Virus record (IMG/VR): IMGVR_UViG_3300021964_000012
Coordinates: 264,293-328,292 of that record
Length of the DNA: 64,000 bases
Reading direction: 5' to 3' (one strand)
In this document: positions 1-64,000 of the stretch, piece after piece
How positions within the stretch are numbered: position 1 is the stretch's first letter
Layout: every line of letters starts with the position of its first letter
Translations under genes and position numbers: made by a program
Notes under the pieces: model-generated
What the model was told of the DNA's origin: nothing
What the model saw: only the letters and a program-made list of their open reading frames with translations
Databases searched by the model: none

Positions 1-237
1 AAGATATGTTGGTTCAACAACCAAAAATTCAACACTGCCTGCTGGCATCATTAGGCTGTTTGATGTAGCAGTTGGCGATGTGCCAATTTCAATATAGGTA
101 TCTTGATTGACTGCAATGCGTATAATGTTTGTTGTGGATTGTAATGCACCACTTTGTTGGCTGGCTCCACTGGATGTAAATCCTTGCGTGGTAGCTGGAT
201 AGTATGCGCCTTTTCTAAATGTAAGTGCTGATGCCAT
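1..237 (-). CDS. Hypothetical late protein, N-terminal part (runs off the left edge)
   Basis: Manual translation from ATG at 237: MASALTFRKGAYYPATTQGFTSSGASQQSG...; GAGGGG RBS and late box CATAAATA (253-260) upstream; open to the window edge. Confidence 0.75.
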   Translation of the reverse strand, partial: MASALTFRKGAYYPATTQGFTSSGASQQSGALQSTTNIIRIAVNQDTYIEIGTSPTATSNSLMMPAGSVEFLVVEPTYL

Positions 238-265
238 TTTTTCCCCTCAACGTATTTATGGTGAA

Positions 266-1135
266 TTATGGATTGATGTAGGTGTTATCTATAATGATAA
301 GATTGAACGTACTACTACAATCGTTTCCTGAACTACTTGTGAAAGCACGAACTTCTATGTCAGTTTTTTCTGTAAACTTCAACGGTACAATATAGTTTTT
401 GCTGTATTGACTTCCTGCACTGGTAACAATGTCTTTGCTGTTAAAAGCACCCCCAAATGGTCTACACACAAGTAAAGCAGTAGTATCAGCATTTTGTCCA
501 CCAGCGCCAATGGTCCATTGTGTAATATAGGCTGTATATCCTGCCGGTACTGTGTATATTGCCATGAAAGTCTGTCCAAGACTGGCTCCGCCACCTGTGC
601 CTACTTTTAGTATCTGAGCAAGGAGTGTGCCGCCACCTCCGCTTGCACTACGCACACTGATAGTACCTGCGGCTTGTCCACCACTGCCTACACTGGTAAC
701 AATTACACGGAACACTCTGATAAATGTTGTGTTGCTTGCACCATCATCAATGTCGATGGTTTCTGTGGCTAGTGCATAGTTTTCATCAAGTCCTTGTACT
801 TCAACTTGTCTGGCGCCTGTGCCTGCAGGTGTATCGTTGCCGTCACTGCTGGTTACATAAACACTACTTGAACTTGTAAGGTAGGTGTATACATTGCTCC
901 CATCCCAGATGGTTTCGATATTGCCACTTAGTGTGTCGTTTCGTCCAAACTTTTCAATGTAGCTAACACCGTCTACAGCACCATTGGATATGTTTATACC
1001 CCAACTGTAGAGGTCTCCTGATGTACGCACAATGGGTTGTCCCGAAGCATTGTAGTCCATTGCCTTGACCAGGTTCTCGGTGTTTGGTTCGTAGCTGTGA
1101 ACGTAGTTTGTGCTGTTTGGATTATAATTTGCCAT
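266..1135 (-). CDS. Putative virion structural protein (beta-rich, Gly/Thr/Ser-rich)
   Basis: 289-aa ORF within a tightly packed minus-strand late operon; composition typical of virion proteins. Confidence 0.6.
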   Translation of the reverse strand: MANYNPNSTNYVHSYEPNTENLVKAMDYNASGQPIVRTSGDLYSWGINISNGAVDGVSYIEKFGRNDTLSGNIETIWDGSNVYTYLTSSSSVYVTSSDGNDTPAGTGARQVEVQGLDENYALATETIDIDDGASNTTFIRVFRVIVTSVGSGGQAAGTISVRSASGGGGTLLAQILKVGTGGGASLGQTFMAIYTVPAGYTAYITQWTIGAGGQNADTTALLVCRPFGGAFNSKDIVTSAGSQYSKNYIVPLKFTEKTDIEVRAFTSSSGNDCSSTFNLIIIDNTYINP

Positions 1136-1141
1136 TATCTA

Positions 1142-2032
1142 TCAAAGTCCGTAGGCCGATTTGGTGCTGTTAAAGTTATTTGCAACTTCTTGTGCAGTTA
1201 GTGCATCACTATATACTCTAATTTCGCCCATGTTGCCATTATAGTAAGTACCGTCGCCCATGTTAGTTATTGTACCAGCACCGAATAATAGATACTGTGT
1301 TGTTTCACCATCATCGTGTGGAGAATCATATGTTACATTTGCACTTGCAACCTCTGCGCCATTGATATAACCTTTTAGTGTAGTACCATTATAGGTAATA
1401 ACCATGTGATACCATGTGTTATAATTCAATGCTGATCCGGTATCTTTTGTGATGCCTGTGCCATTCCAAAGTCCAAAGTTGGGCACAGGATTTACCGCAC
1501 CAACAAATTCTAAAGCACTGAAATGATAAGACACACCTGGTGTAGCGGTACTTGAGACTTGCATTACTACTCCAGCAGCAGTAGGATATACCCATACACC
1601 TGCACTGAACGTGTCTGGATTTCCTATATCACTGTATAAGTTTGCTGATCGTATGTAATCGTTGACTCCATCAAGTGTAAATATTCCATTATCTACATCG
1701 ACGGTTGCTCCTACAAGAGTACCATTATTTCCTTCGCCACTTTGATCAACTATAGCACCACCGCTAAGTTCTCTGTTAGGTTTATAATAAGTAACTAGTC
1801 CGCTCTCAGTATACTGTGGCGTCAACCATGGTCGTCCAAGCTCACTCTGATTTTGTTTTATTCTATCTGCTTGATTATTATTATCTACTGCATAGACTGC
1901 TGGTAGTAATTCTAAATTATATTGATCTGATCTAGTAGGTTGTGTTGCGGCTCTGTTTATCACTGCAAGATCCAATTTGGCAATCTGTCTATCTCTTTTC
2001 CACTCCAGTGTAGATATACCATTAGCTGCCAT
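1142..2032 (-). CDS. LamG / concanavalin-A-like lectin-domain virion protein
   Basis: Motifs FTLDGVNDYI, WYHMVITYNGTTLKGYING, GEIRVYSDALTAQEV typical of LamG_3 domains. Confidence 0.8.
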   Translation of the reverse strand: MAANGISTLEWKRDRQIAKLDLAVINRAATQPTRSDQYNLELLPAVYAVDNNNQADRIKQNQSELGRPWLTPQYTESGLVTYYKPNRELSGGAIVDQSGEGNNGTLVGATVDVDNGIFTLDGVNDYIRSANLYSDIGNPDTFSAGVWVYPTAAGVVMQVSSTATPGVSYHFSALEFVGAVNPVPNFGLWNGTGITKDTGSALNYNTWYHMVITYNGTTLKGYINGAEVASANVTYDSPHDDGETTQYLLFGAGTITNMGDGTYYNGNMGEIRVYSDALTAQEVANNFNSTKSAYGL

Positions 2033-2403
2033 TACCTAGGATAACCTTTAAATGCAACCACTGGACTTTTTGTATTCACTGCTGGAAGTTCACTGCTGCC
2101 TTTTTGTGCAGTTCTTTTTTTAGCTGTCAATCCAATTGATTTGAAAGCGTTCTGTGCTAGTTTTTCTTCTTCGTCTGTGTAGGTTCCTACATACCCATCA
2201 CCAGCCAACCATGAAGCGTTGTCCATTTCATGTTCAGCATTTCCGTCTTTGTCCATTGAAGCCATTGCAAGACTGGCACGATACAGATCGTAGTATCCGT
2301 TGTTTTTTAAACTTCCTGGGGAGGCTTTTTCAACATGATGAGGTATTTTTCCTTGTTTTAGGCTAGTTCCTCTGCGTTCAGTGATAAATTCGTAGCTACG
2401 CAT
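2032..2403 (-). CDS. Hypothetical protein, candidate internal head protein
   Basis: 123 aa; N-terminus MRSYEFITE resembles the T4 capsid-targeting sequence MKTYQEFIAE. Confidence 0.55.
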   Translation of the reverse strand: MRSYEFITERRGTSLKQGKIPHHVEKASPGSLKNNGYYDLYRASLAMASMDKDGNAEHEMDNASWLAGDGYVGTYTDEEEKLAQNAFKSIGLTAKKRTAQKGSSELPAVNTKSPVVAFKGYPR

Positions 2404-2410
2404 AATTTCA

Positions 2411-3631
2411 TTACCATTTGCGACAGGACCAATAACGTGCTTTCGTCTTTGGTCCTGGATTATCGCAGTTGTGCCTAGCTCTAAAACTCTTACGTGCTTT
2501 AGGATTGTTTTTTCTTATACGCATTGATTTGCCCTTGACGCTGGTTCCGCCGTGACCAAAGTTCACTTTTTTCACATTACCTGTTTTTGGATCTTTCACA
2601 TATACTTTAAACTTTTTGACATCACCTTGCATAGGCTTATTAAGTTCAACTTTACGTCCTTGATATTCTGCTTCTGCTATATCTGCTTCAACTACACGCT
2701 TCAAACTTCTAATAGTGTCGTTAACCATTGCACTGATATCGCTTGATCCTATCTCGTCATCGTCATCGCCATGGAATTCAGCAGTATCTCTAATTGCTTG
2801 TGTAATTTGCTCGATACCATACTGTCTAACCATGTCTGAGAACTCAGGATGATTCATAATCCTGCGTGTAATCATTGCTTCTACATCTTCAACATCTTCG
2901 ATGAGTTTTTCAGTTTGTTCAACTGCTTCTGTAAGTTTGCGTGTGTAATATTCAGCACTTGATGGTATGCCCATACGTTTGTAAAGATCTGCTTGCTCTT
3001 CGAACATTTTTATATCGCTTGCAAGTTTTTGTATTTGTTTACAATTACAATGTGGACACTTCGCACCACAAGTACAGTCCATTACCTTAACACCACAACA
3101 AGCATCAGGACAGTATATTTTACCATCTTTAATACGTTCTAGTAGTGTGCCTTCATTTGTAATAGCACGATACTGGCTTTTACTGCTTTCCTTTACTCTA
3201 GCTTCTGCAATTCTAAAACCATCATGTGTAATGCCAGTTTTATTTGTTAGATAGTCTGCAATAAATTCTTCTGTATCTTCATCGTCTAGTCCAACTGGAA
3301 CAGGAACTGTCATAGTTGTACTTAAATCACTTACATCATCTTCAGCGTCCCATTTGATATTAGTTACTTTAACTATGCCTTCGTCTAGTTCTTCTGAAGG
3401 TGGATCAATAACTCCATCTGTGTCGTCACCCACATAGTTACAGTCTTCTAGTATACCATACGCATATTCATCTAAATGTAGTGTAATACTATCATCACTG
3501 TGTTCAACTACAGGAAAGTCTATAGCAATTTCGTCATCAAAATCTTCTCTAACAACAACTTCAAGCACATCACCTGTAATAGGAAATGCAACTGCTCTTT
3601 CACTTTCTGGTATGTACTTTTTTAAACTCAT
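2411..3631 (-). CDS. Modular acidic protein with basic C-terminal domain (KVNFG...RKSFRARHNCD...RYWSCRKW), candidate internal head protein
   Basis: 406-aa ORF with many (L/I/V)xE sites, a Cys cluster and a C-terminal domain of a type common in T4-like phages. Confidence 0.6.
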   Translation of the reverse strand: MSLKKYIPESERAVAFPITGDVLEVVVREDFDDEIAIDFPVVEHSDDSITLHLDEYAYGILEDCNYVGDDTDGVIDPPSEELDEGIVKVTNIKWDAEDDVSDLSTTMTVPVPVGLDDEDTEEFIADYLTNKTGITHDGFRIAEARVKESSKSQYRAITNEGTLLERIKDGKIYCPDACCGVKVMDCTCGAKCPHCNCKQIQKLASDIKMFEEQADLYKRMGIPSSAEYYTRKLTEAVEQTEKLIEDVEDVEAMITRRIMNHPEFSDMVRQYGIEQITQAIRDTAEFHGDDDDEIGSSDISAMVNDTIRSLKRVVEADIAEAEYQGRKVELNKPMQGDVKKFKVYVKDPKTGNVKKVNFGHGGTSVKGKSMRIRKNNPKARKSFRARHNCDNPGPKTKARYWSCRKW

Positions 3632-5049
3632 TACTTTGCCTTGTATTCTTGATATAGTTTCATTAGATGATCTTCGCTGACTTCATTAAGCTCTGACTCA
3701 CCAAGCACTGACATTGGGTTGTCTCCACCAGCAACTTTTGGATATGCCATTTTCTTTGGTCCGTTAAGTCCACCAGCAATGTCCTGTGTCATATACTCAG
3801 TATCCATTGTGTTTTCATCATCTGCACCATTGGCAAATTCTTGATCTTCTGCTACGTCAACTTGCACTTCACCGTATCCTGGTTGTGCCATGCCCATTCC
3901 TGCTAATTTAAGCAATTGAGCTAGTTTGGCTGCTTCTTCGCCGCTTGCATTAATATTAATACTTGGCTCTGCGTTTGTTCCAGCATTTACGCTTATGCTC
4001 ATGTCTTCATTCAATTGTGTTGCACGTTTTACAATCTCGTTGCTTTCGTATACACTTGCGTTTTGATATAAAGGCTTACCTGCGCCTTCTGAAGTTGCAA
4101 CTGAACCAGATGAAGTGGTTTCTTCTACTTTTTCTTCTGATTCTTTTTTGAGATCTGGATATCCAGTTCCGCCGCACTCAGAACATTCTTTACCGTCTTC
4201 GTCCTTGCCGTCTTCGCATTGATCACATACTTTACTTCCAGTGCCTTCATCCATTTTACTGCACTTTGAAGCCATAAGTTTAATTTTATCCTGATCGCAG
4301 TCACTGTACTTTTCACAAATTTCAGCTTCTGTCATGCCTTTGTCAACACACGCTTTCATTTCTTTCATAGATGGCATACCATCATGTTCTGCTTCTTCGA
4401 TGGCTTCGTTTTTCTTGTCACCTTTAACAGGATAGGTTTTGCCATCAACTTCAAAACTGTCTTTGCCAGCTTTTATTGCTTTGTCTCTTTCACCTGAAAA
4501 TTCATTGCCTTCTTCTACGTCTGCTTCATCAAGTGGATTTTCTGCCATTATCTTTGCGGCTACGTCTTGTGGTGTGCCTAAGGCTTCTTCAATCTCTTGT
4601 ACAGGAAGACCAGCTAGTTCTGCTAAACGTGCCATTACACCTTGTCTGGCTGCATCTTTCAGTGTACCCGAGTTTTCGTGCATTCCATCTTTGTCATGCT
4701 TCTCATCATACTCGATATCTTTGGTAACGTCTTTACCATCTTTACCAGCATGCTTCATACCATCGTACTTTGCATCATGTGCAACTTCACGTCCGGCTTT
4801 TTCGGCACGATCATCTCTTTCAACATCAGACTCTTTTTCAAACATCTTGTTGTCTTTTTTCTTCTCTGGTAAACCATCAGGACTTTGTTTGTCGCTAAAT
4901 GGAGTATAGTCTGCTTGTTTGTTAAGTTTTGTTTTCTTCATAAGGTCCTCTAGACCTTTTTTCATCATAGCCTGATTGTCTTCTTTATATATCTCAGGTG
5001 CATTTGCTACCTTGTTTAGTTTGGCTAGTGTGTCGTAAATATTGTCCAT
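3631..5049 (-). CDS. Modular acidic protein, candidate prohead core/internal protein
   Basis: Start moved to ATG at 5049 (AAGGA RBS), 472 aa; repeated xxE sites; CxxC...CxxCxGxG motif. Confidence 0.6.
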   Translation of the reverse strand: MDNIYDTLAKLNKVANAPEIYKEDNQAMMKKGLEDLMKKTKLNKQADYTPFSDKQSPDGLPEKKKDNKMFEKESDVERDDRAEKAGREVAHDAKYDGMKHAGKDGKDVTKDIEYDEKHDKDGMHENSGTLKDAARQGVMARLAELAGLPVQEIEEALGTPQDVAAKIMAENPLDEADVEEGNEFSGERDKAIKAGKDSFEVDGKTYPVKGDKKNEAIEEAEHDGMPSMKEMKACVDKGMTEAEICEKYSDCDQDKIKLMASKCSKMDEGTGSKVCDQCEDGKDEDGKECSECGGTGYPDLKKESEEKVEETTSSGSVATSEGAGKPLYQNASVYESNEIVKRATQLNEDMSISVNAGTNAEPSININASGEEAAKLAQLLKLAGMGMAQPGYGEVQVDVAEDQEFANGADDENTMDTEYMTQDIAGGLNGPKKMAYPKVAGGDNPMSVLGESELNEVSEDHLMKLYQEYKAK

Positions 5050-5062
5050 TATAGGTTCCTTT

Positions 5063-5716
5063 TTATTTTTTGTTTTTACCCGGAGGGCCGTCTTTGCGAT
5101 TCTCCGGAGCCGAACTACCATTGGAGGCTTTTACGACCGGAATCTTGTTAGTACCCATAATAGGACTATCTACACTATTAGGAGTATCTGTGTTGAATTT
5201 TGCTGGAGGAGTTGTACCACCTGCTATTGTAAAATCACTTGAGTATTCGTTGCCAACTACTTCTCTTTTATACGGATCAGCGGCATAGTATTCACTTGCT
5301 TTTTTGCTCTCTGAACTTTCTGGTTGTTCACCTTCTTCAGTACCAAGCACTGGATCAGGTTGCTCTTCATAACCTTTACGCTCTTCTTCTACACTATCAG
5401 CATACGCTTGTGATTGTATGATGATATGATTTGGATTCATTCCGAGAAGTTCAGCCATCTGTGTTATCTGTGGCGGTGTTGCTGGATAGTTAAAAGTCAC
5501 ATCCATAAATGTAATACTATCATTTTCAGCTTCTGGAAAGTCTGGTAAGGTTTTTTGTATTGGAGTACTCTTTGGTTCTGTCATACTTACAACATCAAAC
5601 TGTTGGAGTTTTTCTTCCAAAGCATTAATTAGTTCTGCATCAACATCACCAAGTATTTTGATTCTATAATCAAATGTTTGACGTGTTTCTACAAGGTATT
5701 GTGCAAATGATTTCAT
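5063..5716 (-). CDS. Hypothetical protein, candidate internal head protein
   Basis: 217 aa; N-terminus MKSFAQYLVE is CTS-like; AAGGA RBS and late box CTAAATA upstream. Confidence 0.6.
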   Translation of the reverse strand: MKSFAQYLVETRQTFDYRIKILGDVDAELINALEEKLQQFDVVSMTEPKSTPIQKTLPDFPEAENDSITFMDVTFNYPATPPQITQMAELLGMNPNHIIIQSQAYADSVEEERKGYEEQPDPVLGTEEGEQPESSESKKASEYYAADPYKREVVGNEYSSDFTIAGGTTPPAKFNTDTPNSVDSPIMGTNKIPVVKASNGSSAPENRKDGPPGKNKK

Positions 5717-5754
5717 CTTATTTTCCTTCTATGCAGTATTTAGCAGAATAGAGC

Positions 5755-6249
5755 TTATTTCTCTTCTTTGTCTTTGTTTAACAACCTATCTAGTAGTGCA
5801 TTCCTATCTAATACAACACCAGTTCCTGTGGCAATCTCTTCATTGTTAGATATTGCTTTTTGGTCCAGGTTTGCTTTTTTAAGTTGTAAATCCACCATTT
5901 TTAGTTTTTTGTTTAATTTAGCAGTTTTAGCAGTTATAGCGTGTCCGAGCATGGTACTTGCTACTCCAAAAATATCACTTGCCCATCTGCTGTCGACGTT
6001 CATTCCAAGATCCATGAGATCATCAAAACCTTTGGTTGCTTTGTCTGCAAGTTCGTCCATTTCTGTATCGCTTGCTTCCAATCCACGCACTTGAGGAAGT
6101 GCCGCTTGCACTTTATCAAGCTCACTGAGTGTATTTTGCATGATTGGGTTATTTTCTGGAGTTGGTTCAGGCACGTTGTCTGGCACTACTTCTTCAGTAA
6201 GCCCTTCATCAGTCGGCAAATCAAATAGTTCTTCTAGTTTCTTGGTCAT
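5755..6249 (-). CDS. gp16: Probable terminase small subunit
   Basis: 164 aa, helical; segment SRWASDIFGVASTMLGHAITAK...KLKMVDLQLKK resembles small terminases of T4-like phages. Confidence 0.5.
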   Translation of the reverse strand: MTKKLEELFDLPTDEGLTEEVVPDNVPEPTPENNPIMQNTLSELDKVQAALPQVRGLEASDTEMDELADKATKGFDDLMDLGMNVDSRWASDIFGVASTMLGHAITAKTAKLNKKLKMVDLQLKKANLDQKAISNNEEIATGTGVVLDRNALLDRLLNKDKEEK

Positions 6250-6385
6250 GTGCTTCCTTCAAACATTCTGGACATACGCAATCATGTAACTCTGTGCTAA
6301 TTGGTACCAACGGTTCGATCATACACCAACAGGTGTAGTTTGGATCGCAAGTAAATCTAGTGTTACACAGTTCGCAAGTCTTCAT
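6221..6385 (-). CDS. Cysteine-rich CWC family small protein (not in the ORF track)
   Basis: Manual translation MKTCELCNTRFTCDPNYTCWCMIEPLVPISTELHDCVCPECLKEAHDQETRRTI (54 aa); CxxC...C...CWC...CxCxxC pattern; fills the gap between gp4 and the next gene. Confidence 0.75.
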   Translation of the reverse strand: MKTCELCNTRFTCDPNYTCWCMIEPLVPISTELHDCVCPECLKEAHDQETRRTI

Positions 6386-6390
6386 TTTAC

Positions 6391-6831
6391 TTATTTTCGT
6401 TTTCCACCTTGACGGAAAATGTCATCCTCTGTAATCACTCTAAATATCAAACCGTTACGCTGACACCATTTCTGTGCGGCTGCCCACTTTGCATAATTTA
6501 TGGCCACAATTGCACGATCTCGATTGCTTGCTTTACTTTCTAGCACGCTTTGTTTTTTTGGTTTTATTTCGATTAGTTCAGTAACAACCTTATTATGTTT
6601 GTTTCTGTATTGTATTAAAAAGTCAGGAATATATCTTGTTTTTTTTCCAGTCAATGGATTTATATAAGGAATTACTAGACTTTCACTAGACCATGATATA
6701 ATATGATCGTTACTATCACAAAAACGCATAAACGCAAGTTCCCATCCACTTCTATACTTGGGCACACCTTTTCCTGCATATTTTTGAGGATTTAGAACTA
6801 CGTAAGGTCCTTGTTGGAACTTGTTAGCCAT
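6391..6831 (-). CDS. gp4: Head completion protein (TnsA-like PD-(D/E)xK fold)
   Basis: NPQKYAG, YRSGWE, WSSE, IPY, YIPDF, IEIKP, NYAKWAAA, FRVITEDD motifs. Confidence 0.9.
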   Translation of the reverse strand: MANKFQQGPYVVLNPQKYAGKGVPKYRSGWELAFMRFCDSNDHIISWSSESLVIPYINPLTGKKTRYIPDFLIQYRNKHNKVVTELIEIKPKKQSVLESKASNRDRAIVAINYAKWAAAQKWCQRNGLIFRVITEDDIFRQGGKRK

Positions 6832-6838
6832 AGTTCAC

Positions 6839-7198
6839 CTATATTAAGATATTGCGTGCAGTATACTGATTTGGAGTAGAAATTGAAGTTATACCAAGTA
6901 AAGTAGTGTTACTGCGTTGGTTATTTAGATAATAGGCAAGAGTAGCAGTAATTTGTATAGTATTTTGGTTACGGAGCTGATTTAGGATATTTTCAACTGA
7001 CTCACCATTATCTTCACTGATTTGAAATACACTGAGTGTAAAATTTTCTGCTTGATCTTTACTTGCAAAAATACTTGCAAAAAAACTATACACAGTATCA
7101 TATTGATTTTGATCAATTACAAGTTCACGCTGGTAAAAATCATCAAATGCTCTAACAGTTGGATCAGTTCCTGGATTTGGATAGTTGATTGTTGCCAT
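6839..7198 (-). CDS. Hypothetical protein
   Basis: Start moved to ATG at 7198 (GAGG RBS); 119 aa; in the tail operon. Confidence 0.7.
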   Translation of the reverse strand: MATINYPNPGTDPTVRAFDDFYQRELVIDQNQYDTVYSFFASIFASKDQAENFTLSVFQISEDNGESVENILNQLRNQNTIQITATLAYYLNNQRSNTTLLGITSISTPNQYTARNILI

Positions 7199-7199
7199 A

Positions 7200-8438
7200 C
7201 TAGCCTCTTTGATTTGGATTTTTACCAACTTGATTAGGAACTGTTATTGGTCCGTTTAAGTTGGTAGGATTCTGATTTGTCCCAGTATTAGCAGGTTTAA
7301 GTGTTGCGGCTTGTTCATTAACGGGTGTGAACCTAGCCTGTTTTGGAAAGAACCCACTGCCTCTAGCTGCACCTGGTAAATCTTCTTTTATAACATTTCT
7401 AGCGATATTTGTCGATTCAGTTTTGAACATTTCATTGAGATCTCTGCCTTTGAAGGTTTGATAAGCAGTGCCACCTTTTTGAATTGCTCCAACAACACCT
7501 GCAAGATTTCCGGCACTTAAATCTGTAATAATTCCTGCACCTGCATCAATTAGTCCACTTTGTCCAAATATTGTAGCAGTAGCACCAGGACGAGCCAATG
7601 GTGATTTTGTTGTATCATAGTTTGCATTATTGCCAAAACTTGGAATAGCATCATCTGGTGAACTACCATTGATTGCGCCATGATAGTATTTGACTGTTTC
7701 ATATTCAAAAGTGAACGTATTTTGCATGATGCCGCCACCCTCGGTGTAGTTGTAGGTATCATGTTCAAATGCACTGATAATAGGATTTACAAGCACATAG
7801 GCTGCAAACTGATGATCGTTAAATCCAAATATTGTTATATCTCGAAAGAATGCTGGCTTACCACCTCTAGTATCAGTAGGACCATCCATATAACTTTCGC
7901 CAATATAGCCCCAATCGTTTATTTCTCTATCCTGAGTATAAATGTCTCTGAATCCATATGGGTATGCGGCTCCTGGATCTACACCACTGGCATTTTGTCC
8001 TAAACTGCCATTTGTCACTGCCGCATCAAGGTATTTTTGACTTGCATCCTTGTAATAGTATGCGTAATAATTGTACCATAGCTCTCTTGCAAGATCGCTG
8101 GTATCGTCATGCATGACACATGTAATTGGGTCGTACTCTATTTGTGTTTGGACTTTACGTTTTCTATTGTACTGATTCATAGTGTCAACAGAAAATTTAT
8201 AAGCAGGAAGTTTTACTTCTTTTACCAGTAAACTGAGATTTGCAACATCTTGTGCTTGAAACACTGCCTGTAGTTGCGGAATTAAAAATGAATTTATGTT
8301 GAAGACTACATGAAATAAAAACTTTCGACGTGGAGAAAGCGCCGAGTTATTACTGCGAAATGTTTTACTCGCATGTGTATAATCTCTTAAAAAGTCGTTT
8401 CCAAAAAATCCTTTGAGTACATCGTCACCAAAAGCCAT
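7200..8438 (-). CDS. Tail-tube-fold protein (gp19/gp54-like)
   Basis: PRRKFLFHVVF, VKEVKLP, NQYNRK, YDPIT, LVNPIISAFEHD...TFEYE pattern of tube-like folds; directly after the tube gene. Confidence 0.6.
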   Translation of the reverse strand: MAFGDDVLKGFFGNDFLRDYTHASKTFRSNNSALSPRRKFLFHVVFNINSFLIPQLQAVFQAQDVANLSLLVKEVKLPAYKFSVDTMNQYNRKRKVQTQIEYDPITCVMHDDTSDLARELWYNYYAYYYKDASQKYLDAAVTNGSLGQNASGVDPGAAYPYGFRDIYTQDREINDWGYIGESYMDGPTDTRGGKPAFFRDITIFGFNDHQFAAYVLVNPIISAFEHDTYNYTEGGGIMQNTFTFEYETVKYYHGAINGSSPDDAIPSFGNNANYDTTKSPLARPGATATIFGQSGLIDAGAGIITDLSAGNLAGVVGAIQKGGTAYQTFKGRDLNEMFKTESTNIARNVIKEDLPGAARGSGFFPKQARFTPVNEQAATLKPANTGTNQNPTNLNGPITVPNQVGKNPNQRG

Positions 8439-8458
8439 AAGTTACTCCTCTAACTTAA

Positions 8459-9076
8459 TTAGCCAGTTACAACGTCACCCAGTGTTCTTCCTACTGTAGA
8501 TCCAATTCCTGTTCCAAGTGGTGTCTGTACTGCGTTGTCATAACGTAATGAGCATTCAATTGTTACAGGATCGTTTGATGCATAGTCTAAGTCACCATAG
8601 TTAGCACTTACTAAAAAGCAACCATATAGTTCCCATGTTTCAAGTACGTTAGGTGTGCTTGTTCCGTTACCACCATCTAGTACTTCACAACGTGTAACAA
8701 ACTTATAGTCAATACCTGAACTTGCACTTGCTTGTTCTAGTGTATCCATTTGCTTTTGAATTTGCTCACCAACTAATCTACTAACATTTCCACCAGCATC
8801 ATCTCTGAATGTTGCTGATACAGCGTCCCATGTTTGACGTCCAGCAAGATAAATTCTACTGTTGTAAATTGGTACTTCAATTTCTTCAAAGTTTATAGTA
8901 GGTCTAGTAAAAGTCATTACCTGTTTGGTAAGTTCTGTTCTAGGTGTAGACACTCCCATGTTTTCAAATACCACCCGGTAGCGATATTTTAGTTTTGGCA
9001 TTAACAGTCCTTGAGTTGGACTGGATTGGTCTGACGCCAATGGTACTGTCATTCTTGTTAGCGATGATACGGCCAT
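8459..9076 (-). CDS. gp19: Tail tube protein
   Basis: PKLKYRYRV, IYLAGRQTW, WELYGCF...YGDLDY...IECSLRYD; follows the sheath gene. Confidence 0.85.
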   Translation of the reverse strand: MAVSSLTRMTVPLASDQSSPTQGLLMPKLKYRYRVVFENMGVSTPRTELTKQVMTFTRPTINFEEIEVPIYNSRIYLAGRQTWDAVSATFRDDAGGNVSRLVGEQIQKQMDTLEQASASSGIDYKFVTRCEVLDGGNGTSTPNVLETWELYGCFLVSANYGDLDYASNDPVTIECSLRYDNAVQTPLGTGIGSTVGRTLGDVVTG

Positions 9077-9122
9077 TTTATAATTCTCCTTATTATAATT
9101 TTATTTATCTATTTTTGACCAC

Positions 9123-9149
9123 AAAAAAATGGAGCCGAAGCTCCATTTT
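9123..9149 (-). terminator. Rho-independent terminator after the tail sheath gene
   Basis: 10-bp stem AAAATGGAGC/GCTCCATTTT with cUUCGg loop on the minus strand, followed by a U-tract. Confidence 0.85.
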
Positions 9150-9165
9150 GTATTTTTTCTTGTTC

Positions 9166-12100
9166 TTACGTTACCGCAGCCGAGCTTGCTACGTTACCAG
9201 CTGCAATTTCGCCTGTGTTCTTAATTCTTACAGGTATGAAGATAAATTCAACTGCTTTAACTGGCTCGATAGCAACATCAACATATAATTCGTTGGCGTC
9301 TATTCTAGCTGGTGTGTTGTTAGAAGTATCACAAACTACCAAATAGTCATATATACCACGTTTTGCTACTAAATCAATCATCAAGCTCTCAATTGCATTT
9401 TTGATTTCATCTCTTGTGGTGGTATCGTTTGGCTCAAAAACAAAGTTCTTACCAATTGTTTCTAGTCTACCTCTGATAAATGCTACAAGTCTTGCAACGT
9501 TTATTCTATCAAGTGAACTACCAGTAAATGTTGTTTTGTTACCATAGTTAAGTATACCTGATCCAGGAATAAAAGTAATTGGATTTATACTGTTTTCATA
9601 TAGTGTATCTCTCAAACCTTGTCTTACCGCAGTTTGAACAAACTCACCTGTTTGAGCATTTACATATCCAATTTGACTTGCATTATCAACAGTACCACGT
9701 CGTGTACCTGCAGGTGCTAACCAAGGAAATGCTACATCGTCTGAACGTATCACAGTTCTCAGTATCATGTGTGTTGCTGGTGCAACAACTGTTTGTCCAG
9801 ATAAGTCTGTAGTTTGACAACTTGGATAAAACACACCAAAATATGGATCAGCAGTAGTCAGTCCATCACCATTGGCATTTGTTGCCCAATTAGTGATAGC
9901 AGTTCCTGTGTCTTCTAAACGCATAGGTGTATCACTTAGAACAAATCCAGTATTGTTACGCTCATTGTTTAGTGCTACAAGGTTGTTTGCTAATTCTTCA
10001 TAGTTTGGAGCACATAATAGATTAAAGATCTTTTGCTCTTCACGTAATTCTTGTGCGCCATCAACACTTGCTTTTAATGCTTGTACAACAAGTGCTCTCA
10101 CTGCTTTTCTACCTGCAAACATAGCACCATTTGATTGTAAGCCACTTGCTGTTACCCAAGCGTCTTTCACAGTTGGTAATGCACCATATGTAGAAAATGG
10201 AAAGTCCGAAGAATTAAAATAATCTACTTGAAAGCTCTTAACATTAAATCCACTACGTCTTGTGTTGTATAACAACATGCCAGTTGGATAAAGTGTAGGA
10301 TTTGGTTTATCAAGATCTACATAGTTACTGGTTAGTAGAGATTCAATTGTTGGAAGATCATCTGTTATAGGATCTGTAGTGCCATTTCCAGCCCAACGTG
10401 CATCTGCAAAAAGCACACCATTTTGTCCAGTTTGATCTGAGTTATCAATTAATACCCATTGATCAACTGAATCAACACTTTGCCATCTATAAATTAAAGG
10501 CCAGTTATCGAGATCAGCCGTTGAAATCCATAAGTCACCATATACCAATGCAGTATCGTCACTTTGTTTTGTTGGAGCAGTTGAACTTATAATTGGACCA
10601 GCTGGTGAAGTTGTACTTAGGTCAAAACCTCTAGCATCGCTAGTAACATTTTGATAGCCTTTCCAAGTTCCACCATCCTGTATCATTATATCTACTGGAT
10701 TAGTATCACTGTAATACCAATATGTTCCATCTGCTGGATCAATGCTTGGTGCAGTTGAACTAGCAGTATATCTTGGTGTAAGTCCAAATCCTAATGGAAT
10801 CCAGTTACTTAGGATTACATTATTATCGCTACCTGTTCTAACTTGACCTGTGGTAACCGATGTGCTGATTCCTGCATCTGCAACTGGTGTACCACTTATG
10901 TCTTTAAGCACAATTACACCACCTTCGGTGTGTTCAATTTGAACTGCACCTGTGGACAACACTCTTGCAGTTGTGTTTGCTACATCAGCGGCAGTAAATG
11001 CAGTAACAAAGTCGGTTGCACTTGTTCCACCTAATGTTGCAGTAACCGCAGTAGTAAGAGTATCACTATTTTTAGCACTTGCTTGAATTGTAAATGTTTC
11101 AAGATTGGTAAATGTCGGAGTTGTTGTTGTTCCAGTAACAAGAGTTGCTCCTGTAGTGTAACGACTAAAAAACTTTGCCTCAAATATATCTTGTTCAGCT
11201 CTGTCATACTGTGTATATAAAGAACCTGTTACAATATTTGTTCCACCGCCTGCTGGATCTAATGCTTTTAATGCACTCTGATCATTTGCATAAATTGGGT
11301 TGTTAATTGTTGTGAATGAGTCTGTTGCTGCTGCATACTCTTTAATAACATAGTTTGCACCAAGATTCACATTGTTTGTTTTAAACCAAATTGAACCTGT
11401 TGGATGAGGCTCTGTGTCAAAGCTCTGCCATTGCGGGTTGCTGTAGTTTGGTCCAAAATGCACAACTGGTGCATAATAAGGCTTATCACCTCTTGAAGTA
11501 CTTGTTGCAATTCCAACTTCAGTCAACAATGTTGAGTTGTTTCCATCGTCTATCATTGCAATACCATTGCCATCGTCAGTAGAACCATCATTGGCTGCAG
11601 TACTGTCTGCATATATTTCTAATTTGTTATCAGAACTTACAATAGCAGATATACCTGTTATTGAAGCAGTGTTTATGTCACTTGCAAGTGATGTTAATGT
11701 TGTTCCTGATGCAGTAATAGTTGTATCATTGATTACCATGCTATTACCAGCAGTTATTGTTGGATTAGTAGCAGTACCAATTACTGTTGGCCAGGAATTT
11801 TTCCAACTATCACTTCCAACAAGCACCCATGAATTAGCAGTAACACTAGCGGCACTATTTCCTGGAGACTTAAAGTACAATGGATTGTTTGAATTTGTTG
11901 TGTTTATTGCATAATCACCGATACTACCAATTGAATCAAGTGGTACACCAGCTGATGTACCGCCGACTAAATCTGCTACATTTGTTATTACAGTTGGCAC
12001 TTTGTTTGTAAAAACATTTGTAGTTGACGACCATTCAAAAGCACCATATGCACTTACACCTGTATCAAACCAATATGCACCATCTGCTGGATCGCCAGTA

Positions 12101-12477
12101 GGTCTTGTTGTAGTAGCAGTAAGTTGACTTAGATCAATGTCTGCTCTTTGTACATAAGCTCTGTTGCTGATACCAAGTGCTGAATAAGCAGCCAATAAAC
12201 CGTATTCGTTTAGTTCGTAGCCATTTATACTTGTTCCTGCGGCTGTGCTATAAAAGAATGGAGTACCAAATGTTGCTGATAAATCTCTTTGTGATGTAAT
12301 CAAGTATGGTTTATTTGCATTTGCTGCGGTTGTTCCTGCAGCTACTCCTACGCCTGCTCCACTTACTTTATTTTGAGCAGTTGCTATCAAAATAAAAGGG
12401 ACTGAATTCGTTGCGGCTGGTAGATAGTTACTTTCATCTATTATAGTGACTTCTACGCCTGGTGATGTTAGTGCCAT
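9166..12477 (-). CDS. gp18: Tail sheath protein with large internal insertion
   Basis: N-terminal SPGVEVTIIDES; C-terminal PWLAPAGTRRG, LYENSINPI, LDRINVARL, FVFEPND, IEPVKAVEFIFI. Confidence 0.95.
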   Translation of the reverse strand: MALTSPGVEVTIIDESNYLPAATNSVPFILIATAQNKVSGAGVGVAAGTTAANANKPYLITSQRDLSATFGTPFFYSTAAGTSINGYELNEYGLLAAYSALGISNRAYVQRADIDLSQLTATTTRPTGDPADGAYWFDTGVSAYGAFEWSSTTNVFTNKVPTVITNVADLVGGTSAGVPLDSIGSIGDYAINTTNSNNPLYFKSPGNSAASVTANSWVLVGSDSWKNSWPTVIGTATNPTITAGNSMVINDTTITASGTTLTSLASDINTASITGISAIVSSDNKLEIYADSTAANDGSTDDGNGIAMIDDGNNSTLLTEVGIATSTSRGDKPYYAPVVHFGPNYSNPQWQSFDTEPHPTGSIWFKTNNVNLGANYVIKEYAAATDSFTTINNPIYANDQSALKALDPAGGGTNIVTGSLYTQYDRAEQDIFEAKFFSRYTTGATLVTGTTTTPTFTNLETFTIQASAKNSDTLTTAVTATLGGTSATDFVTAFTAADVANTTARVLSTGAVQIEHTEGGVIVLKDISGTPVADAGISTSVTTGQVRTGSDNNVILSNWIPLGFGLTPRYTASSTAPSIDPADGTYWYYSDTNPVDIMIQDGGTWKGYQNVTSDARGFDLSTTSPAGPIISSTAPTKQSDDTALVYGDLWISTADLDNWPLIYRWQSVDSVDQWVLIDNSDQTGQNGVLFADARWAGNGTTDPITDDLPTIESLLTSNYVDLDKPNPTLYPTGMLLYNTRRSGFNVKSFQVDYFNSSDFPFSTYGALPTVKDAWVTASGLQSNGAMFAGRKAVRALVVQALKASVDGAQELREEQKIFNLLCAPNYEELANNLVALNNERNNTGFVLSDTPMRLEDTGTAITNWATNANGDGLTTADPYFGVFYPSCQTTDLSGQTVVAPATHMILRTVIRSDDVAFPWLAPAGTRRGTVDNASQIGYVNAQTGEFVQTAVRQGLRDTLYENSINPITFIPGSGILNYGNKTTFTGSSLDRINVARLVAFIRGRLETIGKNFVFEPNDTTTRDEIKNAIESLMIDLVAKRGIYDYLVVCDTSNNTPARIDANELYVDVAIEPVKAVEFIFIPVRIKNTGEIAAGNVASSAAVT

Positions 12478-12513
12478 GTTTTCACTTCCTCTGTGTTAAA
12501 ATCTTCTTACTGA

Positions 12514-12521
12514 TATTTATA
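12514..12521 (-). promoter_or_regulatory. T4-type late promoter TATAAATA for the sheath operon
   Basis: Exact T4 late consensus upstream of gp18; near-identical ATAAATA boxes precede minus-strand genes at about 253, 9102, 15259, 24227, 30239, 34981, 37787, 42051, 43833 and 46408. Confidence 0.85.
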
Positions 12522-12585
12522 AGAATATCAATTTTCTTGCCTGATATACTGCCCTTTGCAAAGGTTTACATTGCTAAATACCCGT

Positions 12586-12930
12586 ATGAATAGACCTATT
12601 TGTAGTGCTTGTAACCGTCGATTAGTCGCAGTTAACTATATCAAAGAAAACAAAACGCACTATCGCACAAGATGTGACAGTTGTATTAGACGAAAAAGAA
12701 AGGCTCAGCCAATAACTCCTCGTTGGATGAGAAATGGTTTTAAGAAAAAAACAAATTGCGATAGATGTGGCTTCTATGCAAAAAGCGGAGCACAGATTTT
12801 GGTATTTCATATGGATGGAGATTTGAATAACTGTGACTTAACAAATCTAAGGAATGTCTGTTTAAACTGTAGTGTTGAGATTACAAAACTAGAACTACCT
12901 TGGCGTATTGGAGATTTGGTCGAGGACTAG
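12586..12930 (+). CDS. Zn-binding HNH-like protein
   Basis: Start at ATG 12586; four CxxC motifs; HMDGDLNNCDLTNLRNVCLNC resembles the HNH motif. Confidence 0.7.
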   Translation: MNRPICSACNRRLVAVNYIKENKTHYRTRCDSCIRRKRKAQPITPRWMRNGFKKKTNCDRCGFYAKSGAQILVFHMDGDLNNCDLTNLRNVCLNCSVEITKLELPWRIGDLVED

Positions 12931-13518
12931 ACTTTTTAAATCATCTACGGTACTATCATTGTGTAAGATAGTATCAAATCTAGTATTCACATCAATCCAT
13001 TTGTACTCACTTTCGTGTACATCAATACCACTCATTAGATTGCTTGTTTTAGGATTATTATTATCAAAAATAGCTCTGGCAAACCACTCAGGATCTTTGC
13101 CTCTTTTTACTTGCCAAATTTTGCCGCCAAGTTTGCGTATCATATTTTGCTCGTTACGAAAACGCACATCAGGCACTATATAATCTCCTGGATGGTCTAT
13201 CAAATATTTTTTTAAAAGACTTACCCATACGCCATTGTAAAACCCGTCTCGCATACATTCAGTACCAAATTCTTGTAGCACTATACGAGGTGTAATTGTT
13301 CTGCCTGTTTCAGCAGTCCAAAATTCGTCTGCTTGTTCACGCCACTGACGACTTTCTTCGGTATCGCCTTCCAGCATTGCTCTATCCCAGCCAAAGATAG
13401 TGGCTACACCATCTTTTAGTTTATCAGCAAAACTAATTTTTTTGTATCCTTGCTCTACCAGTATATCAGCAACTGTTCCTTTGCCAGAACCAATTAATCC
13501 GCATATTCCTATTATCAT
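12895..13518 (-). CDS. gp1: Deoxynucleoside monophosphate kinase
   Basis: P-loop GLIGSGKGT, SFADKLK, TPRIVLQEFGTE, DVRFRNE, HESE. Confidence 0.9.
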   Translation of the reverse strand: MIIGICGLIGSGKGTVADILVEQGYKKISFADKLKDGVATIFGWDRAMLEGDTEESRQWREQADEFWTAETGRTITPRIVLQEFGTECMRDGFYNGVWVSLLKKYLIDHPGDYIVPDVRFRNEQNMIRKLGGKIWQVKRGKDPEWFARAIFDNNNPKTSNLMSGIDVHESEYKWIDVNTRFDTILHNDSTVDDLKSLVLDQISNTPR

Positions 13519-14036
13519 TTAAGTCCAGTAACTTTTAGATGTTTTATTGTTTGTTGTAGCAAATCTATTTGTCTTCTACAATCTTCGAGTGCATGATGAC
13601 TTGCACGTGGCTTCGGCAAATCTGGGTACAAACTATATACAGTTCGTGCATCTCTGACATTCCAAAATTGCCACGGTATAGGCAAGCCTAATTGTTTCAT
13701 TGCGTTTTCTAGTATAACCATATCAAATGTTGTACCATTTGCCCATGTGAGATTGCAGTGAAAACATATCTTGCTTAGTTCTTCTAATGCCTGTTTTAGT
13801 GGTATTCTACCTTCTTCTGAGAATGCTTCATTTTGTGCTTCTTGTGGCTGAGTTGCCCACCATTCTACTGTGGCATCATCAACTTCTCTGTCAGGTTGAC
13901 TGTCAACATCAACTCTTGCATAGTAATCTTGTTTATGGTAACCTATACTGAAAGGATCAAAGGTTTGTGCGGCTATTGTAAGAATACAAGCATCTGGACC
14001 TGTACCTACAGTTTCTATATCAATCATAATATCCAT
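13515..14036 (-). CDS. DEDDh 3'-5' exonuclease (Rv2179c/DexA-like)
   Basis: MIDIET, WANGTTFD, RDART, HHALEDC. Confidence 0.85.
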   Translation of the reverse strand: MDIMIDIETVGTGPDACILTIAAQTFDPFSIGYHKQDYYARVDVDSQPDREVDDATVEWWATQPQEAQNEAFSEEGRIPLKQALEELSKICFHCNLTWANGTTFDMVILENAMKQLGLPIPWQFWNVRDARTVYSLYPDLPKPRASHHALEDCRRQIDLLQQTIKHLKVTGLK

Positions 14037-14042
14037 ACTATC

Positions 14043-14070
14043 ATTATAACAGTGAATGAAACTATGTCAA
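14043..14070 (-). promoter_or_regulatory. Sigma70-type promoter TTGACA-16-TATAAT (extended -10)
   Basis: Perfect hexamers at 14065-14070 and 14043-14048; TGn before the -10. Confidence 0.8.
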
Positions 14071-14071
14071 C

Positions 14072-14467
14072 CTATTTTCTTGGTTTTACTGTTTTCTTTG
14101 TACCTACTGTGCCTTTAAGACTCGTTTTTGGCGGTTTGTATGCTTTTTGTACTTTTCCACCTGATGATACTGTTTGCTTACGTATTTTATTAAGCATACC
14201 TAACAGTTTACTTGCTGGATTTACACGTTTTGTTTTTTTGGCTTTGCGAGCAGCCTGTTTGCTTTTGGTTTTACGAGTCACTTTCATTTGTGCTCGGCGC
14301 TTTTGATCTATTGGTGCATCGCAATCTTTGGCATTGCCAACAACCCGTCCACGTCTTGCACCACTGGTACAACGCCATTTGGTTTTGAGCTTGTTGCCTT
14401 TTCGTGAGAACACCATTTCGTGCTCATTGACAATCTCAGGTTTGGAAACAAACTCCTCAACACGCAT
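14072..14467 (-). CDS. Basic Lys/Arg-rich hypothetical protein
   Basis: Start at ATG overlapping the gp13 stop (TAATG); 131 aa, strongly basic. Confidence 0.7.
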   Translation of the reverse strand: MRVEEFVSKPEIVNEHEMVFSRKGNKLKTKWRCTSGARRGRVVGNAKDCDAPIDQKRRAQMKVTRKTKSKQAARKAKKTKRVNPASKLLGMLNKIRKQTVSSGGKVQKAYKPPKTSLKGTVGTKKTVKPRK

Positions 14468-15240
14468 TAGCCAATTACCCAAGTAAGTGGTTGCGATCCA
14501 TCAACATAGTTTTTAAGTTCTTCAATCTTGGCATCCATAATAGCAGAACCTTCTGCTTTCATCTGTGCACCGTTCAAAGCAGTACCACCTTGCGGGCCTG
14601 CAATAGTAGCAAACTTTTCTCTAGCTTCTCCAATAATCAGTTTACAGTTTCCAATCATGTAGTCTTTTATCCACTGTGATGTAGAAAAGTCAGTTAATAG
14701 TTGTACCTCAGGACGTAGATTATAGCACCAAAGCAGAACTGTTTCTCCTGAACCTTTTATGTCACGCATTAGTGTAATTTGTTTTGTTGCACTATTGAAA
14801 TTGTAATTTAAAAAACCACCAAACATTTTTGCAGTTAGTTCTACATACTGACTATAAAAATCATAGGTAGCAAGACCACCCATCTGATTGCCATTAAGTA
14901 AATAGGTGTTTAGTGCCGCCGAACTAAAAGGTTCAAATGCTGATCCTTCTCCGCCATTGCTAAATCCAATTGTACGTCGAAACACCTGCCTAACGGTCAT
15001 GATTTCGCTTGGCAATGTGTATATGTTTGTGTCTTCTCTAAGAGTGAGAAAATTATAACTTTCTTCAAATGCATTTTCTGCCCTTTGTCGATAGACACCA
15101 ATAGCTCTTTGATAAGCACTTTCATAATGACTTGCATCAAGTTCAGTATCAATTATGCCTTCGCCTAATTGTAACTTGATGTAATCAAATACTTCTTGCT
15201 TTTTTGTTTCTAATGTTTGATCAAGTGTTTCAGTTGCCAT
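14467..15240 (-). CDS. gp13: Neck protein
   Basis: YIKLQLGEGIIDTELD, WIKDY...K..IGEAREKF, LNGAQMKAEG. Confidence 0.85.
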   Translation of the reverse strand: MATETLDQTLETKKQEVFDYIKLQLGEGIIDTELDASHYESAYQRAIGVYRQRAENAFEESYNFLTLREDTNIYTLPSEIMTVRQVFRRTIGFSNGGEGSAFEPFSSAALNTYLLNGNQMGGLATYDFYSQYVELTAKMFGGFLNYNFNSATKQITLMRDIKGSGETVLLWCYNLRPEVQLLTDFSTSQWIKDYMIGNCKLIIGEAREKFATIAGPQGGTALNGAQMKAEGSAIMDAKIEELKNYVDGSQPLTWVIG

Positions 15241-15270
15241 AATACCATCCTATGACAGTATTTATGCGGA

Positions 15271-16533
15271 TCACCAGGCCTTTAGTATAACCACATGCTC
15301 GTTGCCTCTACCATTGTATTTTATTTCAGTGGCTTTTATATTGGCAAATTGTTTTCTGTTGTTAGGTTTTCCAGCATTCATAAGTTCTTTTAATTGTTCT
15401 GCTGGTTTACGCAGTGTTTTTTGTACACTTTTGTTTGGATCAAAACCAATCACACTATTGCTTTTAATGCTGTAGGTCTTGATTGTTTCGTCAGCAATGA
15501 CATATATTAGTTTACGTGTTTTAGTATTGTAAAGCCATGCTTCAGAACCGTGAACTAATTTTTCTGGCGAAACACTAGTCAGTTCAAGCTCATCAAAACG
15601 TCTAAGATACTTGAACTTACGTACTAATTGTGCAGGTGTTTTTTGTTTGGCAACTCTAGGAGCTCTATCTGCTTTTTTAACCTGTACATAACTTGCACAG
15701 TCAGCAACTGCACGTTCTAAAAACTTTTGCATTGCACGTATCTGTAACTTGCCTAAATGGCTATATCCTTCTTCTAGTTGTGCTATCATATCAAGTTCTT
15801 GTTCTGACATTTTAGCCTGTTCTTTTTTACTAGGCGGGTTCATAAGTTCATTGATTTCACTAAGTTGTGCTTTGAGTGGATCAGCAATAATATCTATTGT
15901 TTGCGGCGGACATCCTTCATCACGTAACAATTTCATAAGACTGTACTTATCAGGATCCTTACAGTCGTTTGCCATAAACTGATCAACCAGTTCATGCACT
16001 GCACCTTCGATATCCATTGTTTTATCACGCATGTTTTCTTGTATGGTTTTGCGTTCGACTTTTGGTTTTGTATTATCTACAACAAGTTTTGGTACAGGTG
16101 GTGTACGTTCTAGGGCTTGTGCAATAGTTTTTTTAACATAATCGCTAGTAGGATGTACATCACCAATTGTGCCTGGCAGTGTTTGCCAGTATGAGTCGTG
16201 CTCAGGATGTACGTCTGGCATACCTTGACGTAAACATCTTGCATAGATACTTGCATATACCATTCCATTGTGTCCATGACGTTTCATAGTAGCAATATCT
16301 TCTTTGCTGTAGTTGTTTTCTTTCATCCATGCTAACAGGTCTGGAAACAGTTCAACAGGCTTACGTTCTTGGTAATACCAATCAACTGAAACCATCTTGT
16401 GCTTATGGTAGGCTTGTCCGCTCATTTGCAATGCAGTTGACCAATCAGGGTCTAATGCTTTACTTCGTTGTTTTCTTACTACCGGCTTTTTCTTACGAGT
16501 GCCTGGCTTCATTAAACTTTTGCCTTTTGCCAT
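15271..16533 (-). CDS. Conserved-type phage hypothetical protein
   Basis: 420-aa ORF with AGGAG RBS and its own sigma70 promoter; C-terminal WLYNTKTRKL...QKTLRKP domain. Confidence 0.75.
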   Translation of the reverse strand: MAKGKSLMKPGTRKKKPVVRKQRSKALDPDWSTALQMSGQAYHKHKMVSVDWYYQERKPVELFPDLLAWMKENNYSKEDIATMKRHGHNGMVYASIYARCLRQGMPDVHPEHDSYWQTLPGTIGDVHPTSDYVKKTIAQALERTPPVPKLVVDNTKPKVERKTIQENMRDKTMDIEGAVHELVDQFMANDCKDPDKYSLMKLLRDEGCPPQTIDIIADPLKAQLSEINELMNPPSKKEQAKMSEQELDMIAQLEEGYSHLGKLQIRAMQKFLERAVADCASYVQVKKADRAPRVAKQKTPAQLVRKFKYLRRFDELELTSVSPEKLVHGSEAWLYNTKTRKLIYVIADETIKTYSIKSNSVIGFDPNKSVQKTLRKPAEQLKELMNAGKPNNRKQFANIKATEIKYNGRGNEHVVILKAW

Positions 16534-16564
16534 CGAATTCTCCTAAAGTTCTAACTGTTTACAG

Positions 16565-16592
16565 AGTATAACATGTATGTAGTTAGTGTCAA
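16565..16592 (-). promoter_or_regulatory. Sigma70-type promoter TTGACA-16-TATACT
   Basis: Hexamers at 16587-16592 and 16565-16570, with TGn extension. Confidence 0.75.
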
Positions 16593-16625
16593 CCACGATT
16601 ATTTTATTCTTTTCAAATAAAAAGG

Positions 16626-16653
16626 TTGACTTATACTGTGACTGTGTTATTAT
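16626..16653 (+). promoter_or_regulatory. Sigma70-type early promoter TTGACT-16-TATTAT
   Basis: AT-rich UP element, TGn extension; lies upstream of a small-ORF cluster. Confidence 0.75.
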
Positions 16654-16683
16654 GTATGTACAGTTAGAAAAAAGGAACAGTAT

Positions 16684-16911
16684 ATGAAGAAGAAAATACA
16701 AATTATTGGAATAGTAAAAGAAGATAGTGTTAATGTAGAATACGAAACTGGCAAGCACGATAGTATTAGTAGTGCAGAAGCTGAATTGCTTACTATGATG
16801 GACTACACAAAATCAGGTCCGTTTCCGGTTAATAATATCAAACTGGTAAAAACTATATACAACTTTGTAGAATGCTATGAAGATGAATTTAAGGATTGGA
16901 AGTATGCTTAA
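16684..16911 (+). CDS. Small early hypothetical protein
   Basis: 75 aa, AAGGA RBS, first gene after the early promoter. Confidence 0.7.
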   Translation: MKKKIQIIGIVKEDSVNVEYETGKHDSISSAEAELLTMMDYTKSGPFPVNNIKLVKTIYNFVECYEDEFKDWKYA

Positions 16912-17065
16912 TGAAACATTACAACTATACGAACGTCGTATAGACAACTGCTGGCAAGCCGCAGAATTTTGTGCTGATGGCACATGGGGTAGAGAATATT
17001 GGACTCAGAATGCAATGTATCTTCTTCGACAACTAAACCGTGAACTTAATGGAGAAAACAAATGA
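16904..17065 (+). CDS. Small early hypothetical protein
   Basis: ATG at 16904 overlaps the end of the previous gene; 53 aa. Confidence 0.6.
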   Translation: MLNETLQLYERRIDNCWQAAEFCADGTWGREYWTQNAMYLLRQLNRELNGENK

Positions 17066-17283
17066 AATTTATGTTGATTTCAATGATGTTAGCAAACCCA
17101 ATGGTATATGCTAACGAAAAAACCTGTAATGTTGCCGCTGATGCACTAAAAAATGTCGATATAGAAGCAGTGTGTATTCCAGCAGGAGAACAAGCAAAAA
17201 ATCCAGGCGATGCAATGCTAGAAGGTTTTATGAAGCTTATTGATCAAATGGAAAAAATGCATAATCAAAGTATGTCAAAATGA
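17062..17283 (+). CDS. Small hypothetical protein with hydrophobic N-terminus and two Cys
   Basis: GGAG RBS, ATGA overlap, 73 aa. Confidence 0.7.
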   Translation: MKFMLISMMLANPMVYANEKTCNVAADALKNVDIEAVCIPAGEQAKNPGDAMLEGFMKLIDQMEKMHNQSMSK

Positions 17284-17576
17284 ATGCTACTTTACTAGGA
17301 TTACAATTTGATACCAGCAAGTATCATAAAGGCATACAACTTGTATTAGACTTTAAGGATTATGAGTTGAGTGTTGTACAACATGACGGAAGTTATGGTG
17401 GCACTCAAGGTTTGTTTGAAATTATGGTAAGTGATGAAAATGGAGGAGTTGAACTTCCTGGTATCACAGAGCCAGGCGATACTGTTAAAGGCTGGTTGAC
17501 TTTAGAAGATGTTAGTTCTATATGCAAGAAGATGACTTCAATCACTGGCAACGATCCAGTGAAGGTTGCTATCTAG
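17280..17576 (+). CDS. Small phage hypothetical protein
   Basis: 98 aa; YELSVVQ...SYGG..GLFEI...VKGWLT pattern; ATGA overlap. Confidence 0.7.
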   Translation: MNATLLGLQFDTSKYHKGIQLVLDFKDYELSVVQHDGSYGGTQGLFEIMVSDENGGVELPGITEPGDTVKGWLTLEDVSSICKKMTSITGNDPVKVAI

Positions 17577-17579
17577 GAC

Positions 17580-17609
17580 CATAAATACAGTAATAAGGAT
17601 TACTGTATG
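17580..17609 (+). promoter_or_regulatory. Late promoter CATAAATA overlapping an RBS/start-sequestering hairpin
   Basis: 10-bp perfect stem 17585-17594/17599-17608 with AAGG loop; the ATG lies in the 3' arm. Confidence 0.75.
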
Positions 17610-18965
17610 CCCAGATTAAGTTTATATCGCCCAAATCGACAAAACGATTACAAGTTTATTGACCGCACTGTTATGGAAATGTATCAAGTTGGCGGTGTTG
17701 ACATGTTTGTACACAAGTATCTCGGTCCTCAAGTTACTGGTGATGACAGTTCAAGTGTCAGCGGTGGCACACAGGATGCAACACAACCAGCCTATAGTAC
17801 CGAATCACCTTTGTTCATTGAAGATTTATTTTTGCTGGAAAACAGAGATCGCAAGTACGATGACGATGTTTATCAAATGCGAGGTGTTTACAATTCACAG
17901 GACATAGATTTTGATCTAAGTCAATTTGGATTGTTTTTAAACAACGATACACTGTTTATTACTTTCCATTATAACTTTATGATAGATACAATTGGTCGTA
18001 AACTTATGAGTGGAGATGTACTTGAATTACCAAATCTTAAAGACTATAACCCTCTTGATAGTAGTATTGCTCGAGCTATACCTAAATACTATGTAATACA
18101 AGACGCGGCGTTTGCAAGTGAAGGATTTTCGCAAACATGGTTGCCGCATTTATGGCGTGTCAAAGCTACACCACTGGTAAGTGCTCAAGAATACAACGAC
18201 ATACTTAAAAAACCATTTGCAGAAAAAAATATTTGGGATAATGGAAATTATTATCCAAAAGGCAGTACTGTTTTAAGTGGTGATACCTATTACAAAGCAA
18301 TCAAAGACGTAGACCCTGGTGTTGAAATCACCGATACTACGCATTGGGAAGAATTTGAACCCACAAGCGAACGTGACACATTTGGCACAGTACAAAAAGA
18401 CCTAGAGCTTAATGATGCTATTTTACAACAGGCAGAATATGAGGTTCCACTCAGTGGTTACGACTCTGTAAAATTTTACATTGTTCCAACAAACGAAGAC
18501 GGTTCACCAGCAGATCCAAACAGTTACACTGTTGATAATAATGGTATTACAGTTGATACAACAAATGTAGATGTTGATGGACAACCACAATCTCCAAGAG
18601 CAAACGGTTACACACTGGGTTATCTAACCGGCGATGGCTTAGCACCAAATGGATTACCAGTTACACCAGGTATTAGTTTTCCAAGCAACCCACAAGAAGG
18701 CGACTTTGCACTACGATTAGACTATTATCCAAACAGACTTTTTCGCTATAGTGGTACACGATGGATTAAGTACGAGGACGATGTGAGAACCAACTTGACA
18801 CCAGGCGATATTACAAAGACAGTTACAGGATACGGAAACGTAACTTCACAAACACAAAGAAGTAGTTTTGTAAACAACACAAACCAAACTGCTACTGAAG
18901 ATCGTGGTAATATTCCAGAGCGTCAACCATTGAGTAAGTTGCTTAAACCACAGGCTGATAACTAA
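17607..18965 (+). CDS. gp14: Neck / head-closure protein with extra domains
   Basis: EMYQVGGVDMFVHKY, DLSQFGLF, GDVLELP; directly upstream of gp15. Confidence 0.75.
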   Translation: MPRLSLYRPNRQNDYKFIDRTVMEMYQVGGVDMFVHKYLGPQVTGDDSSSVSGGTQDATQPAYSTESPLFIEDLFLLENRDRKYDDDVYQMRGVYNSQDIDFDLSQFGLFLNNDTLFITFHYNFMIDTIGRKLMSGDVLELPNLKDYNPLDSSIARAIPKYYVIQDAAFASEGFSQTWLPHLWRVKATPLVSAQEYNDILKKPFAEKNIWDNGNYYPKGSTVLSGDTYYKAIKDVDPGVEITDTTHWEEFEPTSERDTFGTVQKDLELNDAILQQAEYEVPLSGYDSVKFYIVPTNEDGSPADPNSYTVDNNGITVDTTNVDVDGQPQSPRANGYTLGYLTGDGLAPNGLPVTPGISFPSNPQEGDFALRLDYYPNRLFRYSGTRWIKYEDDVRTNLTPGDITKTVTGYGNVTSQTQRSSFVNNTNQTATEDRGNIPERQPLSKLLKPQADN

Positions 18966-20371
18966 TGCAACAATTTTTTTATGACGAACAGATACGTCGA
19001 TTTCTACTGCAAGTTACCAGGGTATTTTCAAACTTTCAAGTAGAATACGGTTATGAAACCGACAATCCTCAAAAGAAAGCTCTGTATAGAGTTCCGGTTC
19101 GTTACGGTGATGCAACAAGACAAGCTCAAACAATCATACAACAGAACAGTGCCAACAGTTTACCCAGCACACCTCTTATGACATTCCATGTAACAAACCT
19201 AAATTATGCAAGAGATAGAATACAGGAACCATATTTTGTTGAAAAACAAAATGTAAGACAACGTTATTGGGATACAGAAAGTGAATCCTATGAAACAACA
19301 CAAGGAACAGCTTTTACAATAGAAAAGCTGATGCCGGTTCCTTATGATTTGGAAATCAATGTTGATATATGGACATCAAATACCAATCAAAAATTACAAA
19401 TACTTGAACAAATATTAACACTTTTTAATCCAGGGTTAGAAATTCAAAGCACAGATAACTTTATAGACTGGACAAGTTTAAGTGTTATGTATCTCGAACA
19501 GGTTACATGGAGTTCAAGAAATATACCTCAAGGAACTGACGATCCAATTGATATTGCAACATTGCGTTTTGTGATGCCTATATGGATAAGTCCGCCGGCA
19601 AAAGTTAAAAAACTTGGAGTTGTTGAAAAGATTATTGCTAGTGTATACGACGGTTCTGGTGATATGAATGAAGCAATATATGATAGTGATTTATTGCTAG
19701 GCACAAGACAAAAATTTACACCTTTTAATTATCAAACTCTTTTGCTTGGAAACAAACTACAGGTACTTGAACCCCAAGCAGTTGTGACTAACAATAGCGG
19801 AGTGCAAGTGCCAAGTGCTCCTCCAAGCAATCTACTTTGGCATACTGTAATTGATCTATATGGAAGCCTAAGAGCTGGTATAAGTCAAATTAGATTAGAC
19901 AATCCATATGATGATACACAGATTATTGGTACAGTAGCATATGATCCTAGTGATGATAGATTTTTATTGTTTACTGTGGATACAGACACTATTCCACAAA
20001 ACACACTTGATCCTATAAATGCCATAGTAAACCCACAGGCAAAAGGCCCTGATACAACAAACGGTCTACCAGCGGCATCAGAAGGACAAAGGTATTTGTT
20101 TATAAATGATACTGGAAGCGATAGTGCAGAAGATCCTGGTTTTGCCGAAGCATGGCGTGGTACTGATGGATCAACTTTGATTGCAAATACAAACGATATT
20201 GTAGAATATGATGGCGTACGTTGGAATATTGCATTTGACTCAAGCAACGAAAGCAATTTACAATATGTAACAAACCTTACAACCAGTGTGCAATACAGAT
20301 GGGCAGACAATCAGTGGCTAAAAAGCTATGAAGGACTTTATCCTGAAGGCGAATGGAGCATTGTGCTTTGA
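18965..20371 (+). CDS. gp15: Tail sheath stabiliser / tail completion protein
   Basis: FFYDEQIRRF, VPVRYG, MPVPYDL, QILEQILTLFNP. Confidence 0.85.
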   Translation: MQQFFYDEQIRRFLLQVTRVFSNFQVEYGYETDNPQKKALYRVPVRYGDATRQAQTIIQQNSANSLPSTPLMTFHVTNLNYARDRIQEPYFVEKQNVRQRYWDTESESYETTQGTAFTIEKLMPVPYDLEINVDIWTSNTNQKLQILEQILTLFNPGLEIQSTDNFIDWTSLSVMYLEQVTWSSRNIPQGTDDPIDIATLRFVMPIWISPPAKVKKLGVVEKIIASVYDGSGDMNEAIYDSDLLLGTRQKFTPFNYQTLLLGNKLQVLEPQAVVTNNSGVQVPSAPPSNLLWHTVIDLYGSLRAGISQIRLDNPYDDTQIIGTVAYDPSDDRFLLFTVDTDTIPQNTLDPINAIVNPQAKGPDTTNGLPAASEGQRYLFINDTGSDSAEDPGFAEAWRGTDGSTLIANTNDIVEYDGVRWNIAFDSSNESNLQYVTNLTTSVQYRWADNQWLKSYEGLYPEGEWSIVL

Positions 20372-20811
20372 TAAACGCAGTCGGAGTTTGGTTTTACAGT
20401 ATTAAAACAAATCGATATCTTTATCTACTAAGAAATGACAGTAAGAATCCTGGTTGCTGGGGCCTTCCAGGTGGTAAGGTCGATAACGGAGAGAATTTGC
20501 AAGAAGCAATGACACGTGAATGCACAGAAGAAATTGGACTATGGCCTGATACAATTAAACTGGTTCCAATTGAAAAATTTACCAGCATTGACAATAAATT
20601 TTCTTACCATACATTTCTTTGTTTAATAAAAGAAGAATTTACCCCAATATTAAACAGTGAACATCATGGATATTCCTGGATTAAATCAGGAGTTTATCCT
20701 AAACCGTTACATCCTGGTCTATGGACTACAATTAACTTTCAAGAAATACTTGATAAAATTGAGAGCATTAAACAGTTTCAAATATCACAAAATGAAACAA
20801 ATTCTCCGTAG
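20353..20811 (+). CDS. Nudix hydrolase
   Basis: Nudix box WGLPGGKVDNGENLQEAMTRECTEEIG; LNSEH; start codon uncertain. Confidence 0.85.
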   Translation: MEHCALINAVGVWFYSIKTNRYLYLLRNDSKNPGCWGLPGGKVDNGENLQEAMTRECTEEIGLWPDTIKLVPIEKFTSIDNKFSYHTFLCLIKEEFTPILNSEHHGYSWIKSGVYPKPLHPGLWTTINFQEILDKIESIKQFQISQNETNSP

Positions 20812-21467
20812 GTCCAGGTATCAAAATTAATATTTTGTTTCCACACATTGCTCGGTGGAATGTTGTCTGAAACAAATACAAATTTTACATCACGGTACTG
20901 ACTCATAACTTGATTCATCTGGTTAACCAATTGTTCATCAAATTCACCAACACTATTACGTGCATCAGCACCTAATAGAAAAACTTCTTTGTGTCCGTCA
21001 AAACACGCTAGCCACGTAGCAACTGTGAGACTACGTCCTCTTGTTCCATATGGAACTAGATAGAACTCACCAGCGTTAGAAATACAATTTCTTGCATTGC
21101 TATACACACTTACTTTTTTTTGATAACCTGTTTCTAATAACTCATTGAGTTTTTCTTGATCAAATTCTACATAAAAATCGCATTGCATTTCTTGCCAACA
21201 ACCTTGAGAACCATAACTTTGTAATCTCTTACGACCAAGGTGCCATCCGGCATGTCGTTCAATGTTGTTTTTTAAATTAAACTTCCCGTGAAGTTTTGTT
21301 GTATATCGGCTGTCTCCGTTGCCGATTACTGCGGCTCTTCCAGAAATATGTTGATTTTCAATTGGATTATCAATCCATTCACGTTCTTGATGTTTTTTAC
21401 CATTTTTAATAGTGTTACTAACAATAACAAATTCGCCATCATAGTCAGTACGATATCTTTGTAACAT
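20778..21467 (-). CDS. MptE/Maf/GT29-like fold protein (possible glycosyltransferase)
   Basis: AAVIGNGDSR ... LACFDGHKEVFLLGAD; paralogue of 36372-36959. Confidence 0.55.
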   Translation of the reverse strand: MLQRYRTDYDGEFVIVSNTIKNGKKHQEREWIDNPIENQHISGRAAVIGNGDSRYTTKLHGKFNLKNNIERHAGWHLGRKRLQSYGSQGCWQEMQCDFYVEFDQEKLNELLETGYQKKVSVYSNARNCISNAGEFYLVPYGTRGRSLTVATWLACFDGHKEVFLLGADARNSVGEFDEQLVNQMNQVMSQYRDVKFVFVSDNIPPSNVWKQNINFDTWTYGEFVSFCDI

Positions 21468-24205
21468 TATAATCTTCCTACTAGAACTTCTATCACACCT
21501 GGACCATCATTGTCTTTGTTTTCAATTGCTTTACCGATTACACTACCAGTTGGTGGATTATGAATATCTTTGTATGCTTGTGCATGTCCAGGTTCGTCAC
21601 TGCTGATCAACATATCGCCTTTGCGTACGGTTCCAACAACCTTGCATGGTACTCGTCCAATAAGTGCTACACTGATACCATCTAAATCATTGTTCATCAA
21701 GTAGGCAGGATCAGTTGAAACTACACCTGCAATTGCAGTGCTTCTAGACCTACGAGTTTGTGTTACTTCGTATTCGCCTCCAAGTTCAACAACAGTTCCA
21801 GGCTCATAATCTTGATCACTGGTATATTTTTCTGCCAGGTCAGCATACCTTGCTTGTGTGGCGGTTGCAGTTATCACGCCAGCACTAAAATTGCCCGAAC
21901 TATCTCTAGCAACAATGGTGCTAGCTGTATTAGCACTAGTGGCATTACTGGTAATGGTAACACTACCACTAGCACCACCACCTGAAAGTCCTGTTCCACT
22001 TACCGCAACGTTGGTAATATCACCTACATTAGTGGTATAACCAGCACCATTAGTTAGCTGATTGTTGTTTGTTGGTATATCACTGGTAAGTGCAATAGTA
22101 CCAGTAGAGGTTGGTAGTGTTAGTGTTCCGGTATTACTGATTGTGCTAATAACTGGACTGGTAAGTGTTTTATTTGTAAGTGTTTGTGAACCAGTTAGCG
22201 TTGCAACTGTACTGTCAATTGACAAGGTATGTGCAACACCTTCACCTGTGGTTGCTCCACTTGATGATATACCAGTACCGCCAGTAATTGTTCCAACATA
22301 GTTGCCTGTTGTATCTGTACCTAGTGCAACTGAGTTTGCAGCAATAGTAGTTGTAATGCTCGCAGTATCACCTGCACTAGTAAAGGTAGCACTACCAGTA
22401 ACATCACCGCTTAGTTGTACGGTCACTGCACTGCTTAATCCACCAGCAGTGCCTGTGGTGTTTTGATTGAGTGTTGCTACACGTGCCGCCGCTACAGTGC
22501 CTGTTGAAATATTTGATCCATTTAAGGCTGTTAAACTTGCACCACTACCACTAAATGCCGCTGATGTTAACAAACCAGTGCTTGGATTGTACGTTAATCC
22601 ACTGTCTTGTTTTACCGCAGTTAAATCACCAGTTGTGGTACTTGCAAAATATAATAAGAAATTGGTATTTGTACTGGTATCTGAACTTACTGTTGCACCG
22701 CCTCCGCTTGCATCAGCAAAACTAAGAGTTCCTGCACCATCAGTAACAAGAACTTGATCAGCAGTACCGTCTGAGGTTGGAAACTTATAGGCATTGTTAA
22801 ATGTGATAGCACCACTGTCGTTGCCGTCAATCTTAAACTGTCCGTTATTGCCTGCAGGATCTGCACCTGTGCCATCAGTATCAACAGCAACCGAAAACTG
22901 TGTTCTAGCAGCATTATTTGTATTATCAAAAGCAAACGATCCACCTGTAACCAGTGATGTACCATTGTAATATTCGTGGTTACTTCTAAATAGATAATCA
23001 CCCGAGTTGACTGCAAGTGGTGATGCTACTGTGCCTCTGTATCTTCTTGTTCTTATATCTGGAGCGTCAGCACTGTTGTTGTACTGTTCCATACGAATCT
23101 GTGCTGTTTGAGCATCCTCACCTGTCATGTGTAGTGTTACTTCAGGAGATGTTTGATTGATACCAACATAATTACTTGCTGTATCAATGGTTAAAATATC
23201 GGTTCCTTCGATACTTGTATTGTCTGATCCTACAATGAGAATTTCGTTGGCAGTACCAAGTGTAAGCCCAGTAACACCATCCAGCAGGTTAAGTTCAGTG
23301 GCTGTTGCTGTAACTGCCGTACCGCCGATGTAAAGATTCCCAGCATCAACACGCAAATCGTTTGTGACTGTAACATCTTGATTGGTTGCGTCAACAGTAA
23401 TAGCGGTACCATTTTGACCATTAGCAGCAATTTTCAAATCATTTGTAGAAAAAATACGGAAGTTGTCACTGCCATCATTATCAAATGCACCTACATTTGT
23501 CATACGCAAACCAGTGCCACTTTGATCAATTCTTAGTTCGTCAACGCCAGATATGTTACCGCTGGTAAATGATACTGTACCGTCTGTCATAGTACCAAAT
23601 GTACCAATCCCAGCAGTGGTTATGTTGCCGCCTGTGACGTTCCCTGTAGCAGTTACACTCGTAAGTGATGGAGTTAAACTTGGTGTAATTGTAAGTGTGT
23701 CTGTTGATGCGTTGGTTGTTAGGGCAAGATTTGTACCAGCTACAATAGTAATTGTATCGCCTATAGCATCAGCAACAATACTATCTTCACCGCTTACTGC
23801 AACTGTGCCATAGGCTGCATTACCATTGCGAACAAAAGTCAGTGCAGTTGTGCCAATTGTGATTGGATCATCTGTGGTTAGTTTCCATTGAGTATCAGCA
23901 TAGGTAGTACCTTCGGTGATCATAATGATCATCCCTGCACTAACTTCTCCAGTGGTATCAGCATCCAATGATCGTGCCCAAGTTCCGTTTGATCCTGCAC
24001 CAACTGTGGTTACATAGTATATTCCGTTTTCGCTTCCTGTGGATTGACCTGTGACTAGTATTCTATCACGCAGTGCAAGACTTACACCATCTACTGTAGC
24101 AGGTGCACCTCCACTCAATGTAATGTTTGAAGTGGTTACTGCTCTAGCGGTTTGCTTGTAGTCTATGTCTTGAAGCTGGTGAGCTCTAGGCCGAGTTAAT
24201 CCCAT
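21467..24205 (-). CDS. Tail fibre / virion fibre protein with C-terminal autocleaving-chaperone-like domain
   Basis: Thr/Gly-rich; N-terminal DRILVTGQ...ENGIY module; C-terminal YADLAE...GVVST.PAYLMN...GRVPCKV domain. Confidence 0.75.
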   Translation of the reverse strand: MGLTRPRAHQLQDIDYKQTARAVTTSNITLSGGAPATVDGVSLALRDRILVTGQSTGSENGIYYVTTVGAGSNGTWARSLDADTTGEVSAGMIIMITEGTTYADTQWKLTTDDPITIGTTALTFVRNGNAAYGTVAVSGEDSIVADAIGDTITIVAGTNLALTTNASTDTLTITPSLTPSLTSVTATGNVTGGNITTAGIGTFGTMTDGTVSFTSGNISGVDELRIDQSGTGLRMTNVGAFDNDGSDNFRIFSTNDLKIAANGQNGTAITVDATNQDVTVTNDLRVDAGNLYIGGTAVTATATELNLLDGVTGLTLGTANEILIVGSDNTSIEGTDILTIDTASNYVGINQTSPEVTLHMTGEDAQTAQIRMEQYNNSADAPDIRTRRYRGTVASPLAVNSGDYLFRSNHEYYNGTSLVTGGSFAFDNTNNAARTQFSVAVDTDGTGADPAGNNGQFKIDGNDSGAITFNNAYKFPTSDGTADQVLVTDGAGTLSFADASGGGATVSSDTSTNTNFLLYFASTTTGDLTAVKQDSGLTYNPSTGLLTSAAFSGSGASLTALNGSNISTGTVAAARVATLNQNTTGTAGGLSSAVTVQLSGDVTGSATFTSAGDTASITTTIAANSVALGTDTTGNYVGTITGGTGISSSGATTGEGVAHTLSIDSTVATLTGSQTLTNKTLTSPVISTISNTGTLTLPTSTGTIALTSDIPTNNNQLTNGAGYTTNVGDITNVAVSGTGLSGGGASGSVTITSNATSANTASTIVARDSSGNFSAGVITATATQARYADLAEKYTSDQDYEPGTVVELGGEYEVTQTRRSRSTAIAGVVSTDPAYLMNNDLDGISVALIGRVPCKVVGTVRKGDMLISSDEPGHAQAYKDIHNPPTGSVIGKAIENKDNDGPGVIEVLVGRL

Positions 24206-24247
24206 GGTCTGTCCTTATCTTTGCAGTATTTATCTGGATTTTTGATC

Positions 24248-24275
24248 AAAAAAATAGCACCCAAAGGTGCTATTT
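24248..24275 (-). terminator. Rho-independent terminator after the 1960-aa fibre gene
   Basis: Stem AAATAGCACC/GGTGCTATTT plus U-tract on the minus strand. Confidence 0.8.
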
Positions 24276-24294
24276 CTAATTTGTTGTTTATGAA

Positions 24295-27200
24295 TTACAT
24301 CATCATTGCTAGTACTTCAATAACTGCTTCTCCGCCTGCGTTGGATTCGATTGCTTTACCAATTACTGTACCAATTGCTGGACTGTTGTTAGCCATTGCT
24401 CGACCGTTACCTGCACTTACCATTAAGTCACCTGCGTTAACAACACCTGTTACTTTACATGGTACTCTACCAGATATTGCTAGTGCAACACCTTCTTGAT
24501 CCTTATTCATCAAGTAGGCTGGATCTGTAGAAACAATACCTGCTACTGCATGATGGTTTGCTTGATTGCATGCGGCAAGTTTACCTTCACCTGCAAAGTG
24601 TACAACTGTGCCTGCTTCAATGTCGCCGTCTGCGGCATACATCTCAGCCAAGTCAGCGTATCGTGCTTGTGTAGCTGTTGCAGTTATTACACCAGCACTG
24701 AAATTTCCACTACCATCTCTAAACACAATAGTTGAACCAGTGTTTGCGTTTGTAGCATTTGATGTTACAGTAAATGTTCCACCTTCACTGTTTACGCTAC
24801 CACTTATACCACTACCACTTGTAGCACCTTGTTGTACATAGTTTCCAGTTGTATCAGTGCTTAGAGCAACTGAGTTGGCTGCAATAGTTGCTGTTAATGT
24901 GGCATCGCCTAAGTTAGTAAGTGTTGCACTACCTGTCAAGTCTCCAGCTAATGTGATTGTTGGATCTGATGTTGCAGTAGTAGTAATACTTGCTGTATCA
25001 CCTGCACTTGTAAATGTTGCACTTCCTGTAACTGCACCAGTCAACGATACTGTTACTGCACTTGATAAACCACCAGCAGTACCTGTTGTGTTTTGGTTAA
25101 GTGTTGCCACTCTAGCCGCTGCAATTGTTCCTGAGCTTATGTTTGATCCATTAAGTGAGGTTAAACTTGCACCACTACCACTAAACGTTGTGGCTGCTAA
25201 TACACCTGTACTACTATTAAAGGTTAAGTTGGAACCTGACTTAGCTCCAAGATCTCCAGTGGCTGCAGTTGCAAATAATGGAAAACAAGTTGTATCACTG
25301 CTTTCATCTGCTACTGTTATTGTTGTTGCAATTGTGGCTGTACCAGTTGTGTCTTGGTTCAGTGTTGCAACTCTAGCTGCTGCAATTGTTCCTGTTGTGA
25401 CTTGCGATCCATTAAGTGCTGTTAATGCAGATCCATCTCCACTAAAGGCTGCACTTGTAAGCGTTCCACTACTTGGATTGTATATCAATCCACTGTCTTG
25501 TTTAACAGCAGTCAATGCACCAGTTGTGGTACTTGCAAAGTATAACAAGAAGTCAGTATCTGTGCTTGTATCTGCACTTACAGTTGCTCCTGCAGCCGCA
25601 AAGCTCAATGTTCCTGCACCGTCACTTACTAGAGCGTATCCACTTACACCAGCATCTGCTGACGGAAGTGTCCAAACTAGATCACTTGAGACTGTTGTTG
25701 GAGCCTGGAAACCTACATAGTTACTTGCGTCGCCGTCTAGGAATCTTACATCGCCTGTTGTGGCAAAATCACCTGCTACGTTAGCACCAGTTGATATTAC
25801 AGTTAATGACTGTGTACCACCCGAAGTAAGTCTTACATCACCATTGGTTCCTGAAAAGTCTACCGAACTGGTTCCGTTAACAATACTGTCACCAGCAATT
25901 TCAACGTTGGCGTCGATCACACCTGGTGTAGTACCGTCTGGACCAAAAAATCCAACTGCATTTCCGCCTGTGTTTTTAATAACAACGTTACCAAGTGTAA
26001 TTGTGCTACCTGTAAGGTAGAGATCGTTCCAACGCTCTGTTGAACTTCCCAAGTCATAGGTTGCGTTAGCAGTTGGTATAATGTTACCTTTTATTGCAAC
26101 ATCACCGCCATCTTGAGTGGTCACACTTGAAGTAGTATCATCTGATTCAAGTGCTAAGATTGTTGAAGTGGTTGTGATTTCTCTTACTTCAATTGTATCA
26201 CCTGCAAGAGGTGCTTCAGTAAATGTTAGTGTTGTTCCACTTACAGCATATGCAGTTGTTGGTTCTTGTACCACACCGTTTATGCTTACAATACAACTTG
26301 CAGTTGTTTGAGTACTACCTAGTGTAAATGCTGTTGTGCTGTTATCACCTGAGAATGTTTCACTTGCAATAACTGTAAAGTCACTACCAGCAGTTGTCCA
26401 ACTATCTGAATCATAGAATTCAAATTGATCAAGTGTGGAATTGAAACGTATCATACCAGTAACACCTGTTGGACGTTGTGCAGTTGTACCAACTGGAATC
26501 ATCTGTGAATCAGTTGAGTCAACTTTAAATGTTACACCTGTCGTAGTAGTTGCACTACCAACAACAATTGTGTCTGTACCAGCATCAATTGTTAGTAGGT
26601 TTGCATTTGAACTACCTTCAACAATAAAGTCTACATCTTGTGCATCTTGGTTAACAGTTATTGCAGTACCTGCTGATGTAATATCATCTGTTGCAATTGT
26701 TATGTTACCAGTTTTAAGATTTGCACCAGTTACATCGCCTGTGGCATCTACTGCACCAGCTGTAGTAATGTTACCGCCTGCAACATTACCTGTAGCAGTA
26801 ATAGTTGTACCAGCTGTAATCCCATTTGTTATATCAGCATTGTCTGCAGCTACTTGACCAGCAGTGGTTAGATTGCCACCTGCAACATTACCTGTTGCAG
26901 TTATTGTTGAGCCTGAACTAATAAGTCCAGTAGCTTCCATTGCACCACCTGTTGTGATGTTTCCACCACTTACGTTACCAGTTGCAGTTATTGTTGTACT
27001 TGCCGTAATAGCACCTGTAACAGCCGCAGTTGATCCGTCAAATGTAAAGTTTCCACTATCTTCAATTGCACCAGCAGTACCTGCTAATACAACACGACCA
27101 CTTGTCAGATCACTTACAACAGCACTTGCTAATGTAGCTTCGCCTGTGGTATTAATAGTGGCACTGTCCATAGCGTTTGCAGTTGTTAAGTTACCACCAC

Positions 27201-30177
27201 TTACATTACCTGTTGCAGTAATAGTTGTACCAGCTGTAATGCCATTTGTTATATCAGCATTGTCTGCGGCTACTTGTCCAGCAGTTGTTAAGTTACCACC
27301 TACAACATTACCTGTTGCAGTAATAGTTGTACCAGCTGTAATGCCATTTGTTATATCAGCATTGTCTGCAGCCACTTGTCCAGCAGTGGTTAAGTTACCA
27401 CCAGCTACGTTTCCTGTTGCAGTAATAGTTGTACTTGCAGTTATTGCACCTGTGACCGCGGCAGTTGAACCGTCAAATGTAAAGTTTCCACTGTCTTCGA
27501 TAGCACCACTTGTCCCTGCTAGTACAACACGACCTGCGGTCAAGTCACTTACTATTGCACTTGCTAGAGTTGCTTCACCAGTGGTGTTGATAGTAGCACT
27601 GTCCATAGCATTAGCAGTGGTTAGGTTGCCACCAGTTACGTTACCAGTTGCAGTGATAGTTGATCCTGAACTAATTAATCCAGTTGCAACTACTGCACCA
27701 CCTGTGTTTAGGTTACCGCCGGTTACATTACCAGTTACAACTGCAACACCCGAAAAGTTTGAACTTACACCGTCTACGTTTCCTGTGACTGTTAAGCTAT
27801 CACCGTTGGCAACACCAATATTTGGTGTGGTTAGGTTAGCACTTGTCTTCACAACAACTGCATCACCAACTATAGCAGTGGTTACATCATCAACGTTAAC
27901 ACTTAATGTGTCACCAGTTTTGGTTAAACCATCACCAGCAGTAATACCTCCAGCACCTGAGAACTGTGTAAAGTTAATTTCAGTTGTGCCCATAGTTACC
28001 GGAGCATTTGTTGTACAAACAAAACCTGCATCAGCGTTAGTAGAACCTTCTTCAATAAATGTGAAACCTCCTGGAATTTCTCCACTTGGTGAACCTTGAT
28101 CAAAATCAGTTGCTCTTGTTAATACGAAAGGATTTGAACCATCACCTACTGTGGTTACAACATAGATACCATTTTGTAAAGCAGCAGCTTGGTTTTGAAC
28201 AAGCACTCTTTCGTCAGCAACAAGTGTTACGCCATCTATTGCGGCCAATGCTCCATTTGCGTCAGCAGTTAATGTAGCACCAACACCTGATGTACCATTA
28301 TCGTATGTCACTGCCGGTAATGCACCTGTTGTTGCAGCCACACATGATCCTTTAATATCAAGACCTTCAGCAACTGAATCAACATATGATTTATTGGCAG
28401 CATCGCCATCAGCAGTTGGAGTAGCAAGTTGAATAATTTTTGCGTTACTTGCATCAATAGAACCAGTTCCGTTTGGATCAAGTATAATATTTTGATTTGT
28501 ACCTGTTGATTGTATTGTTGGGTTAGCACCTTGGAATGTTGCTGAAGTAATGGTTAAACCTGAGATGTCACCGCTTGCATCAATGTCGCCACCAGTGGTT
28601 AAGTTGCCACCTGATACATTTCCAGTTGCAGTTACAATACCACCTGTGTTTATGTTTCCACCAGTTACGTTACCAGTTGCAGTTAGTGTTGTACTAAATG
28701 AACCTGATGTAGCACCTGTAATTGCACCTGAGTTGATACTTGCAGTACCATCTGTTAGAGTTCCACCTGTAACAGTTCCACTAAACGTTCCTGATGTAGC
28801 ACCAGTAATAGCACCTGAGTTAATACTTGCAGTACCATCAGTTAATGTACCGCCTGTAATTGTGCCTGACCCTGTGATATTGGTTGCACCTGTGATTGCT
28901 CCACTGCTTATACTTGCAGTGCCATCAGTAAGTGTGCCACCAGTAACTGTTCCACTGAATGTTCCTGATGTAGCACCAGTAATAGCACCAGAACTGATTG
29001 TAGCAGTTCCGTCTGTTAACGATCCACCTTCTACTGCACCACTGAATGTAGCGGCAACACCACTTGTTATTGAACCATCATCAATTGTTAATACGCCATC
29101 AGTGATTGCACCAGCAGTAACTATGTTTCCACCTGTAATATTTCCTGTAGCAGTAATACTTGCGGCTTGAAATGTACCTGCGGTGATTAAGTTACCACCT
29201 GTAATATTTCCTGTTGCCACAACCTGGCCAGCTGTAGTTAAGTTGCCACCACTTACGTTACCTGTTGCAACAATAGTAGTTCCGGCTGTTATGCCATTTG
29301 TAGCGTCTAGGTTATCTGCCTGTACTTGACCGCTAGTTGTTACATTACCACCACTTACGTTTCCAGTAGCAGTTATAGTTGTTCCGGCAGTAATGCCATT
29401 TGTAGCATCTACGTTATCAGCTTGTACCTGTCCAGCAGTTGTAACATTGCCTCCTGAAACATTACCTGTTGCAACAATAGTGGTTCCGGCTGTAATTCCG
29501 TTAGTAGCATCAACATTGTCTGCTTGTACCTGGCCAGCAGTGGTTACATTTCCACCAGCTACGTTTCCAGTTGCAGTGATTGTAGTTCCGGCTGTTATGC
29601 CATTTGTTATATCAGCATTGTCACCAGCAACTTGACCTGCAGTAGTCAAGTTCCCACCACTTACGTTACCAGTTGCAGTTACAGTTGTACCAGCAGTGAT
29701 TGATGTGCCAGCTTCAATTGTGCTTGAAGCATTCAATGCTGTTGTTACGTTACCTGATGGTGCTAAGTCGACCATTGTGATATCAGCAACTCTTGCATCT
29801 GCATAACTTGATAGTGTGATAGTGTTGGCACTGCCATCTGCTGATGTAAATCCAGCAGCAAATTGGTCGTTTGCCTCATCCCATATCCATGCTATGTTTG
29901 TATCATCTCCACGTTCTCCTACAAATCCTATGTCAACTGCTGCAGAGCCAGTTTGATCTTTTGCTAGTAGAAGTATTGGATCTTCAATGATTGTGTTGAC
30001 TGTATCAAGTGTTGTACTTGTACCGTTAACTGTTAAGTTTCCTGTGATAGTAAGGTTACTACCATAGTTTAAGTTATTTGCTAACTTGCCAGCTGAAATA
30101 CTATTATCTTGTAATTTCGAACTAGCTACAATGGTAGCGTCTGTAATTTGGTTGTTTGCAATTCTGGTTAATGCCAT
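24295..30177 (-). CDS. Very long repetitive fibre / virion protein
   Basis: 1960 aa; many ATGNVxGGNLTT repeats; same C-terminal YADLAE domain as the 912-aa fibre. Confidence 0.8.
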   Translation of the reverse strand: MALTRIANNQITDATIVASSKLQDNSISAGKLANNLNYGSNLTITGNLTVNGTSTTLDTVNTIIEDPILLLAKDQTGSAAVDIGFVGERGDDTNIAWIWDEANDQFAAGFTSADGSANTITLSSYADARVADITMVDLAPSGNVTTALNASSTIEAGTSITAGTTVTATGNVSGGNLTTAGQVAGDNADITNGITAGTTITATGNVAGGNVTTAGQVQADNVDATNGITAGTTIVATGNVSGGNVTTAGQVQADNVDATNGITAGTTITATGNVSGGNVTTSGQVQADNLDATNGITAGTTIVATGNVSGGNLTTAGQVVATGNITGGNLITAGTFQAASITATGNITGGNIVTAGAITDGVLTIDDGSITSGVAATFSGAVEGGSLTDGTATISSGAITGATSGTFSGTVTGGTLTDGTASISSGAITGATNITGSGTITGGTLTDGTASINSGAITGATSGTFSGTVTGGTLTDGTASINSGAITGATSGSFSTTLTATGNVTGGNINTGGIVTATGNVSGGNLTTGGDIDASGDISGLTITSATFQGANPTIQSTGTNQNIILDPNGTGSIDASNAKIIQLATPTADGDAANKSYVDSVAEGLDIKGSCVAATTGALPAVTYDNGTSGVGATLTADANGALAAIDGVTLVADERVLVQNQAAALQNGIYVVTTVGDGSNPFVLTRATDFDQGSPSGEIPGGFTFIEEGSTNADAGFVCTTNAPVTMGTTEINFTQFSGAGGITAGDGLTKTGDTLSVNVDDVTTAIVGDAVVVKTSANLTTPNIGVANGDSLTVTGNVDGVSSNFSGVAVVTGNVTGGNLNTGGAVVATGLISSGSTITATGNVTGGNLTTANAMDSATINTTGEATLASAIVSDLTAGRVVLAGTSGAIEDSGNFTFDGSTAAVTGAITASTTITATGNVAGGNLTTAGQVAADNADITNGITAGTTITATGNVVGGNLTTAGQVAADNADITNGITAGTTITATGNVSGGNLTTANAMDSATINTTGEATLASAVVSDLTSGRVVLAGTAGAIEDSGNFTFDGSTAAVTGAITASTTITATGNVSGGNITTGGAMEATGLISSGSTITATGNVAGGNLTTAGQVAADNADITNGITAGTTITATGNVAGGNITTAGAVDATGDVTGANLKTGNITIATDDITSAGTAITVNQDAQDVDFIVEGSSNANLLTIDAGTDTIVVGSATTTTGVTFKVDSTDSQMIPVGTTAQRPTGVTGMIRFNSTLDQFEFYDSDSWTTAGSDFTVIASETFSGDNSTTAFTLGSTQTTASCIVSINGVVQEPTTAYAVSGTTLTFTEAPLAGDTIEVREITTTSTILALESDDTTSSVTTQDGGDVAIKGNIIPTANATYDLGSSTERWNDLYLTGSTITLGNVVIKNTGGNAVGFFGPDGTTPGVIDANVEIAGDSIVNGTSSVDFSGTNGDVRLTSGGTQSLTVISTGANVAGDFATTGDVRFLDGDASNYVGFQAPTTVSSDLVWTLPSADAGVSGYALVSDGAGTLSFAAAGATVSADTSTDTDFLLYFASTTTGALTAVKQDSGLIYNPSSGTLTSAAFSGDGSALTALNGSQVTTGTIAAARVATLNQDTTGTATIATTITVADESSDTTCFPLFATAATGDLGAKSGSNLTFNSSTGVLAATTFSGSGASLTSLNGSNISSGTIAAARVATLNQNTTGTAGGLSSAVTVSLTGAVTGSATFTSAGDTASITTTATSDPTITLAGDLTGSATLTNLGDATLTATIAANSVALSTDTTGNYVQQGATSGSGISGSVNSEGGTFTVTSNATNANTGSTIVFRDGSGNFSAGVITATATQARYADLAEMYAADGDIEAGTVVHFAGEGKLAACNQANHHAVAGIVSTDPAYLMNKDQEGVALAISGRVPCKVTGVVNAGDLMVSAGNGRAMANNSPAIGTVIGKAIESNAGGEAVIEVLAMMM

Positions 30178-30297
30178 TTTGTACTGTATCCTTTACTTCA
30201 GAAACCCGTTAGAAGTTTTAATCAATCTCTTATGATAATATTTATCTAGGGGTGCGATTTTCAACAACCGTGGTTTACAGTGCTTTTATAATAGATT

Positions 30298-31569
30298 TTA
30301 GGTGGCAGAAATTGTACCATCAAAGCGTACTTGTTGCCAGTTTGAACCGTTGTATACGGCCAAACAAGGTGCCCCTCCATTACCATTACTAACATAAATT
30401 ATCTGTCCAGCAGACGTATTTGTAAGTGCATTTGCTTCAGTTACAGTGTACGTTGGTAGTTGTAGACTATGAATAGTTGAGAACTGTGCAATTCCGTTGG
30501 TGTCTACTGTAATAGAATTACCCGTTCCGTTTGTAATAGAAGTCACAGTTGTGGTTGCAGTAATCTGCCTTACTTCAATAGCATCTCCACTTGCCGGTGC
30601 TTCAGTAAAAGTAAGTGTTGTACCACTTACAGAATAAGCAGTTGTAGGTGCTTGAACTGTACCATTTATGCTTACAATAACACTTGCAGTGGTTGCACTG
30701 GTGCTTAATGTAAATGCAACAGTGCTATTGTCTCCTGAGAAGGTCTGACTAGTAATTGTTGTTGTATCTTGGCCAACAGTTTCCCATCCTGTGCCATTGT
30801 AGACTTCAACAGCAGTTTCTGAGGTGTTAAAACGTAAATCACCAGTAGATGGAGATACAGGACGTTGTGCAGTATTACCAACTGCAATCTGCAGTGCAGT
30901 TGTTGTGTCAATGTTAACAGTTCCGTTTCCGGTGACTTCTAATACTATATCGCTTCCTGCATTACTAGTACCAACTGTTGTATCTGTAACAGTCAAATTT
31001 CCAATTGTTGATCCACCACCTACACCAAAAGGCCCAATGTATCTTGCTCCAACAATGTAAATTGACTTGCCTGTAACACCTGTTCCTATTTGACTAGGAA
31101 TATTATCGCCATTAAAGTTTAGTACACCTGCTTGATAATCAAAAAACCATCCATCTTCATTTCCACTACCTGCTTGGAATAACTGTGTACCTGTGCTCTG
31201 TGGGCTGGCTGCACCAGCATCATCTACATAAACTTTAACCAAATAGGTTGATCCAAATTCAGTCGGAATCCAATCTGTTAAATTGGTTTTCCAGGTTTGG
31301 TTATCCGGAGCAGTTAGATCCTCGGTGGTTTCCACTGTAGCACTACCTCCAGCGGCATCTTGGTATATTTCAACAATACTGCTAGAAGAACTTGGTTTAA
31401 CACCTGGTATTGATGCTGAGCTCTGCCATACTTTGTCTGCCCGCATTAATAATGGAGATGCAATACTCTCGTTGAATGCTTCCTTGTTGGCAGGAGGTGC
31501 AGTTTTTGCAACTCCAAAACCAAGTTTTTTCCATAAAAAGTCTACTTTAGTGCTATCTGCTAGTGCCAT
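30298..31569 (-). CDS. Virion structural protein
   Basis: 423 aa; FDYQAGVLNF motif; TAQRP...RFNT and GDNST.AFTL modules shared with the fibres. Confidence 0.7.
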   Translation of the reverse strand: MALADSTKVDFLWKKLGFGVAKTAPPANKEAFNESIASPLLMRADKVWQSSASIPGVKPSSSSSIVEIYQDAAGGSATVETTEDLTAPDNQTWKTNLTDWIPTEFGSTYLVKVYVDDAGAASPQSTGTQLFQAGSGNEDGWFFDYQAGVLNFNGDNIPSQIGTGVTGKSIYIVGARYIGPFGVGGGSTIGNLTVTDTTVGTSNAGSDIVLEVTGNGTVNIDTTTALQIAVGNTAQRPVSPSTGDLRFNTSETAVEVYNGTGWETVGQDTTTITSQTFSGDNSTVAFTLSTSATTASVIVSINGTVQAPTTAYSVSGTTLTFTEAPASGDAIEVRQITATTTVTSITNGTGNSITVDTNGIAQFSTIHSLQLPTYTVTEANALTNTSAGQIIYVSNGNGGAPCLAVYNGSNWQQVRFDGTISAT

Positions 31570-34500
31570 TAGCTTGCTACTCCTACACTAACACTGGTTA
31601 GTGTTTCGCCACTTGCTAGTGCTATACGCACAAGTATGTTGTTTCCTGTAGCGTTTGAACTGTTTGCACTTCCTAGTGTCATGGTATAGGCTGCATTTAT
31701 ACTTGTGCCTGTTGGAATTACATCAGCACCAGTTAAGGCACATCCGTTACTGCCATTACCACCGTTGCCTGTATCAGCACCAGGCACACCAGAACCAGCA
31801 TATTGAATTGTTCCATCAACCCATCCATTTATTGTACTAGCACTATCAATTGCAGTGCCTGGAGAGGCAATCCACAATCCAGTTATTCCAGTACTACTGT
31901 TCAAACTGATGTCAAAGTTAGCAACAGTTGCCCTTCTAAAGGCAAAAGTAAAATATTGTGTTCCAGATCTACCTGTGTTCAAATCAGGACCTGCTGGCAG
32001 ATAACCACTGCTTAAATCAGTAGTAAAATGACTAAGAGTACCCCAACGCACAACTGCTTCACTTGTACCAGCAATGGTTTCCGCTCCAGTCCACACATTT
32101 CCTGTATACCAATCTTGATCTGCAAAGGTTGGATTGTCGGCAGCACTTCCTAATCCTTCAATTCTCAAACCATCGTCATCGTACACACTTCCAAGAGAAT
32201 CACTGACTGGTATGTTTCCTTCGTCAAATCCTGACAAACTAGCACTATAAATCTGTATGTACTTGTCTGTCACATTAACAATTGAACTAGATCCATTAAC
32301 ATTAAACATCTGACTGTCTAGATAGCCGACTGCTCTTGCACTGCCATTTATACTAAGTGTGATGTTTCCTAATTGTTGCGGAGATGCTACTCCAACATCA
32401 GCATCAACTATGCCAGCAGTAACAAAACTTGGAGTACCGTCGATATCACCATAGGTTTTGGTTTGAGTTCCAATAATACTACCAGTGGTGCTTTCTGCTA
32501 AGGTACCAGTTGTAAATTGTATTGGTTGAGTTGTGTTTCTATATGTTTGTCCTGTGAGATTCGATACTTCTAAACCTGTAATAGTAACTGCCGGAGAGCC
32601 TGTATTGTAATATGGAACTCCTGAAATATATCTATAGGTTCCTGCAGTTTGTTCTGCAATAGTTGCGTTTCCTTGCACAACTGTCGGAACGTCTGTCATG
32701 TCATCTTTAACAAAGTCTACTAGATTAGTATCACCAGCAGTTGTATGACTAAGTTTTGCATCGTTATAACCTACACTTATACCGCTTAGAGCACGTTGCC
32801 AACGTGCATCAAAAACTTTTGCAAATCCTGTTGGATAGGTACTTGCACTTATTTCATCGTGTGCATCACCATCGTTTACAACTATAAGATCTGTATAGGT
32901 ACCTGCAGCATCTCCGTCTGGAGTAAAAGTTACATTACCAGCTTCACTGCCGTTGAACACTGCTGATAAATTTCCTGAAATAGCAGTATTAGCATCAGTA
33001 ATATTGTTTGTGTTGATTGTTGTAGTTGTGGTATATCTAGTGACACTACTACCTGCGGAAACTATGTTTCCGCCACTGTTATCAGTTGCATTAGCTGCCA
33101 ATAATGGACTTGTGCCTTGGCTTGCGTCTTGCAAACTAAGAGTCTTTCCGCTTAGTGCAGTTGGTGCAGTCGGGTTTGCATTAATTGTAATATAATTTGT
33201 TTTTGTTTCTGTATCTGTTTGTGCAATACTTACAGGAGTTCCTGATGATGTAAGAACAACTGTAAAACTACTAACAGTTCCATAACTGTTTGTAATATTT
33301 GCGGCTCCTGGTGTTCCTGCACCACTTGTGATGTTTCCTGTGGTATTACCATCACCAAATGTAAAATTTGTTGTTGTAACGTTCTGACTTGTATTTTGAA
33401 ATGTAACTAGACCTCTGTCAGTTGTGGACAAGCCTGTTCTATAATCTGTGAACAAATATCCATCTTGTGCAGTATCACCTGTTTTATCACTGGTAATCAC
33501 TGTTGTTCCAGTAAAAATACTGCGTATATCTGGTTCAACTGTAATTGTTATATTTCCAGCATTAAAAGGACTGTTGGTGCTTCCGTTTTCTGTGGCTAGT
33601 TGTACTTCAAAAGTTTGTGCAGTTCCGCTTGATTGGTTTCCGCTGTCTAATGCAAAAGTATGATTGATTGGTGTACCAGGGTTACCCGCAACACCAGTTT
33701 GAATATTTACAGCATTAACGTTTCCGTCACCCCAGGTCCAACGATATTTTTGTTGTGAGCCAAATACTGCGGTTGTTCCCGGATCTGTTGCAGTACTGTT
33801 TGTAAATTGTACTACACCACCTGATGTAGCTTCTTCATTAACCACTGTTGTTACGTTAGCACTTGACAATGAAGTATGATCACTGAAAACGTCTACAACA
33901 CCTGGCGAGCTATACACAGTAACTGGACTAGGCCCAGCAGTATTTGATGTTCCTGCTAACACAATTGAATACTGTGCATCTCCACCTGCGTTGGTATAGG
34001 TATTGGTAAGTGTTGTCCACCCAAGACTTGGATTAACATTTGCGGCACCGTCACCCCAATCCAGTTCGTAACTAGAAGTAACATTGGTAGATGTGTTGGT
34101 AATTTCAGCGGCAGTTCCGCTATCTATAGTGCTATCAGTTATTGTAAAACTTGGTGCAGGCGTAGGTGTGTAAAGTGTTATATAATTTGTACGAGTCTTT
34201 GAATCAACAGATCCTTTTGCACCTAAACTTACATTGCCTTCGTAGGTTCCATCTGGATTGAAAGCAGTAAAAGTTACAGTAAATTGTCCACCATCTGTGT
34301 TAGCATAGGTATTTGTTGGATTTTGTGATGTACTGGTGTTGCCGTCTCCAAAATCCCAAAGATATGAGGTCGCATTTCCAATAAATGTTCCAGTGAAATC
34401 AACGTCCATTGGACTAGGACCAGCCAATGGTGTTCCTGTGAAATCTGCTTGTCCAACAAAGGTGCCGTTAGCAATATTTAAACTAACTTGATTTAGATCA

Positions 34501-34955
34501 TCTAATCCATCAGTGACAACTGTGTTTGCTGTCCAGCCATCGTAGGCAACATTTGATGTTAGGTCACCATCTGTTGGCGTACCAATTTGTATAGTATTAC
34601 CAAGCAGAGCATCTACGTTTGCACTATCAACCCAACTTAATGATCCTGAACCATCTGTTGATAGTATTTGTCCTGATGTGCCTCCAGTTAATATAACTGC
34701 ACTGTTTGCACCAAGATTAACATTACTTCCACTGAGATCTAGATTACCTTCAGCACTGATAGCATTTCCTGCAATCGAAATATTTGCAATATTACTGCTT
34801 CCAGCTACGTCTAGTGTAACTGTTGGTGTATTACTACCTATACCAACTCGATTGTTAGTAACATCCACAAAGAAAGTGTTTGTGTCAATGGCTAGGTTAG
34901 CAGTTCTTTCTAAATTATCTGCGAGTGCTTTACCAGAGACTCTTGCAATTGCCAT
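31569..34955 (-). CDS. PKD/Ig-like-domain virion protein
   Basis: Repeated YLWDFGDG / LDWGDG / WTWGDG / FTFGDG PKD signatures. Confidence 0.8.
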   Translation of the reverse strand: MAIARVSGKALADNLERTANLAIDTNTFFVDVTNNRVGIGSNTPTVTLDVAGSSNIANISIAGNAISAEGNLDLSGSNVNLGANSAVILTGGTSGQILSTDGSGSLSWVDSANVDALLGNTIQIGTPTDGDLTSNVAYDGWTANTVVTDGLDDLNQVSLNIANGTFVGQADFTGTPLAGPSPMDVDFTGTFIGNATSYLWDFGDGNTSTSQNPTNTYANTDGGQFTVTFTAFNPDGTYEGNVSLGAKGSVDSKTRTNYITLYTPTPAPSFTITDSTIDSGTAAEITNTSTNVTSSYELDWGDGAANVNPSLGWTTLTNTYTNAGGDAQYSIVLAGTSNTAGPSPVTVYSSPGVVDVFSDHTSLSSANVTTVVNEEATSGGVVQFTNSTATDPGTTAVFGSQQKYRWTWGDGNVNAVNIQTGVAGNPGTPINHTFALDSGNQSSGTAQTFEVQLATENGSTNSPFNAGNITITVEPDIRSIFTGTTVITSDKTGDTAQDGYLFTDYRTGLSTTDRGLVTFQNTSQNVTTTNFTFGDGNTTGNITSGAGTPGAANITNSYGTVSSFTVVLTSSGTPVSIAQTDTETKTNYITINANPTAPTALSGKTLSLQDASQGTSPLLAANATDNSGGNIVSAGSSVTRYTTTTTINTNNITDANTAISGNLSAVFNGSEAGNVTFTPDGDAAGTYTDLIVVNDGDAHDEISASTYPTGFAKVFDARWQRALSGISVGYNDAKLSHTTAGDTNLVDFVKDDMTDVPTVVQGNATIAEQTAGTYRYISGVPYYNTGSPAVTITGLEVSNLTGQTYRNTTQPIQFTTGTLAESTTGSIIGTQTKTYGDIDGTPSFVTAGIVDADVGVASPQQLGNITLSINGSARAVGYLDSQMFNVNGSSSIVNVTDKYIQIYSASLSGFDEGNIPVSDSLGSVYDDDGLRIEGLGSAADNPTFADQDWYTGNVWTGAETIAGTSEAVVRWGTLSHFTTDLSSGYLPAGPDLNTGRSGTQYFTFAFRRATVANFDISLNSSTGITGLWIASPGTAIDSASTINGWVDGTIQYAGSGVPGADTGNGGNGSNGCALTGADVIPTGTSINAAYTMTLGSANSSNATGNNILVRIALASGETLTSVSVGVAS

Positions 34956-34994
34956 CTATTAATTTCCTTAAACTTTGCAGTATTTATCGCACTG

Positions 34995-35408
34995 TTAAGG
35001 TGTGTTGCCGAGTCCGTGAATTACGTTGATTGGTTCATTAAGTAAAGGAGCTTCTGTAAAAGTAATGTCATTTCCGCCACCGGTAATGCTGTAGGTAGAT
35101 GGTTGTTGATATATATTTGAAATGAACACAATAGCTTGATCAGCGGCACTTACACTTGTGCTGAGAGTAAATGAAAGTGTACTATTATCACCTGTAAAGT
35201 TATCAACAGTAATATCAGCTTCACCACTTTTTGCAACTTGTTGAAACACAGTGCCGTCAAAATATTCCATACTTCCTGTACTGGTATTATATCTAAATAC
35301 TCCAAATACAGGATCATTTGGTCGCTCGGCAGTAGCACCAAAAGGAATTCTGATGCTAGAGGAACCTGAAGGGATTTCTCTATTTTTTAGAAAAACTCCG
35401 GTTGCCAT
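34995..35408 (-). CDS. Small virion structural protein
   Basis: TAERP...FRYNT and FTGDNSTLSFTL modules. Confidence 0.7.
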   Translation of the reverse strand: MATGVFLKNREIPSGSSSIRIPFGATAERPNDPVFGVFRYNTSTGSMEYFDGTVFQQVAKSGEADITVDNFTGDNSTLSFTLSTSVSAADQAIVFISNIYQQPSTYSITGGGNDITFTEAPLLNEPINVIHGLGNTP

Positions 35409-35409
35409 A

Positions 35410-35724
35410 TTAGATACTCGTAAATGAAGTTACAGAATTTACTCCACTTGCAACGTTTGCAGTAACTTGTACAGTATCTCCGTTTTCGAGTAAAAGTTTT
35501 TCTCCACCCGAGTACAATTGATAAGAATCAGTTGCTGCAATGTCTAGAGTCTTTGCTACTAAGTTTATGTTACCAACACTGTCGCCACTTGGAACGATGT
35601 GTATATCGACGTTTACTGCGGCTGCGGTTGCATTTGTTAATGCAAGATAGGTAATTGCAGTATTATTGGTACTTGTATATACTGTTGTTGCACTGTTACT
35701 AACGTTTGCGGTTTGTATTGCCAT
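35410..35724 (-). CDS. Small beta-rich structural protein
   Basis: 104 aa; AAGGA RBS; EKLLLENGD motif. Confidence 0.7.
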   Translation of the reverse strand: MAIQTANVSNSATTVYTSTNNTAITYLALTNATAAAVNVDIHIVPSGDSVGNINLVAKTLDIAATDSYQLYSGGEKLLLENGDTVQVTANVASGVNSVTSFTSI

Positions 35725-35733
35725 TTTAGTTCC

Positions 35734-36375
35734 TTAAAATATAATTCCAAAAACAATTGCTTTGCTTTTGCTTACTAGTTCATCTGCAGTTGATCCATCT
35801 ACAAAATAAACACCTGTTCCGCCACTGCCTGCTACGTTTCCGTAAAGTACGGTAGTATTTGCAACTGAACCAGGAGTTGCAGTGTCTGCTAATTGTAAAC
35901 CTGCAGTAAGATTAACGTTTCCTGCAATATTTAATTGATTGGTATCAGTAAATGTTAAATTTGCACTTGCACCAAAGTTTCCTTCATTGTTGAATTGTAC
36001 TTGTGTGTTTGCTCCTGCAACACTTCCTGCTGCAGCAGTTCCAATTTCATCCCACGTACCTGTTTCACCAGTTTCGCTAGTGCTGGTACTTAATTCCCAT
36101 TTGTTATCTGTTGTATTATATCTAATACCTGCAAAAGTTGATGCAGTTTTATGAGTAAGTAAACCTGCATTACTAGCATATGTTGCGGTATTACTACTAT
36201 TAGTTACAATAAACGGATCTTTAACATCAAGTACTTCAGTGTTAATATAGGTTATATTTCCACTTACAACTAGGTTTCCATCAACTTCCATCGTATTGGT
36301 ATTGATGTACACCCTATCTGCAGTGTTTATGGTTTCAATGTAGTAATCGCCGTCGATTCTTTTTTTAGTATTCAT
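35734..36375 (-). CDS. Virion structural protein
   Basis: 213 aa; VAGANTQVQFNN..G.FGAS fibre motif; C-terminal KAIVFGIIF. Confidence 0.7.
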   Translation of the reverse strand: MNTKKRIDGDYYIETINTADRVYINTNTMEVDGNLVVSGNITYINTEVLDVKDPFIVTNSSNTATYASNAGLLTHKTASTFAGIRYNTTDNKWELSTSTSETGETGTWDEIGTAAAGSVAGANTQVQFNNEGNFGASANLTFTDTNQLNIAGNVNLTAGLQLADTATPGSVANTTVLYGNVAGSGGTGVYFVDGSTADELVSKSKAIVFGIIF

Positions 36376-36959
36376 AATGGACCTCTACGTGTATTTACCA
36401 TTTCAAGAAACTTGTCCATTGACTGAATATTCATATTAGGCAAACTGTTAAATTGTTTTACAAAAGCACTTTCGGGTCCTTCAATTCTTGTAAAATTTAC
36501 ATTATCAAATTCTTTTGCAAGTTCTAGCAGTTGCCTTACCCAGTTTCCCGAAAATGTAGGAGGCTCTAGTTGTTTTTTGTAAAATTCTGTGTCTACATAC
36601 ACATTGTTAAACATACCATTGGTTGTTCCAAGATCAAATCCTACTAGAAATATTTCAGTATGACCATCAAGACATGCAAGTGCAGTTGCATTTGGACCGC
36701 TACTATATCCTTTGTATTTGTTTTGTAAAGGTTGAGCACCTAAACCTGGAATTGGTTTTCGTGTATGAAATCGATACTGTTTTGAATAACCACTGTTTTG
36801 TATTGCTTCAGCAATTGGTCTATCAGTGGCAACTAAACAATCAGGAACAAATGTACGGTACAATGCATTGCAACCATAGATTTTTCCTTGAGACTTCAAA
36901 ACGTTAAGATCAACAACAAGTCGACTTTTACCATTTCCAATTATAAATGCAGTACTCAT
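36372..36959 (-). CDS. MptE/Maf/GT29-like fold protein (possible glycosyltransferase)
   Basis: AFIIGNGKSR, YGCNALYR, PDCLVATD, SSGPNA, IFLVGFD. Confidence 0.6.
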   Translation of the reverse strand: MSTAFIIGNGKSRLVVDLNVLKSQGKIYGCNALYRTFVPDCLVATDRPIAEAIQNSGYSKQYRFHTRKPIPGLGAQPLQNKYKGYSSGPNATALACLDGHTEIFLVGFDLGTTNGMFNNVYVDTEFYKKQLEPPTFSGNWVRQLLELAKEFDNVNFTRIEGPESAFVKQFNSLPNMNIQSMDKFLEMVNTRRGPL

Positions 36960-36996
36960 AAAAAACCCTCACTGTACTTAATACAGTAAGGGTTTT
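36960..36996 (-). terminator. Terminator-like hairpin that also contains the downstream RBS and a late-promoter variant
   Basis: 15-bp stem with one G.U pair on the minus strand, U-tract then ATG; TTAAGTA in the loop. Confidence 0.65.
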
Positions 36997-37015
36997 GGTA
37001 GTTAAAAAGTATCTA

Positions 37016-37708
37016 TTAACCTAATGAGGCGTTCTCAACTTGTACTAGATCCATGGTTGCAGGAGAAGCAGAACTACCTGATCCACCAACAGCAACTGTG
37101 TCATCTAGAATGTTAAAAAAGTTAATCAATCTTACATTACCACTGAAGTCCACTGAACGTCTACCGCCCATTAGTCTTTCAATACGTACTGCACTTGAAC
37201 CTTCGTCTGTGTATGTTATAGTCATACTACCTGTTGATAAAGCAGCATCAGCTTCGTTTGCAAGTGTACAAATTCCACACTCAGCAGCCGTACCTGAAGT
37301 ACCGGCACCAGCGGCTGCAGTTACAGTAAAAATATGTCCTGCGGCAATTGTTCCTTTACCTGCACCCATTGCTTCCCAGTCGGTATCACCAACTGAAACC
37401 ACTCTTAGTACACTGCCAACCACTGCATTTGCAGGGTCAATAGCGGCAGCATCTAATCTTGATACTTGGTACTTTCTTGCACCTTTTTGCTTGATTATAA
37501 AACCATCACCTTCGGTTGTTACACTTCCACCAGTTGGTCGAATACGACATGTCATTACTGGAAATGTGTAGTCACTGGTGTTAGGATTTCCACCTACTGC
37601 ACCATAGAATAATTCACCAGAAGGTGTTCTTGCGGCACTGTCGTCTCCTGGATTGTTAAAACCAGCATCCTGTGTATCAGATATTTTTATTTTAAGAGGT
37701 CTACCCAT
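37016..37708 (-). CDS. Putative head decoration / structural protein
   Basis: 230 aa directly after the capsid gene, with its own late promoter and AAGGAG RBS; FIIKQKGARKY motif. Confidence 0.6.
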   Translation of the reverse strand: MGRPLKIKISDTQDAGFNNPGDDSAARTPSGELFYGAVGGNPNTSDYTFPVMTCRIRPTGGSVTTEGDGFIIKQKGARKYQVSRLDAAAIDPANAVVGSVLRVVSVGDTDWEAMGAGKGTIAAGHIFTVTAAAGAGTSGTAAECGICTLANEADAALSTGSMTITYTDEGSSAVRIERLMGGRRSVDFSGNVRLINFFNILDDTVAVGGSGSSASPATMDLVQVENASLG

Positions 37709-37797
37709 TTGTTTTCTCCTTTCAAAAAGTTGGCGTTCTAGGCCTACGCGGTTTTGTCCGCATAAAACACTTAATTGTGTTAATAGTATTTATGGTC

Positions 37798-37827
37798 AAA
37801 AAAATAGCACCCAAAGGTGCTATTTTT
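37798..37827 (-). terminator. Rho-independent terminator after the major capsid gene
   Basis: Stem AAAAATAGCACC/GGTGCTATTTTT plus U-tract; core identical to 24248-24275. Confidence 0.85.
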
Positions 37828-37847
37828 AATAAAGTTTTCAGTGTATA

Positions 37848-39050
37848 TTATGAGAATGATAAGTTCTGAACTGCAATCTCACCTACATAGTCACCGGCAT
37901 TTCCAAATGAACTTGCAGTGTTTGATAACTCGATATATCCATATCTAGTCATAAAACTTACTACTGGCTCAAATGATGTCGGATCTAGTACAACACCTGA
38001 ACTCATTAGCGGTACGTATGGGCAGTAGAAAGCTGGAGCGTCTGTTTCAGATGCACCTTTGTATCCTACTAATACTGCTTGAGTGTCAGCTGCATATGAA
38101 TCACAGAATACTCTCATTGTACCGTTTAATGTACCTACAAACTTTGTGTTTGTTGGTGCTTCAAAAGTACCTTCTGTAGTTCTAGCAAATGCTGAAGTTG
38201 TAGCTGATTGTAACACTGTTAATGAAGCTGGAGAAACAACTGCATAGTTACCTGCACCACGTCTTGTACGTTGTGCAATTAAGTTAGCTGTTCTGTTGAT
38301 CAATACTGCTAAAGCGGCATGCTCATCACCAACGAAAGTAGCAGTACCTGATACTGCAGCCTGGTTGTATGTGAACTCAGTTGCGGCTAATGTACGTAGA
38401 GATAATAGAATCTCTTGATCGATTTCTGCAGTAATCTCTTGAGCTAATGCTGCCATGATTTCTGCTTCTACGTCGATACCGTGCATTGCTTGTGCATCTT
38501 GAGCTGCTTCAAAAGTCCAACGTGCTTGTAACTTACGTGTCTTTGCTTCTACAGCTTGCTTTAAGATTTGAACAGAAATATTTCTTCCGCCTAATCCTTC
38601 CATAGCTGCTGTTGCACTTCCACCGTAACCAGTTGCGGCTGATGCTGCACCAGTTCCGTTAGCACCTGAATATGCAGTTGCAATTTTGAATGGTGATAAT
38701 GCTTCATCGCCAGCTGCTGTTGGAGTAGCGGCTGCTGAAGTATCTGCCATTGCTGTTGCATAACGTACTCTTAGTGTATGGATTTGACCAACTGGTCCAG
38801 TCATAGGCTGAACACCAACTAATTCGTTGGCTATAACAGTTGGCATAACACGTCTGATAACAGGCAAAATAACTCTGTTAAGAGTTGCAATGTTACCTGA
38901 TGCAGTTGAACCCGCAGTTGCGTTTTCATTTAAGTGTTTGCGAGTGTTTTCTAATATAACACCCATTGTTGAGCGACGAGCACCTTGTAATCCTTCTAGG
39001 AGGGCTTCTTTGGTCTCACCCCAACGGCTTTCTAGTAGTTCTTGTGACAT
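37848..39050 (-). CDS. gp23: Major capsid protein
   Basis: VGVQPMTGPVGQI, VEAKTRKLQARWTFEAAQDAQAMHG, EITAEIDQE, YCPYVPL, MTRYG. Confidence 0.97.
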   Translation of the reverse strand: MSQELLESRWGETKEALLEGLQGARRSTMGVILENTRKHLNENATAGSTASGNIATLNRVILPVIRRVMPTVIANELVGVQPMTGPVGQIHTLRVRYATAMADTSAAATPTAAGDEALSPFKIATAYSGANGTGAASAATGYGGSATAAMEGLGGRNISVQILKQAVEAKTRKLQARWTFEAAQDAQAMHGIDVEAEIMAALAQEITAEIDQEILLSLRTLAATEFTYNQAAVSGTATFVGDEHAALAVLINRTANLIAQRTRRGAGNYAVVSPASLTVLQSATTSAFARTTEGTFEAPTNTKFVGTLNGTMRVFCDSYAADTQAVLVGYKGASETDAPAFYCPYVPLMSSGVVLDPTSFEPVVSFMTRYGYIELSNTASSFGNAGDYVGEIAVQNLSFS

Positions 39051-39069
39051 TAAATGTCTCCTTTTTTAG

Positions 39070-40152
39070 TTAAAGCCCTGCTAGGCGTTTCAAGGCAATG
39101 ACGTTTGAATCGTCATCTGCTTTATCGACAACCTTTGCAGTTTTATTACCAGTTTGTTCAGTTAAACTTGCAGCCTTTTTAGTTGCTTTGGTTTCGCTCA
39201 ACACTGCTGGCAAATATTTTTCAAAAGCGTTCTTCAATCGAGATGTCTGAACGTTTTCAAGTAAGTTAGTCATAATTTCTCTCTTCTCATCATTGAGAGG
39301 AGATAGAAGCTCGTCCAATGTAGCATCACGCTCATTGGCTTCTTTTATAACTTTGATTTCGTTATTTTTGCTTTCAACAAGTGCTTTCGCCTTGTCTTTA
39401 ACAGCAATGGCTTCTGCCAACTGTTTATCTTTTTCTACAATAGTTGCATTAAGTTTACGTACTTCTTCATTTTCATTTAAATGTGTAGCACCAAACTCAG
39501 TTGCATATGCTTCGAAGATTCGACGACCAAAATTGTTCTCACGAGCAATTTTAATGTCTTCTTTAAGTTGACCCATTTCAGCCTTAAGATGCGTAGATAC
39601 AGTTGAAGCCATCTTCTTAGCAGATTCTTTTATGAACTTGCTCTTTAGATTATCAAGTTTATTGCGTGCTTGTGAAACAAGTCTTACTTTAGTTTCCACT
39701 AAGTCTTTCTTGTCAGCAGCAAATTCTTTGATTTCTTCAGCTAAAGCACCAACAACAAATTTTTCTAATTTTTCAAAACCTGTTTTTGATACCTTACGAT
39801 CTGTGCGTAGTTCTTTTAACTCTTCTGAAAGTTGTTTAACTAAAAAGCCGTTAAACTTATCAGCATTTTCTTTCATCTTGTTATGAAACTTAACACGATC
39901 TTCAGCTAATGCTTTCTTCTCTTCGTTAAGAGCTGATATTTCATTAGCTAAGCCTTCTGTAACCATTTTATCTAGGGCTTCTACCATCACAGTTTTGTCA
40001 TGCTCATAGCGTTGTGCAAACTCCTCACGAAGTTCAGCACGCACTGTCTCTTTGGCCTCGACCATTTTTGCTTCCCATTGTTCAGCAATAGCAGTACGAG
40101 TGTCCTCATTGACGAGATCGCTATCTAATAGTGGTTTAATAGCATCTAACAT
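39070..40152 (-). CDS. gp22: Prohead core scaffold protein
   Basis: Coiled-coil Glu/Lys-rich protein between protease and capsid genes. Confidence 0.85.
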   Translation of the reverse strand: MLDAIKPLLDSDLVNEDTRTAIAEQWEAKMVEAKETVRAELREEFAQRYEHDKTVMVEALDKMVTEGLANEISALNEEKKALAEDRVKFHNKMKENADKFNGFLVKQLSEELKELRTDRKVSKTGFEKLEKFVVGALAEEIKEFAADKKDLVETKVRLVSQARNKLDNLKSKFIKESAKKMASTVSTHLKAEMGQLKEDIKIARENNFGRRIFEAYATEFGATHLNENEEVRKLNATIVEKDKQLAEAIAVKDKAKALVESKNNEIKVIKEANERDATLDELLSPLNDEKREIMTNLLENVQTSRLKNAFEKYLPAVLSETKATKKAASLTEQTGNKTAKVVDKADDDSNVIALKRLAGL

Positions 40153-40161
40153 GCGATTCTC

Positions 40162-40788
40162 CTAAATTTTTAGGTCTCTGATAAGACGAGAAACTTCGTC
40201 TTTCAGGTACTTTTGTATTTTGCCGTCTTTCCCAGACTCACGAGCCATTTCTAAAATGTGATGCCCATGTTTCATGTTCATCAGTCCTTCATAAATTGCT
40301 TTTGGATAAGCATTTGGAGCACTGGGTTGTGCGACCACGTCTACAGTGACTATTTCAAAGTCACTGACACGTCCGTTATGTGGATCAACGTTACCTGATC
40401 CACGACTCGAGACGCCCAATCTCACACCGGATTGCAACATTGTTTTAACTAGTTGCCCCATTGGAGTTGGGAGAATTTTTAGTTTTCCATAACCATTAGG
40501 TCCGTCCATCCACATGCGTTCAATCATGTGACATACACGGTCTAAATTAATCTTAAGGTCATCTGGATGATCTACTTCGCCAAGAACGCTTGTTGTTTTA
40601 ATTTGTTCATTCAGTGTATCAACTGCTTCTGCAATTTGACTCACTGGATAGATACGTTCATTGGCATTTTTCACGTCACCTTGTATGCAGATGCCTTCCA
40701 TATAGAGGTCCTTACCATCTTTGCCTTCAACAATGTTGATTTTTGCGGCTTCAAAAGTAAGTTCCTCTTTAAGGTATAGCTGTCCCAT
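40162..40788 (-). CDS. gp21: Prohead protease
   Basis: NANERIYP, LGEVDHP, PTPMGQ, GVSSRGSG, DVVAQPSAPNA. Confidence 0.95.
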   Translation of the reverse strand: MGQLYLKEELTFEAAKINIVEGKDGKDLYMEGICIQGDVKNANERIYPVSQIAEAVDTLNEQIKTTSVLGEVDHPDDLKINLDRVCHMIERMWMDGPNGYGKLKILPTPMGQLVKTMLQSGVRLGVSSRGSGNVDPHNGRVSDFEIVTVDVVAQPSAPNAYPKAIYEGLMNMKHGHHILEMARESGKDGKIQKYLKDEVSRLIRDLKI

Positions 40789-40809
40789 GTACGTGATTCC
40801 TAGTCTAGA

Positions 40810-41718
40810 TTAGTCTATAACACTTTTGGTGTTAACACCAGAAGCTTGTGATAATTCAGGCTTTGGAGCTGGTTTTACATCTGGCTTTGTAGTTCCATCC
40901 ATGTCACCATATTTTGGTGTTGAACGACCTGATGTGTTTCCATCTTTGATGTCGACTGGCTTTGCATCCATTCCTTTTTGACCTGAGTTAGCAGCTACTG
41001 GACTTTTACTAGCTGGTGATGTTGTAACTGGCTTAGGAGCTGCAACTAATTCTACACCTTCTTCTAAACCTTCTACTTCAACATTAACATCGATTGGCTC
41101 GTCCATTTTGTCTTCCATGCCATCAATCTCGTCCTGCTCCATGTCAGTATCGCTATCAATGTCTGAAATCTCGTCTTGCTCGCCTTCAATGTCGTCTGTG
41201 TTATCGTCAACCTGTGCCATTAGCTCTTCGAATTCACCCATTAGTTCGTCTAATTTGTCTTCGATGTCTACTACACGGTCTTCTAATTCTTCTTCGCCGT
41301 CATCGTCATCAACGTCTACGTCGATCATTTCGATTTCTTCTTCCTCATCTTCCATTCTGACGCCTTCTTCTTCGGCCTCAACTTCGTCAATGAGATCGTC
41401 AACCTGTGATCCACCTAAATCTGTTTCATCAATCTTTTGATCGTTGTCATGTTCTGCGTCACGCTTGCCACGCTTTCCCATTTCGTCGTCTCTACGATCT
41501 TTCATTGATTGTTTTTTGCCTGATTCAGCACCGTCTTTAGCACCTAAATGCTCATCTTCGCGGTCCTTGTAACCTTGCTTTTCTGTAATTTCTTCTTCTG
41601 ACATAATGTCTTCGTATATGTCTTTTGACTTTTCCACAACAATCTCATGGAAAAGAGCTTTTGCATTTTTTTCATCATCGTTGATGACGAATTCAATAAG
41701 TTGCTCAAATTTGTTCAT
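40810..41718 (-). CDS. Acidic prohead core protein (gp67/gp68 position)
   Basis: Highly Asp/Glu-rich 302-aa protein between portal and protease. Confidence 0.65.
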   Translation of the reverse strand: MNKFEQLIEFVINDDEKNAKALFHEIVVEKSKDIYEDIMSEEEITEKQGYKDREDEHLGAKDGAESGKKQSMKDRRDDEMGKRGKRDAEHDNDQKIDETDLGGSQVDDLIDEVEAEEEGVRMEDEEEEIEMIDVDVDDDDGEEELEDRVVDIEDKLDELMGEFEELMAQVDDNTDDIEGEQDEISDIDSDTDMEQDEIDGMEDKMDEPIDVNVEVEGLEEGVELVAAPKPVTTSPASKSPVAANSGQKGMDAKPVDIKDGNTSGRSTPKYGDMDGTTKPDVKPAPKPELSQASGVNTKSVID

Positions 41719-41829
41719 TAAAATAATCCTTCTAAGTATTGGGCTCAGTATAGTACTTACAAGAAAATTAAAAAACTAGTAGTTTATAGGGGTAAAAGTG
41801 GTAGAAAATGAATTATTTTCTGTGCTAAC

Positions 41830-42045
41830 CTACATCTGTGGTGGAGGTGGAGCAAATTGTGCTTGAATACGTTTGAGATCTTGCTTCTTCTCATAGTTTC
41901 TAAGATCGTACATTCTACGCAGTTTAGATATCTGCTTTAGTGTTAGTTTTGTTTTACGCAACTCGCCAAGTTCCGGAACAGAGTTATCGTCTTTCTGTTC
42001 TTGATATCCGTCTGCTGGTGCATCATAAAATTCAAATAGTTTCAT
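41830..42045 (-). CDS. Small prohead-associated hypothetical protein
   Basis: 71 aa; RKTKLTLKQI motif; late box 5 nt upstream of the ATG. Confidence 0.7.
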   Translation of the reverse strand: MKLFEFYDAPADGYQEQKDDNSVPELGELRKTKLTLKQISKLRRMYDLRNYEKKQDLKRIQAQFAPPPPQM

Positions 42046-42053
42046 AATAGTAT

Positions 42054-43802
42054 TTATGCAGGAGGTTCTTCAGGAGCGGCTGGTGCAGCCATGTCAACAT
42101 TTACATCAACTTCTTCGCCACCTGCAGCTTCTTCACCAGCAACTGCATCTCCCATCTGTACATCACCTTCAAAGTCGCCAGGGCTTACACCTACTGTACG
42201 TAAATCACTACCAGTTGGTTCAGTTTCAATTGGTTGTCCCGTTTCTTCTTCCCAATACTCAGTATTTTCTTGAAGTTCATCGTCGGTTAATCCAAGGTAG
42301 CGTTTCAGAAGAAAACGCTTGCTCATGTAGGGCAGTTGTTCCAATGCACTGAATGCTTGTATTCTAGTTGTGTCTAGTTCGGCCTGTCTATAGCTCGCAA
42401 AATTCTGTGGAGGTGCAAATGTAATGTTAAAAAGTCCACTGTCAATGTTGAACCCTCTCCAACGCATGAACATTTTGAATTCATCATCAAGTTTTTCAAT
42501 TACCTGCTTTTGCAATCTTTCGCAGTATTGATTGAATCTGTATTCTTGTATGAGTGCAGTACCAACTCTACCGTCGTTCATTGGTCGATCTGAGTCATCT
42601 GGACCGGTTGGTAGATAACTGCTAGGAACACGCAAGCCTCTGCACATTTTGTTGTTAAAGTATTTTAAATCGTCAATCTGTCCAAGGTTTTCACCACCCG
42701 GCAGTGTTTCAACTTTTGATCCACGTCCTTCGGCAGTTTGAGGAAAGAAATAGTCTTCGTTTATGCTCAATGGATTGTAAGTTGTATCCATGGTTGTTGC
42801 TTGTTGACCACCCTGTGGATTTGGGATACGTCTTTGATGTACTTCATTTTTCACACGTTCGACAAACTGCATGGCTAGATGTGATGGCATGTTTCCAACA
42901 TCAATGTAAAATACACGTCTTTCAGGAGCACGTTGTACTCTGTATATAAGAATAGCATCTTCAAGCAATTCTTTTTGTTTGAACACTTTGAATATCATTT
43001 CCAGCACACTCTGCGAGAAAGGCCAGAAAAAATCTAATCCTTCACTGAGTCCAAGATGCACTACATTTTTAGCATCAATTACGGTTTCATTTACTGTGTG
43101 TTCGAATCTGCTTTGTCCAGCAGGAGCATTTGGAATGGTATAGTTTGAACCACCCATGGCACTGCCACCAGTTCCAATTATTTCGCCTGAGTTTAATCCA
43201 GTGCCATAGTCGGTGGTTTTCTTTGGTGCAATACTGAGATTTTGAAAGTTTGGATTTATATCTCTAATCACATACTGCTCAGGACGTTTGCCTTCATTTT
43301 CATTAACAATCACACGCACAACCTTGGTCATGTCAACCCAGTATAGTTCAAATGTTTCTGGATCACGCACAAACACTTGATCGCCGTACTTTATAGTGTT
43401 CCTAAAAATACGAAACATACGCTGATCAAGTTTATTAAGTTTTGTCCACTGTTGTAGTTGTGTACGTATTATTTCAATTTCATTATTTGTTGGTTTATCA
43501 GTGTATTGCACTTCAAATGGAGTATTATTGCTTTCATTCTTTTGTGTTGCAAACTCTGCTATAATGTCCAAACAAGCATTGATTTCACTGTCAGTATCCA
43601 TGTTTTCATACTGATTGTAGCGTTCTATCCTGTTAGGATGACCAGAGTATACTTCTGGTAGATGACTTTGATAGTTTTTAAAACCAAACTGTCCGCCAGA
43701 ACCACCACTACCATAAGCAGGACCCCTTGCGTTTTGTCCACTTATAGGACTCAGTTGACCACCGGTGCTACCAACTGCTTTGAAGTATTTTTTCCAGGAC
43801 AT
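42054..43802 (-). CDS. gp20: Portal protein
   Basis: LLEDAILIYRVQRAPERRVFYIDVGNMP, EDYFFP, TLPGGENLGQIDD. Confidence 0.97.
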   Translation of the reverse strand: MSWKKYFKAVGSTGGQLSPISGQNARGPAYGSGGSGGQFGFKNYQSHLPEVYSGHPNRIERYNQYENMDTDSEINACLDIIAEFATQKNESNNTPFEVQYTDKPTNNEIEIIRTQLQQWTKLNKLDQRMFRIFRNTIKYGDQVFVRDPETFELYWVDMTKVVRVIVNENEGKRPEQYVIRDINPNFQNLSIAPKKTTDYGTGLNSGEIIGTGGSAMGGSNYTIPNAPAGQSRFEHTVNETVIDAKNVVHLGLSEGLDFFWPFSQSVLEMIFKVFKQKELLEDAILIYRVQRAPERRVFYIDVGNMPSHLAMQFVERVKNEVHQRRIPNPQGGQQATTMDTTYNPLSINEDYFFPQTAEGRGSKVETLPGGENLGQIDDLKYFNNKMCRGLRVPSSYLPTGPDDSDRPMNDGRVGTALIQEYRFNQYCERLQKQVIEKLDDEFKMFMRWRGFNIDSGLFNITFAPPQNFASYRQAELDTTRIQAFSALEQLPYMSKRFLLKRYLGLTDDELQENTEYWEEETGQPIETEPTGSDLRTVGVSPGDFEGDVQMGDAVAGEEAAGGEEVDVNVDMAAPAAPEEPPA

Positions 43803-43838
43803 ATAATTTCCATGTAAATCTTTGTTATGGAGTATTTA

Positions 43839-46361
43839 TCAGTTGTTGCGAGCGGCCTGTAATTGTTCGCCTTGTAATCTTGTGCCTTTGGTTGTTTGAT
43901 CCAGCATGGCCTGTAGTACACCAAGAATTTTCTCGTTACTGCCGCCATCACCTTGCATCGTTTGCGTTTCTCCTGCAGCTGGACCACCTTCCATGTCTGT
44001 GAGTCCTTGGTTGCTAATAGATAATCCACCTGCGTCGCCGAGTTTTGGGCCAGCAACTGATCTAAGTTGACTTAGTGCATCAAATTGACCACCTGTAGCA
44101 GCACCTTGAGCACCAACTGTTACACCATCTCCCATGCCATAACTCATTGAAGAAACTCCGCCTTTGCTAGTGTAACTGCTTACATTTCCTTTGTCTATTC
44201 TTTGGCCAGCCATTTGACCATTTACATAATCTCTTTCGTAGTTTACACCGCCAACAGTTCCTTGCATGCTCATCGAAGTTGATGCATCTGCTGAACTGCT
44301 CATTTGCACGCCGCCTATTCTTGGTCCTTTTCTATAGAGTTCGTTTCCTCTACTGTCCACTGTTACAACAGAACCATCGCCGAGTTTGACATCAAAGGTT
44401 CCTGGTATTCTTCCTGGCACACCTGGACCAACCTGTCCTGGTATTACCACTCCACTGGTTTTTCCCATTTTCAGTAATTCTGGTCCTTGTTCACCAACCA
44501 AATAGGTTTTACCTGCTTCGGCTGCTCCACCTTCTGCAAAACTACCAGCAACTTTAGCTTTACTTTTATCACCGCCTGAAGAAAAGTATCCAGTTAACGC
44601 ACCAATTAAAGCACCAATTCCTCCGCCAATTGCTGTTCCTATTCCAGGAGCTATCGCTGTACCTATAGCAGCACCGGCTAATCCCAGTGTGCCAGCGCCT
44701 TTTAATGCATTTCCTGTACGATCAATAGTTTCGTCTTTTATTCCTGCGTCTTCTTGCATCTTTTTCATCAGACCAGGTATACCATCTTTAATCAGTGTAT
44801 CCATGTAGCCAACCAGCGATGACATGGTTTTTAATTGTATTTCAGCAAACTTTTTCACTGCCTCACTGGCCAATGGTAAAGTTTTATCTAAGGCAAATTG
44901 ATCAAGTGCAGTAGCGGTTTTAATCATGGCTTCTTGAGCACTTACAACGTTCTTGGTTAACGAGTCTTGTGTGTTTGCAAGTTTGTTTGTTTCGTCTGTT
45001 GCTTTTTTAGAAGCTGCACCAAGATCTTTTGTAAAGGTCAAGGCTTGAAGTGCTGGAATAAGATTTTCAAGTGAAGTTCCCATTTTACTAACTTGAGATG
45101 CAAATGCATCGCCACCTAGTCCTTGGTAGAATGTTTTACCTTGTTCTTGTAGCATGCTCAGTGCAGTTGACGAATCAATGGCACCAGATTTTAACTGCGA
45201 TATTACCTGTTGACCAACTGGTCCCATGACTTTTAAGAATTCTTGAGCAGCTGGTGTTCCGGCATTGCTTAGTGCATCAGCTAAACCATCACCAATTGCT
45301 TTTAAACCAGGTATACTGTTCAGTGTGGTAATTGTTTTAAGTGTAGCTTGAGCGGCATCTTTACCATTTTTACGCTCAATTTCACGTATTGATGCACCTT
45401 GTCTAGCATCACGTTGGACTGCATCAATTTCTTTCTGAGATTCTTCAATGCTTTTTCCAGTAATCTTGGATAGCTCTTGTAGATTCTTCATGTACTCTCG
45501 AGAACCTTGAGCCAGTGCTTGTGTGTTCTGAACTTCGTTACGACCTTGTCTTTGTTGGAACTGAATATATTTTGCGGTTAGTTCGTTTTGTTGTTCAACA
45601 CCTATACCGAGTGTGAGCAATTCTGACCTAAATGGTCTCATGGCTTTGGTTGTATCGCTTAATCCTTTAGCAGCTTCAGCACTTGTGCCAAATGCAAACG
45701 ATAATGTTTCACCTTCTTTGGTTACTGTTTTTGCAAAACTATCAAAACTCAATCCAGCATTCACAGCCTGTTGACCAAGTCCACGCATTCCGTCAGCACC
45801 AAGAGCACCAGTCTGTGCCGCAGTTCTAAAAGCACCAGTGATTCTATCTAGTTCAGCAGTAAATGTTTTACCAACTGCACTTACTATTTCACCAGCAGCT
45901 TCGCTTAGAGCCGCTATCATAGTACCTGCAGCCTTTCCTAGTCCTCCAATTAAAGGTATAGCTCCAATAGTTGCTGATACCAATCCGCCTGTGACTTTAC
46001 CAGCCATTTTGATTGCACTACCAGCCATTTCAATAGACGGATTTAGACTGCGAAACGACTCTCTGTTGTCTCGCATAGCAGTTGAAGCAGCTTCTAGTGC
46101 TTGTGCAACGCTTAAGGTTCCACCAATTGCTTTTGTTGTGGTACGCATCGCCTTAGTTGTTAGACTTTGGCGTTGTCCTTCTTGTTTCATGCCTTTGGCA
46201 GTTAAGCCTTGCTCTTCTTTGTCAAGTTTGTTGCCTGACTTTAAAAGTTTAGTATAGTCTTCGAGGCTTTTTTTAGCATCCTCCATGTCAGGGCCAGAGC
46301 GACCGCCAGCTCGTTGTAGCTGTTCTAATATTTGTTGCAGTAGCCGCTCTTGTTCGTCCAT
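43839..46361 (-). CDS. Tape-measure-like protein
   Basis: Long Ala/Gly-rich helical protein with glycine-zipper hydrophobic segments and FAEGG...YLVGEQGPEL motif. Confidence 0.7.
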   Translation of the reverse strand: MDEQERLLQQILEQLQRAGGRSGPDMEDAKKSLEDYTKLLKSGNKLDKEEQGLTAKGMKQEGQRQSLTTKAMRTTTKAIGGTLSVAQALEAASTAMRDNRESFRSLNPSIEMAGSAIKMAGKVTGGLVSATIGAIPLIGGLGKAAGTMIAALSEAAGEIVSAVGKTFTAELDRITGAFRTAAQTGALGADGMRGLGQQAVNAGLSFDSFAKTVTKEGETLSFAFGTSAEAAKGLSDTTKAMRPFRSELLTLGIGVEQQNELTAKYIQFQQRQGRNEVQNTQALAQGSREYMKNLQELSKITGKSIEESQKEIDAVQRDARQGASIREIERKNGKDAAQATLKTITTLNSIPGLKAIGDGLADALSNAGTPAAQEFLKVMGPVGQQVISQLKSGAIDSSTALSMLQEQGKTFYQGLGGDAFASQVSKMGTSLENLIPALQALTFTKDLGAASKKATDETNKLANTQDSLTKNVVSAQEAMIKTATALDQFALDKTLPLASEAVKKFAEIQLKTMSSLVGYMDTLIKDGIPGLMKKMQEDAGIKDETIDRTGNALKGAGTLGLAGAAIGTAIAPGIGTAIGGGIGALIGALTGYFSSGGDKSKAKVAGSFAEGGAAEAGKTYLVGEQGPELLKMGKTSGVVIPGQVGPGVPGRIPGTFDVKLGDGSVVTVDSRGNELYRKGPRIGGVQMSSSADASTSMSMQGTVGGVNYERDYVNGQMAGQRIDKGNVSSYTSKGGVSSMSYGMGDGVTVGAQGAATGGQFDALSQLRSVAGPKLGDAGGLSISNQGLTDMEGGPAAGETQTMQGDGGSNEKILGVLQAMLDQTTKGTRLQGEQLQAARNN

Positions 46362-46427
46362 TTAATTTTTTACCTGTTTTAAAGCCGTATAAGTACACTT
46401 ACAACTATATTTATGGTAGGAAAAAAC

Positions 46428-47330
46428 ATGGCAATACAACCAGGCGCCCCAATTCAACCAGTACAACCAGTGATACCAAAAACTGCACACGCACCATCAG
46501 GCAATCCATTGGCTAAACACTTTAGACAACCATCGATCTATATAAAATTGCCCAGTGAAGGTGTATGGTATGATGAATCTATTATTACTATCCCCGAATC
46601 AGGCGAAGTACCTGTTTATCCAATGACTGCACTTGACGAAATCACTTATAGAACTGCTGATGCATTGTTCAATGGACAAGCAGTTACAGATGTTATCAAA
46701 AGTTGCATACCTGCATTTAAAGATCCCGCACGAATCAGCACGTTGGATCTTGATACTGTGCTTATAGCAATTAGATTGGCAACTTTTGGTCATGAAATGG
46801 AATTTACCAGCAAGTGTCCAGAATGCGAAGAATCAAATGATCTTGCACTTGATCTTAGACAAATTATGGAAAAGGTTAAAAAACCTGACTTTGGATCACC
46901 GCTGTCATTTGGTGATATTGAAATACATTTCAAACCGTTGACCTACAAAGAACAAAACGACAACAACATGGCACAGTTTGAAGATCAAAAAACCATGGAA
47001 AGCCTTCCAAATATGGAAATGTCTGAAGAAGAAAAACTCAAGATACTGCAAAAAGCATTTGGAAACATCAGCAAACTTACACTTGTTGCACTTGCAGACA
47101 GTATCAGCATGATACAATCAGGCGATGATGTTGTTGTTGATCGAACACACATAGCAGAATATTTGGAAAATTGTCCATCACAACAGTTTGAAAAGATTAG
47201 AGAGAAGATTGCTTCAATCAGAGAAAGTGGAGAAATGGATCCACTGCACATAGTGTGCAACGATTGCAAACACGAATATACCACACCATTTACAATGAAT
47301 GTTGCAAATTTTTTCGCATCAGGCTCTTAA
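46428..47330 (+). CDS. gp26: Baseplate hub assembly protein / tail chaperone
   Basis: NPLAKHFRQP.IYIKLPS.G, PMTALDE, D.DTVLIAIR.AT.G, two CxxC motifs, C-terminal NFF; start at ATG 46428 after AGGA. Confidence 0.8.
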   Translation: MAIQPGAPIQPVQPVIPKTAHAPSGNPLAKHFRQPSIYIKLPSEGVWYDESIITIPESGEVPVYPMTALDEITYRTADALFNGQAVTDVIKSCIPAFKDPARISTLDLDTVLIAIRLATFGHEMEFTSKCPECEESNDLALDLRQIMEKVKKPDFGSPLSFGDIEIHFKPLTYKEQNDNNMAQFEDQKTMESLPNMEMSEEEKLKILQKAFGNISKLTLVALADSISMIQSGDDVVVDRTHIAEYLENCPSQQFEKIREKIASIRESGEMDPLHIVCNDCKHEYTTPFTMNVANFFASGS

Positions 47331-47545
47331 CGTCCACGTCTGAAGAGATTGAAAAAATCATTGACGACATGGACAAAGAAGTTAAGAGCCTTAAAGAAAG
47401 CATGCTTAGAAGCGTTTGGTACATGCGAGGTGGTGTTACATACACCGAAATCGTAAACATGAGCTACGATGAACGAGTATCAATCAACAAAATCATCGAA
47501 GACAACTTAGAAACTGCAAAGAAAACTGGAAGAGATTTTTGGTAA
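47313..47545 (+). CDS. gp51: gp51-like baseplate assembly ORF (possibly a -1 frameshift extension of gp26)
   Basis: WYMRGGVTYTEIVNMSYDER motif; -1 frame relative to gp26; no clear SD at internal ATGs; start uncertain. Confidence 0.6.
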
Positions 47546-48048
47546 TCGATCAAGTGAAGGCTGATATTGAAGATTGGTTGATCAACTTTGTAGAAGTTCC
47601 TCATCCAGCACTAGGAAACTGGCCACCATGTCCGTTTGCTAGGCAGTCAAGACTGAGAAACAAGTACGATGTAAGACCAGGCGCAGATGTTGAACGTGAT
47701 TTATTTTTGTTTGCTAAGAAACAGTACCTGGGTAAAAACGATGTTGTGATATTTGCCTACGCTCCTGACCAGTATGATGATGCCTACTTCAACTGGGCAG
47801 TAGACACTATGAACATGAGCAAAGGTTTTAAAAAACGCAACCTACTAGCACTAGCAGATCATCCTGACACAGTCGAAACACACAACGGTGTCTGTTTCAA
47901 CATGGGTAAATATGCACTAGTATTACTACAAGACAAAACTAAACTAAACGAACATGCACGTATGTTAGCACACAGAGGCTACTATGATGGATGGGACGAA
48001 GAATACCTGCAAGAGGTATTTGCACATAGACGAGATCCAAGAAAATGA
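47539..48048 (+). CDS. Hypothetical protein (DUF1415/DUF6875-like CPFA motif)
   Basis: WL..FVEVPHPALG..PPCPFA, DHPD; TTG start. Confidence 0.55.
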   Translation: MVIDQVKADIEDWLINFVEVPHPALGNWPPCPFARQSRLRNKYDVRPGADVERDLFLFAKKQYLGKNDVVIFAYAPDQYDDAYFNWAVDTMNMSKGFKKRNLLALADHPDTVETHNGVCFNMGKYALVLLQDKTKLNEHARMLAHRGYYDGWDEEYLQEVFAHRRDPRK

Positions 48049-48476
48049 TATACGCAAGAATTGACCTCAGTCAAACCAATTACACAATTATGGATAACTG
48101 CAAAAAACTTTCATGCCCATTTCCAAAACCACTTGAAGCAATTTACGATGCTTACTGCAAGCACAAAAAATTTAAAAGTGTTATGCCTATATTTCCAGAA
48201 GAATATTATGACGACAAAAACGAAGTCTATGGTTACTACAACAAAGATGAAAAACTGGTTGCATTCAGTCTACTTAGATGTTATAATAACAAGAACGTTG
48301 AAGCTGTACAGTTTGCTTGGGACTATAAGAACCCAGGATTGCGTTTAGGCATACGCAGTTTAAAAAACGAGTGTGCAATATATAAAAAACGTGGTTTTGA
48401 ATATTTGTATCTCGGCCAAGCAGATGATTATAAAGCAAAAATTGACGGCTTTGAAATACTTGGAGGCAGAATATAA
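48045..48476 (+). CDS. Aminoacyl-tRNA--protein transferase (ATE/Bpt C-terminal)-like GNAT protein
   Basis: KLVAFS...EAVQFAWD...LRLG..SL..E......GFEYLYLG...YK pattern aligns by eye with ATE_C. Confidence 0.65.
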   Translation: MIYARIDLSQTNYTIMDNCKKLSCPFPKPLEAIYDAYCKHKKFKSVMPIFPEEYYDDKNEVYGYYNKDEKLVAFSLLRCYNNKNVEAVQFAWDYKNPGLRLGIRSLKNECAIYKKRGFEYLYLGQADDYKAKIDGFEILGGRI

Positions 48477-48793
48477 TGAACGTTTACACCATTTACGCCG
48501 ATGTAAAAGAAGGTATAGATGCACGAACATTTGTAGCAAACATGAAGCTTTTTCTCGATAAATTGCCCACCATGCATGCCTACAGAATCACAAGAATGAA
48601 ACTAGGATTCCGTTCAATGGATTTGCCAGAGTTTAGAATTGACATGGAATTTGAAAGCATGCAGGCACTTGACGATGCTATGAGTCACGTGGTAGCAAAC
48701 GTTGATGATATTGAAACAGAACATGTAGGTTTCAATCAATGGGTTGATGTAGAAACCATACAACATTTTCTCTATAGAGACTATCCAGACTAA
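48476..48793 (+). CDS. Dimeric alpha-beta barrel-like protein (DUF6614-like)
   Basis: YRITRMKLGF...PEFRIDMEF.SMQALDDA. Confidence 0.6.
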   Translation: MNVYTIYADVKEGIDARTFVANMKLFLDKLPTMHAYRITRMKLGFRSMDLPEFRIDMEFESMQALDDAMSHVVANVDDIETEHVGFNQWVDVETIQHFLYRDYPD

Positions 48794-49389
48794 CACCATC
48801 CATTTATGTAATCTTCCAGCATGATTTGCTTGATACGCAGTTGTTGTAAATTGGTTGGGGCCGCACGCATACGGTTATCTTTGCGATGATGTGTAGTACC
48901 TGCTGGTACGCCTAGCTGTTCTGCTATTTTGTGAACTTCTTTATAGTTATAGATATGTGTATACACAGATTGATCAGGACCTAGTCGAGCAGTGTTAGTT
49001 TCGCAATGATCAGCAACGTTTGGATTTTGTTTATAAACATCAAAATCCTTAATAAAGTTGTTTAGACTAGGTGATTTAATCCATAGATTTTGATTAGCAC
49101 TATTGGTCATGGTATGATAGAAACCACTTACAAACTTTTCTATTGGATCACGCCACAGTGCAATGCGTATGTCAGCTGACATCAGCTCATGTTCAAACTC
49201 TTCAAAATACCTAGACTTATTGTATACACCAGGACACTCGTTTTCAAAACTTCTAAAATGTTGAATTTCGTTTGGATCAGCATTCCATATTGCTTGTGCA
49301 ACATAACTCAACATGGTCGTAGTGCTACATTTATGATTACGCACTATTGCTATCGTTTTGGTATAATGATCAAATTTAATTAAGCCCAT
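48790..49389 (-). CDS. Sulfotransferase family protein
   Basis: 5'-PSB-like HKCSTTT and 3'-PB-like RDPIEKFVSGF; terminal ED(Y) motif. Confidence 0.75.
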   Translation of the reverse strand: MGLIKFDHYTKTIAIVRNHKCSTTTMLSYVAQAIWNADPNEIQHFRSFENECPGVYNKSRYFEEFEHELMSADIRIALWRDPIEKFVSGFYHTMTNSANQNLWIKSPSLNNFIKDFDVYKQNPNVADHCETNTARLGPDQSVYTHIYNYKEVHKIAEQLGVPAGTTHHRKDNRMRAAPTNLQQLRIKQIMLEDYINGWC

Positions 49390-49403
49390 GTGCTTATTTA
49401 ATT

Positions 49404-49855
49404 AGATGTCTAAAGACATCTGTTGCTTCGTTAACACTCAGCAACACTTTTTAGAAGTCCTCATCTAGATAGTTTGGTCATACTTGCCCTACTAAGGGCA
49501 AGTCTAAAAAACCGGTTCTCATCTGAGTTATCCAGTCACTTGAATAAAGAGATTTGCGTATGCAACAGGGGCGGTTGTGCTGTACCCCTTACTCTAGCCT
49601 TGTCTCACAACGGACCGTTCTGTATACCCCTTCAAGCAAAGTATACCAACGTATGGGTTGTATCTGTTTCACAGAGCCCATGTCATTCTAGCCTTAAGTT
49701 AGCTATATCCTTTGACGCACCAGTTCTGTCGGCTACAACTTGTGTTGGCAGACCTCAAGGTGGATCGAGGTTCCTCGATCAAACGATGTCATATTAGCTT
49801 GGGAAATTTAAAAAGTTGCTCTGAGCATAGCTCTAGTAGTGCCTGTGTCATACTT
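49404..49855 (-). ncRNA. Candidate large structured non-coding RNA (family not identified)
   Basis: ~450-nt gap in an otherwise gene-dense genome, higher GC than flanking genes, at least 9 stems and 2 potential pseudoknots. Confidence 0.6.
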
Positions 49856-49857
49856 GT

Positions 49858-50679
49858 TTATGACGTGGTATTGAGTGCCTGTACAAAAATTGTTGTCAAG
49901 TGTTTGTTGGTTTTTATGCCTGGATGCTTGTTGTCTTTGTTGGTATCTATCTTGTTTGATTCCATTGAATTATAAAGATTTAGCCATTTATCTTCACGTA
50001 TTGTACCTGCTTTTTGATATTCGTCGTGCATTTTATTATATAATATTTTATAGTCTTCATCATTTCGTGTTTCTAAATCTAAAAGATCTTGTGTATACGG
50101 AGTAGTTTCTTTTGGAACCTCATACTCCACCTTTTTAAAAAAGTTCTTGTCCCAATTGCACAAGCCGTTTATAAAGCTAATGTTGGTATTAGTTAGTTCT
50201 GCTATACAAGTCAAAATGTTTATATATTCGATCAATTGAACCAACCTATAATGTTCGTGTTCTAATAATATAAATCTATCAAAACAATCTTGTACGTAAT
50301 CACCAGGATATGAAACATTGTTGTGCAAGTTTATCGATCGTTCTTTACCACCTGCACACGAACGTCTTGTTGTATCCCAAGTCTCTAATCCAGGTGACCA
50401 TTCATGTCTCATAGGCGACGTCCATTGTACAAATGCATGGCTATACCTGTTCTTTAACAATGCACTAGCAGTAGTTTGAAATATTCTTAGATTACTGTTG
50501 CCTCCGGTTGCAATGTTGTCTAAAGGTTGACCAAAAAATAATTGATTATGAAGCAAATTTACCCACAGATGATTGCTATGTTTACAGTCACCGAACCCGC
50601 GTTGTCCTTCTTCATTGATCCATTCATCACAGAAACCCACGCCAGCAGTAAAACTACAACCTGAATACAACACAGTCAT
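49858..50679 (-). CDS. SGNH/GDSL-like hydrolase-fold protein
   Basis: SGCSFTAG, NIATGGNSN, VQWT, DNKHPG. Confidence 0.6.
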   Translation of the reverse strand: MTVLYSGCSFTAGVGFCDEWINEEGQRGFGDCKHSNHLWVNLLHNQLFFGQPLDNIATGGNSNLRIFQTTASALLKNRYSHAFVQWTSPMRHEWSPGLETWDTTRRSCAGGKERSINLHNNVSYPGDYVQDCFDRFILLEHEHYRLVQLIEYINILTCIAELTNTNISFINGLCNWDKNFFKKVEYEVPKETTPYTQDLLDLETRNDEDYKILYNKMHDEYQKAGTIREDKWLNLYNSMESNKIDTNKDNKHPGIKTNKHLTTIFVQALNTTS

Positions 50680-51083
50680 CCTTTGAGTATTCCTTTCTGA
50701 TGAACACGTACTCTAATATGCCCGTTATACCAATCATTTGATTCTAACACCTTGTGTGTGAATTGTTCTCTGGCCTCAATGTAACTTAATTCACTTTTGT
50801 TTTTACACCAAAACATTATTTCTCGTTTGAACTTGTCTTTTCCTAATTTTTCTACATCTGCTGAAAGCTCATCACTGCTTCCATAGTATTCCTGCCAGTC
50901 ACTTTCAACAGTGTATCTGCGTTTGTTTGTTCTACCCTTAAGTGGCTTTTTACTACGTTTAAACTGTGTTAGTTTCTTGCCTATGTATTTCCTATCATTG
51001 GTTGTATTTGTTATTATATAAACAAAACCAATCATGCCTTCTGGTATGTCGAGAACTTCTTTGTCTTTATAAAACCAACTCAT
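50676..51083 (-). CDS. Stand-alone GIY-YIG endonuclease
   Basis: GFVYIITN...RKYIGKK, YYGSS, FKREI, E...F...VL...YN. Confidence 0.8.
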   Translation of the reverse strand: MSWFYKDKEVLDIPEGMIGFVYIITNTTNDRKYIGKKLTQFKRSKKPLKGRTNKRRYTVESDWQEYYGSSDELSADVEKLGKDKFKREIMFWCKNKSELSYIEAREQFTHKVLESNDWYNGHIRVRVHQKGILKG

Positions 51084-52837
51084 GCAATATCTATATCCGT
51101 GCTATAACTTGTAAAGCCGTTTTCCTTAACAACCTTCAACAGATTATTTACACGCCCTGCAAGTTCATCTTTATGAGATACCAACCAAATGCTTTTTGCT
51201 CTTTCTCTTGCCATCTTTTTCAGTAATGCAAGTGCAGCCTCAACACCTGATGTGTCCATACCTGAATCAATCATCTCATCAATGAACAGTAAGTTAATAG
51301 CTCCGTACAGGCTCTCCCATACATCACGGAATGCCCAACTCATGCTTATAATAAGTCTGTTGCGTTCACCTCTGCTCAAGTTATCAAAGTCTAAATCTCT
51401 ACCAAGTTCTTGTATTTCAACAGTCAAATCGTTTTGAAATATAACTGTGTGTGGCAATCCTATTCTATCCAAATAGTGTGTAAGCCTTGAATTCAAGTAG
51501 CTGAGATTCTGGTCAATTATACGTTTACGCACAAAACTATCTTTGTTGGTTAGCAGTTTTAGCAAAAAGTCTTGATGATCATGTAGTCTTGTTAGATCAT
51601 TTAGTTTGTCGTATGAAATTTCAGTGGCGGCAGTGGTTTGCATTTCTACTATTTGATCAACGTAAGGATCGGCTTCTGCACGTTTGCTTTGCAACTGTGT
51701 TTCAAGTGAGGATAGAGTTGATCGATGATTGTGTGCATCAGACACGCTATCATAAAAAACTCTTGGTCTCGCTGGTACTTCTTTCTTATCTGCCTTGAGT
51801 GCATCAATTCCTTCCTGTACTTCTCTAAGGAAATCACTTGCCCCATTGTATTCCTCCTGCGCCTTTGCTACATGTTGTTGGTGCGAGTCCATTTGTGTAA
51901 CACTTTGTCCGCAACTGCCACAAGTACCTGATTCCAAACTTTCTAATGCACGTTTAGTTCTGTTTACGTCTTTTTCTGCTCTAGTAACCTGTGCAGTTAG
52001 TGCGGCAATATCTTTTTGTAACTGTGTTTGTGTATTATTTAATTCAGTCCAAATTAGGAGGTCAGCATGAGCTGCTAATTCTGCATCAATATCTACGTGT
52101 GCAAGATCTTCGATAGCAGTTTCAAACTTTTTTACGTCTTCTGCTTTTTTGTTCATCCACAGTGTTTGTCTGCGTTTCAGTGCTTTGACTTGATCACCTA
52201 TTTTATCGTTTGCAGTTTGCAATGCCTTGATGGTCATTTCTTCTTGTTTAATATCATCACGTGTGCGTTTGCTAAGTTCTTTGATCTTGTCAGCACGTTC
52301 ACTGAGTTGTGTTATTCCTAGCAGTTGCTCGATTATCTCTCTTTGATCGTTTTGTTTTAGACTCAAAAACGGTTCAGTGTAGGTGTTTAGTGCCACAAGA
52401 TGTTTGAACATAGTGTGACTCATGCTCAACAGTTTTAGTATAGCACCTTGTGTTTCTCTACTATCACCTTGAGCATAGTCATCTGCTTCTTGTTCACTGT
52501 CATTGATGTAAAACTTTAGTACATTGGGCTTACGTCCACGTTCGATACGATAGCATTGTTCACCAACACAAAAGTCTAAACTAACCATCATGCCTTTTGA
52601 ATTGGTTTTGTTTATGAGATTGTCACGGCGTATGTTTGTAAGTGCTTCACCATAGAGTGCATAACTTAGTGCATTGATTATTGTGGTCTTGCCAGTTCCG
52701 TTACGTGAACCATCACCACCTAAGTCAATGTTTTCACCAAGTACCAGTGTAAGGTCTTGTCTATCAAAGTTAATTGCCTGTGTAGCATTACCCACACTCA
52801 TAAAGTTTTTAACTGTAAGGTCTTTAATTTGAATCAT
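51080..52837 (-). CDS. gp46: Recombination endonuclease ATPase subunit (Rad50/SbcC-like)
   Basis: KNFMSVGN, NGTGKTT, CxxC hook, LSRGE, LFIDE, SHK. Confidence 0.95.
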   Translation of the reverse strand: MIQIKDLTVKNFMSVGNATQAINFDRQDLTLVLGENIDLGGDGSRNGTGKTTIINALSYALYGEALTNIRRDNLINKTNSKGMMVSLDFCVGEQCYRIERGRKPNVLKFYINDSEQEADDYAQGDSRETQGAILKLLSMSHTMFKHLVALNTYTEPFLSLKQNDQREIIEQLLGITQLSERADKIKELSKRTRDDIKQEEMTIKALQTANDKIGDQVKALKRRQTLWMNKKAEDVKKFETAIEDLAHVDIDAELAAHADLLIWTELNNTQTQLQKDIAALTAQVTRAEKDVNRTKRALESLESGTCGSCGQSVTQMDSHQQHVAKAQEEYNGASDFLREVQEGIDALKADKKEVPARPRVFYDSVSDAHNHRSTLSSLETQLQSKRAEADPYVDQIVEMQTTAATEISYDKLNDLTRLHDHQDFLLKLLTNKDSFVRKRIIDQNLSYLNSRLTHYLDRIGLPHTVIFQNDLTVEIQELGRDLDFDNLSRGERNRLIISMSWAFRDVWESLYGAINLLFIDEMIDSGMDTSGVEAALALLKKMARERAKSIWLVSHKDELAGRVNNLLKVVKENGFTSYSTDIDIA

Positions 52838-52854
52838 GTTTTATTATACTATGT

Positions 52855-54399
52855 TTATGTCTTATTTGCAATTGAAAACAAAGCCTTAAACTGCGGAAAG
52901 ATCATGGAAAAAGATTCATTTCTGTGTTTATCGAGTGTCACAGTTCGTTTTGTAAATTCATTTAATTCGTATTGAGTATCTATTGAATTCATAAAGTTTC
53001 TAAGTTCAGCCCAATTTTGTGCTAATTCACATTGGCCTATGTAATCAATGTGATTGTTAATTTGTATGGTTAGATGTTTTTTGTGTACATCTGGTAAAGT
53101 AGTTACACATAGATAACGAGGATCAACGAGAGTAGTGATTCGCAATTGATCAGGTGTAAATAACTCAGTATCAATCCAGTGTGTTTGTAATTTGATTAGA
53201 TTGTCAAGTGTAGGCCAACTTACCGTAGAAGAAATATGTAGATCTACATGTGGTGTGTGACTTTTAATCGCATTGATGTTATCAATTATATCTTGCCATA
53301 CTGTTCCGTGACGCATGTATTCTGCTACTTGACCGCTTGCATCAATACTTGCCCCAACAGATATATTAGAAAACTGTTTCCAATAATCAAATATATTATT
53401 ATTCTTGTATGTCAGTTTACTCAAATTGGTATTGTACAAGAGTTTAATATCAAAATTTTTGACTTCAATCAATTGATCAAGTATACCATAGTGTTCTTCT
53501 GTTATTAAAGGTTCTCCTCCAGCAAAATATATCTTTTCAAGATCATTGGTAAGATAAGGTTTAAGTTTTTCCAAGTTTTTTTGTCTATCTTTCCGGGTGC
53601 TAGAATCGAGACTGATTTTTTCGTAACCAAGTACTGCATCTTTGCCAAATATTTCAACAGTTTCTTGTTGAATACTACTACTGAAGTATTCACTACACAT
53701 TCTGCACTTGAAGTTACAGATATTATTAAGTCTTACATCTAAAAATGTCACCTTTTGCCGACTAACAGAAATAGGTTTAAACTTCTGCCTCATACTTTGT
53801 AAATTGTTGTCTTCTTTTTTGTAACACTCACTACAACATTTTGTACGATAACCCTTAATCATCCATTGTCGTATGTTCTGTGCTTGACTTGAATCTAGTA
53901 TGTCCTCAATTGATTGTTCTTTAATATTTCCAAGAGGATACCTGTGATCAGCAATACAACACGGCAACACATTGCTATCTGTTCCAACATATAAATGATT
54001 CCATAGTTTTTTACATGCAGTATCTTTGTACGACGGAACTGTAACTTTATAGTTTCCTGGATAGACACAACTTGTAAACAATGTTGTATCAGAACTGTAT
54101 ACTGTGTTTACTTCTGCTATTTCAGTTTGTATCTTAGTATTTGGTGTAAGGATTAAAATAAAACAATTTCCAATATCAACTTGATTGACTATTTTTTGTA
54201 GTTCAATTAGTTTTGAACCACATGCATCAATAAAAGGATAATAATCAACACTCCGTTGTACTATTACAATTCTCTCGTTTAGTTTAAAAGTGTCTTTCCG
54301 TAATGCAAGTAACTGTTTCTTAAGTTGTTCTGAACCAGCATCAAATTCAACGGTACCAACTACCTCTATGTCTTTGTCAACATAAGATAACAGATCCAT
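52855..54399 (-). CDS. Radical SAM protein with twitch/SPASM-like Cys domain
   Basis: CNFKCRMC, FAGGEPL, NTN, ASIDA; upstream C...PCC...CxxC cluster. Confidence 0.9.
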   Translation of the reverse strand: MDLLSYVDKDIEVVGTVEFDAGSEQLKKQLLALRKDTFKLNERIVIVQRSVDYYPFIDACGSKLIELQKIVNQVDIGNCFILILTPNTKIQTEIAEVNTVYSSDTTLFTSCVYPGNYKVTVPSYKDTACKKLWNHLYVGTDSNVLPCCIADHRYPLGNIKEQSIEDILDSSQAQNIRQWMIKGYRTKCCSECYKKEDNNLQSMRQKFKPISVSRQKVTFLDVRLNNICNFKCRMCSEYFSSSIQQETVEIFGKDAVLGYEKISLDSSTRKDRQKNLEKLKPYLTNDLEKIYFAGGEPLITEEHYGILDQLIEVKNFDIKLLYNTNLSKLTYKNNNIFDYWKQFSNISVGASIDASGQVAEYMRHGTVWQDIIDNINAIKSHTPHVDLHISSTVSWPTLDNLIKLQTHWIDTELFTPDQLRITTLVDPRYLCVTTLPDVHKKHLTIQINNHIDYIGQCELAQNWAELRNFMNSIDTQYELNEFTKRTVTLDKHRNESFSMIFPQFKALFSIANKT

Positions 54400-55412
54400 T
54401 ATAAACTCCTGTAAATCTCCAGCAATAGTTTGTTGTCATAGAACTCTGAGTCAATGTTTATGATTTGTTCAGTAACAATCTGATCGACACTTTCAAATTT
54501 AATATCGCCTGGTTGCATTTCTTCTTCTAATGCACTGCGTTTGTTTGGTATAAGCGCCATTTCACGTAGGTTATATTTGGTTGCAAACTGTTCTTTGATA
54601 TAGTTTGCCTCTTCATAGGATATTTCTATATCCAAGTTCACTCTAACATGCATGTTTGGTTTTAGTATTGTGTCAGCATAATCGATTACCTGCGACAAGT
54701 CAAGCACTTTGTACAATGGTTGATCTGGCCAAGCAATGTATTCTGGCTCTTTGCCCCATTCAAGTATCATGCAACCACGCTGATCATCGCCTGCATCTGA
54801 GAAGTTGTGCGGAAATGCATTGCCAATATAGTTGATGTTGTTTTTCTGTTGACGCAAATGAAAGTGTCCACTGAACACAGTGCCATACTGTTGGAAGTGT
54901 TCTGATTTGATTTCTCCATGATCGGGCATCTCTACCATTGCATTCATTTTAAAGTGTGGAAGTTCAAAGTGTCCAAACATGTACTGAGCACTTGCAGTCT
55001 TAATCTGTTTGTGATCATCTCCGACTAGCCAAGGAACAAGTATTACATCATCCTGTTCAAACCAGTCGTTGCATATTTTTAGATTTGGTATGTGCTTGGC
55101 CCATTCAAAACTGTATATGTCACGTTTGTCTCGATAATACAAGTCGTGATTGCCAGTAATAAAGTAGGTGATGTCAAAACTACGTGAAAGATTTTCTAAA
55201 GCACGTAGACTGTGGCTCATGGTTTGTAAACTTAGGCTTGCTCTATGATGATGCCAGTCGCCCATGAAGATAGCAGTTTCACAGTTGTGTATCTTACCCT
55301 GTTGTACTGCCCACTCTACAAAGTTTTCACAGTCCTGGTTATGCATGATGCTATTGCTTTTCATGCCAAAGTGTATGTCTGTGAACACCAGAGCTTTCTT
55401 AAACAAACCCAT
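54399..55412 (-). CDS. gp47: Recombination endonuclease nuclease subunit (Mre11/SbcD-like)
   Basis: TDIHFG, GDWHH, GNHD, GHFE, SGHFH. Confidence 0.95.
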   Translation of the reverse strand: MGLFKKALVFTDIHFGMKSNSIMHNQDCENFVEWAVQQGKIHNCETAIFMGDWHHHRASLSLQTMSHSLRALENLSRSFDITYFITGNHDLYYRDKRDIYSFEWAKHIPNLKICNDWFEQDDVILVPWLVGDDHKQIKTASAQYMFGHFELPHFKMNAMVEMPDHGEIKSEHFQQYGTVFSGHFHLRQQKNNINYIGNAFPHNFSDAGDDQRGCMILEWGKEPEYIAWPDQPLYKVLDLSQVIDYADTILKPNMHVRVNLDIEISYEEANYIKEQFATKYNLREMALIPNKRSALEEEMQPGDIKFESVDQIVTEQIINIDSEFYDNKLLLEIYRSL

Positions 55413-55420
55413 GTGTATTC

Positions 55421-56311
55421 CTATTTTTTAGCAACGTCTGGTTGTAGTTCTTTTGCTTCTGGTGAGTTGTTAAACTGTCTTGTCCAACTTGGATTCAATC
55501 CATTTTGTTCAAGTATATCATCACGTATGTTTTGATTTTTCTTTTCGATGTTTAACACTCTTGTAAAACTGTTTGTTATAGCGGCAGTATAGTAAGCAAA
55601 TGGATTTTGACTTTTATCTTCATTAAACTGTAACCCAATTTGACTCAATTGTAATAGTGCAGTACCACGCATTTCTTCATTGTAGGTATATCCACGCCAG
55701 TTTGATCTAGTTGCATATCTTTCGCATAACTTAATCAACATATGTGCTAGTTTATCCGTCATCTTACCGTGATCTTTTGAAAAATGTCCGTTTTCCATTC
55801 CGCCAATCCAATGTGATTTGCCTACAACATATGGCACACGATTTTCATCAATCATGTAGTGCCAAAATGGAGGAAAGTTAAGTTTCACATAATTAAGATC
55901 TTGTTTTGTATCTGAGATCAGTTCTTGAAGACCATCATCTTCATAGTCTACATTATCCATTTCTAATATTTCTTCTAGTTTGCTTTTTTTCTTTATTTGT
56001 GCTTTGGTAAGTTTTTTTGGTACCATTGGAATATGATCCCAACAGGTTACACGAAATACCAGTTCTTGATTGCTGAGTTTGCGTGGATCAACTATTTCAC
56101 CAGTTTCTCTTTTGATTCTGTCTGCTTTGTTTCGTCTTGCTTCTGCAACACTACGTTGGTTGATCTTGTCCACACTTGGCAAAATAATATCGTACTGTGC
56201 ATATTTTTTTTCGAGAAATGAGCAGTAAGTGCTTTTGCTTTTGTGAATTTCTTTTAGTATGTCTCGATTGTTAAGATAGTTGACTTTTCTAGGTGCTTTA
56301 AAAGCTGCCAT
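55421..56311 (-). CDS. gp55: Late-transcription sigma factor
   Basis: NYLNN, NWRGYTY.EEM, KSQNPFAYYT...NSF....EKK; start at ATG 56311 after AAGGAG. Confidence 0.9.
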   Translation of the reverse strand: MAAFKAPRKVNYLNNRDILKEIHKSKSTYCSFLEKKYAQYDIILPSVDKINQRSVAEARRNKADRIKRETGEIVDPRKLSNQELVFRVTCWDHIPMVPKKLTKAQIKKKSKLEEILEMDNVDYEDDGLQELISDTKQDLNYVKLNFPPFWHYMIDENRVPYVVGKSHWIGGMENGHFSKDHGKMTDKLAHMLIKLCERYATRSNWRGYTYNEEMRGTALLQLSQIGLQFNEDKSQNPFAYYTAAITNSFTRVLNIEKKNQNIRDDILEQNGLNPSWTRQFNNSPEAKELQPDVAKK

Positions 56312-56338
56312 TCTATAATTCTCCTTATAATAGTACTT

Positions 56339-56366
56339 ATTATACACGTTGCATAGGGTTTGTCAA
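56339..56366 (-). promoter_or_regulatory. Sigma70-type promoter TTGACA-16-TATAAT for the gp55-gp47 operon
   Basis: Perfect hexamers at 56361-56366 and 56339-56344. Confidence 0.8.
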
Positions 56367-56392
56367 TCATTATATTAGCCGTTTTTAATTAC

Positions 56393-56400
56393 CATAAATA
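56393..56400 (+). promoter_or_regulatory. Late promoter CATAAATA for the baseplate operon
   Basis: Followed by AGGAG RBS and ATG at 56418. Confidence 0.75.
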
Positions 56401-56417
56401 ATAACATAGGAGATAGA

Positions 56418-59006
56418 ATGGCATTTTCACAAGCAAAAGCGGATAGAATGAATCAGCTTGCTCAGCAGTATCCGCGAGCACCAATAGGCACTTTGGCAAC
56501 ACTTGCAAATATTCCAGCAAGTGAAATCGGTAATTACACTACTGACACTATTTCTACTCCTGGTCGAAATGCCAACTTTGGACGGGTAACCAGCACGCAG
56601 TCAACAGAAGTGCAGGCTAGCAATACTTCAAGAACTACTCCAGGATCTGGATCAGCATTTACTGATACTCCTACAACGCAACCTACAGTAACTTCACCGA
56701 CTAGTTCAACCACTGCAAGAGTAAATCCAGTTACTGGTAGACCATTTACAACACCTCCTACACCAGTAGTAACATCGCCACCTGCATCAGAAACTGTAAA
56801 CAACACAACTGGTTCAGGAACTAGTTTTCAAGGTGGAGGTACAATTGCAAGCCAAGCCTTTAGTGATAGAACACCACAACCAGATCCATTTCCAGCACCA
56901 CCGCCAGCTAGACCAGTACAAGTACAAGATTCAGATGTAGATTTTACTGATGCATATGGAGAAAATTATAGGCAAGCAACACCTATACCTACGCCAGTAG
57001 TACAGTCAAATAATACAGAAGTTGATTTTGCAGATCCTTATAGCGAGAATTTCCGGAATCCTCAGCCAATACCAGTAGATACTAGACGTCCTGGTACACC
57101 GCCTAGTCCGTATCTTGACGATTTTCCAGATGATAATGTAAATGTTGAACAACCTACTCCTAGACCGGATATAAATGCTCCTGCACCACCTCCAGCTAGA
57201 CCAGCACAAGAAATATCTCAAGTAGACGATTTTGGTGGTACTGGCATTACACAAGTAGATGACTTTGGTGGAGCACCACAAAATGTTACGCCGGTAGATG
57301 ACTTTGCTGAATATAGTCCACCTGCACAAGTTGATGATTTTGCAGAATTTCAAGCACCTGCACAAGTAGATGATTTTGCTGAGTACCAACCTCCGGCACA
57401 GGTTGACGACTTTGGAGAGATAAACACACCGGCACAAGTAGATGATTTTGCTGGGTATTCAAACAATGACTTTGGTGCAGAGGACCCAGGTTTAGATGCA
57501 TTTGGCCCTGGTCCAGAACCGGCACAAGTAGATGATTTTGCTGGCTATAGCAACAATGACTTTGGTGCACAAGTAGATGACTTTGGTGAAATTAACAACC
57601 CTGTGCCAGTAGATGATTTTGCTGGCTATAGCAACAATGACTTTGGTGCACAAGTAGATGACTTTGGTGAAATTAACAACCCTGTGCCAGTTGATGACTT
57701 TGCTGACTATTCAGACAATGACTTTGGTGCCGAAGTTGATGATTTTGCAGAATATGAATCACCATCAGATGTTAATCAATTTGGTGTGGATGATTTTGGC
57801 GATCCTGAAGCAGCACAATTTGACGAATTTGGGACTCCATTACAAGCACCAGAAGAAGTTAACCAATTTGGAGTTGATGACTTTGGTGATCCTGAAGCCG
57901 CACAATTTGACGAATTTGGTGATCCTATTCGAGCACCCGAAGATGTTGAAGACTTTGATGAATATGGTGACTTTGAAGATGAAGAAGGTGAGGAGTTTGA
58001 CGCATTTGGCAATCGTGTACAGAATGATGGCGAAAGTTTAGTTGACGATGATCCAGTTGCTGATATAGGTGATGGTGCAGAAGGTGATGGTATAGACGGA
58101 GTTGAACAGGCTGCTCTTAGTGAACAACAACAGGCTGCTATCAACGCACAAGCACTAAAACAAAAAGCTCAGCAACAACAAACTATTAGCGAAATGCGTG
58201 AAGCATCTGGTGTAAAAAACGCAGATGGCGATTGGCGAGTCAAGCTCCGATTGGCTCCACAAGCAACATATCTCTATCAAGCTCAAGAACCTGGTATACT
58301 TGCGCCGCTTACTGAAACAGATGGAATAATATTTCCTTACACACCAAGTATAGATATACAGTATAGAGCAAACTATCAAGAATACTCACCAACACATTCA
58401 AACTATCAGCACTATTTTTATCAAGGCTCAAATGTCGCCGCAATACAACTTAGTGCAACATTTACAGCCCAGGATACTGTGGAAGCAGAATATCTATTGG
58501 CAGTGATACATTTCTTAAAAAGTTGTAGCAAAATGTTCTACGGAAATGATGCTCAACGAGGTTCACCGCCGCCACTGCTTTATCTAAGTGGACTAGGAGA
58601 ATATCAGTTCAATGAATCGCCTTGCGTGATAAGTGAATTTAATTACAACCTACCTAACGATGTTAACTACATACGTGCAAGAAGCAAACAGATACAACGT
58701 GATGGACAGTTGCAATATAAAAAGCCATTGGCAACCAGCGTAACTAACGGAAATTTTTCAAGTTTAACCAGACTGAAAACTGCGATCACAAATGCATACA
58801 ATGGACAAAGTCAACCTCTTGAAGCTGCCGCAGAACCTTACAAACCAGCACCTGGAAACCTTGGATCAAAAGGCGCAACCTATGTTCCAACAAAAATGGA
58901 TGTTACCTTGGTACTCAACCCAATTGTAAGCAGAAAGCAAGTGAGTCAGCAGTTTAGTCTCAAAGAATATGCAAATGGCAATCTAATCAAGAAAGGAATG
59001 TGGTAA
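56418..59006 (+). CDS. Baseplate tube-initiator/cap-like protein with a long disordered repeat N-terminus
   Basis: C-terminal DWRVKL...FPYTP...THSNY...PPP domain; N-terminal Pro/Thr-rich and VDDF repeats; upstream of gp53. Confidence 0.65.
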   Translation: MAFSQAKADRMNQLAQQYPRAPIGTLATLANIPASEIGNYTTDTISTPGRNANFGRVTSTQSTEVQASNTSRTTPGSGSAFTDTPTTQPTVTSPTSSTTARVNPVTGRPFTTPPTPVVTSPPASETVNNTTGSGTSFQGGGTIASQAFSDRTPQPDPFPAPPPARPVQVQDSDVDFTDAYGENYRQATPIPTPVVQSNNTEVDFADPYSENFRNPQPIPVDTRRPGTPPSPYLDDFPDDNVNVEQPTPRPDINAPAPPPARPAQEISQVDDFGGTGITQVDDFGGAPQNVTPVDDFAEYSPPAQVDDFAEFQAPAQVDDFAEYQPPAQVDDFGEINTPAQVDDFAGYSNNDFGAEDPGLDAFGPGPEPAQVDDFAGYSNNDFGAQVDDFGEINNPVPVDDFAGYSNNDFGAQVDDFGEINNPVPVDDFADYSDNDFGAEVDDFAEYESPSDVNQFGVDDFGDPEAAQFDEFGTPLQAPEEVNQFGVDDFGDPEAAQFDEFGDPIRAPEDVEDFDEYGDFEDEEGEEFDAFGNRVQNDGESLVDDDPVADIGDGAEGDGIDGVEQAALSEQQQAAINAQALKQKAQQQQTISEMREASGVKNADGDWRVKLRLAPQATYLYQAQEPGILAPLTETDGIIFPYTPSIDIQYRANYQEYSPTHSNYQHYFYQGSNVAAIQLSATFTAQDTVEAEYLLAVIHFLKSCSKMFYGNDAQRGSPPPLLYLSGLGEYQFNESPCVISEFNYNLPNDVNYIRARSKQIQRDGQLQYKKPLATSVTNGNFSSLTRLKTAITNAYNGQSQPLEAAAEPYKPAPGNLGSKGATYVPTKMDVTLVLNPIVSRKQVSQQFSLKEYANGNLIKKGMW
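57527..57730 (+). repeat. In-frame 81-bp tandem repeat (2 perfect copies plus a degenerate partial third)
   Basis: Units start at 57527, 57608 and 57689; a further ~87-bp-period duplication starts at 57771 and 57858. Confidence 0.9.
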
Positions 59007-59311
59007 TGGCGACATCATACGAAAGTACCAGTCCGTATTTTGACACCCCAGTAATTAACAATCAATATCTTGGATTGATGATCGAAAGACCGATACCAAA
59101 GTTAGTCGATGATCTATCAATGACTATCAACGAAACCTACAACCTACGACCTGATTTATTAGCGTTTGACTTGTATGGTGATAGTAATCTCTGGTGGGTA
59201 TTTGCAATGCGTAATCCAAATCAATTACCAGATCCTCTGTTTGATTTTGTTACTGGCGTAACCATTTATCTTCCTCAAAAGAGCACTCTAGAAACTGTTT
59301 TAGGTATCTAA
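59006..59311 (+). CDS. gp53: Baseplate wedge subunit (LysM-like)
   Basis: RPDLLAFDLYGDSNLWWVF..RN. Confidence 0.85.
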   Translation: MATSYESTSPYFDTPVINNQYLGLMIERPIPKLVDDLSMTINETYNLRPDLLAFDLYGDSNLWWVFAMRNPNQLPDPLFDFVTGVTIYLPQKSTLETVLGI

Positions 59312-59312
59312 C

Positions 59313-62300
59313 ATGACGACTTCTGCACAACTAGGTGTTGCAAGACAAGCAGTACAACTGCAAATAAATCAGACAAAACCTGAGGTAGATGAACTTGAAG
59401 TATCAGCAGCTTCGGGACGTAGTTGGAGTGACATAGAAAATAGCTGGACCAAGACCAGTCAAAAACTGTTCAACCAGGCTAGCACACTTGACAACTTAAA
59501 AAAACAAAACGCTGGATTAAACAATGATCCTGGACAGTCAAGACTCAACACATTAATCACAAAAAATCAAGTTGAAGTTACCACAATGCAAACCACAATG
59601 AATGGTGTGCGAACTCAGGCTTTTAAAAATACACAAATTACCTCTGTTACACAAAACATTACTAAAAACAGCAGTGGTGAAATAATCAAGACAGAACAAA
59701 TTGGTTCTGTTGAAACTTCAAGATTTACTACGCCAGTTTTAGGAAATGATCTAGTTTTTACCGCAGATACTGATATAGACCAAATAATTCCTAATCTTGA
59801 AAGCAAAAATAAACCAACCAATGCACGTAGATCGATTCTTGATAATGATGAACTTGATCAACTTGGCGACCTAAAAGGCAGCGGAGCCACATCAACAGTT
59901 GGCGGCGGAGCAACAATTAAAAAAATTGGACAAACTCAGACATCAGCAGTTGCTTCTGCAACTGGAGGTTCTGTAACTCCGCTAAGTGGTAATGATCTTA
60001 ACACAGGAACAGGTCCTGGTGGTGGCGGTGCTGGCGGAAAAGTAGAAGTAGCTCCTGGAGATGATGCATTCAGTGTCAAGAGAAACAATGTTGGAAATGC
60101 TATCAATGCAGACGGAGTTGAAGGACGTACCAGCGTTGCAGAAGAATTTTTAAAACCAATAAAAGCATCACCAAACCCTCTACTAGGACTTGCTAGTCAA
60201 ACCTATAGTGTATCCATCTACATGATGAATAGATCAGAGTATGTACAATTTTTAGGAACAGATAAAAAAACATTGCCAACTAGACAACTGATATTGCAAA
60301 GCGGTGGTGCCAAAGCAGAAGAACGTAACAAATATTTTGATGTTGATTTCTATATTGAAAATATAGAGTTTGAAACAGTGCTAGGCAGTCAAGGGTCAGG
60401 AGCACCTCATAATGTTACAAAATTGAATTTTGATATTCTTGAACCACAAGGTATTACGTTCCTTGAAAGATTAAAAAAAGCAGTAACTGATCATGTGCAG
60501 GAGCCTGGAGTTAATATCAATGCACAAACATACTTGATGGTTATACGTTTCTATGGCTATGACGAATTTGGAAATTTGGTAACCAAAAATGAACTTCCAT
60601 CAGCAACTGGCAATGAAATATCTGAGCTAGAAAGCACCAGTGATCCAGAGGCATTGGTTGAAAAGTTTATTCCGTTTCAGTTTAACGATATCAATTATAA
60701 GATTAACAATAAAGCAGTGGTCTACAGTTGTAATTGTGCAACTCCACAGAATATTGTTGGCTATTCAACTGCACGAGGTAGCATACCTTTTAACTTTCAA
60801 CTTAGTGCATCAACCGTCAAGAAGTTGCTTAACGGCAACAGCGAACTAGTACCATTGGTTCCTATAGTTACCACTACAACCAGCAGTGGTCTTACTGGTG
60901 GACCTCCAAATCGAAACAGAGTAACTTCAACAACCACTGAAGAAGTAACTACAGTCGAACAACAACGTGCAGGTAAACTTGGGCTTCAAGACAGAACTGT
61001 AACATCAGGATTGTGTGATGCACTGAATCAGCATCAACGTGAACTGGCCAAAAAGAATGGTATGATACCCGACGAATATATAATCGAAATTGAAGATGTA
61101 CCTGGATTGATTGATGCTAAAATGAACAAGCAAGGTAGAACAAATCTTACAAAAACTACAATGCAAAAATCAAGCGATGCAAATCAACAAAAAAACATGG
61201 AAAAAGTATCTCTTGACAAGCAAACCAAAGAGTATAGTATTAGTGCTGGGACACAGATTATACAATTAATTGATCAAGTGTTAAAAAATTCTACATATGT
61301 AACTGCTCAACAAACCATTGCATTTGACGAAATAACCAACAAAGAAATACGTAATCCACCTGTGAGAACTGTACAATGGTACAGAATTACCCAGTTAGCT
61401 GCTCCAAAAGAATATTGCAAGATACGCAACGATTATGCTTATCAAATAACCTATAGAATCTCAAGATATCAAATTAACACACCACGATCACCTTATTTTC
61501 CACCCGCAATGTATCGAGGTGCTCACAAGATATACAATTATTGGTTTACTGGGTTGAACACAGAAGTTTTAGATTTTGACATAGAAGTTAAATCAAACTT
61601 TGTTACTATAATGGGCAAAGATGGACTAATCACAGATGAAGATGTAGCAGTTGGAAACGATGCACGATTTGCTGAAAAAAGATTTTTTCAAAGTGCACCA
61701 GATTCTAGTACACAAGGTGCTTCAGGCGATGCTGGCCGACCGGCTGCTCAATTGGCATCAAGGTTGTATTCACCAGCTGATGTTTCCAAAGCTGATCTTA
61801 CTATAGTAGGTGATCCAGATTTTATCATGCAAAGTGAATTGTTTTATAGTGCCGGTAACCTAGAGGCATTTGAACCTGATGGAAGTGTAAATGGCAACGC
61901 TGGCGAAGTACTTTTTGAAATACGTTTCAATCGACCAGTGGACTACAACATGGCCACTGGAGAGACACCTGTAAACTCTGAAAACTCTGACAGTAAAATC
62001 ACAGGAGAAAAAAACCTAGCCGCTGAAAGTTTAGTGTATGCTGCCACTAATGTTACAAATAAACTGGCTGATGGTAAGTTTACACAATCAATTCAAGGTG
62101 TAGCAAGAATGTTTGACAATGCAGTAAACAGTCCAAAACAAAAACAGATTGAGAAAAATGTTGTAGAAGAACCAGGATTGGATGCATTCGGCGGAGCAGG
62201 AGATTCAGTAAGACCTAGCAAAAATGTTATCCCTCCTGGAGCACGTAGTGGTAGACAAGTTCAACCAACTGCTGGTCAAGACCCAAGGGCTGGAAATTTT

Positions 62301-62675
62301 AAAACTGCTACTGTCAATGGTAGTAAGACAAATACGCAACCCTACTCGAGTGCAACAGTAAATAATGATGTCACTAATAAGATTGCTAAGTTGCCTGATT
62401 CAACTGTAAATTATTCAGATGATGCAGACGTTACACCAGGAGAATCAGATTGGCAACCACGTTCTGGTACAGTTGTTCAGCCTCCTGTTCAACCCAAACC
62501 AGGAAGTAACACTGTAAGTGACGATGCTGGAACTAAAACTAGTCCGTTACAAGAAAGTTTATTTGCTAAGAAACGCAGACAAGCAAGACAGAGAGCAGAA
62601 AATGCCAAAGCAAGAGGTGCAAAAGTTGTAGGCAGCTCAGGAGGCGGTGTAAACAAGAGTTCACTTTTTAAGTAA
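59313..62675 (+). CDS. Baseplate hub protein (gp27-like) with disordered extensions
   Basis: Lies between gp53 and gp5; LTIVGDPDF and NKLADGKFTQ motifs of hub proteins. Confidence 0.6.
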   Translation: MTTSAQLGVARQAVQLQINQTKPEVDELEVSAASGRSWSDIENSWTKTSQKLFNQASTLDNLKKQNAGLNNDPGQSRLNTLITKNQVEVTTMQTTMNGVRTQAFKNTQITSVTQNITKNSSGEIIKTEQIGSVETSRFTTPVLGNDLVFTADTDIDQIIPNLESKNKPTNARRSILDNDELDQLGDLKGSGATSTVGGGATIKKIGQTQTSAVASATGGSVTPLSGNDLNTGTGPGGGGAGGKVEVAPGDDAFSVKRNNVGNAINADGVEGRTSVAEEFLKPIKASPNPLLGLASQTYSVSIYMMNRSEYVQFLGTDKKTLPTRQLILQSGGAKAEERNKYFDVDFYIENIEFETVLGSQGSGAPHNVTKLNFDILEPQGITFLERLKKAVTDHVQEPGVNINAQTYLMVIRFYGYDEFGNLVTKNELPSATGNEISELESTSDPEALVEKFIPFQFNDINYKINNKAVVYSCNCATPQNIVGYSTARGSIPFNFQLSASTVKKLLNGNSELVPLVPIVTTTTSSGLTGGPPNRNRVTSTTTEEVTTVEQQRAGKLGLQDRTVTSGLCDALNQHQRELAKKNGMIPDEYIIEIEDVPGLIDAKMNKQGRTNLTKTTMQKSSDANQQKNMEKVSLDKQTKEYSISAGTQIIQLIDQVLKNSTYVTAQQTIAFDEITNKEIRNPPVRTVQWYRITQLAAPKEYCKIRNDYAYQITYRISRYQINTPRSPYFPPAMYRGAHKIYNYWFTGLNTEVLDFDIEVKSNFVTIMGKDGLITDEDVAVGNDARFAEKRFFQSAPDSSTQGASGDAGRPAAQLASRLYSPADVSKADLTIVGDPDFIMQSELFYSAGNLEAFEPDGSVNGNAGEVLFEIRFNRPVDYNMATGETPVNSENSDSKITGEKNLAAESLVYAATNVTNKLADGKFTQSIQGVARMFDNAVNSPKQKQIEKNVVEEPGLDAFGGAGDSVRPSKNVIPPGARSGRQVQPTAGQDPRAGNFKTATVNGSKTNTQPYSSATVNNDVTNKIAKLPDSTVNYSDDADVTPGESDWQPRSGTVVQPPVQPKPGSNTVSDDAGTKTSPLQESLFAKKRRQARQRAENAKARGAKVVGSSGGGVNKSSLFK

Positions 62676-62685
62676 AAGGAAATAG

Positions 62686-64000
62686 ATGGCAGAGAATTAT
62701 CAAAGAAGCAGAGGCGTCCCTGGAGCATACAAGATATCCAAAGGCGGTACTCCGGCTGAATCAGGACCATTTCTTGGTGAAGTGGTAAACAACATTGATC
62801 CTACTAGAGCAGGAAGATTACAGGTTTACATCGAATATATTTCTGGAGACGATAAAAATAATAAAGATCTATGGCGTACTGTAAGTTATATTTCACCATA
62901 CTATGGTTATACTCAACAGAGTGCTCAACAACCAACTGGTCCAGGTAGTTTTACCGGTAATAATCATGCATATGGTTTTTTTGGAACACCACCAGATCTT
63001 GGAACAAAAGTACTTTGCTTCTTTGCTGACGGTGATCCAAACAAAGGCTACTATGTAGGTATGCCAATATCTCCTGGACTTAATCACATGGTTCCGGCCA
63101 TAGGGTCAAGCAAGAAATATGTCGATGATAGCAATTCACCATTGTTTGCTAATAAAGCAAAACTACCAGTGGTGGAGATTAACAATTCCAATGAGGCAAT
63201 AGCAGAAAATCCAAGATTTTTTAATGAGACCAAACCAGTACACAGTGTTTTAGCTGGGCAAATGCTCTCTCAAGGAGTTATAGCAGATCCCTTGATCGGG
63301 CCTATTGGTTCAAATAGTCAACGTGAATCACCAAGCACAGTATTTGGAATAAGCACTGCTGGCAGACCAGTGTATCAAGGTGGACTAACGGATGCTCAAA
63401 TAGCGGCCAAGGTGGCAAGCAGTACACTTCAAGCAAATGAAACCACCATAATTGCACGTAAAGGTGGACACAGTTTGGTAATGGATGACGGAGATCTTGC
63501 CGGCGAAGATAACCTAACAAGAATACGCACCAGTGCAGGTCATCAAATAATGATGAACGATACTGCTGACAATCAAACAATTCACATTATGCATGCAAAC
63601 GGACAAACCTGGATAGAACTAGGAAAAGAAGGCACCATTGATCTATATGCATCAAACAGTCTAAATATTAGAAGTGCTGGCGAACTAAACATGCATGCTG
63701 ATAGAAATATAAACATAGCCAGTGAACTTGGAAGTGTTAACATTTTTGCAAAAAGAGCAATGAGTCTTGAAACAGGCAGTCTAAGCCTTACTGGCACAAA
63801 TAGTATTTTGGCTTATAGTAAAAGCTCAGTGGGAATCAAAAGTGATGGCAGTTTAAATCTAAACAGTCGAACAGGTGGATGGGGTGCAGGCACTGGACTC
63901 ACACTTGAAGCAGGATGTATAAAACTGAATAGTGGATCAGCTCCACCAGTGAGTAAAACTGTTGAGATACCTAAGTTAAGATTAGCAGATACAAAATTTT
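62686..64000 (+). CDS. gp5: Baseplate central spike (gp5/VgrG-like), truncated by the window edge
   Basis: Manual translation from ATG 62686 (AAGGA RBS): GEVVNNIDPTRAGRLQVYI...PPDLGTKVLCFFADGD...RKGGHSLVMDDGD...RTSAGHQI; OB-fold plus beta-helix. Confidence 0.85.
   Translation, partial: MAENYQRSRGVPGAYKISKGGTPAESGPFLGEVVNNIDPTRAGRLQVYIEYISGDDKNNKDLWRTVSYISPYYGYTQQSAQQPTGPGSFTGNNHAYGFFGTPPDLGTKVLCFFADGDPNKGYYVGMPISPGLNHMVPAIGSSKKYVDDSNSPLFANKAKLPVVEINNSNEAIAENPRFFNETKPVHSVLAGQMLSQGVIADPLIGPIGSNSQRESPSTVFGISTAGRPVYQGGLTDAQIAAKVASSTLQANETTIIARKGGHSLVMDDGDLAGEDNLTRIRTSAGHQIMMNDTADNQTIHIMHANGQTWIELGKEGTIDLYASNSLNIRSAGELNMHADRNINIASELGSVNIFAKRAMSLETGSLSLTGTNSILAYSKSSVGIKSDGSLNLNSRTGGWGAGTGLTLEAGCIKLNSGSAPPVSKTVEIPKLRLADTKF

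Follow-up and report, generated by a model that had tools for sequence, protein, structure and literature searches.

We examined a 64-kb window of a marine jumbo phage (64,000 nucleotides, positions 264,293 to 328,292 of IMG/VR record IMGVR_UViG_3300021964_000012) containing a gp26-like baseplate-hub assembly gene next to a divergently oriented large ORF. The features at this locus are as follows.

43839-46361, minus strand: 840-aa divergent neighbour, a putative tape-measure or virion structural protein.
46413-47330, plus strand: gp26-like baseplate-hub assembly gene, 0-frame product of 305 aa, with a second ATG at 46428 as a possible alternative start.
47309-47315, plus strand: slippery heptamer T_TTT_TTC, in phase over the Phe300-Phe301 codons, overlapping A_AAT_TTT at 47306-47312, which would give the same product.
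47316-47320, plus strand: 5-nt spacer between the heptamer and the stem.
47321-47391, plus strand: predicted stem-loop with an outer 11-bp helix (47321-47331 with 47381-47391) and an inner 5-bp helix (47332-47336 with 47370-47374).
47328-47330, plus strand: 0-frame stop (TAA) of gp26, inside the 5' arm of the stem.
47315-47545, plus strand: -1 frame extension of 76 codons plus stop (RIRLL...DFW), probably equivalent to the C-terminal domain of gp51.
47369-47545, plus strand: the 58-aa ORF that gene callers annotate, a possible but unnecessary independent start.

The gp26-like protein is a member of PF12322 (T4_baseplate; E 1.1e-16, 61.6 bits against a cut-off of 24.5) and matches the baseplate hub family phrog_150 (E 1.6e-22). 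It is the only PF12322 gene in the complete 328-kb genome. A blastn search of the locus against phage genomes found no match. The 840-aa neighbour is only weakly identified, with hits to phrog_14121 (virion structural protein, E 1.4e-8) and phrog_1538 (tape measure, E 8.6e-4) and no BLASTP similarity to T4 gp29, although syntenic large ORFs in RaK2, CBB, GAP32 and PA5oct are annotated as virion structural proteins, in RaK2 with a note that it is TMP-like. The last codons of the gp26-like gene (47304-47330) contain both X_XXY_YYZ heptamers in the frame of the 305-aa ORF, and the -1 frame reads FFRIRLLTSTSEEIEK...WYMRGG... and is open to the TAA at 47543-47545, with its first ATG at 47369. To assess whether this arrangement is expected by chance, we scanned both strands of the whole window for an in-phase heptamer with at least 150 open codons upstream, a 0-frame stop within 20 codons and at least 55 open -1 codons, which returned only this site. 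With relaxed criteria, a second candidate at 14234 (T_TTT_TTG) was found in a spurious ORF antisense to real genes and was dismissed.

The in-phase heptamer is conserved in about 32 gp26 loci from deep lineages, including marine relatives, RaK2-like phages, Atu_ph07, PA5oct, the cyanophages S-PM2 and P-SSM2, and KVP40. Thirty of these have T_TTT_TTC, whereas RAS14 and RsoM2USA have T_TTT_TTT; the overlapping A_AAT_TTT is not conserved in other lineages. The codon preceding the heptamer always ends in T although it encodes N, H, S, R, Y, V or D. In the marine relatives, and in most other lineages read, the 0-frame stop is the second codon after the heptamer; the window has TCA where the marine relatives have that stop, and the TAA-to-TCA change is synonymous in the -1 frame (ATA to ATC, Ile). 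The -1 peptide is conserved starting exactly at Phe-Phe in 17 diverse loci (FFR[IM][RQK]LL..PEEI...), while the 0-frame tails differ in both sequence and length. It is therefore effectively excluded that the configuration is a chance arrangement, a decaying gene or a sequencing error, even though homopolymer runs are error-prone and the window comes from a metagenome assembly: the same configuration occurs in dozens of independently sequenced isolates and assemblies, the T6 run is identical in independent DNA runs, and purifying selection acts on the -1 frame.

We next considered whether the small gp51-like ORF could be translated on its own as a free peptide of about 58 aa, either from ATG 47369 or, in other phages, by termination-reinitiation at an ATG next to the gp26 stop. 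Databases do annotate it in this way, as a 57-aa ‘gp51’ in S-PM2 and P-SSM2, as KVP40.0327 and in many 58-aa gene calls, an ATG overlaps or abuts the gp26 stop in Atu_ph07, Phosso, 121Q, KVP40 and the cyanophages, and Met21 is invariant in the window clade. However, the 18 codons between the heptamer and ATG 47369 (extension codons 3-20) evolve like coding sequence in the -1 frame only, with variable sites by codon position of 7/3/15 and a synonymous:nonsynonymous ratio of 166:129, against 42:268 and 11:294 in the other two frames. Six of nine close relatives have no ATG, GTG or TTG before codon 21, and the -1 frame is closed 0-3 codons upstream of the heptamer in several lineages. Considering Met codons only, the first in the extension is at codon 34 in RaK2 and 51 in RsoM2USA, and PA5oct has none at all, while the codon that is ATG in Atu_ph07 is ATA, ATC or ATT elsewhere. 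In the window, the UG of ATG 47369 is paired in the inner helix of the predicted stem and no Shine-Dalgarno-like motif is apparent directly upstream. Independent translation also does not explain the invariant in-phase heptamer or the NNT codon before it, and we consider it unlikely as a replacement for the frameshift, although re-initiation could supply a free peptide in addition to the fusion in some phages.

Folding of the 85 nt downstream of the heptamer (47316-47400) gave an MFE of -28.3 kcal/mol and a z of -6.3. The same stem appears in all 10 clade members (z from -3.7 to -6.3), with 98% of cells paired against 19-48% when the partner columns are slid. Within this clade it shows only one-sided (wobble) changes and no compensatory double changes. 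Atu_ph07 (z -6.7) and Phosso (z -3.4) keep the 5' arm with re-matched 3' arms, but this compensation is read from separate folds in a shifted register. Hairpins are found 3-9 nt downstream in P-SSM2, S-PM2, KVP40, PA5oct and L035, whereas RaK2-like phages show little predicted downstream structure. The same fusion could in principle be made by transcriptional slippage, with RNA polymerase adding one extra U, as the site is a homopolymer run (T6 in the window, T7 in RAS14 and T9 in RsoM2USA), long runs are slippage-prone and a one-base insertion gives the same protein. We regard this as improbable because T6 is generally short for efficient slippage by bacterial polymerases, the run ends in C in an X_XXY_YYZ phase, and the conserved spacing to a downstream stem and the 0-frame stop directly after the site are features of ribosomal frameshift cassettes. 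No indel was seen at the run in contigs from two metatranscriptome libraries, although this is weak evidence as contigs drop rare variants.

Interestingly, 18 representative clusters encode natural in-frame fusions of PF12322 and the extension (319-351 aa) whose junction DNA is not a homopolymer, and in all three contigs read the fusion has a short paralogue directly upstream. These fusions show only that the fused architecture is viable. A search for related loci with the fused protein P0233 found nothing. T4 gp51 is colinear with the fused product, comprising PF12322 (residues 1-201) followed by a C-terminal domain (PF28602), and the P-SSM2 -1 peptide aligns with gp51 residues 200-246 starting at the junction Phe (E 2e-6). 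The window extension matches gp51 only weakly, although colinearly at gp51 residues 221-255 (hhalign E 8.5e-4 and 1.7e-3, probability 15-24%), and its link to gp51 rests on the cyanophage intermediate and on the shared architecture. BLASTP of the Munch extension against T4 gp51 gave no alignment, hhalign of full-length fusions against gp51 aligned only the N-terminal domain, and an HMM of the extension against 92 gp51 sequences scored at most 9.4 bits against 5.6 for the best of 1840 shuffles, the hits being consistently colinear. PF12322 copy number is one in the window genome, RaK2, Atu_ph07, PA5oct, Munch, S-PM2, P-SSM2 and KVP40, and two in T4.

Taken together, this comparative evidence suggests, in the absence of experimental confirmation, that the phage very probably (probability about 0.85) uses a programmed -1 ribosomal frameshift to make a short and a long form of one baseplate-hub/tail-initiation assembly factor from a single gene. 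Ribosomes reaching T_TTT_TTC with Phe-tRNAs in the P and A sites would be slowed by the stem-loop beginning 5 nt downstream, and a fraction would slip back one base. Those that do not slip terminate five codons later and release gp26 (305 aa), whereas those that slip read CGC ATC AGG ... and add 76 residues to residues 1-301 of gp26, giving a predicted 377-aa gp51-equivalent with a PF12322 domain followed by a helical C-terminal domain. The original prediction of a -1 frameshift fusing gp26-like and gp51-like ORFs is thus supported by every comparative test that it proposed, and the label gp51-like is appropriate because the equivalent small ORF is annotated gp51 in S-PM2, P-SSM2 and KVP40 and aligns with the C-terminus of T4 gp51. 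Three qualifications apply: its inference of a G/GT-type chaperone pair is an analogy of logic and of chaperone role and not homology, the putative tape-measure gene beside the site is divergently oriented rather than downstream, and the T4 genes are two paralogues rather than two halves of one gene.

We found no description of a gp26/gp51 frameshift in the literature searched, which excluded subscription-only papers. If the frameshift is real, hundreds of phage genomes, including model cyanophages and RaK2-like, PA5oct and Atu_ph07 jumbo phages, annotate a short orphan ORF or nothing at all after gp26 where the real product is probably a fusion of about 340-380 aa. It would also extend the rule that long-tailed phages make two forms of a tail chaperone by frameshifting to a non-homologous protein family and to the T4 superfamily, and provide a natural experiment, one gene with a slip versus two genes, on why a fixed ratio of two forms is needed. 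For T4, it raises the hypothesis that gp26 and gp51, whose roles in hub assembly have been described as contradictory or unknown (PMC3004832), are the short and long forms of one chaperone, needed together. T4-related phages, which have lacked a recognised equivalent of the near-universal tail-assembly-chaperone frameshift, would then have one after all. The ancestral state would be a single gene with a -1 slip at the Phe-Phe codons, still present in cyanophages, KVP40-like phages and many jumbo phages, which the T-even lineage, and independently some marine phages, replaced by gene duplication into a short and a long paralogue, giving the long-enigmatic ‘catalytic’ gp51 a role as the GT-like partner in hub and tail-tube initiation. 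We consider this evolutionary scenario about as likely as not.

Among known systems, the E. coli dnaX (tau/gamma) -1 frameshift is likewise a bacterial-type cassette with a heptamer, a short spacer and a downstream stem-loop yielding two forms of one protein. In dnaX, however, the frameshift gives the shorter product and uses an upstream Shine-Dalgarno-like stimulator, whereas here it gives the longer product and no upstream stimulator was seen. Lambda gpG/gpGT, P2 E/E+E' and Mu gp41/42 (Xu, Hendrix and Duda 2004, as cited in PMC9024508) similarly produce a short form and a C-terminally extended long form through a -1 slip on an X_XXY_YYZ heptamer near the end of the short ORF, in a gene of the tail-initiation module. 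In KVP40 the order tail-tube-like, gp26, gp51(-1), large ORF, gp3 mirrors lambda V-G-T-H, although the identity of the large ORF is unproven and PHROGs gave no function for the large ORFs downstream of gp51 in KVP40 and P-SSM2; in the window the putative tape measure is upstream and divergent. The T4 homologues are listed as assembly chaperones and gp51 is absent from virions (PMC3004832), but the CBB homologue is annotated as a structural protein. The window protein is larger, carries two Cys pairs and has no sequence or fold relationship to known chaperone families, as Pfam, PHROGs and NCBIfam gave only PF12322 or baseplate hub and Foldseek of a pLDDT-90 model found nothing in the PDB. A complex prediction of gp26, the extension and the tape-measure C-terminal part gave no answer, and the chaperone role remains inferred.

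T4 gp26 (208 aa) and gp51 (249 aa) are listed as hub assembly chaperones and belong to PF12322, and the window protein ends at the same Phe-Phe motif as T4 gp26 (EFFELL*), the Cys columns and the Phe being nearly invariant in two family alignments. T4 differs in using two separate, divergently transcribed paralogous genes, its FF codons are TTC TTT, which is not slippery, and gene 25 follows gene 26, while the window extension is about 25 residues longer than the gp51 C-terminal domain. The small ‘gp51 baseplate hub assembly catalyst’ ORFs of S-PM2, P-SSM2 and KVP40 are annotated as independent 55- to 57-aa genes starting at a Met 4-5 codons after the slip site, with no frameshift indicated in the three records. 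However, they sit in the same position and the same -1 frame relative to gp26, and share the T_TTT_TTC, the stop one codon later and a downstream hairpin, and are the same feature in other families.

The sequence is as described in the original prediction, which had proposed a programmed -1 frameshift fusing a gp26-like to a gp51-like ORF. The 305-aa gp26-like ORF ends GCA AAT TTT TTC GCA TCA GGC TCT TAA and contains two in-phase heptamers, and the -1 frame reads FFRIRLLTSTSEEIEK...WYMRGG.... The locus comprises the following features:

46413-47330, plus strand, 305-aa gp26-like ORF
47306-47312, plus strand, in-phase heptamer A_AAT_TTT
47309-47315, plus strand, in-phase heptamer T_TTT_TTC
47255 to 47543-47545, plus strand, open -1 frame up to its TAA stop
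47369, plus strand, first ATG in the -1 frame
47321-47391, plus strand, predicted stem-loop
43839-46361, minus strand, divergent 840-aa neighbour

Both strands of the 64-kb window were scanned for any in-phase X_XXY_YYZ heptamer with at least 150 open codons upstream, a 0-frame stop within 20 codons and at least 55 open -1 codons, and only this site was returned. Under relaxed criteria a T_TTT_TTG with 57 open -1 codons was also found at 14234-14240, but it lies in a spurious plus-strand ORF antisense to a Lys-rich gene (14072-14482, minus strand) and is a chance match.

The ORF is a member of Pfam PF12322 (T4_baseplate, the gp26/gp51 family; 61.6 bits against a cut-off of 24.5) and of phrog_150 (baseplate hub). 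The complete 328,292-bp virus genome with terminal repeats, of which the window is the last 64 kb, contains no other PF12322 gene. Two in-frame ATGs are present in gp26, at 46413 and 46428 (window 46413-46430, MVGKNM...), and the MVGKNM stretch is conserved at the DNA level in relatives, so either could be the true start. The divergent 840-aa neighbour has only weak hits to a virion structural protein family (E 1.4e-8) and a tape-measure family (E 8.6e-4). It is directly followed on the minus strand (37848-43802) by genes for the portal (phrog_213), prohead protease (phrog_207) and major head protein (phrog_138), and the tail-initiation genes therefore abut the head module in this phage. A 169-aa ORF of unknown function (phrog_28122; 47539-48048) starts at a TTG that overlaps the last codons of the -1 extension by 7 nt, which may indicate translational coupling to the frameshift product. 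Relatives are marine and estuarine jumbo phages, and more distant relatives include RaK2-like phages, Atu_ph07, Phosso and PA5oct.

We read the 3' end of gp26 in about 32 loci, comprising ten marine relatives at 65-78% protein identity and two more marine contigs; Atu_ph07, Phosso and Munch; CBB, Serratia BF, GAP32, RaK2, 121Q, PA5oct, RAS14, RsoM2USA, Vibrio 2.275.O, XbC2 and Yen9-04; further IMG/VR contigs; the T4-like cyanophages S-PM2 and P-SSM2; and the schizo-T4 phage KVP40. All of them carry T_TTT_TTC in phase over a Phe-Phe pair, 1-11 codons before the gp26 stop, with the exception of RAS14 and RsoM2USA, which carry T_TTT_TTT instead. The codon before the pair always ends in T although it encodes N, H, S, R, Y, V or D, pointing to selection on the nucleotide rather than on the amino acid. 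Downstream of Phe-Phe the 0-frame tails differ in sequence and length (ASGS, A, E, GFSFSLPNQKK and others, each ending at the stop). In contrast, the -1 peptide is conserved from the very first residues (FFR[IM][RQK]LL..PEEI...) and runs 59-84 codons. In the window itself, a TAA-to-TCA change lengthens gp26 by three residues, and the same change is a synonymous Ile change (ATA to ATC) in the -1 frame. This conservation excludes sequencing error or gene decay as an explanation of the arrangement.

In several lineages the -1 frame is closed 0-3 codons upstream of the heptamer, so it cannot be entered from further upstream. The first Met of the -1 frame wanders, being located at codon 5-6 in KVP40, the cyanophages and 121Q, codon 21 in the window clade, codon 34 in RaK2 and codon 51 in RsoM2USA, while PA5oct has none. 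Among nine close relatives, the variable sites in the 18 codons between the heptamer and ATG 47369 are distributed 7/3/15 by -1-frame codon position, and the synonymous:nonsynonymous ratio is 166:129 in the -1 frame against 42:268 and 11:294 in the other two frames, matching the rest of the extension (488:501). Six of the nine relatives have no ATG, GTG or TTG anywhere between the upstream -1 stop and codon 21. Independent initiation or re-initiation of a free small peptide may occur in lineages that have an ATG near the stop, but it cannot explain the conservation upstream of the ATG, the lineages that lack an ATG in the extension (PA5oct) or have it only far downstream (RaK2, RsoM2USA), or the invariant heptamer. 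The reference genomes of RaK2, PA5oct and RsoM2USA annotate nothing at all in the 220-250 nt after gp26 where the conserved -1 extension lies, and Atu_ph07 annotates only a 40-aa fragment that starts inside the WYMRGG motif.

A profile of the extension was searched against 1.84 billion representative proteins, resulting in 417 hits, most of which are short ORFs. Interestingly, eighteen of the best 150 are 319-351-aa proteins with the extension at their C-terminus. These are PF12322 proteins that align colinearly with the window gp26 up to the Phe and then continue in frame with FR.KL[IL]..EE[IV]...W[YF]MRG..., which matches the -1 peptide of the window. Their junction DNA (AGT TTC CGT; AAT TTT AGA) is not a homopolymer, so these are not sequencing artefacts. 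All three contigs that could be read place a short gp26-like paralogue, ending at the Phe motif, directly upstream of the long one. In one phage with separate short and long paralogues (locus L038, 1690-1704), the short paralogue still ends TCT TTT TTC AAT GAC TAA, retaining the heptamer although the -1 frame closes after two more codons, which may be a relic of a former frameshift site.

T4 itself has two PF12322 genes. Gene 26 (208 aa) ends EFFELL with the non-slippery codons TTC TTT and is followed by gene 25, whereas gene 51 (249 aa) is divergent and consists of PF12322 (residues 1-201) plus a 48-residue C-terminal domain, listed as PF28602 in a precomputed table. The small -1 ORF is annotated as 'gp51 baseplate hub assembly catalyst' in S-PM2 and P-SSM2, and in KVP40 as 'similar to a 40 amino acid stretch at the C-terminus of T4 ... 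gp51'. BLASTP aligns the P-SSM2 -1 peptide with gp51 residues 200-246 at E 2e-6, and the alignment begins at the junction Phe, upstream of the annotated Met. The longer extension of the window matches gp51 only weakly, but colinearly (hhalign E 8.5e-4 and 1.7e-3). Translation of a free small peptide cannot explain the colinearity with gp51, nor the natural fusions. PF12322 copy number is 1 in the window genome, RaK2, Atu_ph07, PA5oct, Munch, S-PM2, P-SSM2, KVP40 and Vi01, and 2 in T4. The simplest reading is that a short and a long form are both needed, and that they are supplied either by one gene with a slip or by two paralogous genes. In Salmonella phage Vi01 (NC_015296, about 47500-47700; about 2250-2440 in the coordinates of the extracted locus), the single gp26-like gene ends ...TEIFI (GAA ATT TTC ATT TAA) and a gp51-C-like peptide (..YSIFEISESMPWHLDLL..) lies in the -1 frame, but there is no perfect X_XXY_YYZ heptamer, only T_TTC. 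Ackermannviridae may use a variant slip site or another mechanism.

In the window, a 5-nt spacer after the heptamer is followed by the stem-loop at 47321-47391, with an outer helix of 11 bp (AGGCUCUUAAC with GUUAAGAGCCU) and an inner helix of 5 bp that sequesters the UG of ATG 47369. The 85-nt stretch folded (47316-47400), which contains the stem-loop, gives an MFE of -28.3 kcal/mol and z -6.3. All ten clade members form the stem (z -3.7 to -6.3), and on their alignment 98% of cells pair, against 19-48% when the partner columns are slid. The five variable pairs change on one side only, mostly to wobble pairs, and there is therefore no formal covariation within the clade. Atu_ph07 (z -6.7) and Phosso (z -3.4) keep the 5' arm (GGCUCUU...) and have re-matched 3' arms (ACAAAGAGCC; GGCAAGAGCC), which lie in a different codon phase and encode different residues, arguing for selection on the pairing itself. 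P-SSM2, S-PM2, KVP40, PA5oct and contig L035 have their own hairpins 3-9 nt after the heptamer, while RaK2-like phages show little predicted structure.

Transcriptional slippage would give the same protein. Contigs from two DNA runs and two metatranscriptome-library runs bridge the junction with no insertion or deletion at the T run, although contigs hide rare variants and low-level transcriptional slippage is not excluded by this observation. In all four runs the summed contig depth peaks at 47293-47332, the 40 nt that hold the heptamer and the 5' arm of the stem, because contigs of diverged strains align only there, which makes it the most conserved DNA of the locus. Transcriptional slippage is disfavoured by the short T6 run, the phase of the run and the spacing to the stem, but it is not excluded, particularly for Ralstonia phage RsoM2USA, in which the slip site is a T9 run (1566-1576 of the extracted locus). 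The T_TTT_TTT of Stenotrophomonas phage RAS14 (1604-1610 of its locus) is likewise long enough that it could also support transcriptional slippage.

A high-confidence model of a natural fusion (pLDDT 89.9, pTM 0.85) shows an alpha/beta core followed by four helices that make up the extension. It matches only T4-like baseplate hub and assembly proteins among predicted viral structures, and nothing in the PDB. The family therefore has no solved structure and, on this comparison, is not related to known tail assembly chaperones. In T4, gp26 and gp51 are listed as hub assembly chaperones, and gp51 is reported to be required for assembly but absent from the particle (PMC3004832).

The small 'gp51' ORFs and their similarity to the C-terminus of T4 gp51 are already present in public annotations. 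Full-text literature searches found no paper proposing that they are expressed by frameshifting from gp26, or that T4 genes 26 and 51 correspond to a G/GT-like pair; the former is inferred here from comparative evidence alone, and the latter is only suggested by it. In KVP40 the gene order is tail-tube-like, gp26, gp51(-1), a 656-aa ORF, then gp3, which resembles lambda V-G-T-H, but the large ORF has no assigned function. The original prediction had inferred a G/GT-type chaperone pair. We conclude that the pair works like G/GT in logic, meaning two forms in a fixed ratio from one gene in the tail-initiation module, with the chaperone role inferred from T4, whereas membership in the G/GT protein families is not supported. 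The arrangement is very probably a canonical -1 cassette in a tail-assembly gene, but in a different protein family and in the T4 superfamily.

Follow-up and report, generated by a model that had tools for sequence, protein, structure and literature searches.

A jumbo estuarine/marine phage carries a conserved pair of genes, here termed A and B, which encode a predicted small haem-thiolate oxygenase-like protein and a stripped-down relative of arginyl-tRNA protein transferase (ATE1/Bpt), respectively. In related phages the pair often sits with an L-arginine amidinotransferase homologue, which points to an undescribed virus-encoded amino-acid tailoring pathway rather than to a plain protein-tagging enzyme. 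The window analysed is a stretch of 64 000 nucleotides of IMG/VR record IMGVR_UViG_3300021964_000012, in which A, B and a third gene, C, form three overlapping ORFs downstream of a gp26-like baseplate hub gene (Table 1). No description of the module was found in the literature searches run. The family assignments are well supported, whereas the substrate and product are inferred.

Table 1. Coordinates and assignments of the A–B–C cassette and its neighbours in the window.
Feature	Coordinates	Strand	Length (aa)	Start codon	Assignment
Hub gene	46413-47330	+			gp26-like baseplate hub; first gene of the + strand block that carries the cassette (context, not part of the module)
96-aa ORF	47255-47545	+	96		Conserved, no family; may be the 'gp51' of the preliminary description (context)
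A	47539-48048	+	169	TTG	Predicted thiolate-haem 'sandwich-fold' oxygenase-like protein of the DUF6875 (P422)/DUF1415/YqcI-YcgG structural class; putative axial ligand Cys31
B	48045-48476	+	143	ATG	Minimal ATE-family transferase; single complete GNAT domain homologous to ATE_C, no ATE_N
C	48476-48793	+	105	ATG	DUF6614 protein; frequent but not obligatory third member of the module
D199	48790-49389	-	199		Convergent gene with a weak sulfotransferase-like signal; membership of the module doubtful

The preliminary description had reported three overlapping ORFs after gp26/gp51, encoding a CPFA-motif protein, a 143-aa GNAT resembling ATE_C and an alpha-beta barrel protein, and this observation was confirmed. 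B overlaps A by 4 bases and C overlaps B by 1 base, and there is no intergenic gap between the hub gene, the 96-aa ORF and the cassette. A GTG at 47554 would give A as the 164-aa product that a public gene call uses (P0125). The hub gene was identified by PF12322 (T4_baseplate, 61.6 bits) and phrog_150 (baseplate hub), and among the related loci (numbered from L001) the same gene precedes A in L001-L013, L047-49, L064-66 and L069-70. The 96-aa ORF has no significant family match but is conserved at 64-98% in L001-L013 and at 42-45% in L069/L070. The three genes are real rather than chance ORFs: B has 1575 metagenomic relatives and A has 462, 46 IMG/VR loci carry B, and the genes are conserved at the protein level down to about 30-50% identity.

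B is a true ATE_C homologue. It scores 26.7 bits against the Pfam ATE_C model PF04377 (cut-off 25), and ATE_C was hit by all 22 aligned family members (best E 3.5e-9), while other GNAT families were hit by at most three, including weak Acetyltransf_6 hits in three members. NCBIfam arginyltransferase models were the only hits in that library, with the Bpt model aligning only from its position 124. A profile search of the PDB found only ATE1, at E 2e-4, improving to 6e-10 when the long forms of B (225-268 aa) were included. The structural model (pLDDT 91.8) shows one complete GNAT domain, starting at the first GNAT strand. The top Foldseek hit is KlAte1, with generic GNATs close behind, and the top VIA-align rows are the aminoacyl-tRNA transferases MprF, L-PGS and FemX at Z 14.3-14.8; the acyl-CoA enzymes NMT and VipF, however, score within 1 Z unit of the best rows. 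HMMER alignments to 7wfx and 7tif, read with an inferred 4-residue chain offset for the N-terminal tag, place W92, E109, Y129 and K130 of B at W260, E277, Y303 and K304 of KlAte1, residues shown by mutagenesis to matter for Arg-tRNA use (PMC9351520). Together with ScATE1 F258/W260/D277 (bioRxiv 10.1101/2022.07.20.500667), these align to F90, W92, E109, Y129 and K130, which are invariant in the family. The P-x3-4-(R/S)-L-G...S loop and the Y-L-G strand are also kept. The R/Q-x-x-G-x-G/A pyrophosphate loop of CoA-dependent GNATs, which should lie between strand 4 and helix 3, is absent as read from the sequence; the segment reads D-Y-x-N-P-x-L-R-L-G-I-x-S-L in the family consensus and resembles the ATE1 W-D-P...S-L-G loop instead.

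B differs from canonical ATE enzymes in several respects. At 143 aa it is shorter than Bpt (about 240 aa) and ATE1 (about 500 aa), and no ATE_N hit was obtained for B or for the long forms. B has neither the Cys cluster (C20, C23, C94 and C95 in ScATE1) nor the acceptor-site residues R80, Y25 and Y87 that read an acidic N-terminus (PMC9351520), and it has no C-terminal domain. The spacer between the Y-L-G strand and the Y-K motif appears shorter in B than in ATE1 and in the long forms, which bridge B and canonical ATE but also lack the cysteines. Five basic residues of KlAte1 alpha3 form a positively charged helix that binds the tRNA acceptor stem; in the first long helix of B only K41 is basic in all 22 sequences and K42 in 14, the other positions vary between basic and acidic, and the family pI runs from 4.6 to 8.8.

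A is structurally related to thiolate-haem proteins. Its AlphaFold model (pLDDT 90.7) aligned in VIA-align to AglA at Z 7.2-7.6 over about 150 residues, with the next unrelated row at 4.2, and matched with a TM of 0.84 an Atlas cluster carrying both DUF6875 and DUF1415. This is the small alpha/beta sandwich fold of P422, a four-stranded sheet sandwiched by helices. The order of helices and strands matches the published description of AglA, with the invariant Cys between helix 1 and helix 2 (PMC12866846). The CPFA motif lies at residues 31-34 (P-C-P-F-A in context), and C31, P32, A34, D107, N121, Y148 and Y149 are invariant in 17 homologues. AglA and P422 are Cys-ligated haem enzymes (PMC12866846; bioRxiv 10.64898/2025.12.11.692455), but haem binding by A is inferred from fold and one Cys. 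A scores 16.5 bits against the DUF6875 model PF21780, below the cut-off of 24.5, and 7 of the 17 homologues give weak hits over the Cys region (best E 8.9e-4). The invariant Cys-Pro sits where P422 has its haem ligand (R-x-G-x-V-C-P), yet the motif in A reads L-G-N-x-P-P-C-P, without the Arg that binds a haem propionate in Mc170. By eye, of the P422 Trp-binding motifs SBR1-3 (R-x-M/L-x3-D-x2-F; D-x2-Q/H-x3-K; M-x-G-x-F) only an N-x-G-x-(Y/C) stretch on strand 4 resembles SBR3, and SBR1 and SBR2 are not recognisable, so the substrate is probably not bound as in P422. A is also shorter than the published P422 set (180-300 aa), and is viral and paired with an ATE-like gene.

Similarity of A to the YqcI/YcgG guanidine N-hydroxylases (AglA/AlpD, DcsA, GntA) is structural only. 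A PF08892 search of the whole phage genome found nothing at E <= 10, while the control genomes gave hits, and profiles of A and of C against the PDB returned nothing significant, the A profile not reaching AglA. A is about 70 residues shorter than AglA, whose long L1 and L2 loops shape the substrate pocket.

C matches DUF6614 (PF20319) over its full length at 66.6 bits (cut-off 25) and has 42 invariant columns among 10 homologues; its nearest Atlas clusters are all DUF6614 and nearly all viral. The alpha-beta barrel label given to C previously is only hinted at by feature neighbours (DUF6974, NIPSNAP-like). D199 gave a PF03567 (Sulfotransfer_2) score of 19.5 bits (E 0.0012), below the cut-off of 22. 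It was found in L001-L012 only, the window's own clade, and is unrelated to the 346-aa gene that follows C in L047; it was rejected as part of the module on these grounds.

A and B occur together in 52 of the 58 related phage loci scanned, and all six exceptions are cut by a contig end. The pair appears in nine gene orders, including divergent and convergent ones and with a 235-aa long form of B. C is present with B in 27 of the 58 loci (26 of which also hold A), in several positions relative to A and B. A gene of roughly 390 aa lies inside the cluster in 15 loci; its profile matches AGAT (2jdx) at E 1.8e-24 over both halves, and also SxtG, HsvA and StrB1, although no Pfam model recognises it. 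The P-R-D, H-x-D and G-G-x-H-C-x-T motifs are kept and H233, D235, C369 and R91-D92 are invariant, their match to the AGAT catalytic residues being our assignment. The window's own cassette has no amidinotransferase. Its genome has four paralogues, which likewise match AGAT, keep these motifs and are not recognised by any Pfam model; they lie far away, in neighbourhoods with ribonucleotide reductase, glutaredoxin and PAAR genes and no pathway, one of them beside ribonucleotide reductase and glutaredoxin. The genome also encodes only three tRNA genes, among them tRNA-Arg and tRNA-Trp. Locus L050 adds radical-SAM and PP-loop enzymes to the cluster.

We tentatively favour a two-enzyme module, carried as a unit by estuarine and marine T4-like and jumbo phages, in which an oxygenase is coupled to an aminoacyl-tRNA-type transferase and acts on an amino-acid or guanidino substrate. 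In this view B would take an aminoacyl group from a charged tRNA, probably a basic residue such as Arg because the acidic pocket residue is kept, and put it on an amine-type acceptor that is not an Asp/Glu protein N-terminus. A, as a small Cys-ligated haem protein with the fold of AglA (arginine-derivative N-hydroxylase) and of the P422/DUF6875 tryptophan hydroxylases, would use host ferredoxin-type electron donors to hydroxylate the amino-acid moiety on N or C, either before or after that transfer. Where present, the amidinotransferase homologue would add or take an amidino group, and C would be an accessory protein. The product would be a modified amino-acid, guanidino or short aminoacyl compound, or such a group placed on a larger molecule. 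The analysis itself establishes that the genes are real, their family and fold assignments, the conserved residues and the gene linkage; haem binding through the conserved Cys, tRNA dependence and aminoacyl transfer, the substrate class, the order of steps and the use of the product to the phage are inferred without biochemical data. A small-molecule role is suggested by the amidinotransferase homologues, by the L050 enzymes and by the fact that all characterised relatives of A act on free amino acids or small aminoacyl compounds. Against the module as proposed, the basic tRNA-binding helix that marks aminoacyl-tRNA transferases is only weakly kept in B, acyl-CoA GNATs tie with the tRNA-dependent enzymes in structural Z, the window's own cassette has no amidinotransferase, the cassette sits in a structural, presumably late, gene block, which is an odd place for a metabolic pathway, and each gene can work alone, since A-like genes occur without B in cultured phages and a later-found freshwater phage has a long-form B without A nearby.

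Two known systems are comparable. The argolaphos gene cluster likewise combines a YqcI/YcgG protein with GNAT proteins that its authors class as tRNA-dependent amidoligases, though which enzymes form the peptide bonds was still undecided (PMC8976061); the top conserved-domain hit of AlpF, one of these GNAT proteins, was Acetyltransf_6, whereas the transferase here is ATE-type. Arginine chemistry recurs here through the ATE relationship and the amidinotransferase partner. The nearest precedent for how A and B could cooperate is valanimycin biosynthesis, in which the N-hydroxylase VlmH is paired with VlmA, a seryl-tRNA dependent transferase that acylates the hydroxylamine, to build an unusual small molecule. 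These belong to different enzyme families (a flavin N-hydroxylase and a transferase related to MprF) from a bacterial producer, and there is no evidence here for N-N bond chemistry.

The preliminary description had proposed a tRNA-dependent tagging system acting on host proteins or on acidic neo-N-termini left by the prohead protease, with the upstream Cys-motif protein possibly supplying the missing ATE_N function, or else a small biosynthetic pathway. That interpretation is supported in part. The absence of ATE_N from an ATE_C homologue, the lack of an acetyl-CoA-type loop, best structural matches that include aminoacyl-tRNA transferases and the close linkage of A and B hold, and the pathway alternative is the one that the evidence favours. 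A as an ATE_N surrogate is not supported and was rejected, because A has one invariant Cys rather than a Cys cluster and has the predicted fold of AglA/P422-type oxygenases. A complex prediction of A, haem and B scored 0.06 against a mark of 0.32 and so lent no support, although this score is not used for or against binding. Nothing found here links the cassette to the prohead protease or to acidic neo-N-termini.

Protein tagging, in which B adds a residue to N-termini of host or phage proteins, for example to make N-degrons, with A and C as helpers or unrelated neighbours, remains the strongest of the rival explanations but is unlikely. It is consistent with ATE family membership and the kept donor residues, with the location next to baseplate genes, with the long-form B that stands alone among small genes in the freshwater phage and with the phage's own tRNA-Arg. 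However, B lacks the whole ATE_N part that carries R80, Y25 and Y87, which read the acidic N-terminal residue, and the Cys cluster that helps to hold the tRNA end (PMC9351520; PMC10115844), its near-constant partner is an oxygenase-fold protein whose relatives act on small molecules, amidinotransferase homologues, whose characterised relatives also act on small molecules, are recurrent cluster members, and no protease or degradation-adaptor gene was seen among the neighbours scanned. It is less likely still that B is an ordinary acyl-CoA dependent GNAT that has drifted towards ATE-like sequence and acylates the product of A or another amine. The structural scores of NMT and VipF, the proximity of generic GNATs in Foldseek, the poorly kept basic helix with some acidic members and the weak Acetyltransf_6 hits would allow this, but there is no pyrophosphate loop, ATE_C is the only family hit by every member, ATE1 is the only PDB sequence match, the ATE-specific W, E and Y-K residues are invariant, and Acetyltransf_6 was itself the top hit of AlpF.

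Decoration of a nucleic acid (phage DNA bases or a tRNA) with an amino-acid-derived group, as protection against host nucleases, is similarly unlikely. Phages commonly carry clustered enzymes for base hypermodification, one amidinotransferase paralogue lies beside ribonucleotide reductase and glutaredoxin genes and the L050 cluster holds radical-SAM and QueC-like PP-loop enzymes, yet no nucleotide kinase, glycosylase-type base exchanger or DNA-binding domain was found next to A-B in any locus scanned, the cassette of the T4-like lineages is in a structural block and not with replication genes, and relatives of A act on free amino acids. Least likely is a role in counter-defence, in which C or the whole cassette disarms a host immune system, or in sensing, in which A is a haem/redox-sensing partner that switches B on and off, echoing the haem and Fe-S regulation of eukaryotic ATE1. 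An ORF of phage DruSM1 predicted in a preprint to be DUF6614 was reported to have anti-Druantia type I activity (bioRxiv 10.1101/2024.04.14.589459), ATE1 is regulated through its Cys-rich N-domain with a described hemin effect (PMC9351520; bioRxiv 10.1101/2022.07.20.500667), and the cassette lies in a variable island next to a homing endonuclease. On the other hand, the complex prediction gave no support, and the conserved distal-side residues of A (D107, H108, N121 and G123) look, by inference, like an active site rather than a sensor.

Aminoacyl-tRNA transferases outside the ribosome are few (ATE1/Bpt, L/F-transferase, Fem, MprF and some natural-product enzymes), and the small Cys-ligated haem oxygenases (YqcI/YcgG and P422) were structurally defined only in 2025. 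If it holds up, the present finding places a stripped-down ATE enzyme and a miniature member of the haem fold class together, almost without exception in the loci scanned, in widespread uncultured phages; the stretch is near-identical in many estuary and marine metagenomes. Both proteins are short and well modelled, so that what the minimal catalytic core of an ATE-type enzyme can do without its N-domain, and whether phages run tRNA-dependent small-molecule chemistry, become directly testable. It would also correct the automatic label 'arginyl-tRNA--protein-N-Asp/Glu arginylyltransferase' given to some family members, which the missing acceptor domain makes unlikely. A more far-reaching possibility, not excluded but improbable on present evidence, is that abundant estuarine and marine phages encode a compact, tRNA-fed natural-product-like pathway in which B loads Arg or another residue onto a small amine, A N-hydroxylates the guanidino or amino group and an amidinotransferase often remodels it. 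The resulting hydroxyguanidine-type or aminoacyl metabolite would be used during infection as an antimetabolite, a signal or a decoration of a macromolecule, which would be a new class of viral auxiliary chemistry and would make B the smallest known ATE-type enzyme.

B-family proteins were seen only on phage-like contigs. Megablast and tblastn searches of the region, of B and of C against 50 697 cultured phage records found nothing; only A has distant relatives there, in HMO-2011, CRP-345, CRP-810 and S-SCSM2R, and local HMM searches of the HMO-2011 and S-SCSM2R regions found no B, C or amidinotransferase. Of two pattern scans of 185 579 species genomes, the first found nothing and the second found four MAG contigs, of which two are plainly phage contigs with gp26, SegE and tape-measure genes, one is a phage-like block of small ORFs and one is a 2-kb fragment. 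No cellular home for B was found, although the pattern search is narrow.

No terminator-like site lies in 46000-50000, a T4 late promoter word is absent near the cassette, a sigma-70 scan was at chance level and Rfam has no match in 46000-51200. Contigs from four metatranscriptome libraries overlap the hub gene, A, parts of B, C and D199 at 90-97% identity; these are contigs of relatives for which DNA carry-over cannot be excluded, and they are not counted as proof of expression. One 604-nt contig among them spans 47067-47670. In cyanophage-like loci a 218-aa gene lies between B and A; it has no Pfam support but matches phrog_3704, which is labelled 'ferredoxin'.

The window is the last 64 kb of a 328,292-bp virus record with direct terminal repeats. 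Its portal protein is about 50% identical to those of the jumbo myoviruses Atu_ph07, Phosso and PA5oct. The same stretch is near-identical in many estuary and marine metagenomes from many studies, and one IMG/VR contig (L001) matches B at 100% identity, with the flanking proteins 98–100% identical. The cassette lies in a + strand block of five genes with overlapping stops and starts, which begins at a divergent junction with an 840-aa gene on the other strand and ends convergent with a 199-aa gene. No terminator-like site was found inside the block. The observation in the preliminary description held, as its coordinates, lengths, overlaps and CPFA motif for the three genes are all correct. Contigs from RNA libraries were found over the region, but these do not prove transcription. 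The coordinates of the features are collected in the table.

Coordinates of the cassette genes and of other features in the window, in the phage genome outside the window (G000:C1) and in related loci (L numbers).
Feature	Sequence	Coordinates	Strand	Remarks
gp26-like baseplate hub	window	46413-47330	+	PF12322; phrog_150
Conserved 96-aa ORF	window		+	between the hub gene and A
A	window	47539-48048	+	169 aa
B	window	48045-48476	+	
C	window	48476-48793	+	DUF6614
Stretch without a convincing ORF	window	49390-49857		468 bp, between two - strand genes
SegE-type GIY-YIG homing endonuclease	window	50676-51083	-	PF19835, 124 bits
Amidinotransferase-like paralogue	G000:C1	207640-208878	-	
Amidinotransferase-like paralogue	G000:C1	41294-42325	-	
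Amidinotransferase-like paralogue	G000:C1	184248-185180	-	
Amidinotransferase-like paralogue	G000:C1	166709-167431	+	
tRNA genes	G000:C1	61903-63340	-	Thr(tgt), Trp(cca), Arg(acg), the last two adjacent
B, C, amidinotransferase and A in a larger island	L050 (296,543-bp metagenome contig)	1-10429		
Gene between B and A, cyanophage-like contig	L025	5017-5673		phrog_3704
Fatty-acid desaturase/hydroxylase-family gene	L015	7918-8664		PF00487
Fatty-acid desaturase/hydroxylase-family gene	L061	35-739		PF00487
Short B gene	L048	2353-2640		called as 95 aa

Sequence searches with B gave the Pfam family ATE_C just above the curated cut-off, and in NCBIfam only arginyltransferase models, aligned to their C-terminal 100 positions. 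All 22 aligned homologues hit ATE_C, while other GNAT families appeared in at most three. A profile of the family found only ATE1 among 177,635 PDB sequences. When the `long forms' of 225–268 aa identified by an exhaustive search were added, the match to Kluyveromyces lactis Ate1 (KlAte1) improved to E 6e-10 and ran through the Y-K motif. The AlphaFold model of B (pLDDT 91.8) is one complete GNAT domain, so that B is a whole minimal domain and not a fragment. Foldseek ranked KlAte1 first, with ordinary GNATs close behind, whereas VIA-align ranked MprF, L-PGS and FemX first (Z 14.3–14.8, about 135 residues, r.m.s.d. 2.5–2.7), with N-myristoyltransferase and VipF within one Z unit. The fold alone therefore does not decide the donor.

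Mutagenesis of KlAte1 showed that E277, which is placed at the Arg side chain of the donor, is needed, that W260 affects Km 18-fold and is specific to Ate1 among aminoacyl transferases, that Y303F is dead and that K304 is a conserved active-site residue (PMC9351520). The yeast structure paper names F258, W260 and D277 (bioRxiv 10.1101/2022.07.20.500667). In the HMMER alignments these positions fall on F90, W92, E109, Y129 and K130 of B, all of which are invariant. The acetyl-CoA loop motif is absent. B lacks the whole ATE_N part, including the Cys cluster, which binds zinc or an Fe–S cluster and touches the tRNA 3′ end (PMC10115844), and residues R80, Y25 and Y87, which read the acidic N-terminal residue (PMC9351520). 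The basic tRNA helix is only weakly kept. B was therefore classified as a divergent ATE-family enzyme, the donor side of which looks ATE-like and the acceptor of which, by inference, must differ from that of ATE1.

For A, sequence searches gave only a weak DUF6875 hit over residues 9–44, but the model is confident (pLDDT 90.7). Foldseek against the PDB gave no significant row but listed AglA repeatedly. Using VIA-align, the five AglA entries were placed at Z 7.2–7.6 over about 150 of the 169 residues, clearly above the next unrelated rows at 4.2. The Atlas shape search gave a TM of 0.84 to a 596-member cluster whose members carry DUF6875 and DUF1415. AglA is a YqcI/YcgG enzyme with a haem held by Cys44 in a four-stranded sheet sandwiched by helices (PMC12866846). 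DUF6875 has been renamed cytochrome P422 and is a family of Cys-ligated haem tryptophan hydroxylases that need ferredoxin and ferredoxin reductase (bioRxiv 10.64898/2025.12.11.692455). The order of elements in A (helix, helix, strand, helix, strand, helix, strand, strand, helix) matches the AglA description, and its only invariant Cys sits between helices 1 and 2, followed by an invariant Pro. A fails the Pfam cut-offs and lacks the P422 substrate motifs, and was placed in the structural class and not in either family. The preliminary description had suggested that this upstream Cys-motif protein might supply the missing ATE function. However, A has one conserved Cys and a predicted fold that differs from that of ATE_N, so it does not replace the missing domain of B. 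C is a clear member of DUF6614, with many invariant residues and almost only viral relatives.

To examine linkage, B was used to retrieve 46 IMG/VR loci, and further loci were obtained by look-ups of A, B and long-form B. In local HMM searches over 58 loci, A and B were found together in 52, C was present in 27 and an amidinotransferase homologue in 15. In the remaining six loci A or B was found alone, and in each case the contig ends where the partner would lie. Nine gene orders were observed: hub-x-A-B-C (the clade of the window and the related loci L047–L049); A-B-amidinotransferase-C; A, amidinotransferase and C on one strand, divergent from B; A-B-amidinotransferase; B-218aa-A before gp25 and gp6, in cyanophage-like contigs; PIG-L-A-B; B-C-amidinotransferase-A, beside radical-SAM and PP-loop genes; amidinotransferase divergent from long B, with long B convergent with A; and hub-x-A convergent with long B. 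Two contigs labelled as MAGs are plainly the same kind of phage. Linkage that survives this much rearrangement argues for a functional pair. A complex prediction for A and B was uninformative. The relation is not symmetric, as A-like genes occur without B in cultured phages and one freshwater phage has a long-form B without A nearby. In L048, which otherwise has the same gene layout as L047 and L049, the B gene is called as only 95 aa, against 144, and may be a truncated or frameshifted copy, or an assembly error.

The neighbours of the module vary between these loci. In L050 and L051, B, C, the amidinotransferase and A are embedded among at least four radical-SAM proteins (one with a SPASM domain) and two PP-loop (QueC/NAD-synthase-like) proteins, a much larger biosynthesis-like island than in the window. 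In the cyanophage-like contigs (L023–L043) a gene of 218–251 aa always lies between B and A, just before gp25 and gp6. It matches phrog_3704 (labelled `ferredoxin', E 1e-104) but has no Pfam ferredoxin domain; if it really is a redox protein, it could be the electron donor of A. A SET-domain gene lies just upstream of B in L025. The fatty-acid desaturase/hydroxylase-family gene lies next to the module in two unrelated arrangements (L015 and L061), L041 has a PIG-L family de-N-acetylase directly before A, and L022 has a methyltransferase after the amidinotransferase.

The amidinotransferase partner of roughly 390 aa has no Pfam hit. Its profile matches L-arginine:glycine amidinotransferase, SxtG, HsvA and StrB1 at E 1e-18 to 1e-24, with the catalytic motifs kept. 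The cassette of the window lacks this gene, but the phage genome has four paralogues elsewhere. The best of these (E 1.9e-119 to the cluster family) lies next to genes for a ribonucleotide reductase small subunit, a glutaredoxin and a PAAR-like protein. For the second copy, the genome search (41294-41905) noted one TGA inside the match, although the ORF-level search returned 41294-42325 as a single 343-aa ORF.

Three independent lines point to arginine or guanidino chemistry, or at least to amino-acid tailoring. The nearest relatives of B use Arg-tRNA and B keeps the acidic pocket residue; the best solved match of A hydroxylates an arginine derivative, and its sequence-nearest family hydroxylates tryptophan; and the recurrent third enzyme is an arginine amidinotransferase homologue. 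The argolaphos cluster offers a precedent for a YqcI/YcgG protein beside GNAT proteins classed as tRNA-dependent amidoligases. The phage has only three tRNA genes, which include those for Arg and Trp, the amino acids tied to the relatives of A, B and the amidinotransferase; this may be coincidence or driven by codon usage, and we treat it only as a lead. We therefore favour, tentatively, a coupled oxygenase–transferase module acting on a small amino-acid-type substrate, whereas the family and fold assignments themselves are held with high confidence. What the analysis shows is the gene arrangement, the family and predicted fold assignments, the conserved residues and the linkage; all functional statements, including haem binding by A, tRNA-dependent transfer by B and the class of substrate, are inferences from homology, models and gene context.

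Several rivals to this reading remain, namely protein tagging, a CoA-dependent acyltransferase, nucleic-acid decoration, and a counter-defence or sensing role. The interpretation in the preliminary description, which proposed a tRNA-dependent tagging system or, alternatively, a small biosynthetic pathway, was partly supported, with the second alternative being the reading that the evidence favours. Full-text literature searches for these DUF names, for arginyltransferase with phage and for amidinotransferase with phage found no description of this module. Some database entries call family members arginyltransferases; given the missing acceptor domain, that label is probably wrong in its specifics.

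Beyond the cassette, the stretch at 49390-49857 has a higher G+C content than its surroundings (0.42–0.46 against 0.30–0.38), holds several perfect hairpins and folds better than shuffled sequences on both strands (z −2.3 and −2.6). An ORF-like stretch here is conserved in 11 related loci, and there is no Rfam match. The SegE-type endonuclease sits between the gp46-like gene and a 273-aa gene of unknown function, and its best PHROG is labelled `NAD synthetase', which looks like a mislabel. The same endonuclease flanks the cassette in most related loci, marking this as a mobile, variable island.

What the first reader, a model, noticed from the sequence alone, without database searches (positions are those of the whole stretch)
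49404..49855. ~450-nt ornate non-coding element with two potential pseudoknots, downstream of a minimal GIY-YIG nuclease
Seen in sequence: the largest non-coding gap in the window is packed with stems: 49404-10/49415-21; 49421-27/49440-46; 49482-90/49495-503; 49567-71/49585-89; 49622-30/49638-46; 49653-57/49677-81 enclosing 49663-67/49671-75 (UGAAA loop); 49718-21/49759-62; 49763-70/49773-80. Two loops have distant complements: loop 49574-79 with 49606-11 (6 bp), and loop 49631-37 with 49538-44 (7 bp). Multiloop-closing pairs are also present (49548-51/49592-95; 49613-15/49682-84). Most G.U pairs favour the minus strand, co-oriented with the gp46-GIY-YIG operon, although two stems (49725-49752 and the extension of 49653-81) pair better on plus. 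Inference: a large phage ncRNA that I cannot assign to a known family. It could be a ribozyme or scaffold, a partner of the GIY-YIG protein, or an R-loop primer at a replication origin.
Basis: partly seen in the sequence, partly recalled or inferred. Interest (0 to 1): 0.9.

Follow-up and report, generated by a model that had tools for sequence, protein, structure and literature searches.

The report
New large pseudoknotted jumbo-phage RNA
The gap holds a real, roughly 400-460-nt, highly folded non-coding RNA with at least two long-range pairings; it is conserved in well over a hundred uncultured large phages and matches no described RNA family, so it is a new large structured phage RNA whose job is still unknown.

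Summary
The 468-nt gap (49390-49857) is non-coding and encodes a structured RNA on the minus strand. I analysed 83 non-redundant copies.

- **Strand:** conserved G.U pairs and GNRA loops (56 sense, 0 antisense) fix it as minus.
- **Core:** a 23-nt hairpin core is nearly invariant.
- **Known families:** no match in Rfam 15, in 50,697 GenBank phages, or in the literature searched.

The carriers are uncultured jumbo myoviruses whose gp46 is 48% identical to Pseudomonas phage PA5oct.

The RNA usually follows gp47-gp46 and a small nuclease, which is either GIY-YIG or an unrelated PD-(D/E)XK enzyme. Five members sit in unrelated neighbourhoods, some behind their own sigma-70-type promoter. It is therefore a self-contained RNA gene, not a partner of the GIY-YIG protein. 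I found no origin signature.

Two new features are unexplained: a co-varying alternative pairing that competes with hairpin P11, and two repeat modules that evolve in concert.

My best guess is a trans-acting folded RNA particle, either a protein scaffold/decoy or an RNA-only assembly. Function is not shown.

The parts
49404..49867 (-). Whole RNA element as seen in this window. RNA coordinate r = 49858 minus the window position. The conserved core P1-P13 is r67-454; a clade-specific leader lies 5' of it.
   Evidence: nhmmer and blastn homology to 143 of 148 fetched loci. Covariance model R1 finds the central domain in 83 of 83 non-redundant members.
49847..49864 (-). Leader hairpin GUCAUA/UAUGAC. 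It holds the stop codon of ORF273 and is conserved only in the close clade.
   Evidence: Read from the sequence and alignments. Not tested for covariation.
49713..49791 (-). 5' domain: P1 (49788-91 with 49713-16) enclosing hairpin P2 (49764-80), P3 (49759-62 with 49718-21) and the P3 arm.
   Evidence: Cognate against non-cognate duplex test, 0 of 2000 permutations for each of P1, P2, P3 and the P3 arm. Alignment.
49688..49706 (-). P4: a short variable stem closing a conserved 11-nt loop (CUAAC NNN AGG).
   Evidence: Stem co-varies (UAG/CUA, UUG/CAA, AUG/CAU, GAAG/CUUC). The loop is conserved.
49653..49681 (-). P5 with the nearly invariant 23-mer (49656-49678): an inner GAAA-capped hairpin plus a UACAA bulge.
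   Evidence: The outer two pairs are canonical in 83/83 and 82/83 members, with GC, CG, AU and UA all common. The 23-mer is kept in members found through a different 17-mer.
49615..49652 (-). P6: a long hairpin whose loop is the 5' strand of pseudoknot PK2.
   Evidence: Cognate -12.15 against non-cognate -5.95 kcal/mol, 0 of 2000.
49574..49611 (-). PK1: 49606-11 pairs with 49574-79, which lies inside the loop of hairpin P8 (49584-89 with 49567-72).
   Evidence: 80-83 of 83 canonical pairs with up to 5 pair types. P8 carries conserved G.U pairs.
49548..49595 (-). P7 (49592-95 with 49548-51) closes a junction holding P8 and P9. P9 (49554-66) is a variable hairpin capped by GNRA.
   Evidence: P7 has 75-82 of 83 canonical pairs with 3-4 pair types. 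P9 loops are GNRA (GAAA 18, GUAA 11, GCAA 7 among them) in 39 of 83 members.
49539..49546 (-). 3' strand of PK2. It pairs with the P6 loop at 49631-49638.
   Evidence: Cognate -4.46 against non-cognate -0.99 kcal/mol, 0 of 5000. Sequences differ widely between members. It ranks third among all window pairs in the unbiased scan.
49519..49539 (-). Repeat module 1 (GUGAC ... ACUC-AG-AUGAG).
   Evidence: Evolves in concert with module 2: the dinucleotide before AUGA is identical in 60 of 61 scorable members. A simple 4-bp stem is not supported.
49484..49502 (-). P11 hairpin (CUUGCCC/GGGCAAG).
   Evidence: Cognate -13.40 against -8.88 kcal/mol, 0 of 2000. Pair table.
49599..49606 (-). Alternative partner of the 5' strand of P11 (49498-49504). 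It mirrors the 3' strand of P11.
   Evidence: Cognate -2.92 against -1.71 kcal/mol, 0 of 5000. It shares a 5-mer with the P11 3' strand in 48 of 83 members, against 19% for non-cognate pairs.
49460..49483 (-). Repeat module 2 (UAUGAC ... AUCU-AG-AUGAG).
   Evidence: See module 1.
49404..49445 (-). P12 (49440-45 with 49425-30, with a UGAG/CGAA internal motif) and the terminal hairpin P13 (49414-21 with 49404-11).
   Evidence: P13: 0 of 2000, and 8 pairs with 2-4 pair types each. P12: 1 of 2000. No U-tract follows, so it does not look like a terminator.

Best explanation
**What it is.** This is the gene for a free-standing, compactly folded non-coding RNA of about 390 nt, plus a leader that varies between clades.

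**How it is made.** It is transcribed from the minus strand early or mid infection. The transcript arises either by read-through from the gp47-gp46-nuclease operon or, in some phages, from its own sigma-70-type promoter.

**Its fold.** The RNA forms three linked domains (P1-P4, P5-P9, and modules/P11-P13). Two pseudoknots (PK1, PK2) hold them together, and a third co-varying contact competes with hairpin P11.

**How I think it works (inferred).** It acts in trans as a folded particle, not as a cis-regulator of a neighbouring gene. Its sequence-invariant unpaired surfaces are the 23-nt GAAA hairpin with its UACAA bulge, the 11-nt P4 loop, and the two concertedly evolving AUGA modules. I read these as docking sites for an outside partner. 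That partner is most likely a protein bound at two equivalent sites (an RNP scaffold or a decoy), or else further copies of the same RNA.

**Shown:** the RNA family, its strand, its helices and pseudoknots, and its independence from any one neighbour.
**Inferred:** action in trans, the partner, and the timing of expression.
For: - **A real, conserved family.** At least 120 IMG/VR contigs carry it, and 83 copies are non-redundant. The RNA is 83-95% identical in DNA where the adjacent ORF199 protein is only 77-80% identical.
- **Structure.** Covariation supports P1-P9, P11-P13, PK1 and PK2.
- **Strand.** Conserved G.U pairs and GNRA loops place it on the minus strand.
- **Not coding**.
- **Not tied to one gene.** Upstream genes include GIY-YIG, PD-(D/E)XK, ORF273 and others. 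Downstream genes are mostly convergent. Five members lie in unrelated neighbourhoods.
- **Own promoter in some members.** L057 has TTGACT-N17-TATAAT directly before P1. L103 and L056 have a similar promoter and a divergent upstream gene.
- **Read-through in others.** P1 starts within 12 nt of the upstream ORF end in 50 of 83 members.
- **Two equivalent sites.** The two modules share the same variable dinucleotide in 60 of 61 members, and no complementary partner exists inside the RNA.
- **Invariant unpaired core**.
- **Precedent.** Pairings first taken as tertiary contacts in ROOL and GOLLD turned out to join separate RNA copies (bioRxiv 10.1101/2024.12.08.627333).
Against: - There are no expression data of any kind, so neither the 5' and 3' ends nor the stability of the RNA are known.
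- No partner protein co-occurs consistently within the loci. Most members come from one syntenic phage lineage, so synteny says little.
- The alternative P11 pairing would also fit a regulatory switch.
- The near-invariant core would also fit a catalytic centre.
- The thermodynamic z-score is modest and similar on both strands.
Confidence: 0.45

Rival explanations
1. It is a new large ribozyme. It might cut itself out of the operon transcript or catalyse another reaction, with the invariant 23-nt hairpin/bulge and PK1 forming the active site.
For: - Size, multiple pseudoknots, GNRA loops and invariant unpaired nucleotides are typical of large ribozymes.
- In 50 of 83 members the RNA abuts the upstream stop codon, so it must be released somehow if it acts alone.
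Against: - No match to any ribozyme model in Rfam, even at permissive thresholds.
- No conserved sequence at the 5' boundary that would mark a cleavage site.
- Some members have their own promoter and need no processing.
- No assay was possible.
Confidence: 0.15
2. It is a cis-acting element of the mRNA it sits on. It could be a 3' UTR stabiliser or insulator at a convergent gene boundary, or a conformational switch controlling a neighbouring gene.
For: - It usually lies at the end of the gp47-gp46-nuclease operon and faces convergent late baseplate genes.
- Two mutually exclusive helices both co-vary (P11 and its alternative), as in riboswitches.
Against: - Flanking genes and their orientation vary, and five members are in unrelated contexts.
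- No terminator-like site is present.
- About 390 nt with more than 12 helices and an invariant core is far more than a stabiliser or insulator needs.
Confidence: 0.1
3. It is the RNA partner (guide or cofactor) of the small nuclease encoded just upstream, as omega-RNA is for IscB.
For: A small nuclease gene lies immediately upstream on the same strand in 61 of 83 members, and within two genes in about 71.
Against: - The nuclease is either GIY-YIG (PF19835) or an unrelated PD-(D/E)XK enzyme (PF24608) annotated as a resolvase. This looks like non-orthologous replacement inside a recombination module.
- Five members have no nuclease in the locus.
- In this window ORF273 intervenes.
- The A/C polymorphism of the 23-mer does not track nuclease type.
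- No variable guide-like segment was seen.
Confidence: 0.07
4. It is a structured primer or pre-primer RNA at a replication origin, in the manner of ColE1 RNA II or the T4 origin R-loops.
For: - It sits at the border between the recombination/replication genes and the late baseplate genes.
- Some leaders carry repeated AGGCAC- or AAAGCAC-like motifs.
Against: - No iterons and no AT-rich unwinding element beside it in the window.
- GC skew follows gene orientation, with no turn at 49.5 kb.
- Pseudoknots and an invariant hairpin are not features of known origin R-loop RNAs (my own knowledge).
Confidence: 0.05
5. The conservation partly reflects selfish DNA. The invariant 23-mer would be the target of the neighbouring free-standing homing endonuclease, or the element itself would be mobile.
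For: - SegE-like GIY-YIG genes are classic free-standing homing endonucleases that sit next to their conserved targets (Pfam name; PHROG hits to homing endonucleases).
- The RNA occurs in unrelated neighbourhoods.
Against: - The flanking helix of the 23-mer co-varies at the RNA level.
- No resistant or sensitive site variants correlate with presence of the nuclease.
- No terminal repeats or target-site duplications were seen.
- This would not explain more than 12 co-varying helices.
Confidence: 0.05

Closest known systems
GOLLD and ROOL RNAs (large ornate RNAs, often in phages and prophages)
   Same: - Several hundred nucleotides long, with many co-varying helices.
- Long-range loop pairings and conserved GNRA or A-rich loops.
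- Phage-borne, with no known function.
- Covariation-detected 'tertiary' pairings that may be intermolecular.
   Different: - No sequence or structure match to their Rfam models.
- Smaller, at about 390 nt.
- Carried by uncultured jumbo myoviruses next to gp46/gp47 rather than near tRNA genes.
- Multimerisation is untested.
phi29 prohead (packaging) RNA
   Same: A phage-encoded, early-transcribed structured RNA that acts in trans as a particle through loop-loop contacts (my own knowledge).
   Different: pRNA is 120-174 nt and has a different fold. There is no homology, and no link to packaging genes here.
HEARO / omega-RNA and other nuclease-associated structured RNAs
   Same: A large structured RNA encoded directly next to a small nuclease gene.
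   Different: - The neighbouring nuclease is interchangeable (GIY-YIG or PD-(D/E)XK) or absent.
- No guide segment.
- No model match.
ORF-less group I intron beside a free-standing homing endonuclease (collaborative homing in T4-like phages)
   Same: A pseudoknotted RNA of about 400 nt with GNRA loops, next to a GIY-YIG gene in a T4-like gene order.
   Different: - It does not interrupt a gene. The flanks are separate and often convergent genes.
- The pseudoknot topology differs from P3/P7/P8.
- No Intron_gpI match.
Protein-sponge RNAs such as CsrB
   Same: Repeated short motifs presented on one structured RNA. Here there are two co-evolving AUGA modules and several AUGAC copies.
   Different: Only two clear modules, embedded in a rigid pseudoknotted fold with an invariant core. 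The binding protein is unknown.

Membership tests
Any family in Rfam 15 (4227 models) | Reaches the family's gathering score with its covariance model. | tested here: not met
   - Gathering-score scans found nothing in the element: the window, 15 loci, and L151/L152.
- Permissive E-value scans of the window region and of 16 members gave only unrelated noise.
Group I intron | Interrupts a gene whose flanks join into one reading frame. | tested here: not met
   The upstream ORF ends with its own stop codon. The downstream gene is usually convergent or unrelated.
Group I intron | P3-P7 pseudoknot enclosing P8, with P4-P6 lying between the P3 and P7 strands. | tested here: not met
   PK1 joins a strand to the loop of a simple hairpin only about 30 nt away, with no P4-P6 or P8 equivalents in place. 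No Intron_gpI hit.
Group II intron | Domain V/VI match (RF00029) with the catalytic triad hairpin. | tested here: not met
   No hit at E up to 10. The GAAA hairpin of P5 has a 5-nt bulge and no AGC triad helix (read from the sequence).
RNase P RNA | Match to the RNase P models and a long-range P4 helix with its universal sequences. | tested here: not met
   No Rfam hit. The unbiased scan for co-varying pairings found no end-to-end P4-like helix.
tmRNA | tRNA-like ends and a tag reading frame. | tested here: not met
   ARAGORN finds no tmRNA or tRNA in the window. No Rfam tmRNA hit in the element.
GOLLD / ROOL / OLE / HEARO | Homology to the family's covariance model. | tested here: not met
   No hits.
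GOLLD / ROOL-like self-assembling RNA (works-like, not membership) | Forms defined homo-oligomers without protein. | not testable with these tools
   Only indirect hints: a competing co-varying helix and PK2 as a loop-to-linker pairing.
Riboswitch or cis-regulatory leader | Constant position upstream of one gene family on the same strand. | tested here: not met
   Downstream genes are mostly convergent and of several families. Five members lie in unrelated contexts.
Nuclease guide/partner RNA (omega-RNA-like) | Obligatory co-occurrence with one nuclease family. | tested here: not met
   Immediately upstream: GIY-YIG in 40, PD-(D/E)XK in 21, others or none in the rest of 83.
Origin primer RNA (ColE1 RNA II / T4 R-loop origin) | Adjacent iterons or an AT-rich unwinding element, and a skew switch. 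| tested here: inconclusive
   None was seen in the window. T4-like phages show weak skew and the window covers only 64 of 328 kb.
Intrinsic terminator | GC-rich hairpin followed by a U tract. | tested here: not met
   No terminator-like site in 48600-51200.

The most novel reading that the evidence does not exclude
Uncultured jumbo phages make, early in infection, a previously unknown class of large RNA machine. It would be either a new large ribozyme or a self-assembling RNA-only particle, in which PK2 and/or the alternative P11 pairing link separate copies. The two concertedly evolving modules would act as its binding or active surfaces.
Probability: 0.25. Interest if true: 0.9.

Novelty: categorically new. 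Interest (0 to 1): 0.8.

Why it matters
Large, intricately folded RNAs with conserved pseudoknots are rare. Almost every one whose role has been solved turned out to be a ribozyme, a ribonucleoprotein core or, recently, an RNA-only cage.

- **Data already in hand.** This family is abundant in environmental jumbo phages and comes with enough natural variation (83 distinct copies here) to define its fold.
- **Testable features.** It has an almost invariant 23-nt core, a competing helix, and two modules that change in step.
- **What it would open up.** If studied, it could reveal a new RNA function in phage infection. It would also add a sizeable new target for RNA structure determination.

"Categorically new" here means no homology to any described RNA family. 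The general category of large ornate phage RNAs of unknown function already exists (GOLLD, ROOL).

Tried and rejected
- **Known RNA family: rejected.** Rfam at gathering and permissive thresholds gave nothing for the window or for more than 30 homologues. ARAGORN found nothing.
- **Protein-coding or pseudogene: rejected.** Stops occur in all frames of all members, and indels are not in threes.
- **Intron: rejected.** What looked like conserved 'exon' flanks in L022-type loci are the 3' end of the upstream PD-(D/E)XK gene and the reverse-complemented 3' end of a convergent gene.
- **Homologue in cultured phages: none found.**
  - blastn of three members and of the 23-mer against 50,697 GenBank phages found nothing.
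  - nhmmer and the covariance model found nothing near gp46 of PA5oct or Phosso (best E 0.57).
- **Cellular homologue: essentially none.** There were two hits in 185,579 species genomes. One is a 6-kb contig in a Flavobacterium MAG that carries the whole element. The other is only the 23-mer hairpin, in a GC-rich alphaproteobacterial contig, and may be chance.
- **Origin features: none**.
- **Homing-endonuclease immunity variants: none**.
- **Palindromic kissing loops: not conserved.** The CUUAAG in the P4 loop and AUCUAGAU in module 2 do not stay palindromic across the family.
- **Literature: nothing found.** Searches by topic and by the 23-mer sequence found no description.
- **Not attempted.** I did not type a full consensus structure into the model builder, to avoid long typed strings. 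Model R1 therefore carries only P5 and P8. The other helices were tested with anchor-based and cognate/non-cognate scripts instead.

Full report
**1. The region.**
The window comes from a 328-kb IMG/VR contig. The gap 49390-49857 lies between two minus-strand genes.
- ORF273 (49858-50679) has no Pfam family.
- ORF199 (48790-49389) is weakly sulfotransferase-like.

Further upstream on the same strand lie a 135-aa SegE-type GIY-YIG nuclease, a gp46/SbcC-like ATPase, a radical-SAM/SPASM protein and a gp47/SbcD-like phosphoesterase. The gap is richer in G+C (0.42-0.46) than its flanks (0.30-0.38). It is the largest non-coding stretch of the window once an unconserved 107-aa plus-strand ORF is set aside.

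**2. Is it more than chance?**
Folding energy alone is weak evidence: z = -2.55 on the minus strand and -2.32 on the plus strand. The comparative evidence settles it.
- Relatives of ORF199 led to homologous non-coding DNA that is 83-95% identical to the window, while the neighbouring protein is only 77-80% identical.
- A 17-mer from the element found 17 true loci.
- nhmmer detects the element in 143 of 148 fetched loci.
- 126 copies are full length, and 83 remain after removing copies that are 96% or more identical.
- All six frames carry stop codons in every member, and length differences between members are not multiples of three.

**3. Structure.**
I use RNA coordinates r = 49858 minus the window position. 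I tested helices in three ways.
- *Pairs counted at fixed offsets from invariant anchors*.
- *A cognate versus non-cognate duplex test.* Each helix strand is paired with its partner from the same genome or from other genomes. Three unrelated window pairs served as negative controls, and all were flat.
- *A covariance-model alignment counted by the pair-counting tool*.

Helices supported:
- P1, P2, P3 and its arm, P4, P5, P6, P7, P8, P11 and P13: each 0 of 2000 permutations.
- P12: 1 of 2000.

Details:
- *P5* has its outer two pairs canonical in 83/83 and 82/83 members, with GC, CG, AU and UA all frequent.
- *PK1* (r247-251 with r280-284) is canonical in 80-83 of 83 members, with up to five pair types.
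- *PK2* joins the P6 loop to r312-319. Its sequences differ widely between members: CUUGAA/UUCAAG, CUAGUA/UACUAG, GACUGUUA/UAACAG, and a 10-bp version in L107. Cognate energy is -4.46 against -0.99 kcal/mol, 0 of 5000 permutations.
- *The tool-based count* for P5 and P8 gives 99.9% paired cells and covariation 0.334 against 0.102 shuffled (0 of 500). The slid controls reach at most 0.133.
- *An unbiased scan* of all window pairs returned these helices and both pseudoknots as its top signals.

The closing pair 49613-15/49682-84 is not.

**4. Strand.**
P8 keeps G.U in 69 of 83 members and U.G in 81 of 83. On the other strand these would be C-A mismatches. GNRA tetraloops cap predicted hairpins 56 times on the minus-strand reading and never on the plus-strand reading. 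The RNA is therefore the minus strand, co-oriented with the gp47-gp46 operon.

**5. Conserved, unpaired features.**
- A 23-nt stretch inside P5 (window 49656-49678) is almost invariant. It comprises a GAAA-capped 5-bp hairpin plus a UACAA bulge. This also holds in members found through a different probe.
- The 11-nt P4 loop (CUAAC NNN AGG) is conserved.
- Several AUGAC and AGAUGA motifs are conserved.

**6. Two new observations.**
- *An alternative to P11.* The segment r252-259 mirrors the 3' strand of hairpin P11 and can pair with the P11 5' strand.
  - Triples such as ACAAG/CUUGC/GCAAG, GUGAA/UUCAC/GUGAA and GCGAA/UUCGC/GCGAA change together.
  - Cognate energy is -2.92 against -1.71 kcal/mol, 0 of 5000 permutations. 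The same-sense control is flat.
  - Two mutually exclusive helices therefore both co-vary. This fits a switch, a folding intermediate, or a strand swap between RNA copies.
- *Two modules that evolve in concert.* The repeat modules (window 49519-49539 and 49460-49483) carry the same variable dinucleotide before AUGA in 60 of 61 scorable members: AG/AG 31, GG/GG 21, AC/AC 6, GA/GA 2.
  - Their tails match as well.
  - No complementary column exists anywhere in the RNA.
  - This is parallel covariation, not complementary. It points to two equivalent sites read by one outside partner.

**7. Who carries it, and where.**
The window's gp46 protein is closest (48% identity) to Pseudomonas jumbo phage PA5oct, then to Sinorhizobium phage Phosso and Agrobacterium phage Atu_ph07. 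Carrier contigs reach 250-328 kb.

No cultured phage carries the RNA.
- blastn of three members and of the 23-mer against 50,697 GenBank phages found nothing.
- nhmmer and the covariance model found nothing beside gp46 in PA5oct or Phosso.

Among 185,579 species genomes there are only two hits.
- A 6-kb contig in a Flavobacterium MAG carries the whole element.
- A GC-rich alphaproteobacterial contig carries only the 23-mer hairpin.

**8. Gene context**.
- *Upstream on the same strand:* gp47, gp46, then a small nuclease. Immediately upstream this is GIY-YIG (PF19835) in 40 of 83 members, or an unrelated PD-(D/E)XK enzyme (PF24608, in a PHROG annotated as a Holliday-junction resolvase) in 21.
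- *Downstream:* usually convergent baseplate-hub genes.
- *Spacing:* P1 begins within 12 nt of the upstream ORF end in 50 of 83 members, so many copies must be co-transcribed with the operon.
- *Exceptions:* five members (L103, L056, L042, L142, L057) share no neighbouring gene family with the rest.
  - L057 has a consensus TTGACT-N17-TATAAT promoter directly before P1.
  - L103 and L056 have a similar promoter behind a divergent gene.
- *In the window itself:* the promoter-like site in the leader is no better than chance, and there is no terminator-like site.

The RNA is thus a self-contained gene that needs neither the GIY-YIG protein nor gp46 as a neighbour.

**9. What it is not.**
- It matches no Rfam 15 family, at gathering or at permissive thresholds, in the window or in more than 30 relatives.
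- It is not a tmRNA.
- It is not an intron. The apparent conserved flanks are the ends of two separate genes.
- It shows no origin signature: no iterons and no skew turn.
- No homing-endonuclease immunity pattern is present.
- Literature searches by topic and by sequence found no description.

**10. How it most likely works.**
*Shown:* a conserved, minus-strand, pseudoknotted RNA with invariant unpaired surfaces, which can be moved between genomic contexts.

*Inferred:* it acts in trans as a folded particle. The invariant hairpin/bulge, the P4 loop and the two co-evolving modules would serve as contact surfaces. The contact could be a protein bound at two equivalent sites (a scaffold or decoy), or other copies of the RNA. 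In ROOL and GOLLD, covariation-detected 'tertiary' pairings proved to be intermolecular. I put this reading at 0.45.

Rivals:
| Rival | Confidence |
|---|---|
| New ribozyme | 0.15 |
| Cis-acting switch or 3' UTR element | 0.10 |
| Partner of the adjacent nuclease | 0.07 |
| Origin primer | 0.05 |
| Selfish-DNA target | 0.05 |

None can be decided without expression data and biochemistry.

**11. Verdict.**
The interpretation as an unassigned large phage ncRNA is right. The GIY-YIG and origin ideas are not supported. This is a new RNA family with no detectable relative. The nearest category is the large ornate phage-borne RNAs (GOLLD, ROOL), to which it is not homologous.

Noticed in passing
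window 37706-37782 (-): A full-length match to the Rfam freshwater-2 RNA motif (64.6 bits, gathering score 49.9). The same motif occurs in related locus L140 (473-546). This hints at a freshwater origin.
   Followed up: no
L152 2348-2374 (-), alphaproteobacterial MAG contig of 469 kb: The 23-mer hairpin module occurs alone, flanked by its own 5-bp helix (GCGGG/CCCGC), in GC-rich DNA that looks like bacterial coding sequence. About 0.3 chance matches were expected in the collection, so it may be coincidence or an independent use of the module.
   Followed up: partly
L150 8410-9425 (Sinorhizobium phage Phosso) and L149 8017-9531 (Pseudomonas phage PA5oct): Both cultured relatives have a 1-1.5-kb stretch beside the resolvase gene near gp46, either unannotated or holding only tiny ORFs, and rich in hairpins. 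It is not homologous to this RNA (best covariance-model E 0.57) but could hold an analogous RNA.
   Followed up: partly
window 52855-54399 (-): A radical-SAM/SPASM protein gene is inserted between the gp47-like and gp46-like genes. Related radical-SAM genes (cluster c7) sit between gp46 and the nuclease in other members.
   Followed up: no
leaders upstream of P1: window 49838-49843; L103, L054, L115, L087, L136: Leaders that are otherwise unrelated carry one to several copies of AGGCAC/UGGCAC. L136 has about eight copies of AAAGCAC/CAGCAC within 200 nt. I could not tell whether this is a DNA-level or an RNA-level signal.
   Followed up: partly
window 49847-49856 and 49477-49486: The 10-mer CAAGUAUGAC (RNA sense) occurs twice: once in the leader hairpin and once at the 3' side of P11.
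   Followed up: no
L042, L067, L034, L107: A divergent subtype keeps P5, P6 and the 3' domain but replaces the P7-P8-PK1 region with unrelated sequence (alignment A3).
   Followed up: no
window 49858-50679 (-) and 48790-49389 (-): ORF273 has no Pfam or PHROG family and occurs upstream of the RNA in only three of 83 members. ORF199 is weakly sulfotransferase-like and follows the RNA only in the close clade. In L012 a 471-aa gene is inserted between them.
   Followed up: partly
window 49425-49445 (-), hairpin P12: P12 holds a conserved UGAG/CGAA internal motif that could form tandem sheared G.A pairs. The AUGA modules resemble box C/D-like UGAUGA/UGA arrangements. A kink-turn-like fold was not tested.
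   Followed up: no
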